Shown piece by piece: positions 1-64,000 of a stretch of DNA of 64,000 bases. The stretch lies in NCBI GenBank assembly GCA_000091205.1, contig AP006491.2. One strand, written 5' to 3'. Origin of the DNA: Cyanidioschyzon merolae. Its lineage: Eukaryota. The notes below the pieces were generated by a model, which did not search any database, was not told the origin of the DNA, and worked only from the letters and a program-made list of their open reading frames with translations. Numbering within the stretch: the first letter of the stretch is position 1; each line of letters begins with the position of its first letter. The position numbers and the translations under genes are program-made.

Positions 1-1
1 G

Positions 2-667
2 TGCCAGGTGCTCGTGGAGCGCAAACCCCTCCCTGATCTGGTTGCTTCTATTCGAGATCAGCGATATCGCCTGCAGAAAGCGCGGATGCGGACATCAGGT
101 TTCAGACGCCTCGTGTACCTTATCGAGGGCACTGCTCGAGCGGAAAGCGCGGGTGCCACCGCTGAACACGAGCGATTATGGCGCACGATCGAGAAAGCAG
201 CACTGCATACCAAAGTGCGAGACGGCTTTCATATCGTCCGGGTTCCGAATGCCGTCGTCACTGCCCACTGGTACCAGCAGATGACGCGACACCTTCAGCA
301 GCGACTCGATGCTGGCGATGCATCAGTTTTGGTGAGGGCGTCCGCTTGTCCGGACGCTCCAGTAGCGCCGCTCACGCTGGACCAGTGGCGATACACCATG
401 CAACAACGGGAACAAGTGGTCTCTCTGCAGGCGATGCTGTGTCGACAATTGCAGGCTTTACCCGGTATACGAGAGCGGATCGCGCAGGAGGTCCTCCGTT
501 GCACAGGAGCGACCTGTGCGCACGAGCTTTACGACTGGTTCAAGCTGCATGCCCGGCACCAAGACGGGCCCGCGAAACTCGTCCAGGCATCCAGAAGCGA
601 TGGTAACCGTGGGTCGCGTCCCGTGCCCGCGACAGTGGCAGCGCTACTCTGGCAGCTGTTCACGTGA
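2..667 (+). CDS. C-terminal part of a MUS81-like ERCC4 (XPF/MUS81 family) structure-specific endonuclease; the 5' end lies outside the window
   Basis: ORF 8..667 opens with VERKPLPDLVASIRDQRYRLQKARMRTSGFRRLVYLIEG. This matches the ERCC4 nuclease motif ERKxxxDLxxSIxDxRxxxQKxRLxxSG...YLIE found in MUS81 proteins. The frame stays open back to base 2, so the gene continues upstream of the window. Confidence 0.55.
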   Translation, partial: CQVLVERKPLPDLVASIRDQRYRLQKARMRTSGFRRLVYLIEGTARAESAGATAEHERLWRTIEKAALHTKVRDGFHIVRVPNAVVTAHWYQQMTRHLQQRLDAGDASVLVRASACPDAPVAPLTLDQWRYTMQQREQVVSLQAMLCRQLQALPGIRERIAQEVLRCTGATCAHELYDWFKLHARHQDGPAKLVQASRSDGNRGSRPVPATVAALLWQLFT

Positions 668-754
668 GGCGCCCCATTTTCGTATTCGTACGCGATCGGA
701 TGGTGCTGCTGTAAAAGTTTGATGCCCCGTTCCCATGGGCTACCTCCAAAATGA

Positions 755-795
755 CACATACGTACACACACACACACACACAGAGACAGAGAGCG
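755..795. repeat. (AC)n / (AG)n dinucleotide microsatellite
   Basis: Direct read: acacatacgtacacacacacacacacacagagacagagag. Confidence 0.8.
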
Positions 796-804
796 TACGC
801 TCTT

Positions 805-1752
805 TCAAATGCGTGGCTCCGCGATAGCTGCCAGTTCTTCCAACTCGCGGTCGACGGTCGTGTCAACAGGGCTGCAGGATGCCGCAGTAGCACCCAGTGA
901 CGTGGCCCGTGTACCCCTATCGGCAGACTGGATCGACTGGGGAGGCTCCGGCAGCCGTGCCGCAATACGGTCCGTGCGTCTCGTGAGGGTGCCGGCTTCG
1001 CTGCGCACCTCGACCGCAGCTCGCTCCATACGACCGTTCTGAGCGACCGCAGCACGCGACCGCCCAGGAGCTTGAGCAGCAGCCAACTGGGCCCCCTGGA
1101 TTGGTATTTCGTGGAGAAGGCGGTCCTCATCGACCTCGAACTGGAGTTCCACCATTTGTCGCTCAATCTCACCTTCATCGACAATGTCCGTGGTGATCGG
1201 TTGCTGCAGCGCCATAGTTATCTCGTCGACTCTACCGGTGTGTTCCTGCAAGTCCAACATGGTGCGATCGACTTGTTCCAGAGTCAAGCCCTGATTCATG
1301 CGCTGCAGCACTCCGTTGCCCATTCGTAGCGCCTCGTAGGTTTCCTGGTTATTTCGGGCTGTCTCTATGGCCAGGATTTGCTCTTCGATGCGTTCACGGG
1401 CAGCCATGGTCGTGCGAATCTGCGCCTCCAGTCGCGTTCGTCGCCGCAGACACATCACTGCTCCATCGCGGTTATTCCGTCGAACTTCCTGTCGCGCAGC
1501 CTCCTGTGCTTCCTCTACTCGTCCCCGGAGCAACTGTTCGCGCATATTCAACAAGTTGATGCGCTCACGCATCTGGATGATGGTCTGGCGAACGTCGTCG
1601 CCGGTGACGGCGCCCCGAACACCACCTCTGCCCGCAGGTGACCGTTCCTGGGTGGTACCATTCGTGAGACCTCTCGTCGTTAGCGGGGCTACGGCGCCGC
1701 TGGTCTCCGTGCGCCGCCCACGACGGTTCAACCAGGAAAATAGGTGAGCCAT
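805..1752 (-). CDS. ESCRT-III / Snf7-family (CHMP-like) protein
   Basis: The 315-aa ORF has a charged coiled-coil core (IIQMRERINLLNMREQLL...RRRTRLEAQIRTTMAARERIEEQILAIETARNNQETYEALRMGNGVLQRMNQ...VDRTMLDLQEHTGRVDEITMALQQP...DEGEIERQMVELQFE). Its heptad layout and acidic C-terminal motif are typical of Snf7/CHMP4-type ESCRT-III subunits. Confidence 0.5.
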   Translation of the reverse strand: MAHLFSWLNRRGRRTETSGAVAPLTTRGLTNGTTQERSPAGRGGVRGAVTGDDVRQTIIQMRERINLLNMREQLLRGRVEEAQEAARQEVRRNNRDGAVMCLRRRTRLEAQIRTTMAARERIEEQILAIETARNNQETYEALRMGNGVLQRMNQGLTLEQVDRTMLDLQEHTGRVDEITMALQQPITTDIVDEGEIERQMVELQFEVDEDRLLHEIPIQGAQLAAAQAPGRSRAAVAQNGRMERAAVEVRSEAGTLTRRTDRIAARLPEPPQSIQSADRGTRATSLGATAASCSPVDTTVDRELEELAAIAEPRI

Positions 1753-4700
1753 AGCGCCTTGTCGGTAACGCTACGTTCTTGTGTGAAAATAACCTCTCTC
1801 CTGGAAAACGCTGTACTCGTTGGAAAACCCGGGGTCTCGAGTCACAGACTCGACTGAAGGCCAAGAGACACACTGGCACAAAAAAACGTGTCTTCGTTAC
1901 GCCTGGTCACGTACACGACCGCAGCGGTTCAAGGCGCCCGTGCGAAATGATCCCAGCGGCGCTACACCCCGTAGCGTCCCTGATGCGACAGCAGCAACCA
2001 CAGAAACACACACCTTGGACTCAAGAGCTCACAATGAACAAGTACGCAGGTCGAAAGTCCACGATACCACAGTCTGGCAACGAGACAGCACACACAAGCG
2101 GCAGCGCGAACAAAACGCACACGCTGTCCCTAGAGCTCGGCAGCGCCGGTTACAATTTTTTTTAATTTCATAAAGCGTTGACGAAGGCCGGCATTTCCCG
2201 ATTGACTGCTGGGGCGCTTGATACCAGCGTGCGGAGCAGCATTCATGATTCCACGTCCGACTTCTAAGCTCCATAAGCCATACCGTGTCGTGGGTATACT
2301 GGTTGCTTCGTATATTCTATCGTTTGCTGAGTGCGTGTCCTGATCATCCGCGACACCGCCTATAGCGCCGGTGCGGGCGTAGCACGGCGACAAAACGGCG
2401 TTGCCGTACCTCGGAGGGCGTCTGCTCGAGACGGTAGACAGGTACGCTAGCGCAGCCAGTTGCCCGCCTTTTCTGGCCGGCAGACTGCAGTAGGTTTCAG
2501 CTTGTGCTTGCATACTTCGAGCCTGAGAAGCTGTCCGACAAATCTAGATGGCGGCAGCTCCTTGGGTCCCGTCTTCAGCGCGGCAAAACTCCTGATATAG
2601 ATAGCAGCGTTAAAGTCTCATTTCACAAACTCCATGCGTTTATTGCCGCTGCTCGAGCTGACCAATGGAAGGAGGCATCGGACTCGTGCCCGCTGTGCCA
2701 CTTGGTTCGCTGTCAGCAACTCGTACTTTTCTGTGGCCGAAGGTCTCCGCTGTCTTCTCTCCGTATCGACCCTCTGGCGTGTACATCTGTGCTGATTCCT
2801 TAGATTTTACTTGCTTCATATGAACGCACTTTTTTATGCTCTTAGGTGAAGACCTTCCCCCGGCGAGAGGGACTTGCGGAAGAAAGAAGGCATATGTCCA
2901 AACGTCAGCGTGTGCTAGAAGCCGCAGCGATTCTGTCTGAAGAGCGATCATTACGTTTCAGGACTGAAAACGCTCTTTCGATGGAGTTGAGCCACGGAGA
3001 GTACGAAGGAATGAAAAGCAGCTCTACTCCCGGATAGAATCAGCGAAAAGCTCGAACGCGAAGGGCAATGGTGAAATGCTATGTTGTCCAGTAGAAGGAC
3101 GTCGCCAGACCTGCGGGGAAAAGTCTTCGATCATTCGACGAAAGGGTTGCTGTTGTATGAGCGTTCCCTACGAGCGAAACTCAGGCCGTCAAATGAATCC
3201 ATTCTAGCTAGAACAGATGATGATGTCCTCGTTCTCCTCGAGTTCTACCGAACATTGCACGGGCTCCGTCTCCGCAAATACCCATCTACGCTTCAACCGC
3301 TTCATCCGAAGCAAGTCTCATCGACTGAAACAAACCGACATGACTCCGCTTCATGCTCATCGCGACGTTCCAGCAACGCTATCCTTGCGATTTCGGTGCA
3401 AGATGGTCGCGCGTGAACTACGACTCTTTTTGCGACTATATCCCAGTGTTTTCAGGACGACACGAACAAGCCGTTCAGAAACAGAGACGCCCGTGGTGGC
3501 TGTTACCGTCGCTTTTGCTTTCCATTACATGATCAACGGCTCGTTTTCTATCATTGGCCGAAAGCAGTCTTTCACAGTACCAGTTTCTGGCGCGTGACGC
3601 GTATACTTCTTTCTTTCAGTTTCCCCAACCATCTGAGTGCTGTGGTACATCTGACCTGAATGCGGAATGCAGTCCTCGTTCCACTATTCAGTAAAGAATC
3701 TTTCCTAAAGAAAGTTCGTCGTCAATCTACAATATACATTGCGTAGTGTTTCCGATCTCCTGCAACACACCACGAAAAGCATTCAATTAAATGCAGCGAA
3801 GTTTGAACAATGTTGAGTGGAAACACTATGAACAGGTGGATCTCCTCTGGTCTGGATGCAGCAAGTCGCAGATATGTCGCAGGATGTAACATTTGGTTTC
3901 AGGGAACTGTTATCGAGCTTTGGGACGATTCCAGATCTCCTGAACGCTCTCGATTTGGCATTGTTCTGAATTGTCCATTGCTGCAGCGTATGGACGTGGA
4001 GCCGTTCTCTGAGGAATTCCGATAAAACGCTTTCGAGTGCGTCTCAATTCGACCTAGGCATGAACAGCCGGGGCGTTGGAAGCGCCTCGGAAACGTCAGG
4101 CTGTGTGCAGCATATTAGCATTTGCTTGGGCAGGAAGCAAGGATTCCGCCTCGCATCACCTACATCGAAAGTGATCAAAGCATACAAGCAACGCATTCGC
4201 CAGCTCAAATTCCAAAGTGCCAGCGAATGGACGGCCCAGTCGCGCTGGCGAACCTTGTGCGCAAGCCTCATGAGGAATCCCCAAACCTCTGGCGTATCCT
4301 GGCATCTGCACTTACCGATTCGCTTCACGAACATTCACCCATGCGCCCGCAAGCAAACGCATTCCTGGCAGCAATGCTTTGTATGCGGATATTTCGTTAA
4401 TATCGCAGCTTACAGGTTATCTTTCGCTGCAGCGACAGAACAGGGCATGCCGTGCAGCTCCGGCTGTCGCAAGCTTATTTGCAACCCTTCTCCTGAATCA
4501 CGTATAGGCGACTGCGAACCGGCAACTACAGATTGCAGCTTCCGAGACGCGAACCAGCTTCTAATCGATGCCGGCGACGTTGCTCGCTATCGCACGCTGG
4601 CGGCAGCGCGTACCAGTCTCCCGTCGACGCATGGGGAACGAGCATACGCAATCCAAATGCTCGTGTTTCTGTGCGTCATTTCCAAAATATATAGCTTTGT

Positions 4701-5540
4701 CTCTATCATTTGTCTGCCGATCCATGCACGCCAGTGCTGCTCGCATCGCACCGTTTTCTCGACTGCACCATCAATCGATCATTCGAGCCGAATTCCCTGC
4801 ATGCACTGCGATTGCCGTTCGCAACCAGGGAAGCGCGAAGACACCTCCATGCCTTTCGGGGGCGCATGCAGCTCGCATAAGACCCCGATCACTCGTCACG
4901 TTGCGTAGAACGCATGAACCCAGCGAATGCGCCATTGTTCAGCGCCATTTGAACCCCCCGCTGCGTCGCCGAAAGCGCCATCCACGCGATACCCGCCCAG
5001 CAACAGCGCAGCAGCGTCGACTCGAGACACGCCTCCGGTTGCCGTGTGATCGACGAGCTCCCGCAGCGCGTGCAGATCACCGGCGAAGGCAACGAAGAAG
5101 CCGCAAGGGGCATTGCGCTCCGGATTCGAGCTGCCAACGGACGCGCGCGCCCAGCGATGCGATGCGACGCCCTGGGGATCACGACGGCACGCATCGCCTT
5201 CGATTTTCTCCCAAACGCGTTCATTTCTACCACAAGTTTCGCGGGCTCCAACGGCGAAATCCATTTTTGGTGGGGACACGTGTCCGTCGTGATGGTGCGT
5301 TCCTGGCCAATGATATATCGAACGAAAACAGTGCTTGAGACCTTTCCTCTGTATTCTTCTGCGGCGCGGCTGTTATGGATGGACACCGTCGGCTACGTGG
5401 CATCACGTGGTGACGCGAACTTGTGAAGTACACCAAAATTTTGCATTTGATTGGCGTTGTCATCGTTCGGAAAGAAGACGTGACATATCCCATTACGATT
5501 TAGAGTATACTACGCAAGTATTCGACGAGAAGGATAATAC

Positions 5541-6410
5541 ATGATGCAGTACAAACTCCAAGTGCGCAACTTTATCTTCGTAGTGCTCAGTCTGGCGTTG
5601 CTGGTGGGCCTTGCCTCGAGCGTGGCCGCTGAAACCCTGGACACTGAGGGTCGCTGGTATCAACAGCAAGTGACGGTGACTCCACAGGTGCAGTGCACAC
5701 CTGTGACGTACACGGCAACTTGTGTGCCGAAGCAGGCGTGCGTTCAGTACACGACACAACAGGTTTGCGAGAAAAAGCAGACCGTATGCCAGCAGGTGCA
5801 GCAGGTGCAACAAGTGCAGAAGACGGTGGTTCCGGTGAAGAAGACCGTCATGCCCATGAAGAAACAGCCCTTATATCGCTGGTACCAGTATGAGCAGGTT
5901 CAAGCAACGGCTACGCCAACGCCGATTTGCACTCAGGTGTGTCAGTACGCGAACGTGCAGGTCTGTGCTGCCTATGAGCAATACGAGGTTTGCAAGGTTT
6001 GCACGCAACAGTACGAGGAAGTTCAGAAATGTCAGCAGCAGTACCAGCAGCAGTACCAGCAGATGTATCGGTGGTATCAGCAGGTGCAGGTGACCCAGTG
6101 CCCGGTTGAATGCCAGGCGGGTCAGGTGCAGTGCCAGTACGTGAAGCAGGTGATCTCGACACCGAAGGTACCGTTGACGAAATTGCCGCCACCACCACCA
6201 CCAAGTGTGACGCCAGTGCCAACGGTAATCCCTACGGTCATCCCGACGACCGTCATTCCTACGGTCATCCCGACGACAGTTATTCCTACGGTCATCCCGA
6301 CGACAGTTATTCCAACGATCGTGCCAACGACCGTCATTCCGACAGTCGTCTCGACGACGATCACTACGGCGCCTACAACGTCAGTGCTGCCGTCTGCATC
6401 ACCACTGTAA
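5541..6410 (+). CDS. Secreted Cys/Gln-rich protein with a C-terminal Pro/Thr/Val/Ile tandem-repeat (mucin-like) tail
   Basis: The N-terminus MMQYKLQVRNFIFVVLSLALLVGLASSVAAE looks like a signal peptide. The body is rich in Q, C, V and Y with recurring CxQ / QVQ motifs. The C-terminus is PPPPPPSVTPVPTVIPTVIPTTVIPTVIPTT...; the stop is TAA. Confidence 0.55.
   Translation: MMQYKLQVRNFIFVVLSLALLVGLASSVAAETLDTEGRWYQQQVTVTPQVQCTPVTYTATCVPKQACVQYTTQQVCEKKQTVCQQVQQVQQVQKTVVPVKKTVMPMKKQPLYRWYQYEQVQATATPTPICTQVCQYANVQVCAAYEQYEVCKVCTQQYEEVQKCQQQYQQQYQQMYRWYQQVQVTQCPVECQAGQVQCQYVKQVISTPKVPLTKLPPPPPPSVTPVPTVIPTVIPTTVIPTVIPTTVIPTVIPTTVIPTIVPTTVIPTVVSTTITTAPTTSVLPSASPL
6225..6370 (+). repeat. 27-bp in-frame tandem repeat (unit encodes VIPTVIPTT) inside the secreted-protein CDS
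   Basis: Units atccctacggtcatcccgacgaccgtcatt / cctacggtcatcccgacgacagttatt are repeated about five times. Confidence 0.7.
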
Positions 6411-8284
6411 GTTACGTAGCCGACGAGCGTACATTGAAGTACATCAGGAGTGCCGGGTTGAGCCCAGATGGAGGCAGAGGGGTACGAGGCCAAGATTGGC
6501 CTTTCGTATGGAGAGAACGAATTAGAGAAATTGGAATCGGGGTAGAATTTCAGGCGATGGAGCTGGTCAATGAATACATTACTTCTCTGAAACGGAAAGA
6601 ATGTCTCTCGGTCGCAGTGCCGAGGCGAGAACGTGTGACGAAAAGCACCAAAGTGAACAACCAGCAGCGAGGGAGACGTGTGCTCCAGTCTCTGGCTTTC
6701 TGCACAGCACTCATTTGCGCCTTTCTGGATTTCCATTATAGTCTTTCACCTTAATTGTATTCCATCATCAGGTGCGTATACTCAAATGCCTTTTCGCATT
6801 TCATAGCCAGAAGTGTTCGGATTGCGTTCATTTTGAAAAAATAAAGAGCCCGATGGAAAGTTACGGACACGAAAGTCGAGGATCCTACAGGGCCATCCTC
6901 GCCAGGTTCCGCTAAAAACCCGAAAAGAATGTTGTTTTTGCCTGTGAACGAGGGAAGAAGAGCAAGTGACAAAGAAGACGAAGATGGAGATGTTGATGGG
7001 TGATAGGCGGGACCAGGTGTTCGCGAGACTCGGCGATAACGAGACTGGAATCGCACTGAGGGCTCGAGCTTTGGCAATTCCTGCATTGATGAGTTCAGCC
7101 ACGGGCAATAAACACAAGGAATTTGTGAATTGAGACTTCAACGCCACCATCATTAGCAGACGCTCTACAGTGCTGAAGACGACGAGACCCGAGGAGCTAC
7201 GGCGATCCGAATACGTGTGGTATCCTCCCAGGCTCGTAGTGAACTGGTAGAAACGGATGCCGATACCAGACTGCCGGTCAAAAATGCAAGGAGTCGTCGG
7301 TGCATGGGTAGATCTATTTATTCACCGTTCTTGTAGAACGTTTTCTGTTTTATTGAGAGCAACGATTATCTTCTGCTGCTGCATCCTCAGCACTTTTCTG
7401 CAGTCACGACAGCAGGCAAGTTTCGGCAGCCGAAAGCGCCCCTGCTGCCGCGTTCTCGATCCGCCATGAAAAAGCGTACGCAGATCATGCGATCCGGACG
7501 AGTGTGCATCTCCGGATGCTTGACTCTAGGTATGCCTATGTATTTGTATGAGTATGTGTGCCAAGAGCTGCAGCGATCTGATCACGAGAGTTACCGCTCC
7601 TCGAAGCTGCATGCGGTACAGCGACGGCTGGTCAAGGCGACAAGCAACCTGCGTACCAGAGGCATACGCTCGTGTACCAGCAGAGAAATTGCGGATGCAG
7701 CCGGGTGTGTACGTTTCAAGCGTTCGTGCACGCTACCAGTGAGCTTGTCGCTTTTGCACCCGACTGAATACAATTGGGGTAACGGACTTACAGGCCTCAT
7801 ACGGGCACTCCAAGTCGCAGATGCCAGCGCACAGGGCCTGCTGGTCGCCGGCCCGTCACACCGCTCGCTGCCTGGAATCGCTTCGTACGCCTTTGCACAC
7901 AGGCAGTGTCGAGGCGAGATCTCCACTAAATTCATGCACTCTACATGGAAACATCAAATGATGCTGCCTGTATGGATCCGAATATCATTTGATGCATCCA
8001 GACATGCTGTCGAATGCGGTGGAAGCACGACGTGTCCGATTTATCTTCCTGGAATGTGCACCAGTGCAGCAAGTACCCGAACGCTTGTTATACGGACGCA
8101 CGCCCTCGCCCGTTTCGTGGCGATGATTCCGTTTCCAGTGGCTAGCAGCGTCATGAGACTGGTATCCTCCCCGAGCGCCGGTTTGCTGAGGTCACTACAT
8201 CCCTTCCGTTCTGCCTGCATCCAGGCAAAACGCGGGCGCACAGCGCCCCCATTTCCACATCCGATACCGACACATCCATCTGGA

Positions 8285-10762
8285 TCAGGGTGCTTCTGCG
8301 GTCGATGCGTTCGCGCCACCCGGTACATTCGAAGATGGAATACGGTTGTGCAGCAGCAGCATGTCGAGATAGTCCAACGCTCTGCTCAAGATCAAGTCCT
8401 GGTCCTGGGTAGCGTGGCACATTCCTTCGATCAGGCGATGGAGCGTCGCGAGTTGGGCCAGACGGATGCTATCCGATGTGCGGGCCTGCAGAGATCCAAT
8501 GTACAGAAGCAGGGATCGAACCTGTTCTTGCAGCGATCCGCTGGCGAGATCGTCGGGAGCGGCTTCGTCCTGCTCGGCGCTTCGGAGGGGTCGCGTTTCA
8601 TTGGGACGCGCTGGGAACCTGCGAGCAACACTGTCGGAAGGCAGCGCTGTCATCGATGACGCGGTGCGCCCGATGGACCACAACGAGCGGGGTAACGCGT
8701 CCGAGCGCCCAGAGACATGCCAACGCCCGCCGTCGTCACCCTGTGCTTCGTGGCTCGGGGTGTGCACGCCTGCATTCGACGACCGGGTAGCGCTCGGTGC
8801 TGGTGGTCTTTCGCTGCCATCAGACGCCAACTGCGGCGCCATCGGAGCGACCCCTGCGGCTCCAGCAGCCTGCGCATGCGTCCGTGGCATACCCTCGCGT
8901 TGTTGCGGTGCGGAAATGCGCTGCGTTCGCGAATGCGTAGGATCCGCTAGCCCCAGCGCTCGGTCATGATTCGCATCTGCTGGCGGCATGCTGTCGAATG
9001 CGTCGTACGCTTCTGGTTCCCATGGGTCCACGGTCGTGCCCCAGCGGTCTGCAGATGTCACGGGAAACCCGCGTGCTTTCCGATAATCGACCGCGGAATC
9101 GGGTATCGCTGGAGCGAGACGTGGCGCATCTTCAAACCCGCTCAGATTGGAGCGAGCTTGGATCAAACGAATGTCGGGCGTGGAGCGTTTGTCAGCAGTA
9201 CCTGTCTGCGAGTGATGCGCGGTGCAAGCAGAGACGTGCGCTGTGCGCTTCCGCGTCTGCTCAGCGAGCTGTTGTCGCAGTCCAGCAAGCTCCTGCTGCA
9301 ACCACGCAAAGCGCCGTAACCAGCATTGCTCGGCAGTGGGTTGATCAGGCGTTGCTGTGCAAAAACAAAGCCGAGCATCGAGCGCTGTCCCGTGCTCGAT
9401 GCCGTCGTCGGGAGTCGTACCTGCTGAAGCCCAACGCGCTGCAGTCGAGGGGTTTTCCAGTCGCGCTGGATCCGTCTGCTTGTTCTGATGCGGTGACGTT
9501 GCTGCATGCTCGTTGCGCTGCTTCGAGGCGATGCCCACTTTGTTGTTAGTTCGTTCAGATTCTGCGATCTGCTGGTACTGCATGCCCATACAGTCCTGAA
9601 ACCGATCTTCGATACGTTGCAAGAGTCGGACTGCTTGTCGCTGCAGATTTGTCGTGAACTCGCGGAATATTTGGACATCTCGCGCGAGGTCTGCACGCGA
9701 CTCCGCCAGCGCCTGGGTTTCCTTCTCGAGCTGCTGCCACCAATGGCGACAACCAGCGAGTACGGTGAGTACATCACGTGCAAGTCGCTCGCGGTCAGTG
9801 CGCAAGCCCTCGAAGGCTCGGCTGAGCGCAGTGAACTCGTGCTGGGCGCGCTCAAAGAGACCACGCCACTCCAGGTCGACGCTGGCCGGCTCTCGTGCTG
9901 GGGACAATAGGCTCGCGGGCCGGTTCCGCTGAGCATCGCGGTATCGCATGTGCTCTGTTGCCATGTGTTTGCCCTCGCAACGGTCAGGTGTGAACAACCA
10001 GCATTCGGTACCTGCATCGTTCGGCGAAGGTACAGCGGCCAGTGTCGAGGGTTCGGTCGGCTCGATTGTGAGCAAAGGCATGGAGCTCTTCGATTTTGCT
10101 TCTGGAGCGATGACTTGCTCACGAGGCACCTGACTGTTAGCGTCATCTGCAGTGTATCTTGCGCGATACACGCCGCGAAGCTCCTGCAATGAAGTCAGCG
10201 GTTGGTCTCTGTTTCGAGACGAAAGCGGTTGAAAGCGTACGCCAGCCGGATTATTTCGTATTGGCCTGGAGGTAAGCGCTTCCGCGAGACCTGGCAGAGT
10301 ATCCGCGTTTTCCTTGCAGGCAACATCGAGCGCAGCCGGCACGCTCTCGCATGGTTCACCCTCGGTGATGGTAACGGCCGCAGCAACGCTTGCTCTTGGC
10401 GGGCTCTCGGAGCAGACCGGGCCCTGATGATAATGAGCATGTCCCCGAGCACCTCCTGACACGCCCTGAAGAGCGGTTTCACAGCGCTTGGCTCCAGCTC
10501 TCCCGCGCATAGGCTCGGTGTGCGCTATTTCACGGGAAGAAGCGTGATCTTCCGAGCGCTGCAACTCTTGTAAACCTGGTTCGCTACCGTCTACTTCATT
10601 AGAATTCTGGGCTGTTCGAGAGCTCGTTTCACTTCGGGCCGGGTGCTTCTTTGGCCCTAGTTCGATGTCTCGTCGCCGGAGAAAGGTCTCTCGGCGCCTG
10701 CGCAACTCGTTTTCCCAACGAGCACATGCGTCAAGAACTTGCGTTTCCATAGCGTACATCAA
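8285..10762 (-). CDS. Hypothetical coiled-coil / low-complexity protein (825-aa ORF)
   Basis: Long ORF with coiled-coil-like stretches (LEKETQALAESRADLARDVQIFREFTTNLQRQAVRLLQRIEDRF). I recognise no conserved domain. High GC keeps several frames open here, so coding status is uncertain. Confidence 0.3.
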   Translation of the reverse strand: MMYAMETQVLDACARWENELRRRRETFLRRRDIELGPKKHPARSETSSRTAQNSNEVDGSEPGLQELQRSEDHASSREIAHTEPMRGRAGAKRCETALQGVSGGARGHAHYHQGPVCSESPPRASVAAAVTITEGEPCESVPAALDVACKENADTLPGLAEALTSRPIRNNPAGVRFQPLSSRNRDQPLTSLQELRGVYRARYTADDANSQVPREQVIAPEAKSKSSMPLLTIEPTEPSTLAAVPSPNDAGTECWLFTPDRCEGKHMATEHMRYRDAQRNRPASLLSPAREPASVDLEWRGLFERAQHEFTALSRAFEGLRTDRERLARDVLTVLAGCRHWWQQLEKETQALAESRADLARDVQIFREFTTNLQRQAVRLLQRIEDRFQDCMGMQYQQIAESERTNNKVGIASKQRNEHAATSPHQNKQTDPARLENPSTAARWASAGTTPDDGIEHGTALDARLCFCTATPDQPTAEQCWLRRFAWLQQELAGLRQQLAEQTRKRTAHVSACTAHHSQTGTADKRSTPDIRLIQARSNLSGFEDAPRLAPAIPDSAVDYRKARGFPVTSADRWGTTVDPWEPEAYDAFDSMPPADANHDRALGLADPTHSRTQRISAPQQREGMPRTHAQAAGAAGVAPMAPQLASDGSERPPAPSATRSSNAGVHTPSHEAQGDDGGRWHVSGRSDALPRSLWSIGRTASSMTALPSDSVARRFPARPNETRPLRSAEQDEAAPDDLASGSLQEQVRSLLLYIGSLQARTSDSIRLAQLATLHRLIEGMCHATQDQDLILSRALDYLDMLLLHNRIPSSNVPGGANASTAEAP

Positions 10763-10944
10763 GTCGACGACTTGTCACTTGCAATGACCAGCATCGAAAA
10801 CCTGTCTTGCAGTCGAATCAATCGAATCGACTGCTTGTTCCTGGCAAATGGAAGCGTTTCTCAGTTTACGCGTCGGTAACGTAACGCGCCTCGCCTCGCG
10901 TCAGCGTTGGCGCCAACGCTGCTTACCTAACGGTTTCGCTGAGA

Positions 10945-12591
10945 ATGCGCTTTCGACGGGAGCAGTCACCAAGGACCCAGCCTCTGCTCCTGTTTGGGCT
11001 TGTGATCGGTGCTCTAGTCCTTTGGGACTGCTGGTGGCAGCTATACTGGAAAGCTCCGCTCACAAATGACGCCAGCGCTCGACCACAACTACTTCCGCAG
11101 CAATGGTTCACCCGAACACGGACAGGTCAGTTGCGATCGCTTGCCCAGGAGTACTTGTCGCCCTGGTTGCTTTTGGGTATTCCACGAACCATGTTGGATG
11201 CTGCTGAGGTTCCTTTTCACGGTGCTGGTGTACATATTCGGGTGCCGGTAAACCTGAGCGCCTCAAAGCGTGAGCCGTATATCCTCTACAGAGTTCTTGA
11301 TCATTTTCCGCAGACGTATCGAGACCAGCGCCTGCGCTGGATCCTGCAGCTGACGTTGGACGCTTTGCCGCTTCCACCAGGTACAGAGTTCTACGTTAAT
11401 CTCGGTGATTGTCCGCGCTCGACAGCAGACTCCTCCGGGCGAGCAGCATTCGCCGGGATGCCGATTTTCTCGTTTCGTACAGGCGCAGCGTACATCGATA
11501 TCCCTATTCCAGATCCGGCAGAATACGGCGCTTACGGTAACTACCAGCTGGTCGATCGTAGCAGTCGTGAAACACGACACGACGACTTGAACGGCTCCGA
11601 TGAGGATGCTGGCGGCGCGAGTATCCGCAGCGACGAGGCGATGCGCGGTACTGCAGCCTCGACTAGCGCAGACTGGAAGCACCGCGATGCACGGGCATTC
11701 TTTCGCGGAGTCACATCTGCATTCGAGCACCACGATGGCAATGAAGTTGCCGATGTACGTATCCAGCTGCACGTTCTCGCTTCGCGTCACCCGGATCTGT
11801 TCGACGCTGGCGTGGTGGCGTTCACCAAGTTCGAAAACAGCTCGCTGGCGCTATCACCAGCAGCATACAACACCGCACGTGTTCCTGAGACGCCGATGGA
11901 GCAGCGGTACCCTCCATTGCTGCCACGAACACCGTTATCCAGCATGCAACGCTATCGCTATGTGCTTGATGTGGATGGCGGACTAGGTTCCTCACGCAAG
12001 AGATCTATACTTCTGTCGAGCGGGGCCGTGCCCCTCTTTCAGCAATCGCCCTGGAAACAATGGTACGAGCCGCTGCTGGTGCCAAATGTGCATTACCTGC
12101 CGGTGGACCGCTGGCTCCGCAACCTGACGAAAATCGTGCGCTTGTTGCATCACCAGGATCGCGAAGCGCAGCGGATAGCGATTCGAGCCAGCACTTTCGC
12201 TCGCCACTACCTCAGCTACGAGGTAGCCGTGTCGTACTATCGTATTCTGCTACTTCAGTATGCGCAGCTGCTCCAACCTCGCCGTGAAACAAACGGCGAG
12301 CTCAGGGATGCTCAAGTGCCGTGGCACCATTGTGCGCAGCGTCCGGGTCTGCGTAACGGCCCCATGGGGTGCTGGCGCGGCTGGTTCGTCTACCGCTCGG
12401 GCGATGCGTTACCCTTCGGGTGCTCGTATCGACGAGACCGTACGCCGACGCATCAGTGCTGGCGAACACTACCTCGTGACCCGAGCATGATAACGCTTTT
12501 TTCGCCATGGAACGCCTCAGGATCGCCCTGGTTGCGACAGGAGAAGCGTGGAATCCACGAATCGTACCCGACGGAAGCAAGCGCTGGCTAG
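10945..12591 (+). CDS. Glycosyltransferase family 90 (CAP10 / KDELC-like) domain protein, type II membrane topology
   Basis: N-terminal signal anchor (LLLFGLVIGALVLWDCWW). C-terminal GT90 signature RYRYVLDVDGGLGSSRKRSILLSSGAVPLFQQSPWKQWYEPLLVPNVHYLPVDRWLRNLTKIVRLLHHQDREAQRIAIRASTFARHYLSYEVAVSYYRILLLQYAQLL. Confidence 0.6.
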   Translation: MRFRREQSPRTQPLLLFGLVIGALVLWDCWWQLYWKAPLTNDASARPQLLPQQWFTRTRTGQLRSLAQEYLSPWLLLGIPRTMLDAAEVPFHGAGVHIRVPVNLSASKREPYILYRVLDHFPQTYRDQRLRWILQLTLDALPLPPGTEFYVNLGDCPRSTADSSGRAAFAGMPIFSFRTGAAYIDIPIPDPAEYGAYGNYQLVDRSSRETRHDDLNGSDEDAGGASIRSDEAMRGTAASTSADWKHRDARAFFRGVTSAFEHHDGNEVADVRIQLHVLASRHPDLFDAGVVAFTKFENSSLALSPAAYNTARVPETPMEQRYPPLLPRTPLSSMQRYRYVLDVDGGLGSSRKRSILLSSGAVPLFQQSPWKQWYEPLLVPNVHYLPVDRWLRNLTKIVRLLHHQDREAQRIAIRASTFARHYLSYEVAVSYYRILLLQYAQLLQPRRETNGELRDAQVPWHHCAQRPGLRNGPMGCWRGWFVYRSGDALPFGCSYRRDRTPTHQCWRTLPRDPSMITLFSPWNASGSPWLRQEKRGIHESYPTEASAG

Positions 12592-13079
12592 TTCTCAGGG
12601 ATGCCGTGGCCGGCAGCTGATGCACAAGGGATCTCACCTGATTTGCATCCTAGTCTTACCCGGAATGCAGTGGTTAATGCACCAGCATCTTTAGGCGTGT
12701 AATGTGCCGCTGGTTCGTTTTAAGGGACGCACTGGCCGGTAGTGGATGCCCATCGATCTCGGCTGCTTCGCGTCTTCGGTGGACCGAAAATTCACTCAGA
12801 TATACGCCGAAATGTTTCGGTCTCTTTCGCTTTTCAAAGCATGCAATGCTCGTATGGAGCCAAATTCAGGCACTAGGACTTGCGGAATACTCTGAGGTGT
12901 CCCTTGGGCCAACCCTGCTTTGCAGTGTTTCGTGGAGACTGCTTACAGGCAGCGGCTAGTCTTGCTGATGCCGCTCGACACGGGTCTCGAAAAGGCGCTC
13001 GCGGTTCCGTGCGCGTCTGCGTCTGGAATGCCTTGGAGGTTTTCGTCTTTCCAAATATGCTGCACGAACCGGAATGCCT

Positions 13080-13455
13080 CAAGAGTTTCTTGGTCTGCAG
13101 CCTCTACATTCACATTAGAGCAATACGGGTCAACGGTTTCTTACATAGTTCTGGGATTCTTGAACCCGGCAAGCTTCTAGAGTATCTTGGTCTGCAGCCT
13201 CTACATTCACATTAGAGCAATACGGGCCAACGGTTTCTTACATAGTTCTGGGATTCTTGAACCCGGCAAGCTTCTAGAGTTTCTTGGTCTGCAGCCTCTA
13301 CATTCACATTAGAGCAATACGGGCCAACGGTTTCTTACATAGTTCTGGGATTCTTGAACCCGGCAAGCTTCTAGAGTTTCTTGGTCTGCAGCCTCTACAT
13401 TCACATTAGAGCAATACGGGCCAACGGTTGCTTACATAGTTCTGGGATTCTCAGC
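13080..13455. repeat. Intergenic minisatellite, ~97-bp unit x ~3.8 copies
   Basis: The unit tcttggtctgcagcctctacattcacattagagcaatacgggccaacggtttcttacatagttctgggattcttgaacccggcaagcttctagagtt recurs at about 13087, 13184, 13281 and 13378 with a few substitutions. Confidence 0.85.
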
Positions 13456-15820
13456 GGCGTTTCGAAATGACTTGTTAGGCTTTTTGCCGCAGCAACACGT
13501 TACGTCACTGCGTTCAAGATCATTCGCGAGACTCTCAAGCAGGCATTTGGTGTAATGACCGATATCGCCATCCAATTCCCGTATATAAGACTCCACTCTT
13601 CTTCTTTCCGTCTGCGCACCATGCTCAAATCACGCGTTTCTTTCAATTTTTCGATCTCTGTTTTTCAGGGAAACAGGCTGGAACAGCGATTCGCGGCGCT
13701 GGACTGATGAAGAAACATACCCGACCTTGTCCCTGGACGACCTGTCCACAAACTCATGCTGAAAGCGCACTGGACATGCCGCGCCGAATGATCGATTCCG
13801 TTTCAAGAGAAAGTCTTTCTCTATTTGTGGCTATCGACGATACAGTACTCGACAGCATCAGCACGGTACTTTACACGGGAACTGCTTCAAGAGGATCCCG
13901 GCTCTTCGGTTTCCATGGAAAAGCGTCTTTCTTGGGTTTGAGTCGTCGAAGCAATTGCTGTTTCGGGAGATTTTGTCACCGCTTGCACGACGGGAAGGCA
14001 GACGGATCGAGATTTATGGAGTTGTTCTCCATTATGGGCTTTCCATCCGGTATTTAATGCATCATGGACAACCTCGCGTTCAGCAAAATTCTTTCTCTAA
14101 TGGGACCGCATGCGCTGGCATGTGCAGTGGACACAGTACTCGACGCCGGACTCGCCTAGAAGACGCCCGTGAACATAGCATATGGCACTGGGCACAGAAA
14201 CGGAGGAGGGCATTTCTGGAAGCCTTCTGCCCGTGTCGATGGCCATCTATCGGGCGATCTAGCAAGCCTGTATGGACTGTAGAGCGGCGCTCCGGGCATG
14301 CGGTCTAGTCGACACATGAGAACCCCTAACCACGGTTACGTTTCATTGTTGCAACGGGCAAGCCGACGTTGTCCCCGAACAAGATGAATTTGGTCATCGA
14401 AGCGAAGCTCGCAGATTCTTCCCCTGCATGAAATGCATAGACACCAGCCGGAAGCGGTGAAATCTCAACAAGCACGCCGCGATCATTACCTATCGACCGC
14501 AGACAACGGAACTGCAATGAAACGAGAGACCTTCGTATTTAAAGCCAGAGAAATACGAGCGGAATCGCGGCCAACAGCACAAAAAAATCCGCAAAGGTCT
14601 GTGTTGATGACCAATGGAAGCGGTGTAGACTTTAGGGTGTACACTCGAGCTACAGGACGCGTTCCACTGCATCCTAATACGGTTGCAGTGCCGGCGACTC
14701 GGACCTCTACACCTGCACATCTTTCGCGAGAGTCGTCGGCCTCAAACCCGCAGAAAGGTTGGAACGAAACCGTTGAGTGTGCACGGTATATGCCGCAATG
14801 CATCTGGTTCCACAGCAAGTGTCTGCTATCGCCTCAACGCCTTTGAAGTCACCAGATCAGACACCCACTTTCGCAGCATCACACCGGTTGTGGACGAGAT
14901 AGATCCTGGAAGCGTCTGCGGAAGCAGTGAACACGACGCATCGGGAAGCGGCAGGGTTCGTACATTCGGACTAACCTGGGACGATCCACTGATTCTCTGG
15001 GTGATCCAGGACAGGTATCATCGAAAGTGAGGATACATGCACACGTGCTAGAACGCGGTGTTGCGTTGCGCTCTGGTACAGGACTGAAGCATGGAACCCG
15101 GGTTTGCTCTGAATGTGCAGTTGCTGCTGAGCGTCAGAGAGGAGATGCTGGCCACTTTACAAGCGCTTCTGCATACAGCAACTCTGCAGCAGTGCTTCTC
15201 TTGAGACTGGAAGCTGGATTGATCCAGCGAGCCGTCCGCTGCAGTGCCGGAGCTGCCGACGTTTCTGTATTCGTGGTTGAGGTTGCCGCTGATCAACGAC
15301 TTGTTGCCTTGGCACAGCTCGCGTACTGGCGATCGCTTCAACCGAGCAGGCGCTCAACACTGTACCCTGCATTTTGATCAAAAAACCTTGATACTGACTA
15401 GAGAGTCCCGATGACGATATCATTGTCGGTAACCGAGAAAACTTCCCGGGAAAGGCGACGCAGTCATTGCCTCGGACGCCGGTGCGCCGCGTTGTGTCAA
15501 GTGGGGTGACGTCCACGCGCGCACCACCGTGCAGCACGTGCGACTCGGGTCTGCGGTACTCATGTGGATGTCTGTGGTGGATGAACGCACGGGCAAAGCG
15601 ACCGAGTTGGGCAACGCGGAAACGCAAGCGTGGGATAGAGATGGAAATAGGTGACGGAGAGTGCGCGACGATAAGGACTCGTTGGCGTTGGCGTTGCCAC
15701 AGGGTTTCCAGCAACGTACCCAAGTATTCGAATGTGGATGATTAAGCATGCTTTTACCGATGACGCAGTGTTCTGTGTGTACCCTCACCAACCCATTACT
15801 CAAGATCTGAACGCATCCAT

Positions 15821-17044
15821 TTAGTATTTGTAGCCAGCCTCAAACGTACCAGTTACATCCAGTGTCGGCTCTGAACCCGGAACGTATTTGCCCAGACTCG
15901 CCTTGCTGTTGGCTCGCGCCCGTGCAAGAAGCGCCTCCTGAGCCGCCCGCACATTCTCATCCTTACCCATCCACGATTTGAGGCACGACTGCTGCAGCGC
16001 GCGCCCATATGAGAAGGACAGCGCCCACGGTCCCTTGCGTGGACGGCTGTTCAGGGCGTTCAGGTTGATCGTGGCCTCTTCCTCCGTCATGCCACCAGAC
16101 AAGAACATGATACCAGGCACCGCTGCAGGGATCGTCCGCTCCAGCGTGCGAACCGTCATCTCAGCAATCACATCCGGCTTGACCTGCTGCTTGCTATCGG
16201 CACCAGGGAGCGTCATGGATGGTTTGAGAAGCGAGCCCTCCAGGAAGACTCCCTGTTGTTGGCACAAGTTATAAAGAATGGAGTAGACCTCCTCCTGGAC
16301 CTCAGCACACCTCTCGATGGTGTGGTCGCCATCCAGCAGAACCTCGGGCTCGATGATCGGCACCAGGCCCTGATCCTGCACAGTTCGGGCGTACCGCGCG
16401 AGACCGTAGCAGTTCTCGAAAATTGCCTGGCGAGTCGGACCGCCTGGTGCAATCTGGATAACCGCACGCCATTTGGCAAAGCGCGCACCCTGAGCGTAAT
16501 ACGCGGCTGCTCGCTCCGACAACCCGTCCAGGCCGGTGCACCAGGTCTCGTGCGCGAGCGCTGCGCCATGGAGCGGCGCCAAACCCTTGTCCACCTTGAT
16601 GCCTGGAATCACGCCAATGTTCCGCAGGCAGTCCACAAATGGACGACCATCCCGAGTGCTCTGATACAATGTCTCTTCGTACAGGATAGCACCGCTGATG
16701 TACTCACCGAGCCCCTGGCACGTGAAGAGGAGCTCGCGGTACCCACGCCGGTGCGTCTCCGTGTTCTCCACACCAATCGTTGCCAAGCGCTTTCCGATGG
16801 TTTTCGTGCTCTCGTCCACTGCAAGAATACCACGACCAGGCGATGCTATCTTGTTTGCAGTCTCCACCAGCTCGTCTGCGAATTTCTCCACCCCGCCCGG
16901 GCGCACGCCCCATGAGCGCATGCGCAGCGTCACAGAACGCGCCACTCGCGCACGAGGAGCGCCAAGAGACTTTTGACGCAAGTTAAGCTTCACATTCTGT
17001 TGGAAGAAAGAGGAATTAACTGGAATCTGAACGAATGCCTCCAT
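15821..17044 (-). CDS. Fructose-bisphosphate aldolase, class I, with a ~50-aa N-terminal presequence
   Basis: [84 protein letters not shown]...[16 protein letters not shown]...YKY is unmistakably class I aldolase. The stop is TAA. I chose the start at the ATG at 17044 ([12 protein letters not shown]...), because the upstream in-frame Arg-rich extension looks non-coding. Confidence 0.88.
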
Positions 17045-19071
17045 ATTGCCAGGTCTCAGCTCGCGCTCGCTGCGTGTCTTCGTGCCGCGCACACACCACA
17101 ACACCAACACGCAGTCAACGTCGCGTGTGGCAGGCATCGCTCGTCGACGCCTACCGTCACGACGCCGCCGGCGATGCGTCGCCGACGCCGCACGCATCGC
17201 GTTTTTGGTGCGTGCATGCGTGCGTGCTGGACGCCCGGCGCTGCGGCATCGAGCATCGTCGACGGTGCAGCGATCGGGGCAGCGAGATGCGGTGCGCGCA
17301 GACCTGGACATCATCGCCTCGGATGCGTCGCGAACGTTCGATTTTTTTCATAGACAAGACGTTTACTTGTGCCAGCTTTCTCCGATTATGCGCATTTATG
17401 TTTTCTTACCTCTTTTGTGTGTTATTTTTTGTGCGCGGTGAGGTATCCATCAAACGTCCTACCTCCAAGTTACATTACCTATACTGATTCTCGGATATTC
17501 TGGTCGTTTCATACGTTCTATCGGGTGCGCTTAGTACCTAACCTAATCATACGCCTTTGGAACTTAACCGCTGGAGCAGATAGTTCATAGAGTTAGGAGG
17601 GCTTTTCCATACCACAGAGGGCGTCGGTTCGAGGCGTGGTTCACCCGACGTAGAACTGGGATTCGTCGTCAGTGTGTGCTCGGACAGTCTGCGGATGCAG
17701 GCTTGCCTTCGCTGCACGACACGCTGGAGAAACTTCACTGTTAGGATATATCGTGGGGGCCGCCTCTCTCCTTCGTGATCATGCATGGAATGCGTTGTTG
17801 TCGGTTGGCAATGCGGGTTTGTGCTCGACACTCATACAGAAGGTAGGCGCAGAAAGCGCACTAAACCCGTGTGCGCATCCGATTCGCTGGACCATCCGCC
17901 TAGAAGGTAGCATGTGAGTTTGTTCGCCACTAGTGAGCGCTGAGGCTCTGTTAGCGGACCATCAGTTGCCAGTGCTGCACTCAAAGTGAGTGTCCGGCCG
18001 TCGACTATCACGGTGATGCCCAGCTGCTGCTGTCCTTCAAGGAGATCGCTGCGCTCCTGCTTTCAGCGCGGCCACTGTAACAGTAAATATGTCAGCGTCT
18101 CGGGGATCTCGTCTCGACAGCAGGGACAGTGTGATTCCCAGTGCGATTCCAGTGCTCCTATCCGGCTTAGAGCCGGTGCTGCTAGTCAGAAACCACCAAC
18201 GTGGATTTTGGCGAGCCACTGGGTACCGCGAGCAAGTCCCGGGAATTCCAGCGCCTCCCACCAGTACTTGCATGTGTATGCTAGGTTGTAGTTCCGGTAT
18301 AGAGTCAAGCCGGCGTTACGGGCGCGACTGGTTCCGTGTCTACGTTCCCATATTGGTGTTCGGACCGTTCGCTTGAGGCGTCTGAAGTCTTCTACATTCC
18401 TGGGGAACGATTGGAGCGGACAGCCTGCTTCTGGGCGTCGCGCTGGTCCGAGTGGACTCCGAGTACGTCGCTTCGTGCTGCTGCAAGCATTAGGTCTGTC
18501 TGCGCAGCTTACTGGCTCCCAGCATGATTATGTAGTCCGAACCCGTATCCAATGAACCACAACTTGAGGCGACGCCCTCACTGGCATGGCAAAGCCGTTC
18601 TGTCTCCGTGCCGCATCTGCTCCAGGGGTGTAAGCGCGATTGCGAATGCTCAAGGAAGGTTACGTGCACAGTGGAATGCACGAAATAACCAGTACATCCG
18701 AAAGGAAGTACAAGTAATGGAACCTGAAGGTAGGGTCCAGCAGCATGATGGGCGCTTTCCCGAATGTCAATACCGATCTATCGCGCAATCTGGCCTCCAT
18801 GGTCCATAGAAGCGCTTTGGCATCGGCGGGAGAACCGGGCGTCGCCCCGCGCTGCGCTCCATGGAACAATGCTCAAATCACGAATAAATTGTACTTTATT
18901 AAATCTGTATGTACTATGATGTACAAAATAGCATTCCAGGAATCCCGAGATCACACACGCGCTCGAGACGTGAACTGTCTCGTCACTCTCGGCTACGGCT
19001 TCATCTTCCTCGTATTTCTTCGCCATTAGATACGAGTGCGGTAAGATTCTGGGCTGAAGTTTTCAATATTA

Positions 19072-20565
19072 GTGATGGACCCAACCAAGTATACACCACG
19101 CGATACTTTTGACGTGAACGTGCTTACCACGAACGCTGGGCAGCCGGTGACGAACAACCAGTCTTCACGCACTGTGGGGCCGCGTGGACCGGTGCTGCTT
19201 GAGGACTACCACCTCTTGGAGAAGCTGGCTAACTTTGACCGTGAACGGCAACCGGAGCGTGTTGTACACGCGCGCGGTGTGACTGCCAAGGGTTACTTTG
19301 AGGTGACACACGATATCACAGACTTAACCTGCGCGGACATGTTCGCGGAGGTTGGTCGCCGTACGCCGGTGGCTGTCCGGTTTTCGACGGTCATTCACTC
19401 GCGTCATTCACCGGAAACCTTGCGTGATCCGCGCGGTTTTGCTGTCAAGTTCTACACTCGTGAAGGAATCTGGGACCTCGTCGGAAATAATCTGCCGGTC
19501 TTCTTTATCAGGGATGCGATCAAGTTCCCGGACTTAATTCACGCGTTCAAACCAAACCCGCGGACAGAGGCGCAGGAATCCTGGAGGATTCTCGACTTTT
19601 TAAGCAACCAACACGAAAGCCTGAATATGCTCACGTTCCTTTTCGACGACGAGGGTATCCCGAAGGACTATCGGCATATGCGCGGCAGCGGAGTGCACTC
19701 GTTCCGCCTTGTAACCAGGGACGGACGCTCGACGTACGTGCGCTTCCACTGGCGCCCCAAGTGCGGTATGGAAAACTTGTTGGACGAAGAGGCTGCCGTT
19801 GTGTGTGGTCAGGATTTTTCTCACGCAACGCATGACTTGATCCGGGCAATTGACCGAGGCGACTATCCCGAATGGGCGCTCTATATCCAAACCATGGACC
19901 CGGCAATGGTTGAGAACCACGTGTTCCCGTGGGGCGATCCACTCGACGCGACGAGAGAGTGGCCTGAGAAGGACTTTCCGCTTCGCCCTGTGGGTCGCAT
20001 GGTGCTGAATCAGAACTGCGATAACCAGTTCTTGGAGAATGAGCAAATTGCCTTCTCGCCGGCACTCGTTGTCCCAGGTATCTACTATTCAGACGATAAG
20101 CTGTTGCAGGGTCGCCTTTTCAGTTACGCCGACACGCAGCGATACCGTATTGGTGCCAATTATCTGCAGCTGCCGATCAACGCACCAAAGAATCCGTTCC
20201 ATAATAACCATTATGATGGCCAGCAGAACTGGATGCTGCGTCAGGGCGAAGTGAACTACTACCCCAGCCGCGTAGACCCGGTGCCGGAGGCGCCCCCGGC
20301 CGCATTCCCAACGCCTCGCGATGAACTACGTGGTCAGCGGGTGAAGCAGCTGGTTCCAAATCAGTGCGACTTTGTGCAGCCTGGAGAACGTTACCGCTCT
20401 TTCGATCCGGCGCGCAAGGAGCGGTTCGTGAACCGGATCGCGAAACTGCTAACAGATGAGCGCGTGACCCCAGAGCTGCGAGCCATCTGGCTGGAGCTCT
20501 GGAGCAAATGCGATGCTGAACTGGGCGCAGCGCTGGCGACCAGAGTGAAGCAGTGTACAATGTGA
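19072..20565 (+). CDS. Catalase (monofunctional, heme)
   Basis: The 497-aa ORF contains [37 protein letters not shown]...[64 protein letters not shown]...[17 protein letters not shown], all classic catalase motifs. The stop is TGA. Confidence 0.92.
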
Positions 20566-20567
20566 AT

Positions 20568-20608
20568 GTCGTTGTCGTCGTCGTTGTCGTCGTCGTCGCT
20601 GTGCGCTT
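20568..20608. repeat. (GTC/GTT)n trinucleotide microsatellite just 3' of the catalase stop
   Basis: Direct read: gtcgttgtcgtcgtcgttgtcgtcgtcgtcgctgtg. Confidence 0.75.
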
Positions 20609-20995
20609 GAACGGTCGCTCCAAGCTCAAATAAAGACTGACAAACCAGATGCAGTGCCGATGCGTATATAGCCGCTGCAACCATATGACGGGGCTGGGTG
20701 CGCATCTCCGGCAAAGCGTGTTGACGGCATGTGCGTCTGTCTGAACGCGATCGGACGTAGACGCTTCTTTGCAACCCGCGAGGAAGTCATGATTGGTCGA
20801 TTGAACAGTTGGTATGGTTCAATTTGCGTTAGATCGAAGGAATGGGTGTTTTTCGGTTTGTTTAAACAGAACGCTGATCGGTTTCCACGTGTCGCGCCCT
20901 AGCATGATCCGAAACGACCGCCGCCGCCACCGCCACCGCCACCACCACCACCACGGTGACGGCCATAACCACCATCGTAAACACAAGTCACCCTT

Positions 20996-23950
20996 TCACC
21001 AGTCTGCATTTGGATAGAGAAGGCTGTCCCCTTGACTGATATCGCGATCCCTGTACGCGTCCACGGTCTCAAGCGGCTCCGAGTACGCATCCGAGGCGAC
21101 CGGATCAATGACGTCACTGTCGAGCGCGTCCGAGTCCGACAGCAGCGCCTCTGCCGCAGCCAGGCGTGATCGAGCGGGCGCTGCCGACGCACGTCTCGCA
21201 GCTCGCAGGGCTTGTCGCGGACTGGTGACCTCGACAACGGCGGCCGGATTCCCCGTCCGACGCATGGACTGGCGCTTCGCCGCGGCCGGCGACATCGGCC
21301 GCCGCATTGGTCGACTAACACCGCGGATGCCGCTGTGCACGTGAGGATTCCGTCGGCGTATCACGAACGGCCCATCCGCGGAAACAGCATCGATAGGCGC
21401 TGCAGCACGAGCGGCTGTCGGTTTTGGCTCGGCTGCGAGCTTTCCCGATGCCACAGACGCTGCAAGGTCAGCGCGTCCGCGATCGCCTGCCAGCTGTGCA
21501 TCATCTTCGGTCACCAGAACGGTATCCATAGCTTCCAACCGATGCACCAAAGAGCGCAGCTGCTGCTCTAACTCCAATAACGCGGATTTCGGAGGCTGCT
21601 CATAGGCATCGTGCTCCTCATCGGCGCTAGACGCGTTCATTTGCTCGGAATCGTCTTCGGCATCCGTCGCGACGGTGCCGGGTGGCGCAGCGCGCGCCCG
21701 CCGTGCGTGCAATCCGCCGCTCGCGCGTTGCCATGCGTGTCGCCGCTGCAGCGCCATCACGCGTCCGTGCGCCGCTGCCGCCTCCGTGTCATCGAGCGCC
21801 GTGCCGCGTGCTGCAACCGCTGATTCCGAGCGTAGCGCGCGACGTTGCCGCCGCTGGCGATCACGTGGCGGGAAATCGGGGACAGCACGCGACGCGCGCT
21901 GCTGCTGCTGCTGCTGCTGTCGATGACGCCGCTGGTGGCGGCCGATGCGTGCGCCGCTGCACGCATCATCGGCGGACACGTATGCTGCGGATGCATCCGA
22001 GTCGTCGTATCGCGATGCTGCTGAAGCATCGCTGTCGAGCGTTCGGGGCGCAATGAACAGCTTACGCCACCAGCGACCGAAGCGGACACCTACCTCCCAA
22101 AGGCTGTCGTTCAGGGCACGTCGGCGCCGCCGCTCACGACGGTGTCGCTCGGGAGCGCGGCGACTGCGAGCGCGTGAGCGCTCCTCATCGGAGCAGGCAT
22201 TGCGCGCCAGCGGATCGCGATAGCGCCCGGCGCCGTGGCGCACGCTCCCGGTATGGCGCGGGACGTTCTCCGCCAGCGCCGCCTCACGTCGAATGAGCTG
22301 ACGGAGTCGCATGACGCGCGCTATAAGCGCATCGCGATCTCGAGCCAGGGCTGAGCGCTCGCTATGGAGCTGGGCACGCTCCGCGCGTACCGAGTCACGC
22401 TCTTTCTCGATACCACTCAGTTTCTTGAGCAGCAGACGGTGTTCACGACGAGCCTCTTCGAGCTCGGCGCGTATCTGGGCGACATGCAGTGGCGTGCGTC
22501 CGTCGGCGCTCGCGTGCGAGGTATCGCGAGTGCGCGTCGCCGCCTCCTGCCGCGCCTCGTCCATGCGTTCAGGTTTGGCGTCGGCGGTGCGCCCAGGGTC
22601 GTGCGCTTCCTGCTGGACGCCGTTCGCTCCCGCTCCGGTATCGGATGCGGACAGCGGCGGTGGCGGCACCGTGCGCTCACCAGCTGCGGCATTCGATGCA
22701 TCCGGATTCGCTGGCGTCGAAACAGGCCGCCCAGTGTCGTCCGTGGAGAGCGCTGCCGCCGGTGCCGCTGCTGCCACTGCCTCCGTTCCAAGACGCTGCA
22801 GCTCAGGTGCAGCGTTTCCAGCGGCCAGCGCCGGTGCCGGACGTGCCACGCTCGGTGCGCGCGGCGGTGGACCAGCGGGCGATTCTGTCGATGCTGCGGC
22901 TCTGAGTTCCCCGGGCCGCATCGGTGCAGCAGATGCGGTCTGCAGTGCAGTGCCACCAAGCTCATTGTCCGTGGCGAATGCTTGGAATTTTCGGATGAAC
23001 GTGGTGCCAGCAGGAAGCGGCTGCTCTTCTGTCACTCGATCTCTGGCTGCATCCTGAGTTGGACCCGGATTCACTGGCGGTTTGCGCACGCTCGGTCGCG
23101 GGCCAGGCTCGGGTCCCGTCGACGCTTCAATCGTTTGAAAACGTCGACGGAACATCTCTTCGCCCTTGCCTCCGCCGAAAACTGCGCCAGCACCCGCATC
23201 ATTCAGTACCGGTGCCGTACTGGCGGCAGTCTCGACCGCGGCACTCGTCGTTGACGGCGGTCTGTCGTCGGTGCCGGGCGGCCAACGAGCACGCGCACCG
23301 CGCTGCGCCTGCCCGGGGAGCGGTCGTACAGCCGCCGGGGGCGCTCGTGAGCGCTCCCGCTGCGATACGGTGCTGAGCTCGTTCGCAGGCTCGGCTTCGG
23401 TAGGCGCTATACCGAGTTTCTGGTTATGGCGCTCGACTGCACGTTTCCACCTCTGCATCGGGTTGAGATTCTCCTGCTCGAAGGAGTCGTCGGCTTTGCC
23501 GATATTCGTCGCAGTTGCTGCAGCGAGAACTTCCGCTGTAGGTCGTATAACGGATATATTCCCCGCATTAAAAGGACGTAAAGGAGCTGCATTCGGTGCC
23601 CCTGTTGACGCTTCAGATCTGCCAGCGGCGAGCGCCGGTTTGCGAAACACCGATGGCGCACCTGCAGCTGTACCCAGCCGGCTCGTAGGGACGCTTTTCC
23701 CACTAGTCGTGTTCGTCCCATCCCCTTTTGGTGCCGGGGGTTTATTGGCTATGTTCGATGTAGAGAGTGTGCTGTATATCGGTCTCATCCTGTGAGCGAA
23801 GTAAAAGAGAGACGGTGAGAACGCCAAAGCACAACCGGGATCGGTTTGAAAATTTGAATCGGAGGGAAAACGCTGCGGACACCTGCATGCCGATCGATCG
23901 CGCACGCGCGCACCCGTCCGGCGCACGGTGTCGCCGCTGGCAGCGGACAT
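20996..23950 (-). CDS. Hypothetical Ala/Arg/Pro-rich low-complexity protein with a coiled-coil segment and a poly-Gln tract
   Basis: 984-aa ORF with a coiled-coil block (IRAELEEARREHRLLLKKLSGIEKERDSVRAERAQLHSERSALARDRDALIARVMRLRQL) and a QQQQQQQ run. Several overlapping ORFs in other frames of this GC-rich region make the call weak. Confidence 0.3.
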   Translation of the reverse strand: MSAASGDTVRRTGARVRDRSACRCPQRFPSDSNFQTDPGCALAFSPSLFYFAHRMRPIYSTLSTSNIANKPPAPKGDGTNTTSGKSVPTSRLGTAAGAPSVFRKPALAAGRSEASTGAPNAAPLRPFNAGNISVIRPTAEVLAAATATNIGKADDSFEQENLNPMQRWKRAVERHNQKLGIAPTEAEPANELSTVSQRERSRAPPAAVRPLPGQAQRGARARWPPGTDDRPPSTTSAAVETAASTAPVLNDAGAGAVFGGGKGEEMFRRRFQTIEASTGPEPGPRPSVRKPPVNPGPTQDAARDRVTEEQPLPAGTTFIRKFQAFATDNELGGTALQTASAAPMRPGELRAAASTESPAGPPPRAPSVARPAPALAAGNAAPELQRLGTEAVAAAAPAAALSTDDTGRPVSTPANPDASNAAAGERTVPPPPLSASDTGAGANGVQQEAHDPGRTADAKPERMDEARQEAATRTRDTSHASADGRTPLHVAQIRAELEEARREHRLLLKKLSGIEKERDSVRAERAQLHSERSALARDRDALIARVMRLRQLIRREAALAENVPRHTGSVRHGAGRYRDPLARNACSDEERSRARSRRAPERHRRERRRRRALNDSLWEVGVRFGRWWRKLFIAPRTLDSDASAASRYDDSDASAAYVSADDACSGARIGRHQRRHRQQQQQQQRASRAVPDFPPRDRQRRQRRALRSESAVAARGTALDDTEAAAAHGRVMALQRRHAWQRASGGLHARRARAAPPGTVATDAEDDSEQMNASSADEEHDAYEQPPKSALLELEQQLRSLVHRLEAMDTVLVTEDDAQLAGDRGRADLAASVASGKLAAEPKPTAARAAAPIDAVSADGPFVIRRRNPHVHSGIRGVSRPMRRPMSPAAAKRQSMRRTGNPAAVVEVTSPRQALRAARRASAAPARSRLAAAEALLSDSDALDSDVIDPVASDAYSEPLETVDAYRDRDISQGDSLLYPNADW

Positions 23951-24181
23951 GTGCGTCGGTTCATCGCGGGCAGTGGTGTCTATATTGTGCCAGAAATGGA
24001 AACAAGGTACAGTGTTTCATGATGCGCCGTCCCGCAGATGACGTCGCTGGGGGCGTGTCCGTGAAAAGCCGCCTGCGAAGCGGTGTCCGTATTGTTCATC
24101 TAAAAGCAGGTATGTCTAGACGCTGATCGTTGCCCGCGCGCGCCGAGGATCGGGCTCCGCGCGGGACTCGCGCAGTGCCGA

Positions 24182-24880
24182 CTAGGGCTCCATTGGTGCG
24201 CCCGCATCAGGTAGAATGCGATGACGCACGAGCGCTCTGTAATGCTCGGGACGAAAGCGTCTAATGTACTCCGCTAATTTTCCCCGCACGATTGTCTCTG
24301 TCGATGCAATGCCTATCTCATCCGCGAATGACTGAATCAGCGTTTTCGCTGACGCAACGGCCTCCTGCATGATTGGACTGGTTCCGCTAAGCAATCGATC
24401 GTTATCGCGATATAGAACCAGTACTTCAATTTCGCCAACGGTGTAACCGTAATCCGTCCGATCCAGATCGATGTTCAAGGTCTGCCCGCGATAAACGACT
24501 TGTAAAGTTTCGCGCTCTGTCACGATCCGGGCAAACGGTGCTATGCGGCCTTCCCGAAGAGCCGTGTCCGGGCTCCACCCGAGCGCAGCCTCCACGTCTG
24601 CGAACTCGTCCAACTCTCGGTAAGTGTCCAGCGTAGCTGTGCGTGGCGTTTTTCCCCAAGGTATTTTGAGCTGCCACTGCAGCTCACGTTGCCGTAGCCA
24701 CCAGTCGCGCAGTGTTAGCGCCCAGGCATCTGGTACGTCAAAATAGGTATCCGTAAAGCAGGCAGTACGCAGCCGACGTTTCTCTGACACGATCGACGTC
24801 GACTCGAGCCTCTCCAGCAACCGTTGGGTCAGTTCTGGAGACAGCACAAACTTGCGCTCTACTTCAATGCTAGCCGTCAT
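24182..24880 (-). CDS. CYTH-domain protein (thiamine-triphosphatase / CyaB-like triphosphate tunnel metalloenzyme)
   Basis: Starts MTASIEVERKFVLSPELTQRLLE, which carries the N-terminal ExExK CYTH signature, followed by acidic beta-strand motifs (TDTYFDVPD...GYTVGEIEVLV). I chose the start at the ATG at 24880; the upstream part of the ORF is low-complexity. Confidence 0.55.
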   Translation of the reverse strand: MTASIEVERKFVLSPELTQRLLERLESTSIVSEKRRLRTACFTDTYFDVPDAWALTLRDWWLRQRELQWQLKIPWGKTPRTATLDTYRELDEFADVEAALGWSPDTALREGRIAPFARIVTERETLQVVYRGQTLNIDLDRTDYGYTVGEIEVLVLYRDNDRLLSGTSPIMQEAVASAKTLIQSFADEIGIASTETIVRGKLAEYIRRFRPEHYRALVRHRILPDAGAPMEP

Positions 24881-25126
24881 GGAGCAGGCGAGCGGACCAA
24901 CTCCAACCGGCCTGCGCAGTTTCGCGTACCCCCAGCAGACACTTCGGAAACGCCCGACAAACAGCCGCTCCTGGCGTCCCGGGTGCGAAACGCCTCGCGC
25001 ACACAGACGCGTTCGTGCTGCACACCCGTGTCGACTTGAGCTCGCGGGCGCAACGAAGCCAGCCAGACTCGGTCTCGAATCAGCAAAGAGGTACCCCTCG
25101 CCAAACGCCATTCTTAAGTCGAACGA

Positions 25127-25860
25127 CGCCAGCGGTGTACAGTAGTGGCGACCGGGCCGCCCTAGAAGAAATGTCTCCGACTGATGTGCAGAAGCCTGCC
25201 CGTCTTTTTGGACCGGCCACCTACTACTGCTTCAAACTTTTTCTCATATAGTTTAACTTTGAGCGGTTTTCCAACCAAATTCTCTATCGTCGACCCGAGA
25301 GGTCTTTCCTCTCTCACCGCACATTTCCTTATATTGATTGCGGCGTTAAAGTCTCGGTTCACAAACTCCATACGTTTCTTGCCATTGATTGTACTTACTA
25401 ACGCAAGCAATCCTCGAACTTTCGCTATCCTTTCCATTTGCTCTTCTGTCAGCGGTCCGTACTTTTTTTATATCCTCAGGTCCCCGCTGGCACTTTTCCA
25501 TCTCGACCCTCTGAAGTGTACAGCCCAGTTCATGGTGTGTATACAATGCTCGAAATCCATCTACCGGTATTATAACAAAACGCCGTGCGCACTCCTTATA
25601 CGTTCTCGTCGTGGGATCTGGTGTACACCCTTGTTGGGTCGTCCAGCGCCTTGCTTCGTACGCTACTACGAGCCTTTGACTTTCATCCTCCTTCAAGGCA
25701 CTCAACTCACTGAAAAAAAAATGCGAATGCCCGATACTCCCTACATTATAGATTCATGCGGAGATCAAACTGCCCGCCATCCGAGATTGCATGTACGGAT
25801 CTCAGCGCTCGCGTCGGAAGCATCGGCAGTGGACGAGCGCCTTGTTGTGCACTGCCTGTC
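25127..25860 (-). pseudogene. Inverted, frameshifted fragment of the TnpB/Fanzor-like nuclease 3' region (RuvC-III end) plus its ~160-bp 3' flank
   Basis: Minus-strand ORFs 25346..25705 and 25162..25437 together reproduce [53 protein letters not shown]...PEDIKK...[19 protein letters not shown] from the full copy at 29.5-30.0 kb. They sit in two different frames because of 1-bp indels, and amino-acid identity is about 80%. Homology to the reverse complement of 29480..30132 starts sharply at 25127. Confidence 0.75.
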
Positions 25861-25891
25861 CACTGGACACGCAAGGTACTTTCGTCGGAAC

Positions 25892-27904
25892 ATGGGCGTT
25901 GAGAATGCTTTAGGCGGTTTCATAGTAACGAATACCTTCAGCGGTAGCGGTGTACGTTTCGTCGTACGGAACCGGAGCCAGTGCAACTCGCTGGTGGTGC
26001 CTGGGTTCCGCGCGAGGCGGCGTACGCGCTGCGGAGCACTTGCTCGCGTACGGGGGACAGATTCGGCGCCAGAGGGTACCCCCGACGCCGAAGCGAGGCA
26101 CCGTCCCAAGCCTGGTGAGCGAGGGCTCTTCCCGCTCGTTGCACCGCGTGAGGATATCGGGCGCTATTTCGTTGGAGAGCGTCGGATTTTGGACGAACGC
26201 ACAGCGCGCTATCCGCTACGCTCGACGGTAGAGGAAGTGCTGGCGGGCATTACGGTGGCGATGGCGCTGCTGCCTGCGGCGGTGTCTTGCGCGTTGGCCA
26301 CGGGCGTGCCGCCGCTCGCTGGAATCGTCTCGACTGGTCTCCTGTGTGCGATAACTGCCGCACTGGGAGGACGCCCTGGCATGATCTCAGGAACATCTGC
26401 AGCGCTCATTATTCTGCAAGCGCCTCTCTATCAACAGTACGGCGCAGCAGCGGTCGCTGCCGCCGTGGTGCTCAGCGGTATACTCCAGCTTTTCTTCGGG
26501 ATCTATCGTTTGGGAAAGTTTGTGCGGCTGATATCGTACCCTACCTTTCTGGGATTCATCAGCGGCATCGCCATCTTGACGGCGACAAGTCAGGTCTATG
26601 CGTTTCAGCTTCCAGCGGGAACCGGGCTGAGCCCGGGCGCACCCTGGCTCCAGGGTAACATGTTGCGTGCAGCGTTGATCGTCGCAGCGCTCGCCGCTGG
26701 AGTCGCCCATGTATGGCCCTTGATCATTCAGCGACTACAGCGCCGGCGCCCCGATAGTACCCATCGGTGGCAGCACCGCCTCGCTGAGCTGTTGCGTTGG
26801 CTCCCAAGCCCACTAGCGGGCATCCTCGTGGCATCCATTTATGCGGAGGTGACGCAAGCGCCTGTGCGGCGGCTTGGCGACTTTTTGCGCGACACGCTGG
26901 CACAGTCAGGGGCCATTGGCGTATCCTGGGCAGCCCTGCCGTCAACACCGCTGGCATGGATGGCCATTCTGAGCACCGCGCTTGGTCTCGCATTCATCGG
27001 TCTTTTGGAATCTCTGTTAACCATGACTTTGGTAGACGAAGTCACGGAATCGAGGGGTAGCACGCGTCGGGAGTGTCTAGCGCTTGGGGCAGGGAATATC
27101 GCCGCGGGCTTATTCGGTGGCGTGGGCGGCTGCGGCCTCCTGGGCCAGTCGCTCCTGAACACGAAATCAGGGGGACGCGGGCGTCTCTCTGGACTGACTG
27201 CGGCGCTGTGTCTTCTCGTGTTGGCGAGAAATCCGAGCGGACTGATGATTCGGATTCCCGTCCCAGCCATTGCAAGCCTTATGGTGCTGGTGGCGCTGGG
27301 CTCGTTCGAATGGGCATCGCTGCGCTTGTTTCGTGCCATACCTCTCGCTGATTCGCTGACCATTGTGAGCGTTGCCCTGATGACTGTAGCAACGCGCAAC
27401 GTCGCCCTGGCGGTCCTGTTTGGTGTGGTATTCTCGGCGCTGGTCTTTGCCTATAAAGCGTCGCGACGCATTACCGCCCAGAGCTTTATTTCGGAGGACG
27501 AGCAAACGCGCGGATGGCGGGGATACCGGATTGACGGTCCGCTGTTCTTTGGCACGGCGGAGCGCTTCAGTCGTCTGTTCGACCCAGCACGGGATCGTGC
27601 CGAAGGCCATGAGCACGTGATCATCGACTTCTCTGGTAGCCGCATCTGGGACGCGACAGCGCTAGAGGCGCTAGACTCCCTAGCCCGTCAGTATAGGAGC
27701 TATGGTATTCGGCTGCATCTGTGGGGTCTGTCTCGAGATAGCGCACGTCTGCTGCGCGAGGCACGCGCCTACATCGACGAGAGTGTCACGAACGAGAAAG
27801 CGCTCTACTTGTACGAGCGGGTTGTAGCCGACTATCCCACAAACGATAGTCTAGAGGTTGAGTACGAGCTTTTCGCGAAAAGAGAATCGGGGAATGCAGC
27901 GTAA
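25892..27904 (+). CDS. SulP/SLC26-family sulfate (anion) permease with C-terminal STAS domain
   Basis: VEEVLAGITVAMALLPAAVSCALATGVPPLAGIVSTGLLCAITAALGGRPGMISGTSAALIIL is the SulP N-terminal signature. About 10 further TM segments follow, then a STAS-like end (YRIDGPLFFGTAERF...HVIIDFSGSRIWDATALEAL). The stop is TAA. I chose the start at the ATG at 25892, because the 5' 236 codons of the long ORF are antisense to the Fanzor-like fragment. Confidence 0.8.
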   Translation: MGVENALGGFIVTNTFSGSGVRFVVRNRSQCNSLVVPGFRARRRTRCGALARVRGTDSAPEGTPDAEARHRPKPGERGLFPLVAPREDIGRYFVGERRILDERTARYPLRSTVEEVLAGITVAMALLPAAVSCALATGVPPLAGIVSTGLLCAITAALGGRPGMISGTSAALIILQAPLYQQYGAAAVAAAVVLSGILQLFFGIYRLGKFVRLISYPTFLGFISGIAILTATSQVYAFQLPAGTGLSPGAPWLQGNMLRAALIVAALAAGVAHVWPLIIQRLQRRRPDSTHRWQHRLAELLRWLPSPLAGILVASIYAEVTQAPVRRLGDFLRDTLAQSGAIGVSWAALPSTPLAWMAILSTALGLAFIGLLESLLTMTLVDEVTESRGSTRRECLALGAGNIAAGLFGGVGGCGLLGQSLLNTKSGGRGRLSGLTAALCLLVLARNPSGLMIRIPVPAIASLMVLVALGSFEWASLRLFRAIPLADSLTIVSVALMTVATRNVALAVLFGVVFSALVFAYKASRRITAQSFISEDEQTRGWRGYRIDGPLFFGTAERFSRLFDPARDRAEGHEHVIIDFSGSRIWDATALEALDSLARQYRSYGIRLHLWGLSRDSARLLREARAYIDESVTNEKALYLYERVVADYPTNDSLEVEYELFAKRESGNAA

Positions 27905-28399
27905 AGACAACGGGCATCGCTAGAGGGCATCGCAGAGGAGCAACGGACCCCCGCAGGGCGCGAGCGGGTCGTGCGCTCGCTCCTGTATCATTTTCGGTGC
28001 CGTTTGGTTACATCCGCTTACGCAGATCGATAAGTCGAAACAGACAGCGGTGATTGCCAAGCATCGCGTCGTTCCTGTGCGCCCGAACGGAGATGTTGTC
28101 AGCGTTCCGCTCCGCAACGTTCCATCCATTGCACCGAAGTGCGCCCCGTCGACAACACATTCCAGCGTGGGATCAGGCGCACGAAGTTTCCCTGGCACAG
28201 CAGCAGTGACGGACATCAAAACAGTCGAGGTTTCGGAAGCGTTTTCGACAGGACCTTGATTTGTCGCCTGATGCTTGGCACAGGGGAAACGCGGAGGGGA
28301 AATGAGCGGGTTCATGCCCTCCACGAGAATCACGCCGAGTACCGCCCTGAGGGTACTCGATTCAGGGGTGATTCGGATCTTTAAACCTACGGGACGATC

Positions 28400-30132
28400 A
28401 AGTACCATACGGACCTGAAGAACCATTTGACGATGAACCTCGAACGCTTCATGAAACGCTCCGTCTATGCACTCTACCCGGGCATCGCTCGCAAAGGAAT
28501 ATGGGCGATTATCAATGGCATCACGAAGGATTGCCAGAATGAACAGGAGATCGAATTCTTCGACAAGAAGACATCACGCAGGAGAAAGAATGAAGCTCCT
28601 GTAATCCATTGGGTTATACAAGAGCATCGTGCCGTACTGGGGCTGGCGAACCCAACAGAAAAGTTATCAGAGATGAAAAAAAGATAAGAAAAGATACGAT
28701 CGCCTCATCCTGCGCTATTTCGTGTTCCTGGACCAAGGACTGGAACGCGAGGCATAGATGAAGCTGAGTGAGGAGAAAAATGATGCGTCGGAGAAACGAA
28801 AGGCTTTCCTAATGGGGAAGCACCCTAACGTCGTTCCGTTGAACAACATCGAGTCACACTGTGTGACTATCGACTCCAGAGTCCTTCAAGGCATCATGAA
28901 GGAGATCAGTCCCGAGTTCGATGTTAGCAGGGAGGAGTTCTCCGGTGAAAATCGGGAGATGTACGGGAAGAACATCTTCGATGTCAATCGTCTCAAAGTG
29001 AGCAAATAAAAGGTATTCGCTGGGATGATCGAAACCGATGGAGTAGCCATGTGTGTACAGTATCGGAGGTTGAAGGTGGATCGTCCCATCGCGCCTTGGG
29101 CTTCGCCCGTGACGAAGCATGAAGATAAGATGGAGATGGGCCCTGAAACGTGTAATCCCCAGGATAACGACCTTGTCGTTGGCGCGGACCCCGGGAACAC
29201 GAATATCGTAACCATCGCAGTACCCAAGCGTGCGGAAGATGGCATTGACGGTAACTTGCCTCAGAAAGACATGCGTCTGTTGAGATTCTCGAGAGCGAGA
29301 TACCATCGAGAATCGGGAATCATGAATGCAAGCAAGAAAATCGAGACGTAGAATGCAGGAATGAAAGAGCACCTGGAAGCTATGACCAAGTTGACTAGCC
29401 GAGGAGCGGACTCGGAAGCTTTTCGGAAATTCATGGAAGTTCGTGTTGCTCACTGGAAGGCGCTGTGGAAAGAGTATACAAAGTCCCGGTAGGCTTGTCT
29501 GCGTATGAGTCTATTCCGTGGGATGCAGCGGGCGTTCGCAAACTTTTTCAATGGGTTGAGCGCCTTGAAGGAGGACGCAAGTCAGAGGCTCCTGGTAGCA
29601 CACGGAGCAGGGCGCTGGAAGACCCGAAAAGGATGTACACCAGCTCCAACGACAAGAACGTACATGGAGTGCGCAAGGCGTTTCGTTACGATACCGGTAG
29701 ATGAGTTTCGAGCGTCCTATACGTACCATGAACTGGGGTGTACGCTCCAGAGAGTCGAGATAGAAGAGTGCCAGCGGAGCCCTGAAGATATAAAAAAGTA
29801 CGGACGGCTGGCGGAAGAGCAAATGGAAAGGAGGGCGAATGTTCGAGGACTACTTGCATCAGTAAGAACAACCAATGGCAAGAAACGTATGGATTTTGTG
29901 AACCGAGACTTTAACGCAGCCGTCAATATAAGGAGATGTGCGGTGATGGAAAGAAGACCTCCAGGATGAACAAGAGTGAACTTTGTTGGACAATCATCTA
30001 AAGTGGAACTATATGAGAAAAAGTTGAAACGAGTAGTAGGTGGCCGGTCGAAAAACCTGGGAGGCGTCTGCACATCAGTTGGGGACGTCTTGTCTAGGGC
30101 GGGTTTCCCGCCACTACTGTGCACCGCTGGCG
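28400..30132 (+). mobile_element. TnpB/Fanzor-like (OMEGA-type) element: nuclease gene plus a conserved 3' terminal non-coding region; the left boundary is approximate
   Basis: Sampled stretches here are 53-57% GC, about 4 points below the window average, with A-rich Lys codons. The nuclease ORFs run 28427..29969. The conserved 3' flank 29970..30132 is also present, inverted, at 25127..25290, and homology breaks sharply at 30132. Confidence 0.65.
28427..29969 (+). CDS. TnpB/Fanzor-like RuvC-fold nuclease (putative RNA-guided endonuclease); the reading frame is interrupted, so it is possibly a pseudogene
   Basis: RuvC-I-like motif [17 protein letters not shown] in ORF 29025..29351. C-terminal region [57 protein letters not shown]...[23 protein letters not shown], with the TnpB/Fanzor VDEyRTS-like and RuvC-III DxNAAxNI signatures. 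28758..29969 is a single frame broken by in-frame TAA (29007) and TAG (29349, 29490). The N-terminal Lys-rich ORF 28427..28687 is in another frame. Confidence 0.6.
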
Positions 30133-30222
30133 GCAGCGTTTTTCTTTGAAAGGCGTGCGGTGTGCGCAGCATATCGACATAGTTCGTTATCGTGCACCAT
30201 AGTCTCTGTTCACTGCACCGGC

Positions 30223-31821
30223 ATGGTACACCCAAACGCTGGCGCGCAGGGCGCCGAGCTCCTGTTCTGTGGCTCCTGCAAATGGGACACACAGGGGCGC
30301 GACCGCAAAGGCGCCATCGAGTACGGGGAAGAGGTACTAGCGCCACATCGTCTCACGGGCTCGGTCACACTGGGAGGTCTCACGACACCAGCTGACCGAG
30401 CACAGATGCTGCGGATCGTTAGCGGACCGGTGGCAGCGCACGCCGTGCTCATTTTAACTGACGGACGTGCGCTGGCAATAGGGCGAAACACGCACGGTGA
30501 GCTCGGTATAGGTACAGCGCGGCGCTTTGCTCCAGTGTTTATGCCTGTCGTCTTCATCAAGGGCGGGCGCTGCACCGGCGCCGCCTGTGGTCGCACACAC
30601 ACGCTCTTCCTCATGGACGACGGCGTGGTGTACGCGACCGGGGCGAACGATGCAGGTCAGCTTGGTGTCGGTGCGCGGGGCATCAGCGCCAGCGGGGCCA
30701 ATGTACCGGCAGCTGTGACCCCGATCCGCCTGACGTACCTCGCAGAACATATGGGCGTGCGAGCAGCCCAGGTAGGATGTGGAGAACAGTTCTCCGTCGT
30801 GCTCGCTGATGACGGCTCGCTCTACACTTTTGGAACACATCGGGACGGTGTCCTGGGACTGGGCACCACCGGCGAAGTCATTGGCAAACAACGCATGGAG
30901 GTGGAGAGCGAACCCCTGCCGCGACGGGTCACGCGCTTCGTGCGCTCGGACGGCATCGTCGTTGCTCTCGATGAGTCCAAAAGCATGGACGAACAAAGCG
31001 AGGATATACCCCGCTTCACACAGGTAGTTTGTGGTCAGCGGCATGTGGTTGCTCTAGACTCCCGCCACCGCGTCTGGTCGTGGGGATTCGGTGGTTATGG
31101 TCGTTTAGGTCATCGAACGCCGAACGATGAGCTGCGTCCCCGATGCATGGAGTTTTTCGAGCGTTTGCGCGACGACCGCCGGCGATGTGTCAAGCTATAC
31201 GCTGGCGCCTCCTGCTGCTATGCGCTGACCGAAATGGGCACCGTGTACTTTTGGGGCATCACAAAAATGACCGGTGAAGCGACGACATCGCCGCAGATGC
31301 TCTACGATTTGCACGGCTGGAAAATTCGAGATATCGCCGTGGGCATCTCATCGACGATGATCGCTTGTGAGGAGTGCACGACGATCGCCTGGGGTCCGTC
31401 ACCCGCCTACGGCGAGATGGGTTTCGGTGAGACCGTCGTTGGAAGGAGTTTTGCAGGCAGGACAGGCGTACTCAAAAGCAGTACCCAACCACGGATTGTC
31501 GATCCGCTGAAAGGCGTCCAAGTGAGTCAGCTTGCGATGGGGGCTTTTTTCACGTTCCTCCTGCTTCGACCCGAGGAGGTGCAAGCGTCAGACGACCAAG
31601 GCACGAAGGTGCAAGCACTCCCGACGCTCTCGTGGGATGCGCATGCCAATATCGGCGCGCAGCCTGTACGCGGTTTGACGATCCTCGACGCAAGCTCGTT
31701 GGGGTCCCGGCGCGGTCGGAAACCCGGCAAGGTCGCTGCTCGAGCGACCAGCAGCGCGACTAAAACCCGCGTAACCTCAGTGTCCGCGGTCGTTGTTCCG
31801 GAAAAGAGGCGCCGCACCTAG
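30223..31821 (+). CDS. RCC1 (regulator of chromosome condensation)-repeat protein
   Basis: Repeated beta-propeller blades: HGELGIGT...GRTHTLFLMDDGVVYATGANDAGQLGVG...GEQFSVVLADDGSLYTFGTHRDGVLGLG...GQRHVVALDSRHRVWSWGFGGYGRLGH...CYALTEMGTVYFWG. I chose the start at the ATG at 30223, because the 5' 61 codons of the ORF overlap the Fanzor-element terminus. Confidence 0.7.
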   Translation: MVHPNAGAQGAELLFCGSCKWDTQGRDRKGAIEYGEEVLAPHRLTGSVTLGGLTTPADRAQMLRIVSGPVAAHAVLILTDGRALAIGRNTHGELGIGTARRFAPVFMPVVFIKGGRCTGAACGRTHTLFLMDDGVVYATGANDAGQLGVGARGISASGANVPAAVTPIRLTYLAEHMGVRAAQVGCGEQFSVVLADDGSLYTFGTHRDGVLGLGTTGEVIGKQRMEVESEPLPRRVTRFVRSDGIVVALDESKSMDEQSEDIPRFTQVVCGQRHVVALDSRHRVWSWGFGGYGRLGHRTPNDELRPRCMEFFERLRDDRRRCVKLYAGASCCYALTEMGTVYFWGITKMTGEATTSPQMLYDLHGWKIRDIAVGISSTMIACEECTTIAWGPSPAYGEMGFGETVVGRSFAGRTGVLKSSTQPRIVDPLKGVQVSQLAMGAFFTFLLLRPEEVQASDDQGTKVQALPTLSWDAHANIGAQPVRGLTILDASSLGSRRGRKPGKVAARATSSATKTRVTSVSAVVVPEKRRRT

Positions 31822-32732
31822 TGCGGTGTACGCTCGCGATACAGAGGCCTCGCGAACACCGTTGAGGCTAGCCTGATCCGCTGCTGCGCTGAGAGATGCG
31901 CATGCCTCCATTCTGTAACCGCTGTGTAAATCTACCGCTCACGTGTGCATCCTTGCACCGATGAAGTATGATTCGTGACTTGGCCGGCGCGACACAGGCG
32001 ACGGGAGCGCACTCACCGAGGCATCAACACAATGAGGCATGGTCGGGGTTGCAGGGTGCTGGTGATGCGGCAACTGCAGCCTGCGTTTCGGTGTCGTGCG
32101 AGGCAGCGACAAGTTTGTCGCACGACATGTACCAAGAGAAGTGGAATAGAGCACTGGGAACCTGCCCATTGGTGACGGTTGCCACGTTCCCAGTGTGCGC
32201 GTGTTTGTCGGTTTACTTGGGGAGTGAACACCTAACGCGGCGTATGCCGGCGCGCAGCAAAGTAAGCATGATGCATCTCCGATAAAGAATGAGTCTGTTG
32301 GCTAGCCTGGATGATGAACGCTGGTGTCCATGCGCGCCGCGTCCGAAAACGTAGGTGCTAGACATACGCTGCCTCATAGGCGGGATGTCTTCTGCCCGCT
32401 ACATGGAGCACTCAAGTCCTTTTCATCGACATTGACACTGGGCAGCAGTGCAGATCGGGCGGTTATCCGAGGCGCCGCTGTGCAGCCATCAACGTTCAGT
32501 ACGAGGCTTTGCTGCCTTGCTTAGCACCAAATGCGGTATGGGTAACAGACGCCATTTTGTAGCTTGCCCATCTTCTGGGGATGCAAACGTTCCCATCAAT
32601 CAACGAGTTCGCCGGCGCTCCGTTCCGAACACCAAAACAGGGAATTACGGGAAACGAACGCCACCCTTGCGTCCTGCCCTGCAACCATTCGCCGCAAACC
32701 GCGCACTCACGCCTCGGCTGTTGCCACTTTCA

Positions 32733-33467
32733 CTAGGTTCCGGGCTCTGCAGGCAGCGTTCGGCGCTGCGCATCCTGAACACGAGTCACATGCGACTCGA
32801 GGACGCGCCCATCGAAAGGTCGCGGTGTTCGGCGCTGGCGAAGTATCTCCGGACGCGGGATAATCGCACCACTTCGCTTGCTGATTCGTACTCGGGTCCC
32901 ATCTTCGAGCCATCGAATGCCAACGCGCGTCGGCAGACCAGTTTCTGGACACACGATTGCCACGTTGCTGACATGCAGCGGGCCCTCCGTCAGGATAACG
33001 CGTTTGCGTTGGCCGCCACCCACGGTTGCACTCGGCGCCGGAACAAACTTCTTCACATAGTTCACGCCTTCCACCACAACTCGATTACTCCGCCGAATGA
33101 CCTCCAGTACACGTCCTTTTTTCCCGATATCGCCCGGTGGGCCGCCGATCACCTGCACGTAGTCGCCGCGAAGAACTCTCCACTTTCGCGGTGGTATGGG
33201 CGACTCTCGTTTTGGCGAACGCGGGGTACGAATGCTATCCAGCATCGACTCGAATCGGCCGCGCATCTCTGCGGAGGGCACACCAACGTTTCGACGCGGC
33301 GGGTGCAGAGGCGGCCTGCTTGCAAACCAGCGTAGCGCTGGGAGCTGCGCACCCGTTGCCGCCTGTGTTGGTTCGGGTTCAGCGAGCAGAGGCCTGCATA
33401 ACCAGCTGCGCCAGCAAGCGTGTGCTCCTGCTGGCATACGCGCAAGGCGCTGAAGCCCCGCCTGCAT
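32733..33467 (-). CDS. Mitochondrial-type ribosomal protein uL24 (KOW domain) with an N-terminal extension
   Basis: KWRVLRGDYVQVIGGPPGDIGKKGRVLEVIRRSNRVVVEGVNYVKKFV...GPLHVSNVAIVCPETGLPTRVGIRWLEDGTRVRISKRSGAIIP aligns closely to bacterial/organellar L24. The exact start is uncertain. Confidence 0.6.
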   Translation of the reverse strand: MQAGLQRLARMPAGAHACWRSWLCRPLLAEPEPTQAATGAQLPALRWFASRPPLHPPRRNVGVPSAEMRGRFESMLDSIRTPRSPKRESPIPPRKWRVLRGDYVQVIGGPPGDIGKKGRVLEVIRRSNRVVVEGVNYVKKFVPAPSATVGGGQRKRVILTEGPLHVSNVAIVCPETGLPTRVGIRWLEDGTRVRISKRSGAIIPRPEILRQRRTPRPFDGRVLESHVTRVQDAQRRTLPAEPGT

Positions 33468-35969
33468 GAATAAAAAGCAGGCCGTTTGAGGAACGCACCC
33501 CGCGAACGCTCCACCCTATGTGCGCACTTGCAGCACCATGGCTGCTGCTGCACGAAGCGTCGCTGCGCCGAATCCAATCATCGCCATGGAACAATCGCAT
33601 TTGTCCGTCTACAACCATGATATCCATAAACATACAAAATGTTGTATGTTAGAGATCTCAGCCAGTTCCACGCCCCCTGGCGAGGATTGCTGCCTGCGCC
33701 GCCATTGACGGGCGTGCACCTGACAACACCCCCGTGGATGTGCAGAACCTTTCGGGAACCAGGAAAGGAACTGCCGCTTCGCCACAGCAGATGCTACGTT
33801 CCGTCAGGTTCATGCAATGATCTTCGTCTGAAATAGAGGCGTGGTATTTCCATGAAGCGGCCGGATACGCAGCATACCGCTGGCACAACATCGATGCAGA
33901 ATGGATCTACGATGCCTTTGCGTGCATCGGCTGCAGACGCTGCTCTGACGGTTACTGGTACGAGACAACGGTCGCGGGTCGGGAATGTATCGTCGCTGCA
34001 CGTTCGAATTTCTGCGGGTGCTTTTCTATCTACTCGTCTCAAGGACGACGTCGACGACACCCGCGTTAGAATGAGATTCGGGCGAGTCTATGTTTTGCAA
34101 TCTCGGGCGCTCTCGCTCAAGTATTCGTTCTTCTCACGTACGTCAACGCAAGCTTTCGGGGCTTGCTTTGCGACCGCTTTTCATCCCTCTGTCCTATGTC
34201 AGGCTCAAAACATACGACGGAATCTCTTTTGCTGTCAGTACTGGTGCCGGGAGTCGAAGCACATTGATGATGGTGGCGTTCGAGTCCCGATTTCGCAATT
34301 TCCGGCTGCTGTCGATGCATTGCATGCACAAGCAGAAGTTGTGATCGATACTCCACTTGTCGTTTTCATCTTCTTCGTATCCAACATCGGTGCGCCCTTC
34401 GAATCGTTAACACTTGAACATGGTCAGGTGTTCTTCTAGATCCATCACATTCCTCGTTCGAGGGCAGCTCTGTGGCATGTGAACGCTAGCTCAATCACCC
34501 GGTACATGCCCGTGACAGGTCGAGGAGGCTCCCCTCGATGCGCTCCTCAGGTTCGACGCCCGCTGCCGTACCAAATGATCAGGGGTTTGTTTCGCGCAAT
34601 GCCCTCGGTGAGTGCTCTGTCCGCCGCACACGCATGCGCAAACCGTTCGTTTCGATAGAGGATTTGTTGAACGCAATGCTGTCCATGAAGAAAAAAGTAC
34701 CAGACGGAAAAACCGGGCCGGAGATCAAGTCGAGCAACTTGGATCCGTTCACGCTCCCGTCGCGCAAAGCGGTGACGAATGCTCCACTGGAAGCGATCGC
34801 TGTGATGTCTCAGGTCCGAGTCCACGGTCGTAGTCGATGGACACTGCGGAGACGGGGGCGTCGCGTAGCATATCCCATGAGAAGTATCATGGTAAATTGG
34901 AATGCCGTTTCGTCGATGGTCATAGAGATGGGTAGAGTTGTCATTTGGCCCGAATTGATTACTTGAAGCACGAAAGTCAGGGAACTTTCGGCATGCGTTT
35001 CTAATGCATTCGCCAGCGGACATCGTCGACCGGGTTCTCAAATCCATCGAGCGGCGCGAATGGCTGCACCCACGAGAATCGCCTCGAAACAGAGAGATCT
35101 ACTATTCGAAGCATGCATGATTTGCACATCCTGCATCTAAGAAAACGAGAAGAATAGAAGCTTGTATGTATGCAGTGCAAAATTGCGATATCGTTCGTTT
35201 TATGAACCCTTGTTCGTAGGCTTCGCATATCGTCATGACTCCGGTGACGAAACGAATTCCTGCGGCGATGCGTCGAGAGCGTCACTCCGAAAACACGACC
35301 TCGAATCCTTATACGACGTATGAATCCTTAGGGTCTTATGGCTGCACCTCGAACATCGACGCTGCCTATTTACAAAATCTCGAAATGCAGGATCAGAGCA
35401 CGTTCTTTCGTGTTCGGTTTTCATCTATCCCTTGTGCGGCGTTTTGCTGTCGTCAGCGAACGAGTCGAGCGCGTCGAAGCGTACGCGTACGCACTCGCGC
35501 CTGGAGCCACGGTGAGCTCGCCCGGCTCTGGTACCGGCAGCGGTTGGACGCACTGTCTCCAAGACTAGTTCGACGTCGAGTCTGGCACTGATGCGAAGCG
35601 CTCACTCTCCAAGTGCACGACTTTTAGCAGACGCAGCAGCAGTTGCTGTTGAACCATCCAAACCCCTACCCCAATACTACAGTAGCGTCTCAGATGCTGA
35701 GGCAGACGTCATGAGGCACACATCCGCGCGTCAGCTCCACTGGTTCCGTTCGCAAGCGCCGCTCGCGTAACACGGTGCACCACACATATTTCGGAAGAAC
35801 GTCCCTTTGTCTCGTAGCGTTCACGACAGCCGCCCTGCTCTGCGCCTGCCACCCGACGCGTCACGCCTCACACCAGTGTACGCTCGTGCGCGTCATTCAC
35901 AGCCCAAATACAGCGCCTATTGCGACACCAGGCACAAAAGCAAACAGAGTGAACATCGTATGCATCAGT

Positions 35970-36006
35970 AGCAGGCTGGCTGGCTGGCAGGCAGGCTGGC
36001 TGGCTG
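35970..36006. repeat. (GGCT/GGCA)n tetranucleotide microsatellite
   Basis: Direct read: gcaggctggctggctggcaggcaggctggctggctg. Confidence 0.75.
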
Positions 36007-36148
36007 CCCCCTGTCCCATACAACCTGCTGCAGGGCGCGGGCGGCGATCCGTCGGCCGAATTAGGCGAGGGATCGATCCCGCGATCCAGAGATCGCTGCA
36101 CGTGTTGATCCGCAGGTAGCCAGGGGCACAGCGCGCCACAGCCGTCCA

Positions 36149-37828
36149 TTGCTGAGCCGTGCCCTGCCGACTGACATGCCGCTCGAGTCGTCGACAAAAG
36201 GCGCCCGCAGGTGCGCCGCGTCAATCCGGCAGGGCACTGCTCAGCTGCAGCTCACATTTTCTCTTCAACGTTGCTGTTTCTCGACGGCTGCTGCTGGGCG
36301 GGTGCGGATGCTCGCGTCCAGAGCTTTTCATAGCATATCTCCGGAAGAAGGAAAAAGTCCTCGCTCTCGTGGACTGCGACGTGCATCCTCTTGGAACCGG
36401 CGGGGTGTACTGTGGCTCGTTGCGATCGCTTTTTTTGGAACAGGATTTCTTCTGGGTCTGCTGTGTGCGCCGAGCGTGTCACCGTTTCGGCGTTTCGGGG
36501 CGGAAAGCGTCGATTCAAGTACAGACGCGGTGGACCAAGAGAGAGCGCACGTCCAGGGTCGTCGAGACCTATCGGAGGCAGGCACGTCCGGGCGCTCTGC
36601 TGTGGAGGTTGTTGCGGCGGCGCTGCTGGCAACCCAGAACCCGACAGACTGCGCCAAGGCCCGATACCTGATTGTAGACGAGTTTTCCGATCAGCATGGA
36701 CTTGGTTTCAGTCTGATCACGGTGTTCAAGTTCCTTTATGTTGCGCATGTCGAACGGCGCGTTCTGCTGCTCCTGCCGTCATTCACGTCTTACCCGTGGC
36801 GTTGGTGTCATTGGCCGCCTGCATCGTACGGTTGCTATTTCGAGGACGTCACGTACTGCGCAACGCGGATGCAGTTCGACCAGGCGCTCCGCGACCGCGT
36901 CATTCCACGGAACTGGAGCGCGATCCCCGACTGGAAGGGCATCGAATCCATCGATGAACGGGTGGTGATTTTCCGACAAAAATATCTCTCGCGTGCCCGG
37001 ATCGAAAGTCGCGCAATCTACCAGGCCTGGAGCATGTTCGAGCACGCCTTTGGCAGCGGACTCAAGAAATACGGGCGATTCTTCTACTACGCTGTTGCGC
37101 AGCGCGTGCTGCTGCAACCCAAGGTTTGGTTGGAGCACGCTGCGCTTACCCAACGCGAGCGCTGGAGTCTAGAGCAGAACAACCCGCTCGTGGTCGTGCA
37201 TGCTCGACACGGAAGCAAACACATCGAGCAAAAGCATATCCCGGTTTCGGAGTTGGCTGCGAGCGCGCTTGCTTTTTGTGAGTGCCTCGGCGTGCGCGAC
37301 ATTTTACTGATCACCGAGACCGAGCGCGTCATTGTCGACTTCAAACGAGCCGTGCAGCATGCACCAGTGCGCGTCCTCTACACAGAGTATTGGCGCCCAG
37401 AAGGCGATGTCTGGAACAAGAATCTGGTGGGTCAGCTCAAGCTGAAACCCGTGAACGATTCCGTGATCGACGTCATCGCGTACCATTCGATTCTGAATCT
37501 GCTGTTGGCTCGGACAGGCGTGGCTTTTGTGGGCACCATCCAGTCTGCCTTTTTGAAGTTGCTAGTGAGCACCGCATATGCGCACCAGAAAGCACCAGTC
37601 AGTATCCATAGCTTGCGCGCTGGATGGCGAATCAGGGACGGGTACCCTGCAGCGGATGCCAAGTACTGGAGTTTCGACCCGTGCCGCTTACCACATCCAT
37701 GTGAACACGTGGCGCTACCCTGCTCCAAAAACGGGAAGGGATTTCCAAGGCGAAGCATGAGTCAAGCAACCGACTTTTCGACGCGACCGGCCGATATCGA
37801 CCACGAGCCGTCGCAGCTGCACGAATGA
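36149..37828 (+). CDS. GT23-like (FUT8/NodZ-type) fucosyltransferase, type II membrane protein (tentative)
   Basis: TM anchor GVLWLVAIAFFGTGFLLGLLCA. KARYLIVDEFSDQHGLGFSLITVFKFLYVAHVERRVLLL resembles the FUT8/NodZ N-terminal motif (GCGYGCQLHHVVYCF.A..T.RTLIL). VVHARHGSKH resembles GT23 motif I (HVRRGDK). Confidence 0.45.
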   Translation: MLSRALPTDMPLESSTKGARRCAASIRQGTAQLQLTFSLQRCCFSTAAAGRVRMLASRAFHSISPEEGKSPRSRGLRRASSWNRRGVLWLVAIAFFGTGFLLGLLCAPSVSPFRRFGAESVDSSTDAVDQERAHVQGRRDLSEAGTSGRSAVEVVAAALLATQNPTDCAKARYLIVDEFSDQHGLGFSLITVFKFLYVAHVERRVLLLLPSFTSYPWRWCHWPPASYGCYFEDVTYCATRMQFDQALRDRVIPRNWSAIPDWKGIESIDERVVIFRQKYLSRARIESRAIYQAWSMFEHAFGSGLKKYGRFFYYAVAQRVLLQPKVWLEHAALTQRERWSLEQNNPLVVVHARHGSKHIEQKHIPVSELAASALAFCECLGVRDILLITETERVIVDFKRAVQHAPVRVLYTEYWRPEGDVWNKNLVGQLKLKPVNDSVIDVIAYHSILNLLLARTGVAFVGTIQSAFLKLLVSTAYAHQKAPVSIHSLRAGWRIRDGYPAADAKYWSFDPCRLPHPCEHVALPCSKNGKGFPRRSMSQATDFSTRPADIDHEPSQLHE

Positions 37829-38549
37829 GCTGGGGAAGCGGCTGCATAGCCAATGCCGCGACGCGTGCCTTGCGCGGATGCGCCGGCACCCGTCGTGAGC
37901 GGCCTCTGTGCAAGTCACCCGGACCGCGCTCCAGGTAGCAGCAAACGGTGCCCGATACCCCGTTGCGCTGACAAGCCTGGATGCTGGGCAACGACGCAGG
38001 TATACACGGCCGTAGGCACAGGGATGCTGGCGATCGCGTCGTTTCGCGGCGCTTTGCGATCACGTCACCGGCCTGCGTTGGTGTCCGCGGCACCGTGACG
38101 CCACCTGGATGTATCGTTCCCGCGTCCTGACACCCAGGGCACTCGACTCGAGTCCCCGCAGCGCTGATTCGTTTGTGCTCCAGACAATCCGACCACGAGT
38201 AGCAGCGCTGGAGAGATGGAAAGCGCTGTTGGGCGACGCAATGGCGTACTGCTGCTCCTGATCCCATATCTCTGCATCCGTACGCTTCGACAGAGGCGAG
38301 CGCGTCTCTTTGATAGCGGTAATGGGCGTGTACAGTCCAGCGTGATTTAAACTCGAGTTTATAGTCGCAACGCAGATGCATGCGATAGGTGATCGTTGCG
38401 GACGAAATCCGCCGCACCAGCCGCCTTGCCTGGGAGCAGACGCTCGACAGCAACACTACTTGATCACCGTTACGAGGACGCACAAGACGATCCTGTTAAT
38501 CAACGTCGACGTCGTCGCATGACCCCACTCGGTACTCCATGTCAGCGTC

Positions 38550-40583
38550 CTATTCCTCGTCGTCGTTGCCGCGTGGGGTGGTGGTGTGAGCCGCCCGCTC
38601 ACTACCCGGCGTTTTGCCTTTTCGCTTCGCTTTGCGCTCCGTATCGGGAGTCGGTGCGCCGTCCGCGAAAAAGTAGTTTCCGCTAGCCTTTTGCTCCTGA
38701 TCCTTCACGGAGCCATGCTTATTTATCCGAGGTCGCAGATTCGTGGGATCTCGGCGGAACGTGATATCGAGGGCGCGCAAAAACCGATTCATCCCGCTCA
38801 CGAGCGGCTCCGGTGATCGAGCGACGGCTTTGCGAGCTGGCTCGCCTTCGTAGACGATCACTCGATCGGCCAGGTACGTGGCCATGATAAAATCGTGCTC
38901 CACAATAAACGCCGTCTTTTTCGAGTGCAGGATAAATCGCTTGATCACTTTCGCAGCGATGATACGCTGCTCCGAGTCCAGATACGCCGACGGCTCGTCC
39001 AAAAGGTACAGGTCAGCGGGCTTGCCCAGCGCCAACACCAACGCAACCCGTTGGAGTTCACCGCCTGACAGGTGCTTCACTTCCTGATCGAAGAGTTTGT
39101 CCACGGATAACGGCTTCAAAACGTCAGTTTGGAATTGCGGATGTGTGTATGCACTCTGAATTCGCTTGTGCAGAAGCTGCTGCACAGTGCCTTCAAACGA
39201 CGGGGATATCTTCTGCGGCTTGTACGATACATTCAGTTGCGGGATCTCGATGTGTTTCTCGGGATCCGATAGATCGGGATCGGGTTGCAACAGACCCGCG
39301 AGAACGCGAATGAGGGTTGTTTTGCCAGTGCCATTGCGTCCCAGTGCAAGTACGATTTCCGAGTCAGTAAACTCTCCCCGCTCGACATCAAGCACAAAGG
39401 TGCCCAGCGTCTTCCGAAAAGCCGGGTACCCATATCGTCTTTGCTTCTCTGCATCTGCAGCGGCATCAGGCGTCTCGGCACCCTCTGCGATCTTAAAGGT
39501 AAGTTCGGTTTCCCGGAATCGCATGTTTTCCGTCGGTACGAAACCCGCGAGAAATACATTGATGCCCTCCCGCACGGAGAACGGATACGTCACGACACCG
39601 TACGCACCCGGCACGCCGTATAGGACGCAGATGTAATCGGAGAGATAATCTAGCACAGCAAGGTCATGTTCGACGACGAGCACGTAGTTGTCGGTACGAC
39701 ACAGGGAGCGAATGGCTCGGGCGGCTCGCAGACGCTGTCGCACGTCGAGGTACGATGAGGGTTCGTCAAACATGTACGCGTCGGCGCGCTGGAGGCACAC
39801 CATCGCTATCGCGAAGCGCTGCAGTTCACCGCCAGAGAGTTGCGAAACGTCGCGATCGAGCACCTCTTCCAGGTCAAGCATATCGATAACCTCCGCAAGG
39901 CGCTCGGTCTCGTTGCGAGCCGCGAGCAGATCGCGGACCCTGCCTTTCACCGCTTTCGGAATATGGTCTACGTATTGCGGCTTGATCACTGCGCGCAACT
40001 CTTCGCGGAGTATCTTTTCGAAATAGTTTTGCAGCTCGCTTCCCCGAAAGTAGCGAAGTATTTCCGGCCAGTCCGGAGGATTCTTGTAGTTTCCAAGGTT
40101 AGGTTTCAGTTTCGCCGCCAGAATTTTCAACGCTGTCGATTTTCCTTGGCCGTTGCCGCCGACGAGCCCGAGAACCTGGCCGGGGCGCGGCATTGGTAGT
40201 CGGTGCAGCTTAAAAGAGTTTGCCGAGTAGCGGTGCGTCGTCTGCGAGTCCAGATCGGTTGGTAGATTGATGATCTGAATCGCACCAAACGGGCACTTGC
40301 GCACGCAAATTCCACAACCGATGCAGAGTGACTCGGAGATGAGCGCAATGGGCGAGCTTGGCATCACTTCGATGCATAACTTACCGATTCGGTTCACTGG
40401 ACAAGAGCGTTTGCACTCCAGCGCGCACTTACGGGGTTTACAGCGGTCAGCCGACACGATCGCGATGCGAGTCAACTTTTCCTCACCGTTGGTGGAGGAA
40501 GAGGTGGTGGTGGTTGCGGCGGCTGTGGAGTTGGTGCTACTAGCCCCGGCACCGCCACCTGGTCCGCGCTTTCCTGGAGGCAT
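38550..40583 (-). CDS. ABCE1: ABCE1 / RNase L inhibitor (Rli1) ribosome-recycling ATPase
   Basis: N-terminal 4Fe-4S ferredoxin motifs ([25 protein letters not shown]...[22 protein letters not shown]). Two ABC ATPase cassettes ([21 protein letters not shown]...[12 protein letters not shown]...; [19 protein letters not shown]...[12 protein letters not shown]...). The stop is TAG. I chose the start at the ATG at 40583 (MPPGKRG...); the longer ORF upstream looks non-coding. It has a Ser/Thr-rich N-terminal and a basic C-terminal extension. Confidence 0.9.
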
Positions 40584-42444
40584 CCCTGAGGCCCGACTAC
40601 TGCCGCAGACCCAGTGCGTAGAACCGGGGTCGATGCTACTCCGAGAAACATGACCCCAGAGCTGCGCGCTCTGGGAGCAACGATCGCGACGTTGCGGAGC
40701 GGACATATTGAGACAAACATGCGACATGCGGTTGCGAGCCGGCATTGCCGCAGCAGCGTGTTCTGCGCTGGACGGCACGGTACGGGCCTCCTCGAAGGCT
40801 CCCTCGCATCCAAGCAAAAGTTTTGGGCATGCTTAGGATCGTTTACAAGAACTTGGGATCCCCATGGCGCTAAACTTATTTGCATCTGCTCGAAACCTCC
40901 ATGTTCCGCGAGACAGTACCACCTATACTTCCTCGCTGAGAAAATTAGTGGTATCCATGGGAATCGCGTCACTGATCGGCATGAGTCCGTTAAAGCAGCG
41001 CAGTACTGGTGCGGTCGAGAGCGTTTCCTTCCTGGTCTTCTGCGAAGGCATGCGTCTCTGGGTGTACTTTTGCTTTGCAGAGAGGCTGGTCCGTGTTCGG
41101 GGCATAGGAGGCCGATCGACGCTTTGACGAGGTCATCACGTATGGACAACGCGTCGAGTTGGATCTTTGAACTCGACTCGTGGTCGAGAATGGACGCGAG
41201 CGTCACGATTCGGTGCAGGCAATGGAAACGCACTGATGGCTCAGTGCGGATTCCGAAGCATTCTTGGGACAGCGTTGCCTCCTTGGGTGCAGTTCACACG
41301 TCGCTGGCACGACCGACAAAGCGCACATCGACGCGGATCGTGCTCCCAAATCACCGGCGAGTGTAAGGTTGTTCCCGAAAACCCCGAATGTGTGCGTCAC
41401 AATTTTGTTCCTTGCTGCTGGAAGTGAGGCGATGGCGGCTGCAGCGTGTGCGCGCTCGCGTTCAGGGGCGCAGATGCGCTCCCGCCGCGCTGCGACTCGC
41501 CGAAACGATCCCTCCCGGAGCGTTCGCCCGCAGACGCGAAACGATGTGGCGCCCTATCCATAGAAGCAGGACCCCGGGACATTAGGTCTCACGCGTTGCA
41601 GGGTTGTCCCTGAACACGTCACCGAATCGTTGACCGCGCACGGGTCGTTGCGCATTCGCGCGCGTGCGCTCCGCTCGACTCTCGTTCTGCGTGAACGAAC
41701 GGTGCACCAGGGGGCTCCGTTGGGACGCGTCGCCGCCCAACATTCTAGGTGCTTGCCAGCTGTTGGTGCCGGCCTCTGCGTCATGGTCTTGGGAAAGATT
41801 AGCACTCGATGCAAGTCATAAAACAGCTCGATCCCTGCTCCAAGTCGCGTTGCAACAGACCAGTCCCGGGCTTTGGGGCGCGTTCCTCTGTGTCGCGGTG
41901 TCGCTATCCAGCCTACGCATTTTGAACTGTCCAAATATGCAATTGGAGGCACCGCCTGCGTGCGTCTCCTAGACCTGAAAGACGAGCGATCTGCATTGCT
42001 CGTTGCCCGCAGTCAGCAAATTTATTCGCGCCTGCTCCGCCGAATGACTCCACGAAACACAACTGCTTGACGATGACGAAGTGCCAGACATGAACCCGTA
42101 GCACGCACTGCATTCGCTGCAGTGCACGTGAGCGGATCCTGGCGAAGCAGCTGGTACGGCAGGGGGTGGCGGGCGCGCCCTCTCTAGCGGTGCGCAGCGG
42201 TCGCCAGCTGGAATCGCACGGCTCCGTCCGCTATGTCTCATTAGATACATTTATGTACGGTGATGTTCGCTGTCATGCTCCGTCGATGCTCCGGGGGCGC
42301 CCGCACTGCACCCGCGTACAAGTACCCTGGCCGACAAGTACTGCCAACGATTCAGAAAAGCGCTTCGGAGCTGCTTTGTAGACTGGCTTCCAGACACCGC
42401 CAGTTTGGTAAGATTATCACAGTACGGAGAAGAAACCGTAAACG

Positions 42445-42882
42445 ATGGGTGGTGGATTTCCCCGTGGCATTCGCTCCGCAAGAAAGCTGCGCGATCGCCA
42501 TAAGCGCAACCGCTGGGCGGACAAGAAGTATGCGCGCTCGATGTCGGCATCGGCTTTGAAAGCGAACCCGCTCGGCGGCGCATCTCACGCGAAGGGCATC
42601 GTTCTCGAGCGGATAGGAGTGGAAGCAAAGCAACCCAACTCTGCTATTCGAAAGTGTGTGCGAGTGCAACTGATCAAGAACGGAAAGCGGGTGGCTGCTT
42701 TTGTTCCCCGTGACGGTTGCCTCAACTTTATCGACGAGAACGACGAAGTTCTTATTAGCGGTTTCGGAAGAAAAGGACACAGTGTGGGTGATATCCCGGG
42801 TGTGCGCTTTAAGGTCGTGAAAGTGCAGGGTGTCTCGCTTTTGGCACTGTTTAAGGGAAAGAAGGAAAAACCACGCACATAG
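42445..42882 (+). CDS. RPS23: 40S ribosomal protein S23 (uS12)
   Basis: [29 protein letters not shown]...[105 protein letters not shown] is near-identical to eukaryotic RPS23. Single exon, 145 aa, TAG stop. Confidence 0.93.
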
Positions 42883-43579
42883 GTTCATGGTATACCGGTT
42901 ATGGGAGCCTCCTTGTTGCCTCGAAACCCCGGTGTTTGCGCTATGTAGCGTGGGTGAATGAGAACTGGGGCACGTTGCACAAAAATGGTCCCGAAAATGA
43001 GGATGATATGCTGTGCCTCAGCCGAGCGTCGAAGTAGAGCGTTATGTCTGGGTATCGAAAGAGATCCGCGTTGCGATTCGGTATGCTCCGCGAGCGCTTC
43101 GAACTGCAAGCAAGCTTATCGAAAATAACTTGACGGCGAGAAGGAAATCAGGGAGTAGAAAACGGTCGGCGAGTCGGCCCGGGGGCGATGCGAGCGTGCG
43201 CAGTCAACTCTGGGTGATCACCTGGCGTTTGGTTCTACGAAGGGCCCCTGGTACGCCTCTTTGCAACCTCAGAGCACGCGCCTCATATAGTTTAATCGCC
43301 AGTTTCGCTGCTGGTTGCCTTTCAACTTTGGGGACTGCTTCGCTCGGGTGCTGGTGGCGCCGCGACTCGGCCCGCACAGGCACACGTCAAGAAACGCTCT
43401 TGGCGAACGCGACCTATCCGTGAATTGTTTTGCGCAAAACGCTCTGGTTCGGCGGACTTTGCCGCAAGTTCCATCACAGACTTGGGAAGATGCCCTCGGT
43501 CACAGAATTTCAGCATGTCATGAAGATGAAACCCCTTTCCTTTCACCCAAAACAAACGGATGCAGCGCACCGCTGGTCA

Positions 43580-44245
43580 TCAGCAGTGCTTGATCTCAAC
43601 CTGGCGAGTTCCGAACGCTGACTCAGGACCATTCAGGATACCTGCTTTATGAGCCTTCACTCCAAAATCAAGCGCTGCAGGGCACGTGCCCGTACTCGGC
43701 TCCAAGCATCCTTCCCTTCTTTGATCCCAGAATGTAGTCTGAGCCTCGACCCTCTCTAAATGTTGGTACAAAGCGATGCCCACGCAGCCGCTAGCCAGGA
43801 ACGCGACCAGTGTCGCCCAGCTCAGGCCGACAAGGACTCGAGCCTGGAGACAGGCACCAGTCACTTGCGCCGCACTGTAAGCATTGCGTGGGCCCGTAAC
43901 GGACAGGATAATGGACAGCGATAACCAGACAAGAATCAGGAGCACATGGCCCACGAGATCTATCGCGGCAAGGGTCCGTCGCATCGTACCACTTTGGATA
44001 CGGTGTTTCAAGTGAAGAAGCGCGGCGCATACCAGCACACCCGTGAGCACTATCGTTATGATACCAGCTGCCTCGGTGAGCGTACAGGCAACGGCTAGTT
44101 TAAAACACCGACAGCTGCTCGGTGCTGAGCGTTGCGCCGGGAGTGCAATCAACAGTGTCTCCGTCAACGCAAGTCCCGCTGCCAATACGTAGAGTGAACA
44201 CCACAGTACAGTTAGCCGCCACGCTGTCGCCGACATGATCAGCAC
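43580..44245 (-). CDS. Hypothetical 4-TM membrane protein with Cys-containing loops
   Basis: Four hydrophobic segments (LTVLWCSLYVLAAGLALT; IITIVLTGVLVCAALL; IDLVGHVLLILVWLSLSIIL; LSWATLVAFLASGCVGIAL). I recognise no family. Confidence 0.3.
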   Translation of the reverse strand: MLIMSATAWRLTVLWCSLYVLAAGLALTETLLIALPAQRSAPSSCRCFKLAVACTLTEAAGIITIVLTGVLVCAALLHLKHRIQSGTMRRTLAAIDLVGHVLLILVWLSLSIILSVTGPRNAYSAAQVTGACLQARVLVGLSWATLVAFLASGCVGIALYQHLERVEAQTTFWDQRREGCLEPSTGTCPAALDFGVKAHKAGILNGPESAFGTRQVEIKHC

Positions 44246-44783
44246 CGAGCACCTCTACAACCATGCATGTGTTGTGGGGAGCAGCGCGCGCTCCACGGTC
44301 GCCACGGGTCCAAAACGAAACGAAGAAAAAAACGGTGCGCGAAGCGATCCGATCGCAAGTGTCACGCGTGACATCTGCGATCCCGCACCGGCAACGCGGG
44401 TGTCTGTCTCGCGTGCACGGCTGCGAGCAAAATGCAAGGCACCGCTGCAGACTCCAGTGCAGCCGCAGCATGCCCAGCGGGAAGCTTCGAGCACGTCTGG
44501 CGTCGGAACGAAGAGCAGGCACCGCTGGAGGCGCGTTGCCGACCCGCGGAAAACAAAAATACCCGCTACTACATGGTACGTGGTCGAGTGGCGCTGTCCC
44601 TGAGACCTACCCGCTGGTGGCGCCCGGCTCGAACGCCCAGTTTCCGGGGCGATGCTGCAACGAGCAAGCGCTTGGACGCGGTCGGTAGCAGCTCGGGGCC
44701 AGCGCCCAGTCGCATCGGTAGCGCGCTACCGCCGATGTCCATGACGGCGGTCGAGGTATCGACGGAACACCAGCGCTGGGACG

Positions 44784-44800
44784 CACACACACACACACAC
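44784..44800. repeat. (CA)n microsatellite
   Basis: Direct read: cacacacacacacacac. Confidence 0.7.
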
Positions 44801-45236
44801 CGCCATTCAGAGGGTCTTATTCGATGGTGGACGGAAGGGTTGCAGTGACCAGGCATGCTCGCGATCGTGCGATGCCGGCAATGGACTACCGCGAGACCGG
44901 GCCGTTGTGCACGTCCAAATGCTGCAGCAGCGCGCATCCGTGTGCGCCTGCGTAGATGCTGGGGGCCGGCTCCGGCGAGCGATCATCGCCCGCGGTGGTC
45001 ACGCTGTGTCACGAGCTTGGACACGCACGCGCAAACAAGCACCGCGCGGCTGTTGTTCAAAATGCCCCCGCGGCGGCGGCGGCGGCGGCGGCGGAAGCCA
45101 ACGCACAGCGACGTGTTTTTGTGCAGCACGTTTCGTTTGTTGGCGCCAATTGCGCAAAATCTGCGCTCTACTCGTTTCCCCTTCAACACGCCTCGTTTGG
45201 CTCCCTGTGTACCGCGAGTATTCATTCAGCTCTAAA

Positions 45237-45728
45237 ATGGAAGAGGTTGAGGGTAAATCAAAGCTGTGGTCTGGTGTGCGTTGGGTGTTCTATGTCACCG
45301 TAATGACGCTGTCTATTGTGGTATTTGCGTGTATCGCGAACCGTCTGTTCTCTGCGGGTGGCGGGTGCAACGGCTTCAATAGCCGGGACGGCTGCAACTA
45401 CGCTGTTGCCACTGGCGTCATTTCCTTCGTTTTTCTTCTATTCTGGCTTATATGGACGAGTCTAGAGTGTTTCGACGCTGTGCCGGACTCGTTCGGGCCT
45501 CTGCGAGTGATCGGCGTCGAGCTCGTCACGAATTTTCTCGTGATGCTGCTTTGGTTCGTATCCGGCATCGTGCTTAGCGCGCAACAAGACGGAATTAGCA
45601 GCTGCACGTCGGTGACGGGCGTTACGTGCGGCTGTGCGCGTGCAGCTCTAGGAATTTCATGGGTGAACTGGGTTCTGGAGCTTGGGTTCTGTACGGCGCT
45701 TTTGGTGACTGCACTCAAGGGCTCGTAA
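45237..45728 (+). CDS. Hypothetical small 4-TM (MARVEL-like topology) membrane protein
   Basis: MEEVEGKSKLWSGVRWVFYVTVMTLSIVVFACIANRLF...VISFVFLLFWLIWTSL...VIGVELVTNFLVMLLWFVSGIVLSA...GISWVNWVLELGFCTALLVTAL. I chose the start at the ATG at 45237; the upstream part of the ORF is a poly-Gly/Arg, GGC-repeat-derived stretch. Confidence 0.4.
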   Translation: MEEVEGKSKLWSGVRWVFYVTVMTLSIVVFACIANRLFSAGGGCNGFNSRDGCNYAVATGVISFVFLLFWLIWTSLECFDAVPDSFGPLRVIGVELVTNFLVMLLWFVSGIVLSAQQDGISSCTSVTGVTCGCARAALGISWVNWVLELGFCTALLVTALKGS

Positions 45729-47859
45729 AATTTGAGTTGCGGCCACGGCGCGCTACACGCTTTCCAGAGTCGGTAGCGAGCGTTCTCAGCATGGACTGAG
45801 GTGACTGCGTCCAAGCTGATGTCGCTTTGCAGTTCGCGGAGCTTGTGCGATGGCCCCGGTGGGCCTCACAGAGAAGACGGCGGGAGAGTCGATGTTGGCA
45901 GGCCAGTGCGCGGCGCGAAAAACCGCCACCTGGACGGGGATGACGCTAGACGCTGCGCCCTGCACCGCATGCTGGCAGATCGGGTACCCGCTGGGGATTC
46001 AGGGTTCGCACTGAGCATCATTCGTTGGACAAGGAGCGCCGACTTGTGTCATGGGGCACGTTTCGCCCCGAACGATGCCGCGCTCCGTTGCTAGGTTTCT
46101 GTTTTAAAGCATCAAGAAACGGTCGGAACGAGAAACTCGTGACGACGCGTGGGTAGTTGACCGACACGAGCCCCTTAGCTGCCGCGCGGTTCGCGTCGAA
46201 GCCGCCCGTTCCAGAACCGAGTGCCGCCATCGACCAGAGCAGAAAACCTCGCAGGCTTTCGGGGATAAGCGCACCGTTGCGCCACCGTCGGCGCTTGTCT
46301 TCGTCAGCGTCAGAGCAGTGAATTCCGGAATGCCTGTGTTAGCACGCCCTTTTTGCCGTTGCATGTCTCGTGCGCAGATTCCAACACCATGAATGAATCC
46401 TCTGGAGGGCCGCAGAGAGACTGCGTGTTATCACTGCTAGCTTGCGCAAAATGCTCGCACGTGTGCAAGTCAGTTTTTCCACGGGCAGCACGTGGATCAG
46501 TCGCCATGCTTGTAGCGCTCATGTGGAACGTCAAGCACCGAAAACGAAACGTACCCAACAGTTTCTATACGACTGTATGCTCGTCAAATCATCCGGCTCC
46601 CTATGTTCTTCGATGAAACACTGTAAAAGATGCCGCAAGATCTTGAGGTTCCGTACTGTAGACAGGACCGGCAATGAAGAAACATAGACAGACAAAAGGA
46701 AAAGCGCGCGTCTGCCGGAGAACGCCGCGCGTTGAACGACGCATGATCAGTTCCGTCCTGAAAAGCGAACGCCTGTTATCGAAGGGCCTGGTGGTCATCT
46801 CAAGCGATGAGACTCGATTCAGCGGAAATAGTAGACCTGAATACGGGTACCCACAGAAGAGCAGACCGCACATCCTTAAAAGTGCCCAGCGAGCATTCCG
46901 TCAAAATCAGTCCCAGCGGCGATTCAATCTTGTAGATGGGTGCAAATCACCAAACGGGCAGGATTCTTTGAGATCGCATCTTTCATTGAATCACCTTGTC
47001 GTCGCTCTTTCCCTTATTCTTCTGTTCTGCTGCCAGATAACTTTCCAACATTCAACTGCGGCTGCAGAACACGCAGCTGAGCTCGGCAACGAGCTGCTCT
47101 TCGTGTCAACTGCTTCTCCCTGGTCCAATCCAGTCGAAGCCGTCTTCGCTGGTGTCAAACGCCATTTATACGCTAACCGATCAACAGATAAGTCGTTCTC
47201 TACCCTCACCAGCCCTGTAGTGCTGTTTATCTCCACTGTTCTTGCGCAGGCGGGAGCGGAAAGACCCGCTCCACACTGTGGGCATACTCATCACGTTGAG
47301 AGTGAAGAAAGGCACTGGAGTATTGATAGGCACAAACGCGCATCGAAGAGGCGAGCTTTGGAAACACCGTCCATCCAGTACGTCCGAACCCCGAGGGAAG
47401 ACACAAGTACAGAGTATACCAACCAAAACAATACATCCCAGCCAAGTAGAGGAGAGGGCGAAGGAGCTGGTCTCTGTAACCAAGCACGAAGCATTCGAGC
47501 AACACCGCGAGTAGCATTGGCAGAACTGGTTCAAGGTCTCTCGTTTACAGTGACGATGGAGACAGACACGATATGCATCTGCTTGCACTGGGTGAACCAT
47601 TCTCCTGAAATGAGCAAATCGATTCATGTTCAAATGCTCCCGGTACATGAAGACGGAGACTTGTCGATGAGCGTAGATTCCGGCTAAAAAAGGCGTCATG
47701 GCCGTCGTCGTATCCCCAAATGAAGAGGACTGAGCCACAGACTTGGATGGTGAGCAGATGAAGCGGCTCAGCAATTCCAGGAATCCGTGGTACAGTCTGT
47801 CGGGCATGATGAACCCCGGGAGACATTCCACCACTTCGAATGACGGCGACAGGACCCGC

Positions 47860-48300
47860 TCGCCGTTCTCGGGCCTCTGAACATCGCATCGAACAGGATT
47901 GGATGCTTTATATGCTTTTGTCGGCGGGTAAAGTAATGGATCATATAGATGATCTTCGGTCGGCGTCCATGAAGCCACACGTATGTCGGCGACAGTTTCA
48001 GTCGTCCAGAGGCCAGCAGCGTGCAGTCGTCAATGTCTTGCATGCAATGAATAAGAAAACGACCGAAAAGTCGTATCGTTTCCTGGTAGCATATGGCGCT
48101 GGACGTGCCGTAGCGCGCAAGGGCTGCACTCCTGCTCCGCCCGGACCAGAGCATTTAAGGTGTGTAGGAAAGGATTCTTTACGATTCCAACCGAACCGCT
48201 CAGGATGACATGTGCGCATCACGAGCACGAGTACAAGCAGAGACTCGTAAAGAGAAAGCAGATGAAACAGCGCGGGGTGCCTTTTGTGGTATACGGTGCG
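47860..48300 (+). pseudogene. Third, heavily degraded fragment of the TnpB/Fanzor-like nuclease gene
   Basis: ORF 47840..48208 contains [50 protein letters not shown]. This parallels [49 protein letters not shown] in the 29.5-kb copy. ORF 48160.. continues frameshifted with FTIPTEP.RMTCAHHEHEY, matching [20 protein letters not shown]. Confidence 0.45.
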
Positions 48301-49060
48301 CTCACCGAACGTCAGATGGAAGGCCAGTCACAGCGGAGAGGCCTGCCCTGCAGCGATTCCGCCAGCAACCGTGCGCGCACGCATCTACCGCTTCGAGATT
48401 TGAACGCCCCGAGCAGCGTTGGGAAACGCCTTGGAATTCCGAAGTATCCAGCTGCTCTACCTCAAGCGAACTTTCCATGGCATCGTTTAGGACTCCATGC
48501 AGGCATCGTACTGAATCACCGAAGACTTTCGATGGAAACAACTCAGTCGCAAGTGGGGACAGGGCTGGATGCTCGCGTGCAGCTCGGCACTCGAATGCCA
48601 CAATCCAGCAATGCATCGAGGCTGGAGTGCTGCACGCAAGGATCTACACAGGGAACAATGGCCCGGTGCACTTGATCAGACATCATCGTGTCCGACAATT
48701 CGATACGTTTGCGTATGTGCGTCGACCGTTGCCGTAAATGGATTATATACGCGTCTTGATGACAAGCTGACGCATGTTGTCCAGATGCAGGTCGAGATGC
48801 CTGCTCGCGAATCCCGATATGTCTCTACCGTTGACGCCGTGGCAAGCGCGCCTCCGCAGCGATGCACGGATGCTGCGTGTGCGTGGCACGCATCCGTCAC
48901 GTGACATCATCCGTGTATCGCGGTGCGTGGCAGCACTCTGTGGACACGACGACGCGGGATGCACATGCATCCCGGCGTTTGCTTCGGATGTCTATAGAGC
49001 GTCCGTTTTTTTCGTCTTTTATCGATAGGTGAGTCTGGATCGGATGCTGAACCTGGGCCT

Positions 49061-52000
49061 TTACCGAGTCGACGCTGCAGACGTCGCATTCCGAAGCGAG
49101 TCCTGGGCCAGCAGAGAACGCTCGGTTAACAGACCAGCACGCACGACGCGTACTGGTTTCTTCGGTGTATTGCGGGGGCGGTTGCTTCCTACCTCTTCGA
49201 TGCGTCGAATCGTGTCCATACCGTCAAGAACCTGCCCCAAAGGCACGTATTTGCCGTCCAGATACCCGGCATCGGAACCGGTCGTGATGAAAAACCTGCC
49301 GTCGCCCTCGTTGCGGTCGTTGCGGACCAAACCGACCAGACCTGCACGATCGAAGCGCAAGCGCGGAGCTTCTAGTAACCATCGTTCGCTTCGGGGCACT
49401 GGGTCACCCGCTTGCAACGTCAGTCCCGGCACAATGCGGTAGAATGACGTGTTCGTGTACCTGTGGATACAGCAGTCGAGGAAATGTGCACTCGACACAG
49501 GCGCCACCTCGCCAAAGACTCCAATAACGATTCGACCAGCCGGTTGGCCATCGATCTCAATGTCGAGGTAGCAGCGGTCAGTGATCTGTGGGGCCAAGTC
49601 GTCCAGCGCCTTCAGCGCAGAGTCGCGCTTCGCGCCATTCGATTCGCTCGCAGCCAGAGCCGTGCTTTGCAGTGACATCGTTCGAGCTGAGGCAGCTGCT
49701 GTAGGCGGCGTACCGTTAGACAGCTGATGCTCCACAAATCTCTGCAGTGGAATGTCGGAGGCGTTGCAGGTTTGCCAAGATTCGGGTGCGCGTTCCAGAT
49801 GCGTACCTACGAACCCTGATGGCAATGCGTCTGTGTCCGCTGCAGAAGCAATGACAACAGCGGAAGCAGACTTTGGCAAAGAAGCTCTTGTTGCTGTTGG
49901 CGCTTCTGGACGGGCCTCAGCAACACGACCTGGACCTGGCATTGGAGCCATTGCAGCGTCGACAGAGGCGAACGGCAGCCATAAACTCAACGCGCTCCAG
50001 GCTACGGCCAGGATGATAGCACTTGCCTGAAATGGCACTTGCTTACGTCCAACCGAATCCGAGGAGCGTGCACCACCACCGGAAGGCGCACCAGTAGCGG
50101 TCTCGTTGCGCGTAGCACCAGCGGGGGTATCCCCATGCGACTGGCGTTGGATGGGTGCACAGGCGCGTTCCAGCCACCGAAGAACAGCGGTCTCGTTACG
50201 TTCCTTCAAGCACGGTGCAATGCGTTCATACACTTCACGATGATAATGATTCAGCCAGGCGATCTCTTCATCAGACATCTGATCCAAGTCTAGTAAATCG
50301 GTGGATATCGGGACCATGGTCAAACGCTCAAACCCCAGAAACCGCTGACCACCAAAACTGCGCGCCGTCTCTACTGGTCGAACCACGAGCAGATTCTCAA
50401 TCCGAATACCAAATTCGCCATCCTCGTAGTAGCCGGGTTCGTTACTTAGAATCATGCCTGGTCGTAAGCCAACCGATGCAGCGTTCATTCTCGGAGAGAT
50501 GCTCTGCGGGCCTTCGTGGACGTTCAGCGCTGCCCCGACACCATGCCCCGTGCCGTGGCGATAATCCAGACCCAGACCCCATAGCGAGCGTCGAGCAAAG
50601 CTGTCCAGCAGTGTACCAGGGGTATTCTCTGGGAACACCGCCGTATCAATCGCAATATGGCCCCGCAGCACGCTCGTGTAGCAGCTCCGCACGTACGCGT
50701 CAGGTTTCCAAGTCGTGCGTTGTCCGCCGAGGAACAAAGTGCGCGTTACGTCCGTGGTACCGTCGACGTACTGGCCGCCAGAATCCAACAGGAGCACGCT
50801 ATTCGGCTCCCAGGTCCGACATTCATTCGGATCCGCGCGGTAGTGGATAATGGCGCCATTCGGACCGAGTCCCGCGATCGTATCGAATGAAGTGAATAGG
50901 AATCCTGATTCTTCGGCGCGAAACGCGGTGAGCCTCTCCGCGATGATGTGCTCATTCAATGCGCTGTACTTGGAGCTATCTTCACTGATCCGCTCCACCT
51001 CTGATTCCAGCCAGTGAAAGAACCGGCAAAGAGCGACTCCGTCACGAAGATGTGCCGCACGCATCCCAGCTAATTCCACGTCATTCTTGATCGCTTTCAT
51101 CAACGAGAGCGGTGTGGTATGCAGATACACTGCCTGAAGGCGACGTCGGAGGATCGCTGGATCCTCTTGAGCGGCAACGAAGCTATCCGCATCCAAGCCA
51201 GCGGCATGAAGCAGCATAGCCAACGAGACACTCGAAGGATCCATCCACAGGCGCTGCTTGCCTGGGCCGTAGTGTTCCCGTAGATACGATGCACACGCTT
51301 CATAGGGGCGCGTCTGAACCCCGTTCGCACGCAAATGTTCCTGGACGGCGACAGCGTTCGCCCCATCAAGTTTGGATGTGTCTACGAACAGTAGTGCGTC
51401 GCCCTCGCGGGGTACTAGGCCGTATGCCAGCACAACCGGACAATGTGGGATATCCTCCCCGCGAATGTTGAAAAGCCACGCAACCTCATCGAGCATGGAC
51501 ACGAAGACGCCGTCGACTCCTTCAGACATTTTTTGCCGGATTGCGGCAATTTTCTCCGCTGTAGATTGCCCAGCGTACTCCAGTGGATGAACTCGTACTG
51601 GGTTCGTCGGTAGCGACGGGCGCTTTGCTCCCCAGATCCGATCGACTGGGTGAGCCACAGCCTCCGGCAACGGCACAAGATGGATATCGAGTTCGAGCAC
51701 CCGGGAAACCCAGGCGTAGTGATGCACAAGCGGGTCGATGCCGACGCGATAGATACGACCAGCGCGTCTATGTTCACGGGAGCGTTCGGCGAGAAAATCT
51801 TCCAAAGTTGGCGTACCTGGCGTGCCCGTCTTCATGAGTCGCCAGCCCTCGGGCAGCTGCCGCTCAGCCTGAAGGAAGTACCGGCCATCCGTCCAAAGAT
51901 ACGCCTCCGCGTCGCTGCTGGTCACCAGGGCGGTCCCGGCGGAACCAGTGAAGCTCGTGAGGAACTCGCGTCGCGCATAGTGTGGCGGAGGATACTCCGA

Positions 52001-52315
52001 CTGATGCGGGTCTGCAGTTGGGACAATGAAAGCGTCGAGTGACTGTGAACGAAGCCAGCCTCGAACTGCCTCAACTTTGTCCGCAAGCGCAAAGACGTGG
52101 ACGTGTTTTCGATGTTGCCTTCGCGGTGTCTCTTCTTGGGGTCGATCTCGTACGAGCCTTTCCTGTCGCCTCGAACTTCGAAACCTGGTCCAGAGAAGCC
52201 GTCTGTTGCTTGGCGCTCCAGGAGCAAACGGCCGCCGCGTTACCAGACTGAGGCAACGACCGAGTTGTGGCTGCGACAGCCGTCCCGACGCCACGCTACC
52301 TGTGTGTAACCACAT
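49061..52315 (-). CDS. Xaa-Pro aminopeptidase P (M24B metallopeptidase) continuing without a stop into a C-terminal cyclophilin-like PPIase domain
   Basis: N-terminal APP domains (FIVPTADPHQSEYPPPHYARREFLTSFTGSAGTALVT...WTDGRYFLQAE). M24 core (HGTGHGVGAALNVHEGP...SNEPGYYEDGEFGIRIENLLVV). APP C-terminus (LRWLERACAPIQRQSH). About 200 aa of linker with one hydrophobic segment. Then a cyclophilin-like block (YLDIEIDGQPAGRIVIGVFGEVAPVSSAHFL...FYRIVPGLTLQAGDP...GDGRFFITTGSDAGYLDGKYVPLGQVLDGMDTIRRIEEV). Confidence 0.7.
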   Translation of the reverse strand: MWLHTGSVASGRLSQPQLGRCLSLVTRRPFAPGAPSNRRLLWTRFRSSRRQERLVRDRPQEETPRRQHRKHVHVFALADKVEAVRGWLRSQSLDAFIVPTADPHQSEYPPPHYARREFLTSFTGSAGTALVTSSDAEAYLWTDGRYFLQAERQLPEGWRLMKTGTPGTPTLEDFLAERSREHRRAGRIYRVGIDPLVHHYAWVSRVLELDIHLVPLPEAVAHPVDRIWGAKRPSLPTNPVRVHPLEYAGQSTAEKIAAIRQKMSEGVDGVFVSMLDEVAWLFNIRGEDIPHCPVVLAYGLVPREGDALLFVDTSKLDGANAVAVQEHLRANGVQTRPYEACASYLREHYGPGKQRLWMDPSSVSLAMLLHAAGLDADSFVAAQEDPAILRRRLQAVYLHTTPLSLMKAIKNDVELAGMRAAHLRDGVALCRFFHWLESEVERISEDSSKYSALNEHIIAERLTAFRAEESGFLFTSFDTIAGLGPNGAIIHYRADPNECRTWEPNSVLLLDSGGQYVDGTTDVTRTLFLGGQRTTWKPDAYVRSCYTSVLRGHIAIDTAVFPENTPGTLLDSFARRSLWGLGLDYRHGTGHGVGAALNVHEGPQSISPRMNAASVGLRPGMILSNEPGYYEDGEFGIRIENLLVVRPVETARSFGGQRFLGFERLTMVPISTDLLDLDQMSDEEIAWLNHYHREVYERIAPCLKERNETAVLRWLERACAPIQRQSHGDTPAGATRNETATGAPSGGGARSSDSVGRKQVPFQASAIILAVAWSALSLWLPFASVDAAMAPMPGPGRVAEARPEAPTATRASLPKSASAVVIASAADTDALPSGFVGTHLERAPESWQTCNASDIPLQRFVEHQLSNGTPPTAAASARTMSLQSTALAASESNGAKRDSALKALDDLAPQITDRCYLDIEIDGQPAGRIVIGVFGEVAPVSSAHFLDCCIHRYTNTSFYRIVPGLTLQAGDPVPRSERWLLEAPRLRFDRAGLVGLVRNDRNEGDGRFFITTGSDAGYLDGKYVPLGQVLDGMDTIRRIEEVGSNRPRNTPKKPVRVVRAGLLTERSLLAQDSLRNATSAASTR

Positions 52316-52408
52316 GCAACCCGAGTAACGCGCACTGACAACGCGGATTAGACGGCGAGCTCGTAGGTGTTAAGAATACAACCGCACGACTTTGAACCTC
52401 GTTTGTTC

Positions 52409-52552
52409 GACGGTCAACGAAAGCCTTATCGCAAAGCACGTGCAAAGTGTTTATTCGACTCGCAGTTAAATCCGTATCACAAAGCACGTGCAAAGTGTTT
52501 ATTCGACGCTCAGTTAAAGCCTTCTCACCCAGCACTTGCAAAACACTTGCGC
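52409..52552. repeat. 48-bp tandem repeat x3 just upstream of the aminopeptidase gene
   Basis: Three consecutive units: cgacggtcaacgaaagccttatcgcaaagcacgtgcaaagtgtttatt; cgactcgcagttaaatccgtatcacaaagcacgtgcaaagtgtttatt; cgacgctcagttaaagccttctcacccagcacttgcaaaacacttgcgc. Confidence 0.75.
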
Positions 52553-53116
52553 AAACGCCACCGAACGACGCGTTGTAGAGTGCAGCGCTGAAGCAATTCG
52601 GTACTCAGCACGTGGCGGAACGTGTGTCGCGGGTGTACCGTTTGCGAGCCCCGATGTGTCCGAGGTGCCTCCCGCGTCTTTCTCGTATGGCGAGGCGCAC
52701 CAGAGCAAGTCGTTGATCAAGCTTGCGGTTTAGGATGCTGGGCGTGTCCCGGAAGTCGCAGAATCCATGGTTCGCATTCGCTGGCAACTGCAGCACCCTG
52801 GACGCCCCGCATGGATTAGCAGCATCGCCGCGACTGCCATTACAGGTAACCGCACGCGACTCGTCACCTGGGATAGCGCGTTACCTACTGATCCATTCCC
52901 CTGCTGAATTGTGCTTCAATGCCGCTGGGATTCGGTGAATATCCGGAGTGCCTGTCGCTTTACAACCTGAGTCACAGTCCAAGTACATCGACCTCCGTTG
53001 TGCCGGGTGCTAAGATGCCTCCAGAAAACCCACGATTGCTGTGCTGAACACCGAGGAAACATCCCATTCAGGATGCAGCACGGATGAAATGAGCCAAAAC
53101 GCAAGGAAGCAAGTGA

Positions 53117-53392
53117 GGGAAACCCGCTGCTACACCACAGCGCTTTGGGGTCATCGCATCGATGAGAACGCACCCTTACCTCGACGGGAAACCCGCTGCT
53201 ACACCAGAGCGCTTTGGGGTCATCGTATCGATGAGAACGCACCCTCACCTCGACGGGAAACCCGCTGCTACACCACAGCGCTACGGGGTCATCGTATCGA
53301 TGACAACGCACCCTCACCTCGACGGGAAACCCGCTGCTACACCACAGCGCTTTGGGGTCATCGCATCGATGAGAACGCACCCTCACCTCGAC
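53117..53392. repeat. 69-bp tandem repeat x4
   Basis: The unit gggaaacccgctgctacaccacagcgctttggggtcatcgcatcgatgagaacgcacccttacctcgac starts at 53117, 53186, 53255 and 53324. It is open in frame on both strands, encoding RETRCYTTALWGHRIDENAPSPR x4 on the plus strand. Confidence 0.85.
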
Positions 53393-53919
53393 GCATGCCA
53401 TTTTTGGCGCCGCGACTGCCGCCGCCGCTGACTGCCAGCGTAACGTGGCAGACGTTGGGCAGCGTTCGCAGCCACTAACACACATCCTACAAAAACGAAT
53501 AAGCAGGCGCTCAGCGTTCCGTACCACGAACTACGGCACAACGGATGTGCGATTCAGGGATACAAGCAGGTGTGATAGTTACCTCCTTTTTCGTCATAAC
53601 GTACACTACAGTATAGATCGACGCACTCCTCGACTTTTGGCTCGTGGCGCACGCTGCAGTCCCAGGTGGTGCTGGCTGCAACCCGAAAGCGCTAGGGAAC
53701 ACCAGCTTGAACCCGTTGGTGGTGGCGGTGGTAGTAGTAGTAGTCATAGTGGAAGAGCTTGCGCTGTGGTCGACCACGAGCACCGAACACGTTGCGTCGC
53801 ACCGTTGGGCAACTCGGTGCAAGCCAAGTTCACGCTGGAGTCGTTGACTTGCTTGCTACACTGTAATCGCGCTCACCGATCGCACGCAAGGAGCAGAGGC
53901 GCAGCAATCGAACGCGAGT

Positions 53920-55125
53920 ATGCGAGAAAGACATCGTCTACGGGCTGGTGAGCTATGCACCGCAAGTAGCGGAACGCCAAGTTTTCTTCTGGAATGTTTC
54001 AACAACGTGCTTAGTGGGTGTCACTGGTGGCGGTCGCGAGAGCTCCCTCACGATACGGGCAGTGTGTCGAAGCGACGCGTCTCCGAGCACTTGCACATCC
54101 GCAAATGGCCATGGGCGCGTCTCTGCAAGTGTTTGATGGTACTTGTCATTCTGGTTACGTTCGTTCCATATGATTGGTGGTACCGCTACATCCGCGGACC
54201 CGAGCCTGTGACAAGCTTTCCCCCCGACGTGTACACTGGATGCGCTGCTGATGATGCGCCCGTTCGCTTGGCAGTCGTGATGCCGCTAACTGCCCGTGAA
54301 CTTGCTCGCGCGGAGGCGAACCTCCGGAGCTGGGCATTCCAACCTGAGCTGGCGCCCTGTGTCGGTGATCACAGGGAGACTGCATCTGCGCCATTGGCTG
54401 ATTTTTATTTCTACTTCGATTTGCCGTTAGATTTCGACGAAGAGACCGTTACAGCTGTTGAGAGGCTGAAAGCGTTACTGACCGAGGTACCGGCGAACGT
54501 GAGCCGATGTTTCGGCTCGTTCTCGTTCATATCGGCAGACATGACGCCCTCAGAGTCACGCAATACGTACAGACACAGTCTGCTGACTACCCAGGTGGCA
54601 ACGCGAGGAACCGTGACTCAGTTTTATCGCCTGATCTTGGATCATGCCCACATGGAGCGATATTACACACATGCGTTCTACATGGAGACAGACACGCGGC
54701 CAATGCGGTCGGGCTGGTTACAGGCTCTGTACCGAGTCACCGACTCTTCTGTCTGGGTCAAGGGCAGCATCATGCGCTACCCGAAACCTACTGTGCTCGG
54801 TTTCGAGCCCTATCGTTCCATATACCTCTATCATATCAACGGGAACGCGATCTATCGCCTGGGTTGTCCGTGTTTTAAGTCGTTTCTGCGATCAGTCCGC
54901 GAAACGTATCGCGATTACGCATTCGACACGAGCATGGCCTTCTATCGTCTGGAATTACGACGTTACGCGCTCTTTCAACGGATTGCACACCGCTTTGCGT
55001 TTACGGATGTCATGGCAGACTGGTGCGACTACGAGTTCTCTTTGAGTGATCTCGGAAACACGTTCCTGGTCCACGGCAAGGCACAGTTAAGCCACTACGA
55101 CTGGCGCAAGCTGGGGCGCTACTAG
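53920..55125 (+). CDS. Hypothetical membrane-anchored protein (401-aa ORF)
   Basis: N-terminal hydrophobic anchor (LCKCLMVLVILVTFVPYDWWY). The long ORF has non-repetitive composition and ends with TAG. I recognise no conserved motifs. Confidence 0.3.
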   Translation: MRERHRLRAGELCTASSGTPSFLLECFNNVLSGCHWWRSRELPHDTGSVSKRRVSEHLHIRKWPWARLCKCLMVLVILVTFVPYDWWYRYIRGPEPVTSFPPDVYTGCAADDAPVRLAVVMPLTARELARAEANLRSWAFQPELAPCVGDHRETASAPLADFYFYFDLPLDFDEETVTAVERLKALLTEVPANVSRCFGSFSFISADMTPSESRNTYRHSLLTTQVATRGTVTQFYRLILDHAHMERYYTHAFYMETDTRPMRSGWLQALYRVTDSSVWVKGSIMRYPKPTVLGFEPYRSIYLYHINGNAIYRLGCPCFKSFLRSVRETYRDYAFDTSMAFYRLELRRYALFQRIAHRFAFTDVMADWCDYEFSLSDLGNTFLVHGKAQLSHYDWRKLGRY

Positions 55126-56950
55126 CTGGTTTCCTGCGAATCCCAAGTCGCATCTCTGTCTGCATGCTATCGTTGGGTGCATTGCATCACAATCGGCTTT
55201 GTGTTGGCCTGGAGTCGCCGCTCTCCCGCTGTCCAGGACACGACAAAGCTGTCCCGCCTACGAAGCGCGGGCCCAAGAGCCTGTCATCGCTTCACGTTCA
55301 TCGTTGTAGATCCGTACGCGCTGGTGCTTATCACGGGCATTGGTAAAGAATACGGGGAAACGATGGAATGTGCGAGACCGGTATCCATTTGTACGGGTGT
55401 GCACGAATGGATGCGTCCGGGCGTACACGTGACGGCAGGAGTACGTGTGCTTCCGTTCACTGAATGGGTTTCAGATGAAAATAGGACATTGAACGGCTGA
55501 CTCTGTTCTTGCCTCGCGATTTTTCCGAACCCGTTAGATGTACGGACTCGACATTCGACGTCCAGCAACAAAGGCTCACAGATTCACACGTTGTTTCAGA
55601 ATCGCCGGTCATCGTTTGGGAATCGCTCCTTTGATGCGTTCCAGCTGGAATTCGTTCCGTTATCGACAGTATTTATGATTCCTGACGCCTTCGAACAAGG
55701 ATCCGTAAAATAAGCGACATTATGATTCAATGCATGCGAATAGGCCTCTGTACCTCTAATTTCCTTACATCTCTCATGATCAAATCGCGTATGCTTCTAG
55801 TTTTCAAGCGTTCTATTTCGAAGCAACATGTTAGCCCAGCAATTGCTGCCGCGGGATCGACAAGAACGAAAAAAAACGACGTCTTCCGTTGCCGACACAT
55901 CCAATAGCGCATGCCGGCACTTCACTGAACTTGTCAAGTCCTATCATCGATTCAGGTTGAATAGCAATTTCTTCTCATTGTATGTTCACGAACGAAAATT
56001 CTTTCGACAGGAACACGGTGCCTCTTGCAGAATATGCTTCCAGGGGTTCCTGGCTCTTCTCTTTGTATGGAAAAGGGTCTTGAGCTTGGGCTCTAGTTCA
56101 GACAGCGATCGTTTCTAATGGAGCATGCATCACCGATGCGCACCAACTCAGCGTAGACGGATAGAAAGCTCTCGACTTGTTCTTCAACCTGAATTTTCTT
56201 GCCTGTACTTGTTTCAGCACGGTCAAGATGCCGCTCCACAAATCCCTTACTGAATGAGGCATCGTGCACTTTCGCATCCAATATCCACGATGCTCGTCGA
56301 GGGGATCACCCAGAGAACGCCCGTGATGCTTAGGCACTGCAGCGCTCGCAAAAAACGGAGCAGAGCATCGACAAGAAACTTCTGTACTCGTCACGGGGAT
56401 GCACCCAGGGATGAAGCGAGCGTTGAGGTTTCACGAGGCAGCACGCTGACCAAACAGCGTCGTTGACATCCGGGTACACCAGAACACAATCCATGCCAGT
56501 TGTACAACGAGCGCATCGAGACTTTCTACCGAGCACATGAATCTGGCGAGCGATTCATAGACCGCGAATTTTTCGTACATGCATCAGCTATGTAAAAACA
56601 GAGCCGGAAACCGTGAAATCTGGATGCGAACGCTTCCGTCAACATTCGTCGACTGCCTCCAGCAGCGCCGCTGGAGGCACCAGCGAGACCTGCGTTCTGA
56701 AAACCAGCGATTAGAACCACGAATAGAAAGCAGTCGCCCGAAAAACCCAAAAAGACTGGCGTCCACGACACCTACAATCGACCCGAACCATTCTATGGAC
56801 GCCCGAGTTCACCAACTGGACCCGCTCCATCGTACACGGAAACAAGCGTATCCGGAGCGAGACGTAGGCGTATGGCATCGACACCCGCCTCGGTGCAATC
56901 TCCCGAAAACGAAGCTTCACGCGCTGTAGCACCACACGAGCACAACAAAC

Positions 56951-58123
56951 ATGGTGCAGGCTGCAACTACGGAGACGACCGGCTTTACAACACCAGTTTT
57001 CCTCGGTTTCGACCACATACATCTCTACGTTGGAAACTGTCTCCAGGCGGCGGTATTCTACGCGACTCGGTTCGGGTTCCGAGTCATCGGCTACCGGGGG
57101 CTCGAGACTGGCTCTCGGCGCCTGTGCAGCTACGTCCTGCAGCAGGGCCGCATCGTGTTCGTTGTTTCTTCGGCTATGAATCCTGACGATGCTGAACTAT
57201 CATCATTTCTCTCGAAGCACGGTGACGGGGTCAAGGATGTCGCGTTTGAAGTCGAGGACGCCCGAGCGGCGTTCACGTACGCTGTAGGGCGCGGCGCGCA
57301 ACCCGTACAGCCGCCCGTCGAACTCACGGACGAGAACGGCACGGTGACTGTGGCAACTGTTTCGGCTGGCTACGGCGACCTGGAGCACACGTTTATCGAT
57401 CGACGTGGCTGGCGGGGAGCGCACTTTCTGCCCGGGTTTGCTCCGCCGCCGCTCGATATGGCGGCAGAGTCGACGCTCGTCCAGGAGGTGTTCCCCGAGT
57501 GTCTGCTGTCGCAGGTGGACCACTGCGTGTCGAACCAGCCTGAACATGCCATGGAGCCGGTTGTCAACTGGTACACTGAAAAGCTGGGGTTTCATCGTTT
57601 CTGGTCTGTTGACGACAGGCAAATACACACCGAGTACTCGTCGCTGCGCTCTGTGGTGGTAACGGATGCGCACGAACGGATCAAGATGCCGGTGAACGAA
57701 CCAGCTCCCGGCAAACGTAAATCCCAAATCCAAGAATACATTGATTACTTCGGCGGGCCGGGTATTCAGCATATTGCACTGTATACACCGGACATTCTCC
57801 GCAGCGTGACCGCGTTGAGGGAGCGCGGCGTCGCCTTCATCCAAGTGCCACCAGCGTACTACACGCTGCTGCGGGAGCGACTCCACAAGGAATGTATTCA
57901 GCTGAAGGAGGACTTGGATACCATACAGCGGCTGGAGATACTCGTCGATATCGATGAAGACGGTGGGTACCTCCTGCAGACCTTTACCAAGCCGGTAAGT
58001 CATCGGCCGACACTCTTTTACGAAATCATTCAGAGACATCGGAACACGGGATTCGGTGTAGGCAATTTCAAGGCGCTGTTCGAGGCCATTGAACGCGATC
58101 AAGCGAAACGCGGAAATCTGTAG
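56951..58123 (+). CDS. HPD: 4-hydroxyphenylpyruvate dioxygenase (HPPD)
   Basis: FDHIHLYVGNCLQAAVFYATRFGF...GDGVKDVAFEVEDARAAF...VDHCVSNQPEHAMEPVVNWYTEKLGFHRFWSVDD...QEYIDYFGGPGIQHIALYTPDILRSVTALRERGVAFIQVP...GYLLQTFTKPVSHRPTLFYEIIQRHRNTGFGVGNFKALFEAIERDQAKRGNL are all canonical HPPD motifs. Single exon, 390 aa. Confidence 0.92.
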   Translation: MVQAATTETTGFTTPVFLGFDHIHLYVGNCLQAAVFYATRFGFRVIGYRGLETGSRRLCSYVLQQGRIVFVVSSAMNPDDAELSSFLSKHGDGVKDVAFEVEDARAAFTYAVGRGAQPVQPPVELTDENGTVTVATVSAGYGDLEHTFIDRRGWRGAHFLPGFAPPPLDMAAESTLVQEVFPECLLSQVDHCVSNQPEHAMEPVVNWYTEKLGFHRFWSVDDRQIHTEYSSLRSVVVTDAHERIKMPVNEPAPGKRKSQIQEYIDYFGGPGIQHIALYTPDILRSVTALRERGVAFIQVPPAYYTLLRERLHKECIQLKEDLDTIQRLEILVDIDEDGGYLLQTFTKPVSHRPTLFYEIIQRHRNTGFGVGNFKALFEAIERDQAKRGNL

Positions 58124-58294
58124 ACATATCGGCAAGGGGTTTCACGTCTACACATGGATCCACATGGACTAGGCACCGGTATAGGCATCGATTGCCCAGG
58201 GCGGCAGCGTTGTTGTTGGCGGAGCATCCTATGCGCTCCTAGTACTGCATTCCATCGATGTCAGCGAGGGTACCTACGGTTGCTTTTCGGCGGA

Positions 58295-58675
58295 TTTCCG
58301 AGGCAAGGCGTTGTCTGATGGACGCCATCCCGATGAGCGATATCCATTGAGCAATCGGGGACCTATGGTCAGAATAGGCACACGATCGATCAGAGAGAAA
58401 GCCTGTTGGCGAGTTCACAGGCGAAGCAAGGCGTTGTCTGATGGACGCCATCCCGATGAGCGATATCCATTGAGCAATCGGGGACCTATGGTCAGAATAG
58501 GCGCGCGATCGATCAGAGAGAAAGCCTGTTGGCGAGTTCACAGGCGAAGCAAGGCGTTGTCTGATGGACGCCATCCCGATGAGCGATATCCATTGAGCAA
58601 TCGGGGACCTATGGTCAGAATAGGCACACGATCGATCAGAGAGAAAGCCTGTTGGCGAGTTCACAGGCGAGGCGC
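58295..58675. repeat. 123-bp tandem repeat x~3
   Basis: Unit ...caaggcgttgtctgatggacgccatcccgatgagcgatatccattgagcaatcggggacctatggtcagaataggcacacgatcgatcagagagaaagcctgttggcgagttcacaggcga... with atggacgcc at 58318, 58441 and 58564. It is open on both strands (41-aa units). Confidence 0.85.
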
Positions 58676-58907
58676 TTTCAGGGCGCTACACGTGAAACGC
58701 CGTACATGCACAAGTGCGTGCATGGACGACGGACTGCAAGCGGAACGTGTATCCGACACGAATGCTTGCACCGCCCGCAAAGATACAAAAACACATAAGG
58801 TGCAGTGTAAAAGGCATGGGTACAAACCTCTATCCTCAGGCGAATCGCAAATCGCTACAAGCAGCTCGGGCATTGTGTATCAGAAACAGTTAGTGGCTCC
58901 GGTTCGT

Positions 58908-58975
58908 GGTTGCTGCTGCTACTGCTACTACTGTTGTTGCTGCTGTTGTCGTTGTTCTTGCTGTTGCTGGTGGCA
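58908..58975. repeat. Imperfect (TGC/TGT/TAC)n trinucleotide repeat tract; a further (GCT)n run lies at 59377-59406
   Basis: Direct read: gttgctgctgctactgctactactgttgttgctgctgttgtcgttgttcttgctgttgctgg. Confidence 0.75.
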
Positions 58976-59030
58976 AGGCCTGCGCTGCGGGCTCGCAGAT
59001 GGCGTCGTTGCATCCACATCGAAGCGCCCC

Positions 59031-60854
59031 TCACCAGAAGAGCCATCTTGGCGCGTCCAAGGGCGGTTGCAATACCGCCGTGGAATGCTGCAATGTCGTC
59101 CAGCCTCCGATCAAAAGGCGTTTCAGTGCGCTACTGATGAGCTTCTCAAGGGCATGCAGCGGCACCATCGAGAGCGCTGACGATAAACTGCCCTGTAGCG
59201 CAGGATGATACGCAATCGTTGAGGCCTGGTCCAGACGATCTCGTCTGGACAACATGTCATTCATTTTTGCAGCTGTTTGAACAGGTGCGCCATCTGCTCG
59301 GTTCATGGCACCGCTGTCTGGCGTTGTGTGACACTTGTCCAGCGATGGTGAATACTCTTGTCGACGCACAAGTCGCTGTTGCTGCTGCTGCTGCTGCTGC
59401 TGCTGACGAAAGTGCATTTCGTTCATGGTCAGCAAATAGGAGCGTACTGCCTCAGAGACTGCCGCAGAGGCCACCTCCTTTAAAACCTCCTTCTCTTGCA
59501 GAGCCACTCGGGTGATTCGTTCGAGAAACGGCGACGTCGGTGCGCTAGCAGCGGTCGTCGACACCGCCACTGGCGAGCTCTCCACCATCGTTTGCGTCCG
59601 ATCAAGGTCCGACGCCGAACTCGCTATGTCTCGCAGAGGTGCCCGGTCTCGTGAAGCATGTAGCGCGCGAACCGGTGTCGCTTCAGACGGCAAGCATTCC
59701 GATGCAAAAGTCACTGCTAAAGCGCGTGCCGCATCAGCCGGTCTCGCCAACCGTGGCGACGGAGACGAAGCAACCCCCATCGAGCGACCATGGTCAGGAT
59801 GACGTTCCTGGCCGCCATCCTCCAGCAGGATAGGCATAGCGGCTGCAACAGCAGCTGCGACGCTCTCGCTGACAAGCCGGCGTCCCGCTTCGGTGGAAGC
59901 GAAATTCAAAAGCACCGACAGGAAACGAAACCGTGCAGCATCAGCGACACCACTTGCCGCGCGTCTCTGCGAACGTTCTTCCTGGTCAGCAGCCAGATGC
60001 GCTCGAACAGCTTCAGAGACGGCGGCACAAACAATGGTTTGGGTGAAACGTAGCCCCGACTCGCCGCTATCGATCAGAAGCGACAACCACTCAGTGGACC
60101 AGTGCCCGGTGGTGCCGTTCGATGACCCCCAAAGCCCATTGCGACGCTTTTGTCCTTCTAGCTTCGCTGTTGCACCCTCCTGTGGTGTGTTCTTCGAGTG
60201 CAGCTCGCGGAAGACTGCAACCAATGATGGACGTAGCCCGAGTGGCGACGCAGCCGCCGCTGGCCGGCTCAGAGACCGCTGCGGTGCTGTGTCGTGCTCA
60301 CGGGCTGCACGCACCGCAGCGCTCACAAGGTCCGCCAGAAGCGACCGCACGGGTTCTCGGCAGAGCAAAGAGAGCAAGCGCTCCAGACGTTCGGTCGCAG
60401 CTGCGTCCGCAGTATCGGGAGCAAACGCAGAGCGCAGGTCGCGAGCAGCCTCCGCAGTGACCTCGCCCAGGTCAGAGACAGCGTCTGCTAGTCGTTGGGC
60501 ACGCTGGTGTTGCACCCGCAGCCACTGACATAGCGACTGACCTTGGCCAAGCCCAACACGAACGCCCTCGTACACGAGGAGTGCACGCAGCGCCCGCGAT
60601 AACTGCCAGAGCCACCGTGGCGATGCACGCTTCCCAGTGTTCGCTTGGTGGCCTCTACCGGCTAGCCAGAAAACGAGAAGGGAAGAAACTGCCGCCACTA
60701 TTTCAGTCTTCAAAAATGATAAGCTCGTGGGACGTGTCTCGTTCAGCGACGCAGGCTCCTGTCGTTGACTGCTCGTGGCGGCTGCAGGTCGCCGTGCCGC
60801 AGCGACTTGCTCCATGCCTTTTAAAACCAGCTTTGCGCCGTAAACCGCCGGCAC
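59031..60854 (-). CDS. Hypothetical low-complexity (Ala/Ser/Arg-rich, poly-Gln) protein
   Basis: 607-aa ORF with a Q10 tract and helical-looking repeats. I recognise no conserved domain. Overlapping plus-strand ORFs in this GC-rich region make the call weak. Confidence 0.3.
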   Translation of the reverse strand: MPAVYGAKLVLKGMEQVAAARRPAAATSSQRQEPASLNETRPTSLSFLKTEIVAAVSSLLVFWLAGRGHQANTGKRASPRWLWQLSRALRALLVYEGVRVGLGQGQSLCQWLRVQHQRAQRLADAVSDLGEVTAEAARDLRSAFAPDTADAAATERLERLLSLLCREPVRSLLADLVSAAVRAAREHDTAPQRSLSRPAAAASPLGLRPSLVAVFRELHSKNTPQEGATAKLEGQKRRNGLWGSSNGTTGHWSTEWLSLLIDSGESGLRFTQTIVCAAVSEAVRAHLAADQEERSQRRAASGVADAARFRFLSVLLNFASTEAGRRLVSESVAAAVAAAMPILLEDGGQERHPDHGRSMGVASSPSPRLARPADAARALAVTFASECLPSEATPVRALHASRDRAPLRDIASSASDLDRTQTMVESSPVAVSTTAASAPTSPFLERITRVALQEKEVLKEVASAAVSEAVRSYLLTMNEMHFRQQQQQQQQQQRLVRRQEYSPSLDKCHTTPDSGAMNRADGAPVQTAAKMNDMLSRRDRLDQASTIAYHPALQGSLSSALSMVPLHALEKLISSALKRLLIGGWTTLQHSTAVLQPPLDAPRWLFW

Positions 60855-61161
60855 TCACGTACCATAGGCAGCGCGAACGCTTCCGCAAATTCAAAGTATG
60901 CACGAGAAACCAGCGTGTCCGGTTCGTCGAGGGAAAACCCCCCAGAAGCACCAGTCTTCCCAGCGGAAATAGCGCTGATGCGAAACAGACCGGAATGCCG
61001 GTGCCTGGTGGAGGACCTCCAGCGGAGCGCGTCGCCCAGTGCAGCGCATCTCGAACAGACCGCTTCAGGGACGCTGCGACTTTGGTACGCTCAAATGATG
61101 GGTTGAAGCTTCGTTTGGCATCGGCGTTACTGGATCTGAATTCGTCGAAGCGACGGTCTGA

Positions 61162-62583
61162 ATGTTTCTGCGCCTCCACCAACGTTGGCCGTGGCGGAAC
61201 TATGGACCGTGGCGCGGACGATGGCTGCTGCCTGCGAGGGACGCAGGGACGCCAGCGTGCAGGAAACAGGTGTCTGTCGTGGAGCAGTCGCGTCAATCAG
61301 TGCTCGACTGGCGATTCAATAGACTGCTCCAGGCAGGTTTCTACGGACTCGGCTCCCTGCTGGCGTACGGTCGAGCACCGGCAGTGCGCTGGACAAGCAG
61401 CGGCAGCGTACCGCAGCGTGAAGCCCCCATTATCGCCAAAACGCTGCAGCCCGTACAACCTACTGGAACTACCGCAGATGCTGGCAAGAGTACGTCGGAA
61501 GGAGAGCCCTGGGCGAGTCTCGGGAGCTCGAGTGCACCCACTGCAGAGCTGCTGGCGCTCGAGATTCGCGCCGAGTCCCCGCACGCCTTCATCCAGCGAC
61601 GACTTGCAAAGGCACTACTCGCTGCTCGGCTTCGCTTACCGTTGCGTGACTTGCGCGTCGTCGATCCAGCGTTCCGGAATGAAGCTCCAGTCGTGCTCGC
61701 CCGACAGAGCGCAATCGTGATTCACCTCGAACACATCCGCGCTGTGGTCGAAGCTGATCGGGTCACGCTGTTCGACCCCGAGCAACCCGCAGTCGAGGCG
61801 TTCCTCCCGCAGCTGCACGCTCGCCTGGCACTGTCGAGTCCGCGTCCCGCGTTGCCGTTTGAGCTGCGAGCTTTGGAATCCATCCTGGTGGATGTCTGTA
61901 ACAGCCTCATGCGTGAGATGCGGTATCTGGTTCCTGGCATTGAGTCCTTGCTTAGAGCGCTCTCCAGCGACGACGTTGCGGGAGCGACTGCCTCAGCGGC
62001 CGCTGCTGCGGATGCCAGCACCACACCGAACAGTACCGCTGGCGATGCCTCCTCGATCCCACCTGATGTGATCATGCTCGATCGTTTGCTTGGTGCCAAG
62101 AACAAACTGAACGAATTACAGAATCGGGCGACCCAACTGCGCAACGCATTGAATGAGGTGCTACTTAGCGACGAGGATATGTCAGAGATGTATTTGAGTA
62201 CCAAAGCGGAGAGCGGTCATCGACGACGTGTTGATCAGCACGAGGAGGTAGAGATGATGTTTGAGAACTACCTCAAACAAATCGATAGTTTGGTTTCAGA
62301 GATTGCCTCTCGTACGCAAGCGATCCAGAGTACCGAAGACTTTGTGCAGATCAAACTGGATGCGCTGAGGAATCGCATTTTGCGGCTGGATTTGGTTTTG
62401 AAGCTGGGCTCGGTATCTTTGAGCTCGGGTGCGCTGGTAGCCGCCATATTTGGGATGAACCTGCACAGCACGCTGGAAGAGAGTCAGCTCGCGTTCTTGA
62501 GCGTCACTGGCGGCCTCGTGGGTATAAGCGGCCTTGTGTTTCTCGGTGGTGCTGCGTACTGCCGCTATAAACGTTTACTGTAA
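61162..62583 (+). CDS. Mrs2/CorA-family Mg2+ transporter (mitochondrial inner-membrane type)
   Basis: C-terminal region FVQIKLDALRNRILRLDLVLKLGSVSLSSGALVAAIFGMNLHSTLEESQLAFLSVTGGLVGISGLVFL has the conserved GMN motif between two C-terminal TM helices. Upstream is the long coiled-coil funnel domain typical of Mrs2. The N-terminal ~130 aa look like a presequence or possibly non-coding. Confidence 0.65.
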   Translation: MFLRLHQRWPWRNYGPWRGRWLLPARDAGTPACRKQVSVVEQSRQSVLDWRFNRLLQAGFYGLGSLLAYGRAPAVRWTSSGSVPQREAPIIAKTLQPVQPTGTTADAGKSTSEGEPWASLGSSSAPTAELLALEIRAESPHAFIQRRLAKALLAARLRLPLRDLRVVDPAFRNEAPVVLARQSAIVIHLEHIRAVVEADRVTLFDPEQPAVEAFLPQLHARLALSSPRPALPFELRALESILVDVCNSLMREMRYLVPGIESLLRALSSDDVAGATASAAAAADASTTPNSTAGDASSIPPDVIMLDRLLGAKNKLNELQNRATQLRNALNEVLLSDEDMSEMYLSTKAESGHRRRVDQHEEVEMMFENYLKQIDSLVSEIASRTQAIQSTEDFVQIKLDALRNRILRLDLVLKLGSVSLSSGALVAAIFGMNLHSTLEESQLAFLSVTGGLVGISGLVFLGGAAYCRYKRLL

Positions 62584-63218
62584 GCGGCGCAGTGCCGGCA
62601 TGTGCCGCTCGGCGGCGTTGCGTCGGGACCTGCGCACTTGCTCGGGGCCTAGTGCCAGTGTATCCGGGTGTCATTTGTTGTGGCAGACGTATTCCGACTG
62701 GTTAGAATTCGGGAAATGGAATCCGAAAGCAGGGCAAACATGCTCCCTAAGAATGACTCTGGTGTCTGCGGCTGCAGTGGCTGGTGCGGCTGCCGACGCA
62801 GGTTGCGAACAGGATCGAACGACGTGGACGAGCGGTGTCTGGGCCCGGCACGACTCAGACGCGAGCTTTCCACGTACCGAGAAACCGGACAGCTTGGACG
62901 CTGCGGCGACTCTACGTGGTATCCTCAGAAGAAGCGCTGCAGCAGCTGCGGGAACGCTGCACAACCGCAAGTCACTGGCTGAGCGTAAACTGGGTAACCA
63001 GCACGCCTACGCATCGCGTACCTGGACAGATATGCCGCTACCTAACGCATTGAGCAGGCAGGGACGTTCTTGCGCTGTGCACTACGGTACGCGCATGTCA
63101 TTCCATGCAACGTCGTGCCATTTCTGTTTGTGGTATACGAACACCACTTTCGATGATAGCGTCCATTTGGCGGATAGGTTCGCGAAGTGCGTCCCCGAAC
63201 GTAAGCTCGCTTTGATTT

Positions 63219-63237
63219 ACACACACACACACACACA
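63219..63237. repeat. (AC)n microsatellite
   Basis: Direct read: acacacacacacacacaca. Confidence 0.75.
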
Positions 63238-64000
63238 CCCGTGAGCATTGAGTACGAGTATCCCACCTGAATCCCGAAACGAAACAAGGCGGACGCGGGA
63301 TGGGAAGGTTCCACGGGAGGCGGGGCGCTCGTCAGGAGCGTCTCACGCAGGGCACGGCACAGCACAAGCGCTCGTGCATGAACAGCACCGCCCGCGTCTT
63401 CTTGGTAGTACGAGGTCTCGCGTACCTGAGGCGCACGCGAGTCCACTGATTCGCGCACCTCGTCACTGGTGGATCCCGAGCAAACGCCTGCGTCAGGAAT
63501 CAGCGGTACATGCGATAAACGTCCACCGAGGAGCGACTCGGCACCCGAGAACCAGCCTCAAAACCACGTTTCCCGAATCGTCGTGCAGCGCTGGCATGCA
63601 TGCAGCCATGCGTCGTAGTCTTGTGGAGCAGAAACTGACGACAGGATCCCGCCCTGCATCGGGTTGGCGCCCTCAGTTGTATGGCAGCGCTGTTCTGTTT
63701 CCGTGATGCATCGGCCCCAGCGTTTGAGGCGCCATTACTGGTGCCCAAAGCAGGCACTCGGCGCACATTAGAGCGAACAAAACGACCAGTGCATCCGAAA
63801 GGAAGTACAAGTAACGGAACTTGGAGGTAGATGCGTCACGATGGACACATTCTCCAAATCCAGCATCCGTCCGGCAGTCTGGGATCCGTGGTCAATTACA
63901 GACGTTTTGTCATCGAAGTAAATCAGCGCACGCACACGCACGCTCGTATCCTGCAGCGCATGGACCGGGGCGCTGTGTGCCGGGTGTCGCCGCCAATGCG

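What the first reader, a model, noticed from the sequence alone, without database searches (positions are those of the whole stretch)
49061..52315. Aminopeptidase P (Xaa-Pro, M24B) apparently fused to a cyclophilin-like PPIase domain through a ~200-aa linker containing one hydrophobic helix
The 1084-codon minus-strand ORF contains a complete aminopeptidase P, including its normal C-terminal end (LRWLERACAPIQRQSH). There is no stop there. About 200 low-complexity codons follow, including a hydrophobic segment (AIILAVAWSALSLWLPFA), and then a divergent cyclophilin-type domain. Both domains act on Xaa-Pro bonds, so a fusion is biochemically sensible. A stop-free run of about 330 codons after the APP end is unlikely by chance at this GC content. 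It is not impossible on a GC-skewed strand. Alternatively the cyclophilin could be a separate gene, but no start codon precedes the hydrophobic segment.
Basis: partly seen in the sequence, partly recalled or inferred. Interest (0 to 1): 0.55.

Follow-up and report, generated by a model that had tools for sequence, protein, structure and literature searches.

The report
Red-algal aminopeptidase P–cyclophilin fusion protein
This is a real single gene, conserved across red algae, that joins a chloroplast-type Xaa-Pro aminopeptidase to a divergent cyclophilin through what looks like an internal thylakoid export signal, so one precursor probably supplies two chloroplast compartments.

Summary
The 1084-codon minus-strand ORF (49061-52315) is real. 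It holds a complete three-domain M24B aminopeptidase P (residues 81-722, all five metal ligands present), a 185-residue low-complexity linker, and a cyclophilin-fold domain (908-1062).

It is not an assembly error or two adjacent genes. An independent assembly matches it with 14 SNPs, no indels and no stop. The same architecture occurs in a Cyanidioschyzon-like alga, Cyanidiococcus, Cyanidium, Galdieria, Compsopogon and Rhodosorus. In Rhodosorus, transcripts span both domains.

The only conserved linker feature is a signal-peptide-like module directly after the aminopeptidase:
- a basic motif, which is a twin-arginine [S/T]RR in Galdieria, Compsopogon and Rhodosorus and RK here
- a 14-22 residue hydrophobic core
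- a proline, then an AxA-type site (VDA|A, residues 785-788)

The closest free-standing cyclophilins come from algae with red-derived plastids. Many of them carry N-terminal twin-arginine lumen signals. The closest unfused aminopeptidases are plant plastid AMPP2.

Best reading: a transit peptide, a stromal aminopeptidase, an internal thylakoid signal and a lumenal cyclophilin. The fusion and the motifs are shown. The location, any cleavage and the cyclophilin's activity are inferred. Only 4 of 12 canonical cyclophilin catalytic residues are retained.

The gene models already exist in databases. I found no description in the literature.

The parts
49061..52315 (-). Whole ORF, 1084 codons plus stop: presequence, aminopeptidase P, internal signal, spacer, cyclophilin
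   Evidence: ORF listed. Domains. Independent contig L001 covers window 52527-49002 with 14 SNPs and 0 indels.
52088..52315 (-). N-terminal presequence, about residues 1-76: basic, few acidic residues, first D/E at residue 52. Putative plastid transit peptide.
   Evidence: 17 K/R against 4 D/E. All fusion homologues and Arabidopsis AMPP2 carry comparable 58-88 aa extensions. The AMPP2 extension is treated as a cTP in PMC13557074. The targeting function itself is inferred.
50150..52075 (-). Three-domain M24B Xaa-Pro aminopeptidase (aminopeptidase P), residues 81-722
   Evidence: Pfam E-values 1.5e-13 to 3e-46. Human XPNPEP1 3ctz matches at E=1.9e-141. Metal ligands D511, D522, H591, E626 and E640 are invariant across the fusion proteins.
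50048..50149 (-). Gly/Ser/Thr/Ala-rich spacer between the aminopeptidase and the signal-like module, residues 723-756
   Evidence: Not alignable between genera. No Pfam match.
49955..50047 (-). Internal signal-peptide-like module, residues 757-787: R757-K758, hydrophobic core AIILAVAWSALSLWLPFA (766-783, with P781), then V785-D786-A787 | A788
   Evidence: Top hydropathy window in the protein. AlphaFold2 predicts a helix at 764-777. All six other lineages have the equivalent module in the same place. Three of them have [S/T]RR.
49595..49954 (-). Low-complexity spacer predicted to be disordered, residues 788-907
   Evidence: pLDDT below 50 over most of it. Length varies from about 35 to about 120 residues between genera. 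4 of its 5 SNPs against L001 are non-synonymous. It stays in frame.
49130..49594 (-). Cyclophilin-fold domain with a divergent active site, residues 908-1062
   Evidence: PF00160 E=2.2e-23. AlphaFold2 pLDDT above 93. Foldseek TM-score 0.86 and rmsd 1.8 A to L. donovani cyclophilin. Catalytic residues compared.
49061..49129 (-). C-terminal tail (residues 1063-1084) and stop codon
   Evidence: AlphaFold2 predicts a helix at 1065-1082. Present only in the Cyanidioschyzon-like lineage.
52420..52542 (.). 48-bp x 2.6 tandem repeat, 105-227 nt upstream of the ATG, each unit containing CACGTG. Possible promoter element.
   Evidence: Tandem Repeats Finder score 183. No function was tested.

Best explanation
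This is a nuclear gene of a Cyanidiophyceae-type red alga. It encodes one precursor with four functional modules: (1) a basic N-terminal presequence that imports the protein into the plastid, (2) a catalytically intact Xaa-Pro aminopeptidase most similar to plant plastid AMPP2 that stays in the stroma, (3) an internal thylakoid export signal derived from the twin-arginine (Tat) signal of a lumenal cyclophilin, and (4) a cyclophilin-fold domain that the signal carries across the thylakoid membrane into the lumen. The signal would insert as a hairpin, with the bulky aminopeptidase left on the stromal side. The conserved proline and AxA site (VDA|A788) suggest that thylakoidal processing peptidase then releases a lumenal cyclophilin of about 32 kDa. 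The aminopeptidase would keep a C-terminal membrane tail. In evolutionary terms, the whole 'transit peptide plus aminopeptidase' has taken the place of the transit peptide of a lumenal cyclophilin. Shown here: the single ORF, its conservation, the motif anatomy and both folds. Inferred: plastid import, translocation of the cyclophilin, the pathway used (RR is replaced by RK in this species), cleavage, and any PPIase activity.
For: - Real fusion. The ORF is intact. An independent Logan assembly has 14 SNPs, no indel and no stop. The closest full-length homologue has an identical 1067-aa ORF in several independent assemblies (four loci shown). A stop-free linker arises by chance in 28 of 20000 shuffles.
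- Conservation. The same architecture occurs in Cyanidiococcus, Cyanidium, Galdieria, Compsopogon and Rhodosorus. Rhodosorus MMETSP transcripts P0291 and P0286 join both domains in one mRNA.
- Signal anatomy. The linkers are otherwise unalignable, but every lineage has a basic motif, a 14-22 residue uncharged hydrophobic core, a proline and an AxA-type site directly after the aminopeptidase. Galdieria has TSRRSFLGFFCGLLVSSLLPKKKQLQA|V, Compsopogon MTRRAFGITALSLMLSSGLSALPTSNLRALA|S, Rhodosorus TRRELFFIALAGIWLAILGFGAPKARA|D, and the window GRKQVPFQASAIILAVAWSALSLWLPFASVDA|A. The 14-17 residue cores in Galdieria and Compsopogon are too short for a stable membrane span.
- Origin of the cyclophilin. 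Named hits in a profile search with free-standing members in the query profile are mostly diatoms and other stramenopiles. Of 85 single-domain relatives found by the exhaustive search, 66 have an upstream extension of at least 45 aa. 32 have RR followed by an uncharged hydrophobic stretch, often ending in AxA|AYIDP. P0121-P0124 show an ER signal followed by SRRSALGLL...ASA|A.
- Plastid affinity of the aminopeptidase. The best named unfused hits include plant 'aminopeptidase P2', with Arabidopsis At3g05350 at 46% identity. That enzyme is the plastid enzyme trimming RbcL (PMC13557074). All fusion proteins have 58-88 aa basic N-terminal extensions.
- Precedents. Plastids, including those of the red lineage, have thylakoid Tat and Sec systems (PMC8662606). 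Internal cleavable thylakoid signals exist in the PsbY polyprotein (Thompson et al. 1999, cited in PMC4823308).
Against: - There are no localisation, processing or activity data for any member. Every targeting step is inferred from motifs.
- In this species and its closest relatives the twin arginine is degenerate: RK here, and a single R in the Cyanidioschyzon-like, Cyanidiococcus and Cyanidium proteins. The pathway could therefore be Sec or spontaneous insertion, or the segment could be a permanent anchor.
- Pfam and NCBIfam Tat-signal models give no hit on any of the linkers.
- Charge distribution around the hydrophobic core is not clearly asymmetric.
- An AxA-like site within about 12 residues of a hydrophobic core in an Ala-rich linker is not rare by chance. 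My rough estimate is about 0.4-0.5 per sequence.
- The N-terminal presequence cannot be told apart from a mitochondrial one by composition alone.
- Rhodosorus isoforms that end just after the hydrophobic segment (P0065, P0290) suggest the segment can also act as a C-terminal anchor for the aminopeptidase.
- I built no phylogeny to confirm orthology with AMPP2.
Confidence: 0.6

Rival explanations
1. The protein is a permanently bitopic thylakoid (or envelope) membrane protein. The hydrophobic segment is an uncleaved signal-anchor, with the aminopeptidase on the stromal face and the cyclophilin tethered on the lumenal face. No processing occurs.
For: The hydrophobic core is 18-22 residues in the window and the Cyanidioschyzon-like, Cyanidiococcus, Cyanidium and Rhodosorus proteins, long enough to span a membrane. 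AlphaFold2 predicts a helix. Rhodosorus isoforms P0065 and P0290 end 17-27 residues after the segment, so they look like tail-anchored aminopeptidases. From my own knowledge, the chloroplast Rieske protein is a Tat substrate with an uncleaved signal-anchor.
Against: The Galdieria and Compsopogon cores are only 14-17 residues and rich in Ser/Gly, typical of cleaved Tat signals. A proline followed by an AxA-type site is present in all seven lineages.
Confidence: 0.25
2. It is a soluble two-domain enzyme in one compartment (stroma, mitochondrial matrix or cytosol). The cyclophilin isomerises Xaa-Pro bonds to feed the aminopeptidase, and the hydrophobic stretch is only a linker or oligomerisation helix.
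For: Both domain families recognise Xaa-Pro, and aminopeptidase P needs a trans bond (general knowledge). The fusion is ancient and maintained.
Against: The hydrophobic segment is the only conserved linker feature and carries [S/T]RR, proline and AxA signal hallmarks. The nearest free-standing cyclophilins have Tat-type lumen signals. 8 of the 12 canonical cyclophilin active-site residues are replaced, including H126Y, W121Y, N102R and Q111R. The disordered linker varies from about 78 to more than 300 residues, which does not suggest tight coupling.
Confidence: 0.1
3. It is an artefact: two neighbouring genes joined by a missing stop or a frameshift, or by chance read-through of an intergenic region.
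For: Cyanidiophyceae genomes are compact. The linker is low-complexity, with atypical codon-position GC (GC3 0.51 against 0.60-0.63 in the domains). Its substitutions against L001 are mostly non-synonymous.
Against: An independent assembly has an identical frame. Seven lineages keep the frame open despite unalignable linkers of very different length. Rhodosorus transcripts span the junction. 28 of 20000 shuffles are stop-free. No Met precedes the signal-like segment, and the internal Mets (789, 792, 879) are not conserved.
Confidence: 0.03

Closest known systems
Plant plastid aminopeptidase P2 (AMPP2, Arabidopsis At3g05350), of the eukaryotic three-domain M24B XPNPEP1-type aminopeptidase P family
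   Same: Same three-domain architecture plus the M24 C-terminal region. All five metal ligands are present. 46% identity to the Arabidopsis protein. Both have an N-terminal organellar presequence (PMC13557074).
   Different: The plant enzyme ends at the M24_C region. Here 362 further residues follow: a signal-like module, a spacer and a cyclophilin. From my own knowledge, red-type RbcL does not start Met-Ser-Pro, so the one proven plant substrate is probably not the substrate here.
Free-standing thylakoid-lumen-type cyclophilins of algae with red-derived plastids (for example P0121-P0124, Ectocarpus P0141, Skeletonema P0330, Seminavis P0312)
   Same: They are the closest relatives of the cyclophilin domain, at 35-41% identity. 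They share family signatures: ITxR[CV]Y[LF]D at the start of the domain, SMVR, DSRFFI, and Tyr at the hCypA H126 position. Many carry an RR, hydrophobic core and AxA signal directly upstream of the domain.
   Different: Their signal is near the N-terminus, after an ER signal and transit-peptide-like part. Here the signal is internal, behind a 70-kDa enzyme. The window domain also lacks the loop equivalent to hCypA residues 70-78.
PsbY polyprotein precursor of plant thylakoids (Mant & Robinson 1998; Thompson et al. 1999)
   Same: One nuclear-encoded precursor with one transit peptide gives more than one thylakoid product. It uses an internal cleavable signal peptide (references found in PMC4823308 and PMC8790069).
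   Different: PsbY yields two small homologous membrane proteins by SRP/Sec-independent insertion. Here the two parts are unrelated soluble enzymes destined, on this reading, for different compartments, and the signal is Tat-like.
Chloroplast Rieske Fe-S protein (Tat substrate with an uncleaved signal-anchor)
   Same: The topology matches what is proposed here: the N-terminus stays in the stroma, there is one hydrophobic span, and a folded C-terminal domain reaches the lumen. Its twin-arginine motif is also degenerate (KR). This comparison rests on my own knowledge and was not tested here.
   Different: The stromal part of Rieske is a few residues, not a 640-residue enzyme, and it has no AxA processing.

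Membership tests
M24B Xaa-Pro aminopeptidase (aminopeptidase P, XPNPEP1/AMPP type) | Three-domain architecture: Creatinase_N, Creatinase_N_2, Peptidase_M24 pita-bread domain, plus the M24 C-terminal region | tested here: met
   All four Pfam models hit above their gathering scores, in order. 3ctz aligns over residues 90-725 at E=1.9e-141.
M24B Xaa-Pro aminopeptidase (aminopeptidase P, XPNPEP1/AMPP type) | Five dinuclear-metal ligands (Asp, Asp, His, Glu, Glu) | tested here: met
   D511, D522, H591, E626 and E640 are invariant in the seven-sequence alignment. The assignment of these positions as ligands rests on my knowledge of M24 enzymes.
M24B Xaa-Pro aminopeptidase (aminopeptidase P, XPNPEP1/AMPP type) | Hydrolysis of the N-terminal residue before proline | not testable with these tools
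   This needs an enzyme assay.
Plastid AMPP2 orthologue group | Groups with plastid AMPP2 rather than cytosolic AMPP1, and has a plastid transit peptide | tested here: inconclusive
   The best named unfused hits include plant 'aminopeptidase P2', and a basic 76-aa presequence is present. I built no phylogeny and ran no targeting predictor.
Cyclophilin-type PPIase (PF00160) | Cyclophilin beta-barrel fold | tested here: met
   PF00160 E=2.2e-23. AlphaFold2 pLDDT above 93 over 910-1065. Foldseek TM-score 0.86 to 4s1e.
Cyclophilin-type PPIase (PF00160) | Canonical catalytic and cyclosporin-binding residues (hCypA R55, F60, M61, Q63, A101, N102, A103, Q111, F113, W121, L122, H126) | tested here: not met
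   Only R55, Q63, F113 and L122 are retained. The changes are F60L, M61T, A101V, N102R, A103N, Q111R, W121Y and H126Y, and the 70-78 loop is deleted. The domain is best called cyclophilin-like. Its activity is unknown.
Twin-arginine (Tat) signal peptide | [S/T]-R-R-x-F-L-type motif at the boundary between the basic region and the hydrophobic core | tested here: not met
   The window has G-R-K-Q-V-P-F (R757, K758). The motif is met in the homologues: Galdieria SRRSFL, Compsopogon TRRAFG, Rhodosorus TRRELF. The Pfam TAT_signal and NCBIfam models give no hit on any linker.
Twin-arginine (Tat) signal peptide | Moderately hydrophobic core followed by a helix-breaking residue and an AxA signal-peptidase site | tested here: met
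   The core is residues 766-783 with P781, followed by V785-D786-A787|A788. Equivalent sites occur in all six other lineages.
Twin-arginine (Tat) signal peptide | N-terminal position in the substrate presented to the translocase | tested here: not met
   The module starts at residue 757, behind the aminopeptidase. It would be N-terminal only if an unknown stromal cleavage occurred.
Thylakoid polyprotein precursor (PsbY-like) | Internal signal peptide cleaved by thylakoidal processing peptidase to give separate mature products | not testable with these tools
   This needs immunoblots, N-terminomics or in vitro import.

The most novel reading that the evidence does not exclude
This would be a natural 'one precursor, two compartments' protein. 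A single transit peptide imports a folded 70-kDa stromal enzyme, and an internal Tat-derived signal behind it exports a cyclophilin into the thylakoid lumen and is then cleaved. The arrangement would be ancient, shared by several red-algal classes. It would be the first described stroma/lumen polyprotein, and a natural test of whether thylakoid translocases accept signals with a large N-terminal passenger.
Probability: 0.4. Interest if true: 0.7.

Novelty: new variant of a known kind. Interest (0 to 1): 0.55.

Why it matters
If the model holds, red algae deliver a lumenal protein without its own transit peptide, by attaching it behind a stromal enzyme. That is a targeting solution not described for primary plastids. 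It bears on how Tat and Sec signals are recognised when they are not N-terminal. It also bears on how gene fusion shaped organelle targeting in the reduced genomes of red algae, and on the origin of the free-standing lumenal cyclophilins of diatoms and other algae with red-derived plastids. It is directly testable in the genetically tractable Cyanidioschyzon merolae. On the practical side, at least one genome annotation (Rhodosorus KAJ8907206.1) appears to split the gene. The database names ('Xpnpep2p', 'X-Pro dipeptidase') hide the second domain.

Tried and rejected
- Assembly error or missing stop: rejected. Independent contig L001 differs by 14 SNPs and no indels, and several assemblies of the closest full-length homologue carry the same ORF.
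- Chance open frame: rejected (28 of 20000 shuffles, plus conservation).
- Separate cyclophilin gene from an internal start: rejected. No Met lies before the hydrophobic segment, and the later Mets are not conserved.
- Kinetoplastid origin was my first guess from the long intronless ORFs. I dropped it once the homologues proved to be Cyanidiophyceae.
- Pfam TAT_signal and NCBIfam scans of six linker segments gave no hits. The Tat argument therefore rests on motif inspection and on relatives.
- A single-sequence search with the window's cyclophilin domain found only 5 proteins. Profile searches were needed.
- No plant lumenal cyclophilin (CYP20-2, CYP26-2, CYP28, CYP37 or CYP38) appeared among the listed hits. 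I could not assign the domain to a named plant subfamily.
- Literature searches for a described aminopeptidase P-cyclophilin fusion found nothing. A search for SRR29605857 also found nothing, so I cannot say whether L001 comes from RNA or DNA.
- The charge bias around the hydrophobic core was uninformative.
Full report
**Observation**

The minus-strand ORF 49061-52315 (1084 codons, ATG start) is present as described. Pfam places these domains, all far above threshold:
- Creatinase_N at residues 81-206
- Creatinase_N_2 at 231-414
- Peptidase_M24 at 417-646
- Peptidase_M24_C at 659-722
- Pro_isomerase (cyclophilin) at 916-1061

Human XPNPEP1 (3ctz) aligns from residue 90 to 725, reaching its own C-terminus. 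Leishmania and other cyclophilins align to 908-1062. The linker is 185 residues (723-907). The stop-free run after the aminopeptidase end is 362 codons.

In the linker the ORF frame has no stops, while the other five frames have 2-7. Only 28 of 20000 shuffles of the linker are stop-free.

**Source organism**

The window is intron-poor eukaryotic nuclear DNA. It also encodes a class-I aldolase, catalase, a SulP transporter, an RCC1 protein and ABCE1. The best full-length relatives of the ORF are all Cyanidiophyceae. The window therefore comes from an unnamed member of that group, 62-64% identical in this protein to Cyanidiococcus yangmingshanensis and to a Cyanidioschyzon-like assembly.

**Is the fusion real?**

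Yes, on three lines of evidence.

- Independent assembly. A Logan contig from run SRR29605857 (L001, 3526 nt) covers window 52527-49002. It differs at 14 positions, with no indel and no stop.
- Conserved architecture. The same aminopeptidase-plus-cyclophilin layout is found in:
  - P0002 (1067 aa, the same ORF in several independent assemblies)
  - Cyanidiococcus P0003
  - Cyanidium caldarium P0004 and P0126
  - Galdieria sulphuraria P0011 and P0300
  - Compsopogon caeruleus P0013 and P0296
  - Rhodosorus marinus P0286 and P0291
- Transcript evidence. The Rhodosorus and Compsopogon sequences come from transcriptomes. In relatives, one mRNA carries both domains.

The linkers range from about 78 to more than 300 residues and cannot be aligned, yet the frame is always open. 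Agarophyton (Florideophyceae) has an aminopeptidase that ends normally. The fusion is therefore widespread in red algae but not universal.

**Anatomy of the linker**

The only recurrent linker feature sits directly after the aminopeptidase. It has a basic motif, an uncharged hydrophobic core of 14-22 residues, a proline and an AxA-type site:

| Lineage | Sequence |
|---|---|
| Galdieria | TSRRSFLGFFCGLLVSSLLPKKKQLQA\|V |
| Compsopogon | MTRRAFGITALSLMLSSGLSALPTSNLRALA\|S |
| Rhodosorus | LTRRELFFIALAGIWLAILGFGAPKARA\|D |
| Cyanidium | ERWLGAAIVALVLGGLTWASAALWTPPVRA\|A |
| Cyanidioschyzon-like | SRLGTFFLMATWSAMSVWSNLPLADA\|T |
| Cyanidiococcus | SRLGVFFLAAVWTAMSIWSNLPIATA\|S |
| Window | GRKQVPFQASAIILAVAWSALSLWLPFASVDA\|A (R757-K758, core 766-783, cut after A787) |

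Three deep lineages thus keep a textbook twin-arginine motif. They also have basic residues in the c-region, which from my own knowledge is typical of Tat signals. In the window the segment is the most hydrophobic stretch of the protein, and AlphaFold2 models residues 764-777 as a helix. Residues 778-893 are predicted disordered, and the cyclophilin domain is confident, with pLDDT above 93. HMM models for Tat signals did not fire on these short segments.

**Relatives of the two enzymes**

*Aminopeptidase.* The best named unfused hits include green-lineage 'aminopeptidase P2', among them Arabidopsis At3g05350. A 2026 paper shows this AMPP2 is the plastid enzyme that trims RbcL Ser2 to expose Pro3, and that it carries a cTP (PMC13557074). 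All red-algal fusion proteins have 58-88 residue basic N-terminal extensions with few acidic residues, like AMPP2. The five metal ligands are invariant.

*Cyclophilin.* An exhaustive profile search and a second profile search that also included free-standing family members give mostly free-standing proteins of 200-300 aa. The named ones are largely from diatoms, brown algae and raphidophytes. Of 85 single-domain relatives, 66 have an upstream extension of at least 45 aa, and 32 have RR followed by an uncharged hydrophobic stretch, frequently ending AxA|AYIDP. P0121-P0124 show an ER signal followed by SRRSALGLL...ASA|A. The domain therefore belongs to a cyclophilin group that is typically sent to the thylakoid lumen by Tat-type signals in plastids of red ancestry.

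*Cyclophilin active site.* The fold is a standard cyclophilin barrel (Foldseek TM-score 0.86). Only R55, Q63, F113 and L122 of the twelve canonical hCypA active-site residues remain. The substitutions are F60L, M61T, A101V, N102R, A103N, Q111R, W121Y and H126Y, and the 70-78 loop is missing. Some of these changes (the SMVR and DSRFFI signatures and the Tyr at position 126) are shared with the free-standing family. Whether the domain isomerises prolyl bonds is open.

**Most likely mechanism**

1. The precursor is made in the cytosol.
2. It is imported into the plastid through its N-terminal presequence.
3. The aminopeptidase folds in the stroma.
4. The internal signal engages a thylakoid translocase, most likely as a hairpin that leaves the N-terminal passenger on the stromal side.
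5. The C-terminal spacer and cyclophilin cross into the lumen.
6. The conserved proline and AxA site then allow the thylakoidal processing peptidase to free a cyclophilin of about 32 kDa. The aminopeptidase is left with a short C-terminal membrane tail.

Plastids of the red lineage possess thylakoid Tat and Sec systems (PMC8662606). Internal cleavable thylakoid signals have a precedent in the PsbY polyprotein. In this species the RR has become RK, so the route may have shifted from Tat to Sec, to spontaneous insertion, or to a permanent anchor.

My confidence in each step:

| Step | Confidence |
|---|---|
| Real conserved fusion | about 0.97 |
| Plastid location | about 0.8 |
| Cyclophilin in the lumen | about 0.65 |
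| Cleavage at the AxA site | about 0.45 |

**Rival explanations**

- A permanently bitopic protein is the main rival. It is supported by the 18-22 residue cores in several lineages and by Rhodosorus isoforms that end just after the segment.
- An artefactual join is essentially excluded.

**Novelty**

The gene models are already public, under names that mention only one domain: 'Xpnpep2p', 'X-Pro dipeptidase isoform 1' and 'PPIase cyclophilin-type domain-containing protein'. I found no paper describing the fusion or its internal signal. Both enzymes and the signal type are known kinds. The arrangement is a new variant: an unrelated stromal enzyme and a lumenal protein in one precursor, separated by an internal Tat-derived signal. 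It can be tested directly in Cyanidioschyzon merolae.

Noticed in passing
window 52420-52542: A 48-bp tandem repeat (2.6 copies, 85% matches) lies 105-227 nt upstream of the ORF's ATG. Each unit contains the palindrome CACGTG (G-box/E-box-like). The independent contig L001 ends inside this repeat. It may be a promoter element.
   Followed up: no
window 53117-53393: A 69-bp tandem repeat (4 copies, 94% matches) produces repeated-peptide ORFs on both strands (52916-53527 minus, 53041-53478 plus). It is probably non-coding satellite-like DNA between genes.
   Followed up: no
Rhodosorus marinus proteins P0284, P0286, P0291, P0065, P0290 (cluster): The genome annotation KAJ8907206.1 (194-aa PPIase starting MEPEFSLLFIPQARADESS) looks like the 3' part of the aminopeptidase-cyclophilin gene split off by annotation. 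MMETSP transcripts join it to the aminopeptidase. Other transcript isoforms stop just after the hydrophobic segment, so alternative splicing or intron retention may give an anchored aminopeptidase without the cyclophilin.
   Followed up: partly
window ORF residues C915 and C949 (about window 49571-49573 and 49469-49471): Two cysteines in the cyclophilin domain are invariant in all red-algal fusion proteins. C949 aligns with hCypA position 40. They may form a disulfide in an oxidising lumen.
   Followed up: no
window 15821-17314 (-): A class-I fructose-bisphosphate aldolase has an N-terminal extension of about 147 residues before the Pfam domain. It may be another organelle-targeted protein, or the listed start may be too far upstream.
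   Followed up: no
Galdieria sulphuraria P0299 against P0300: The annotated 'isoform 2' (796 aa) ends inside the cyclophilin domain with a different C-terminus (…SFSYFRSSYDL). It may be an alternative-splicing product lacking a functional cyclophilin.
   Followed up: no
window 49595-50149 (linker) compared with L001: Six of the 12 SNPs inside the ORF fall in the 185-codon linker, and 5 of those 6 are non-synonymous. The linker's GC3 is 0.51, against 0.60-0.63 in the two domains. The linker evolves under weak constraint apart from the signal-like module, although even there L780 is P in the other strain.
   Followed up: partly
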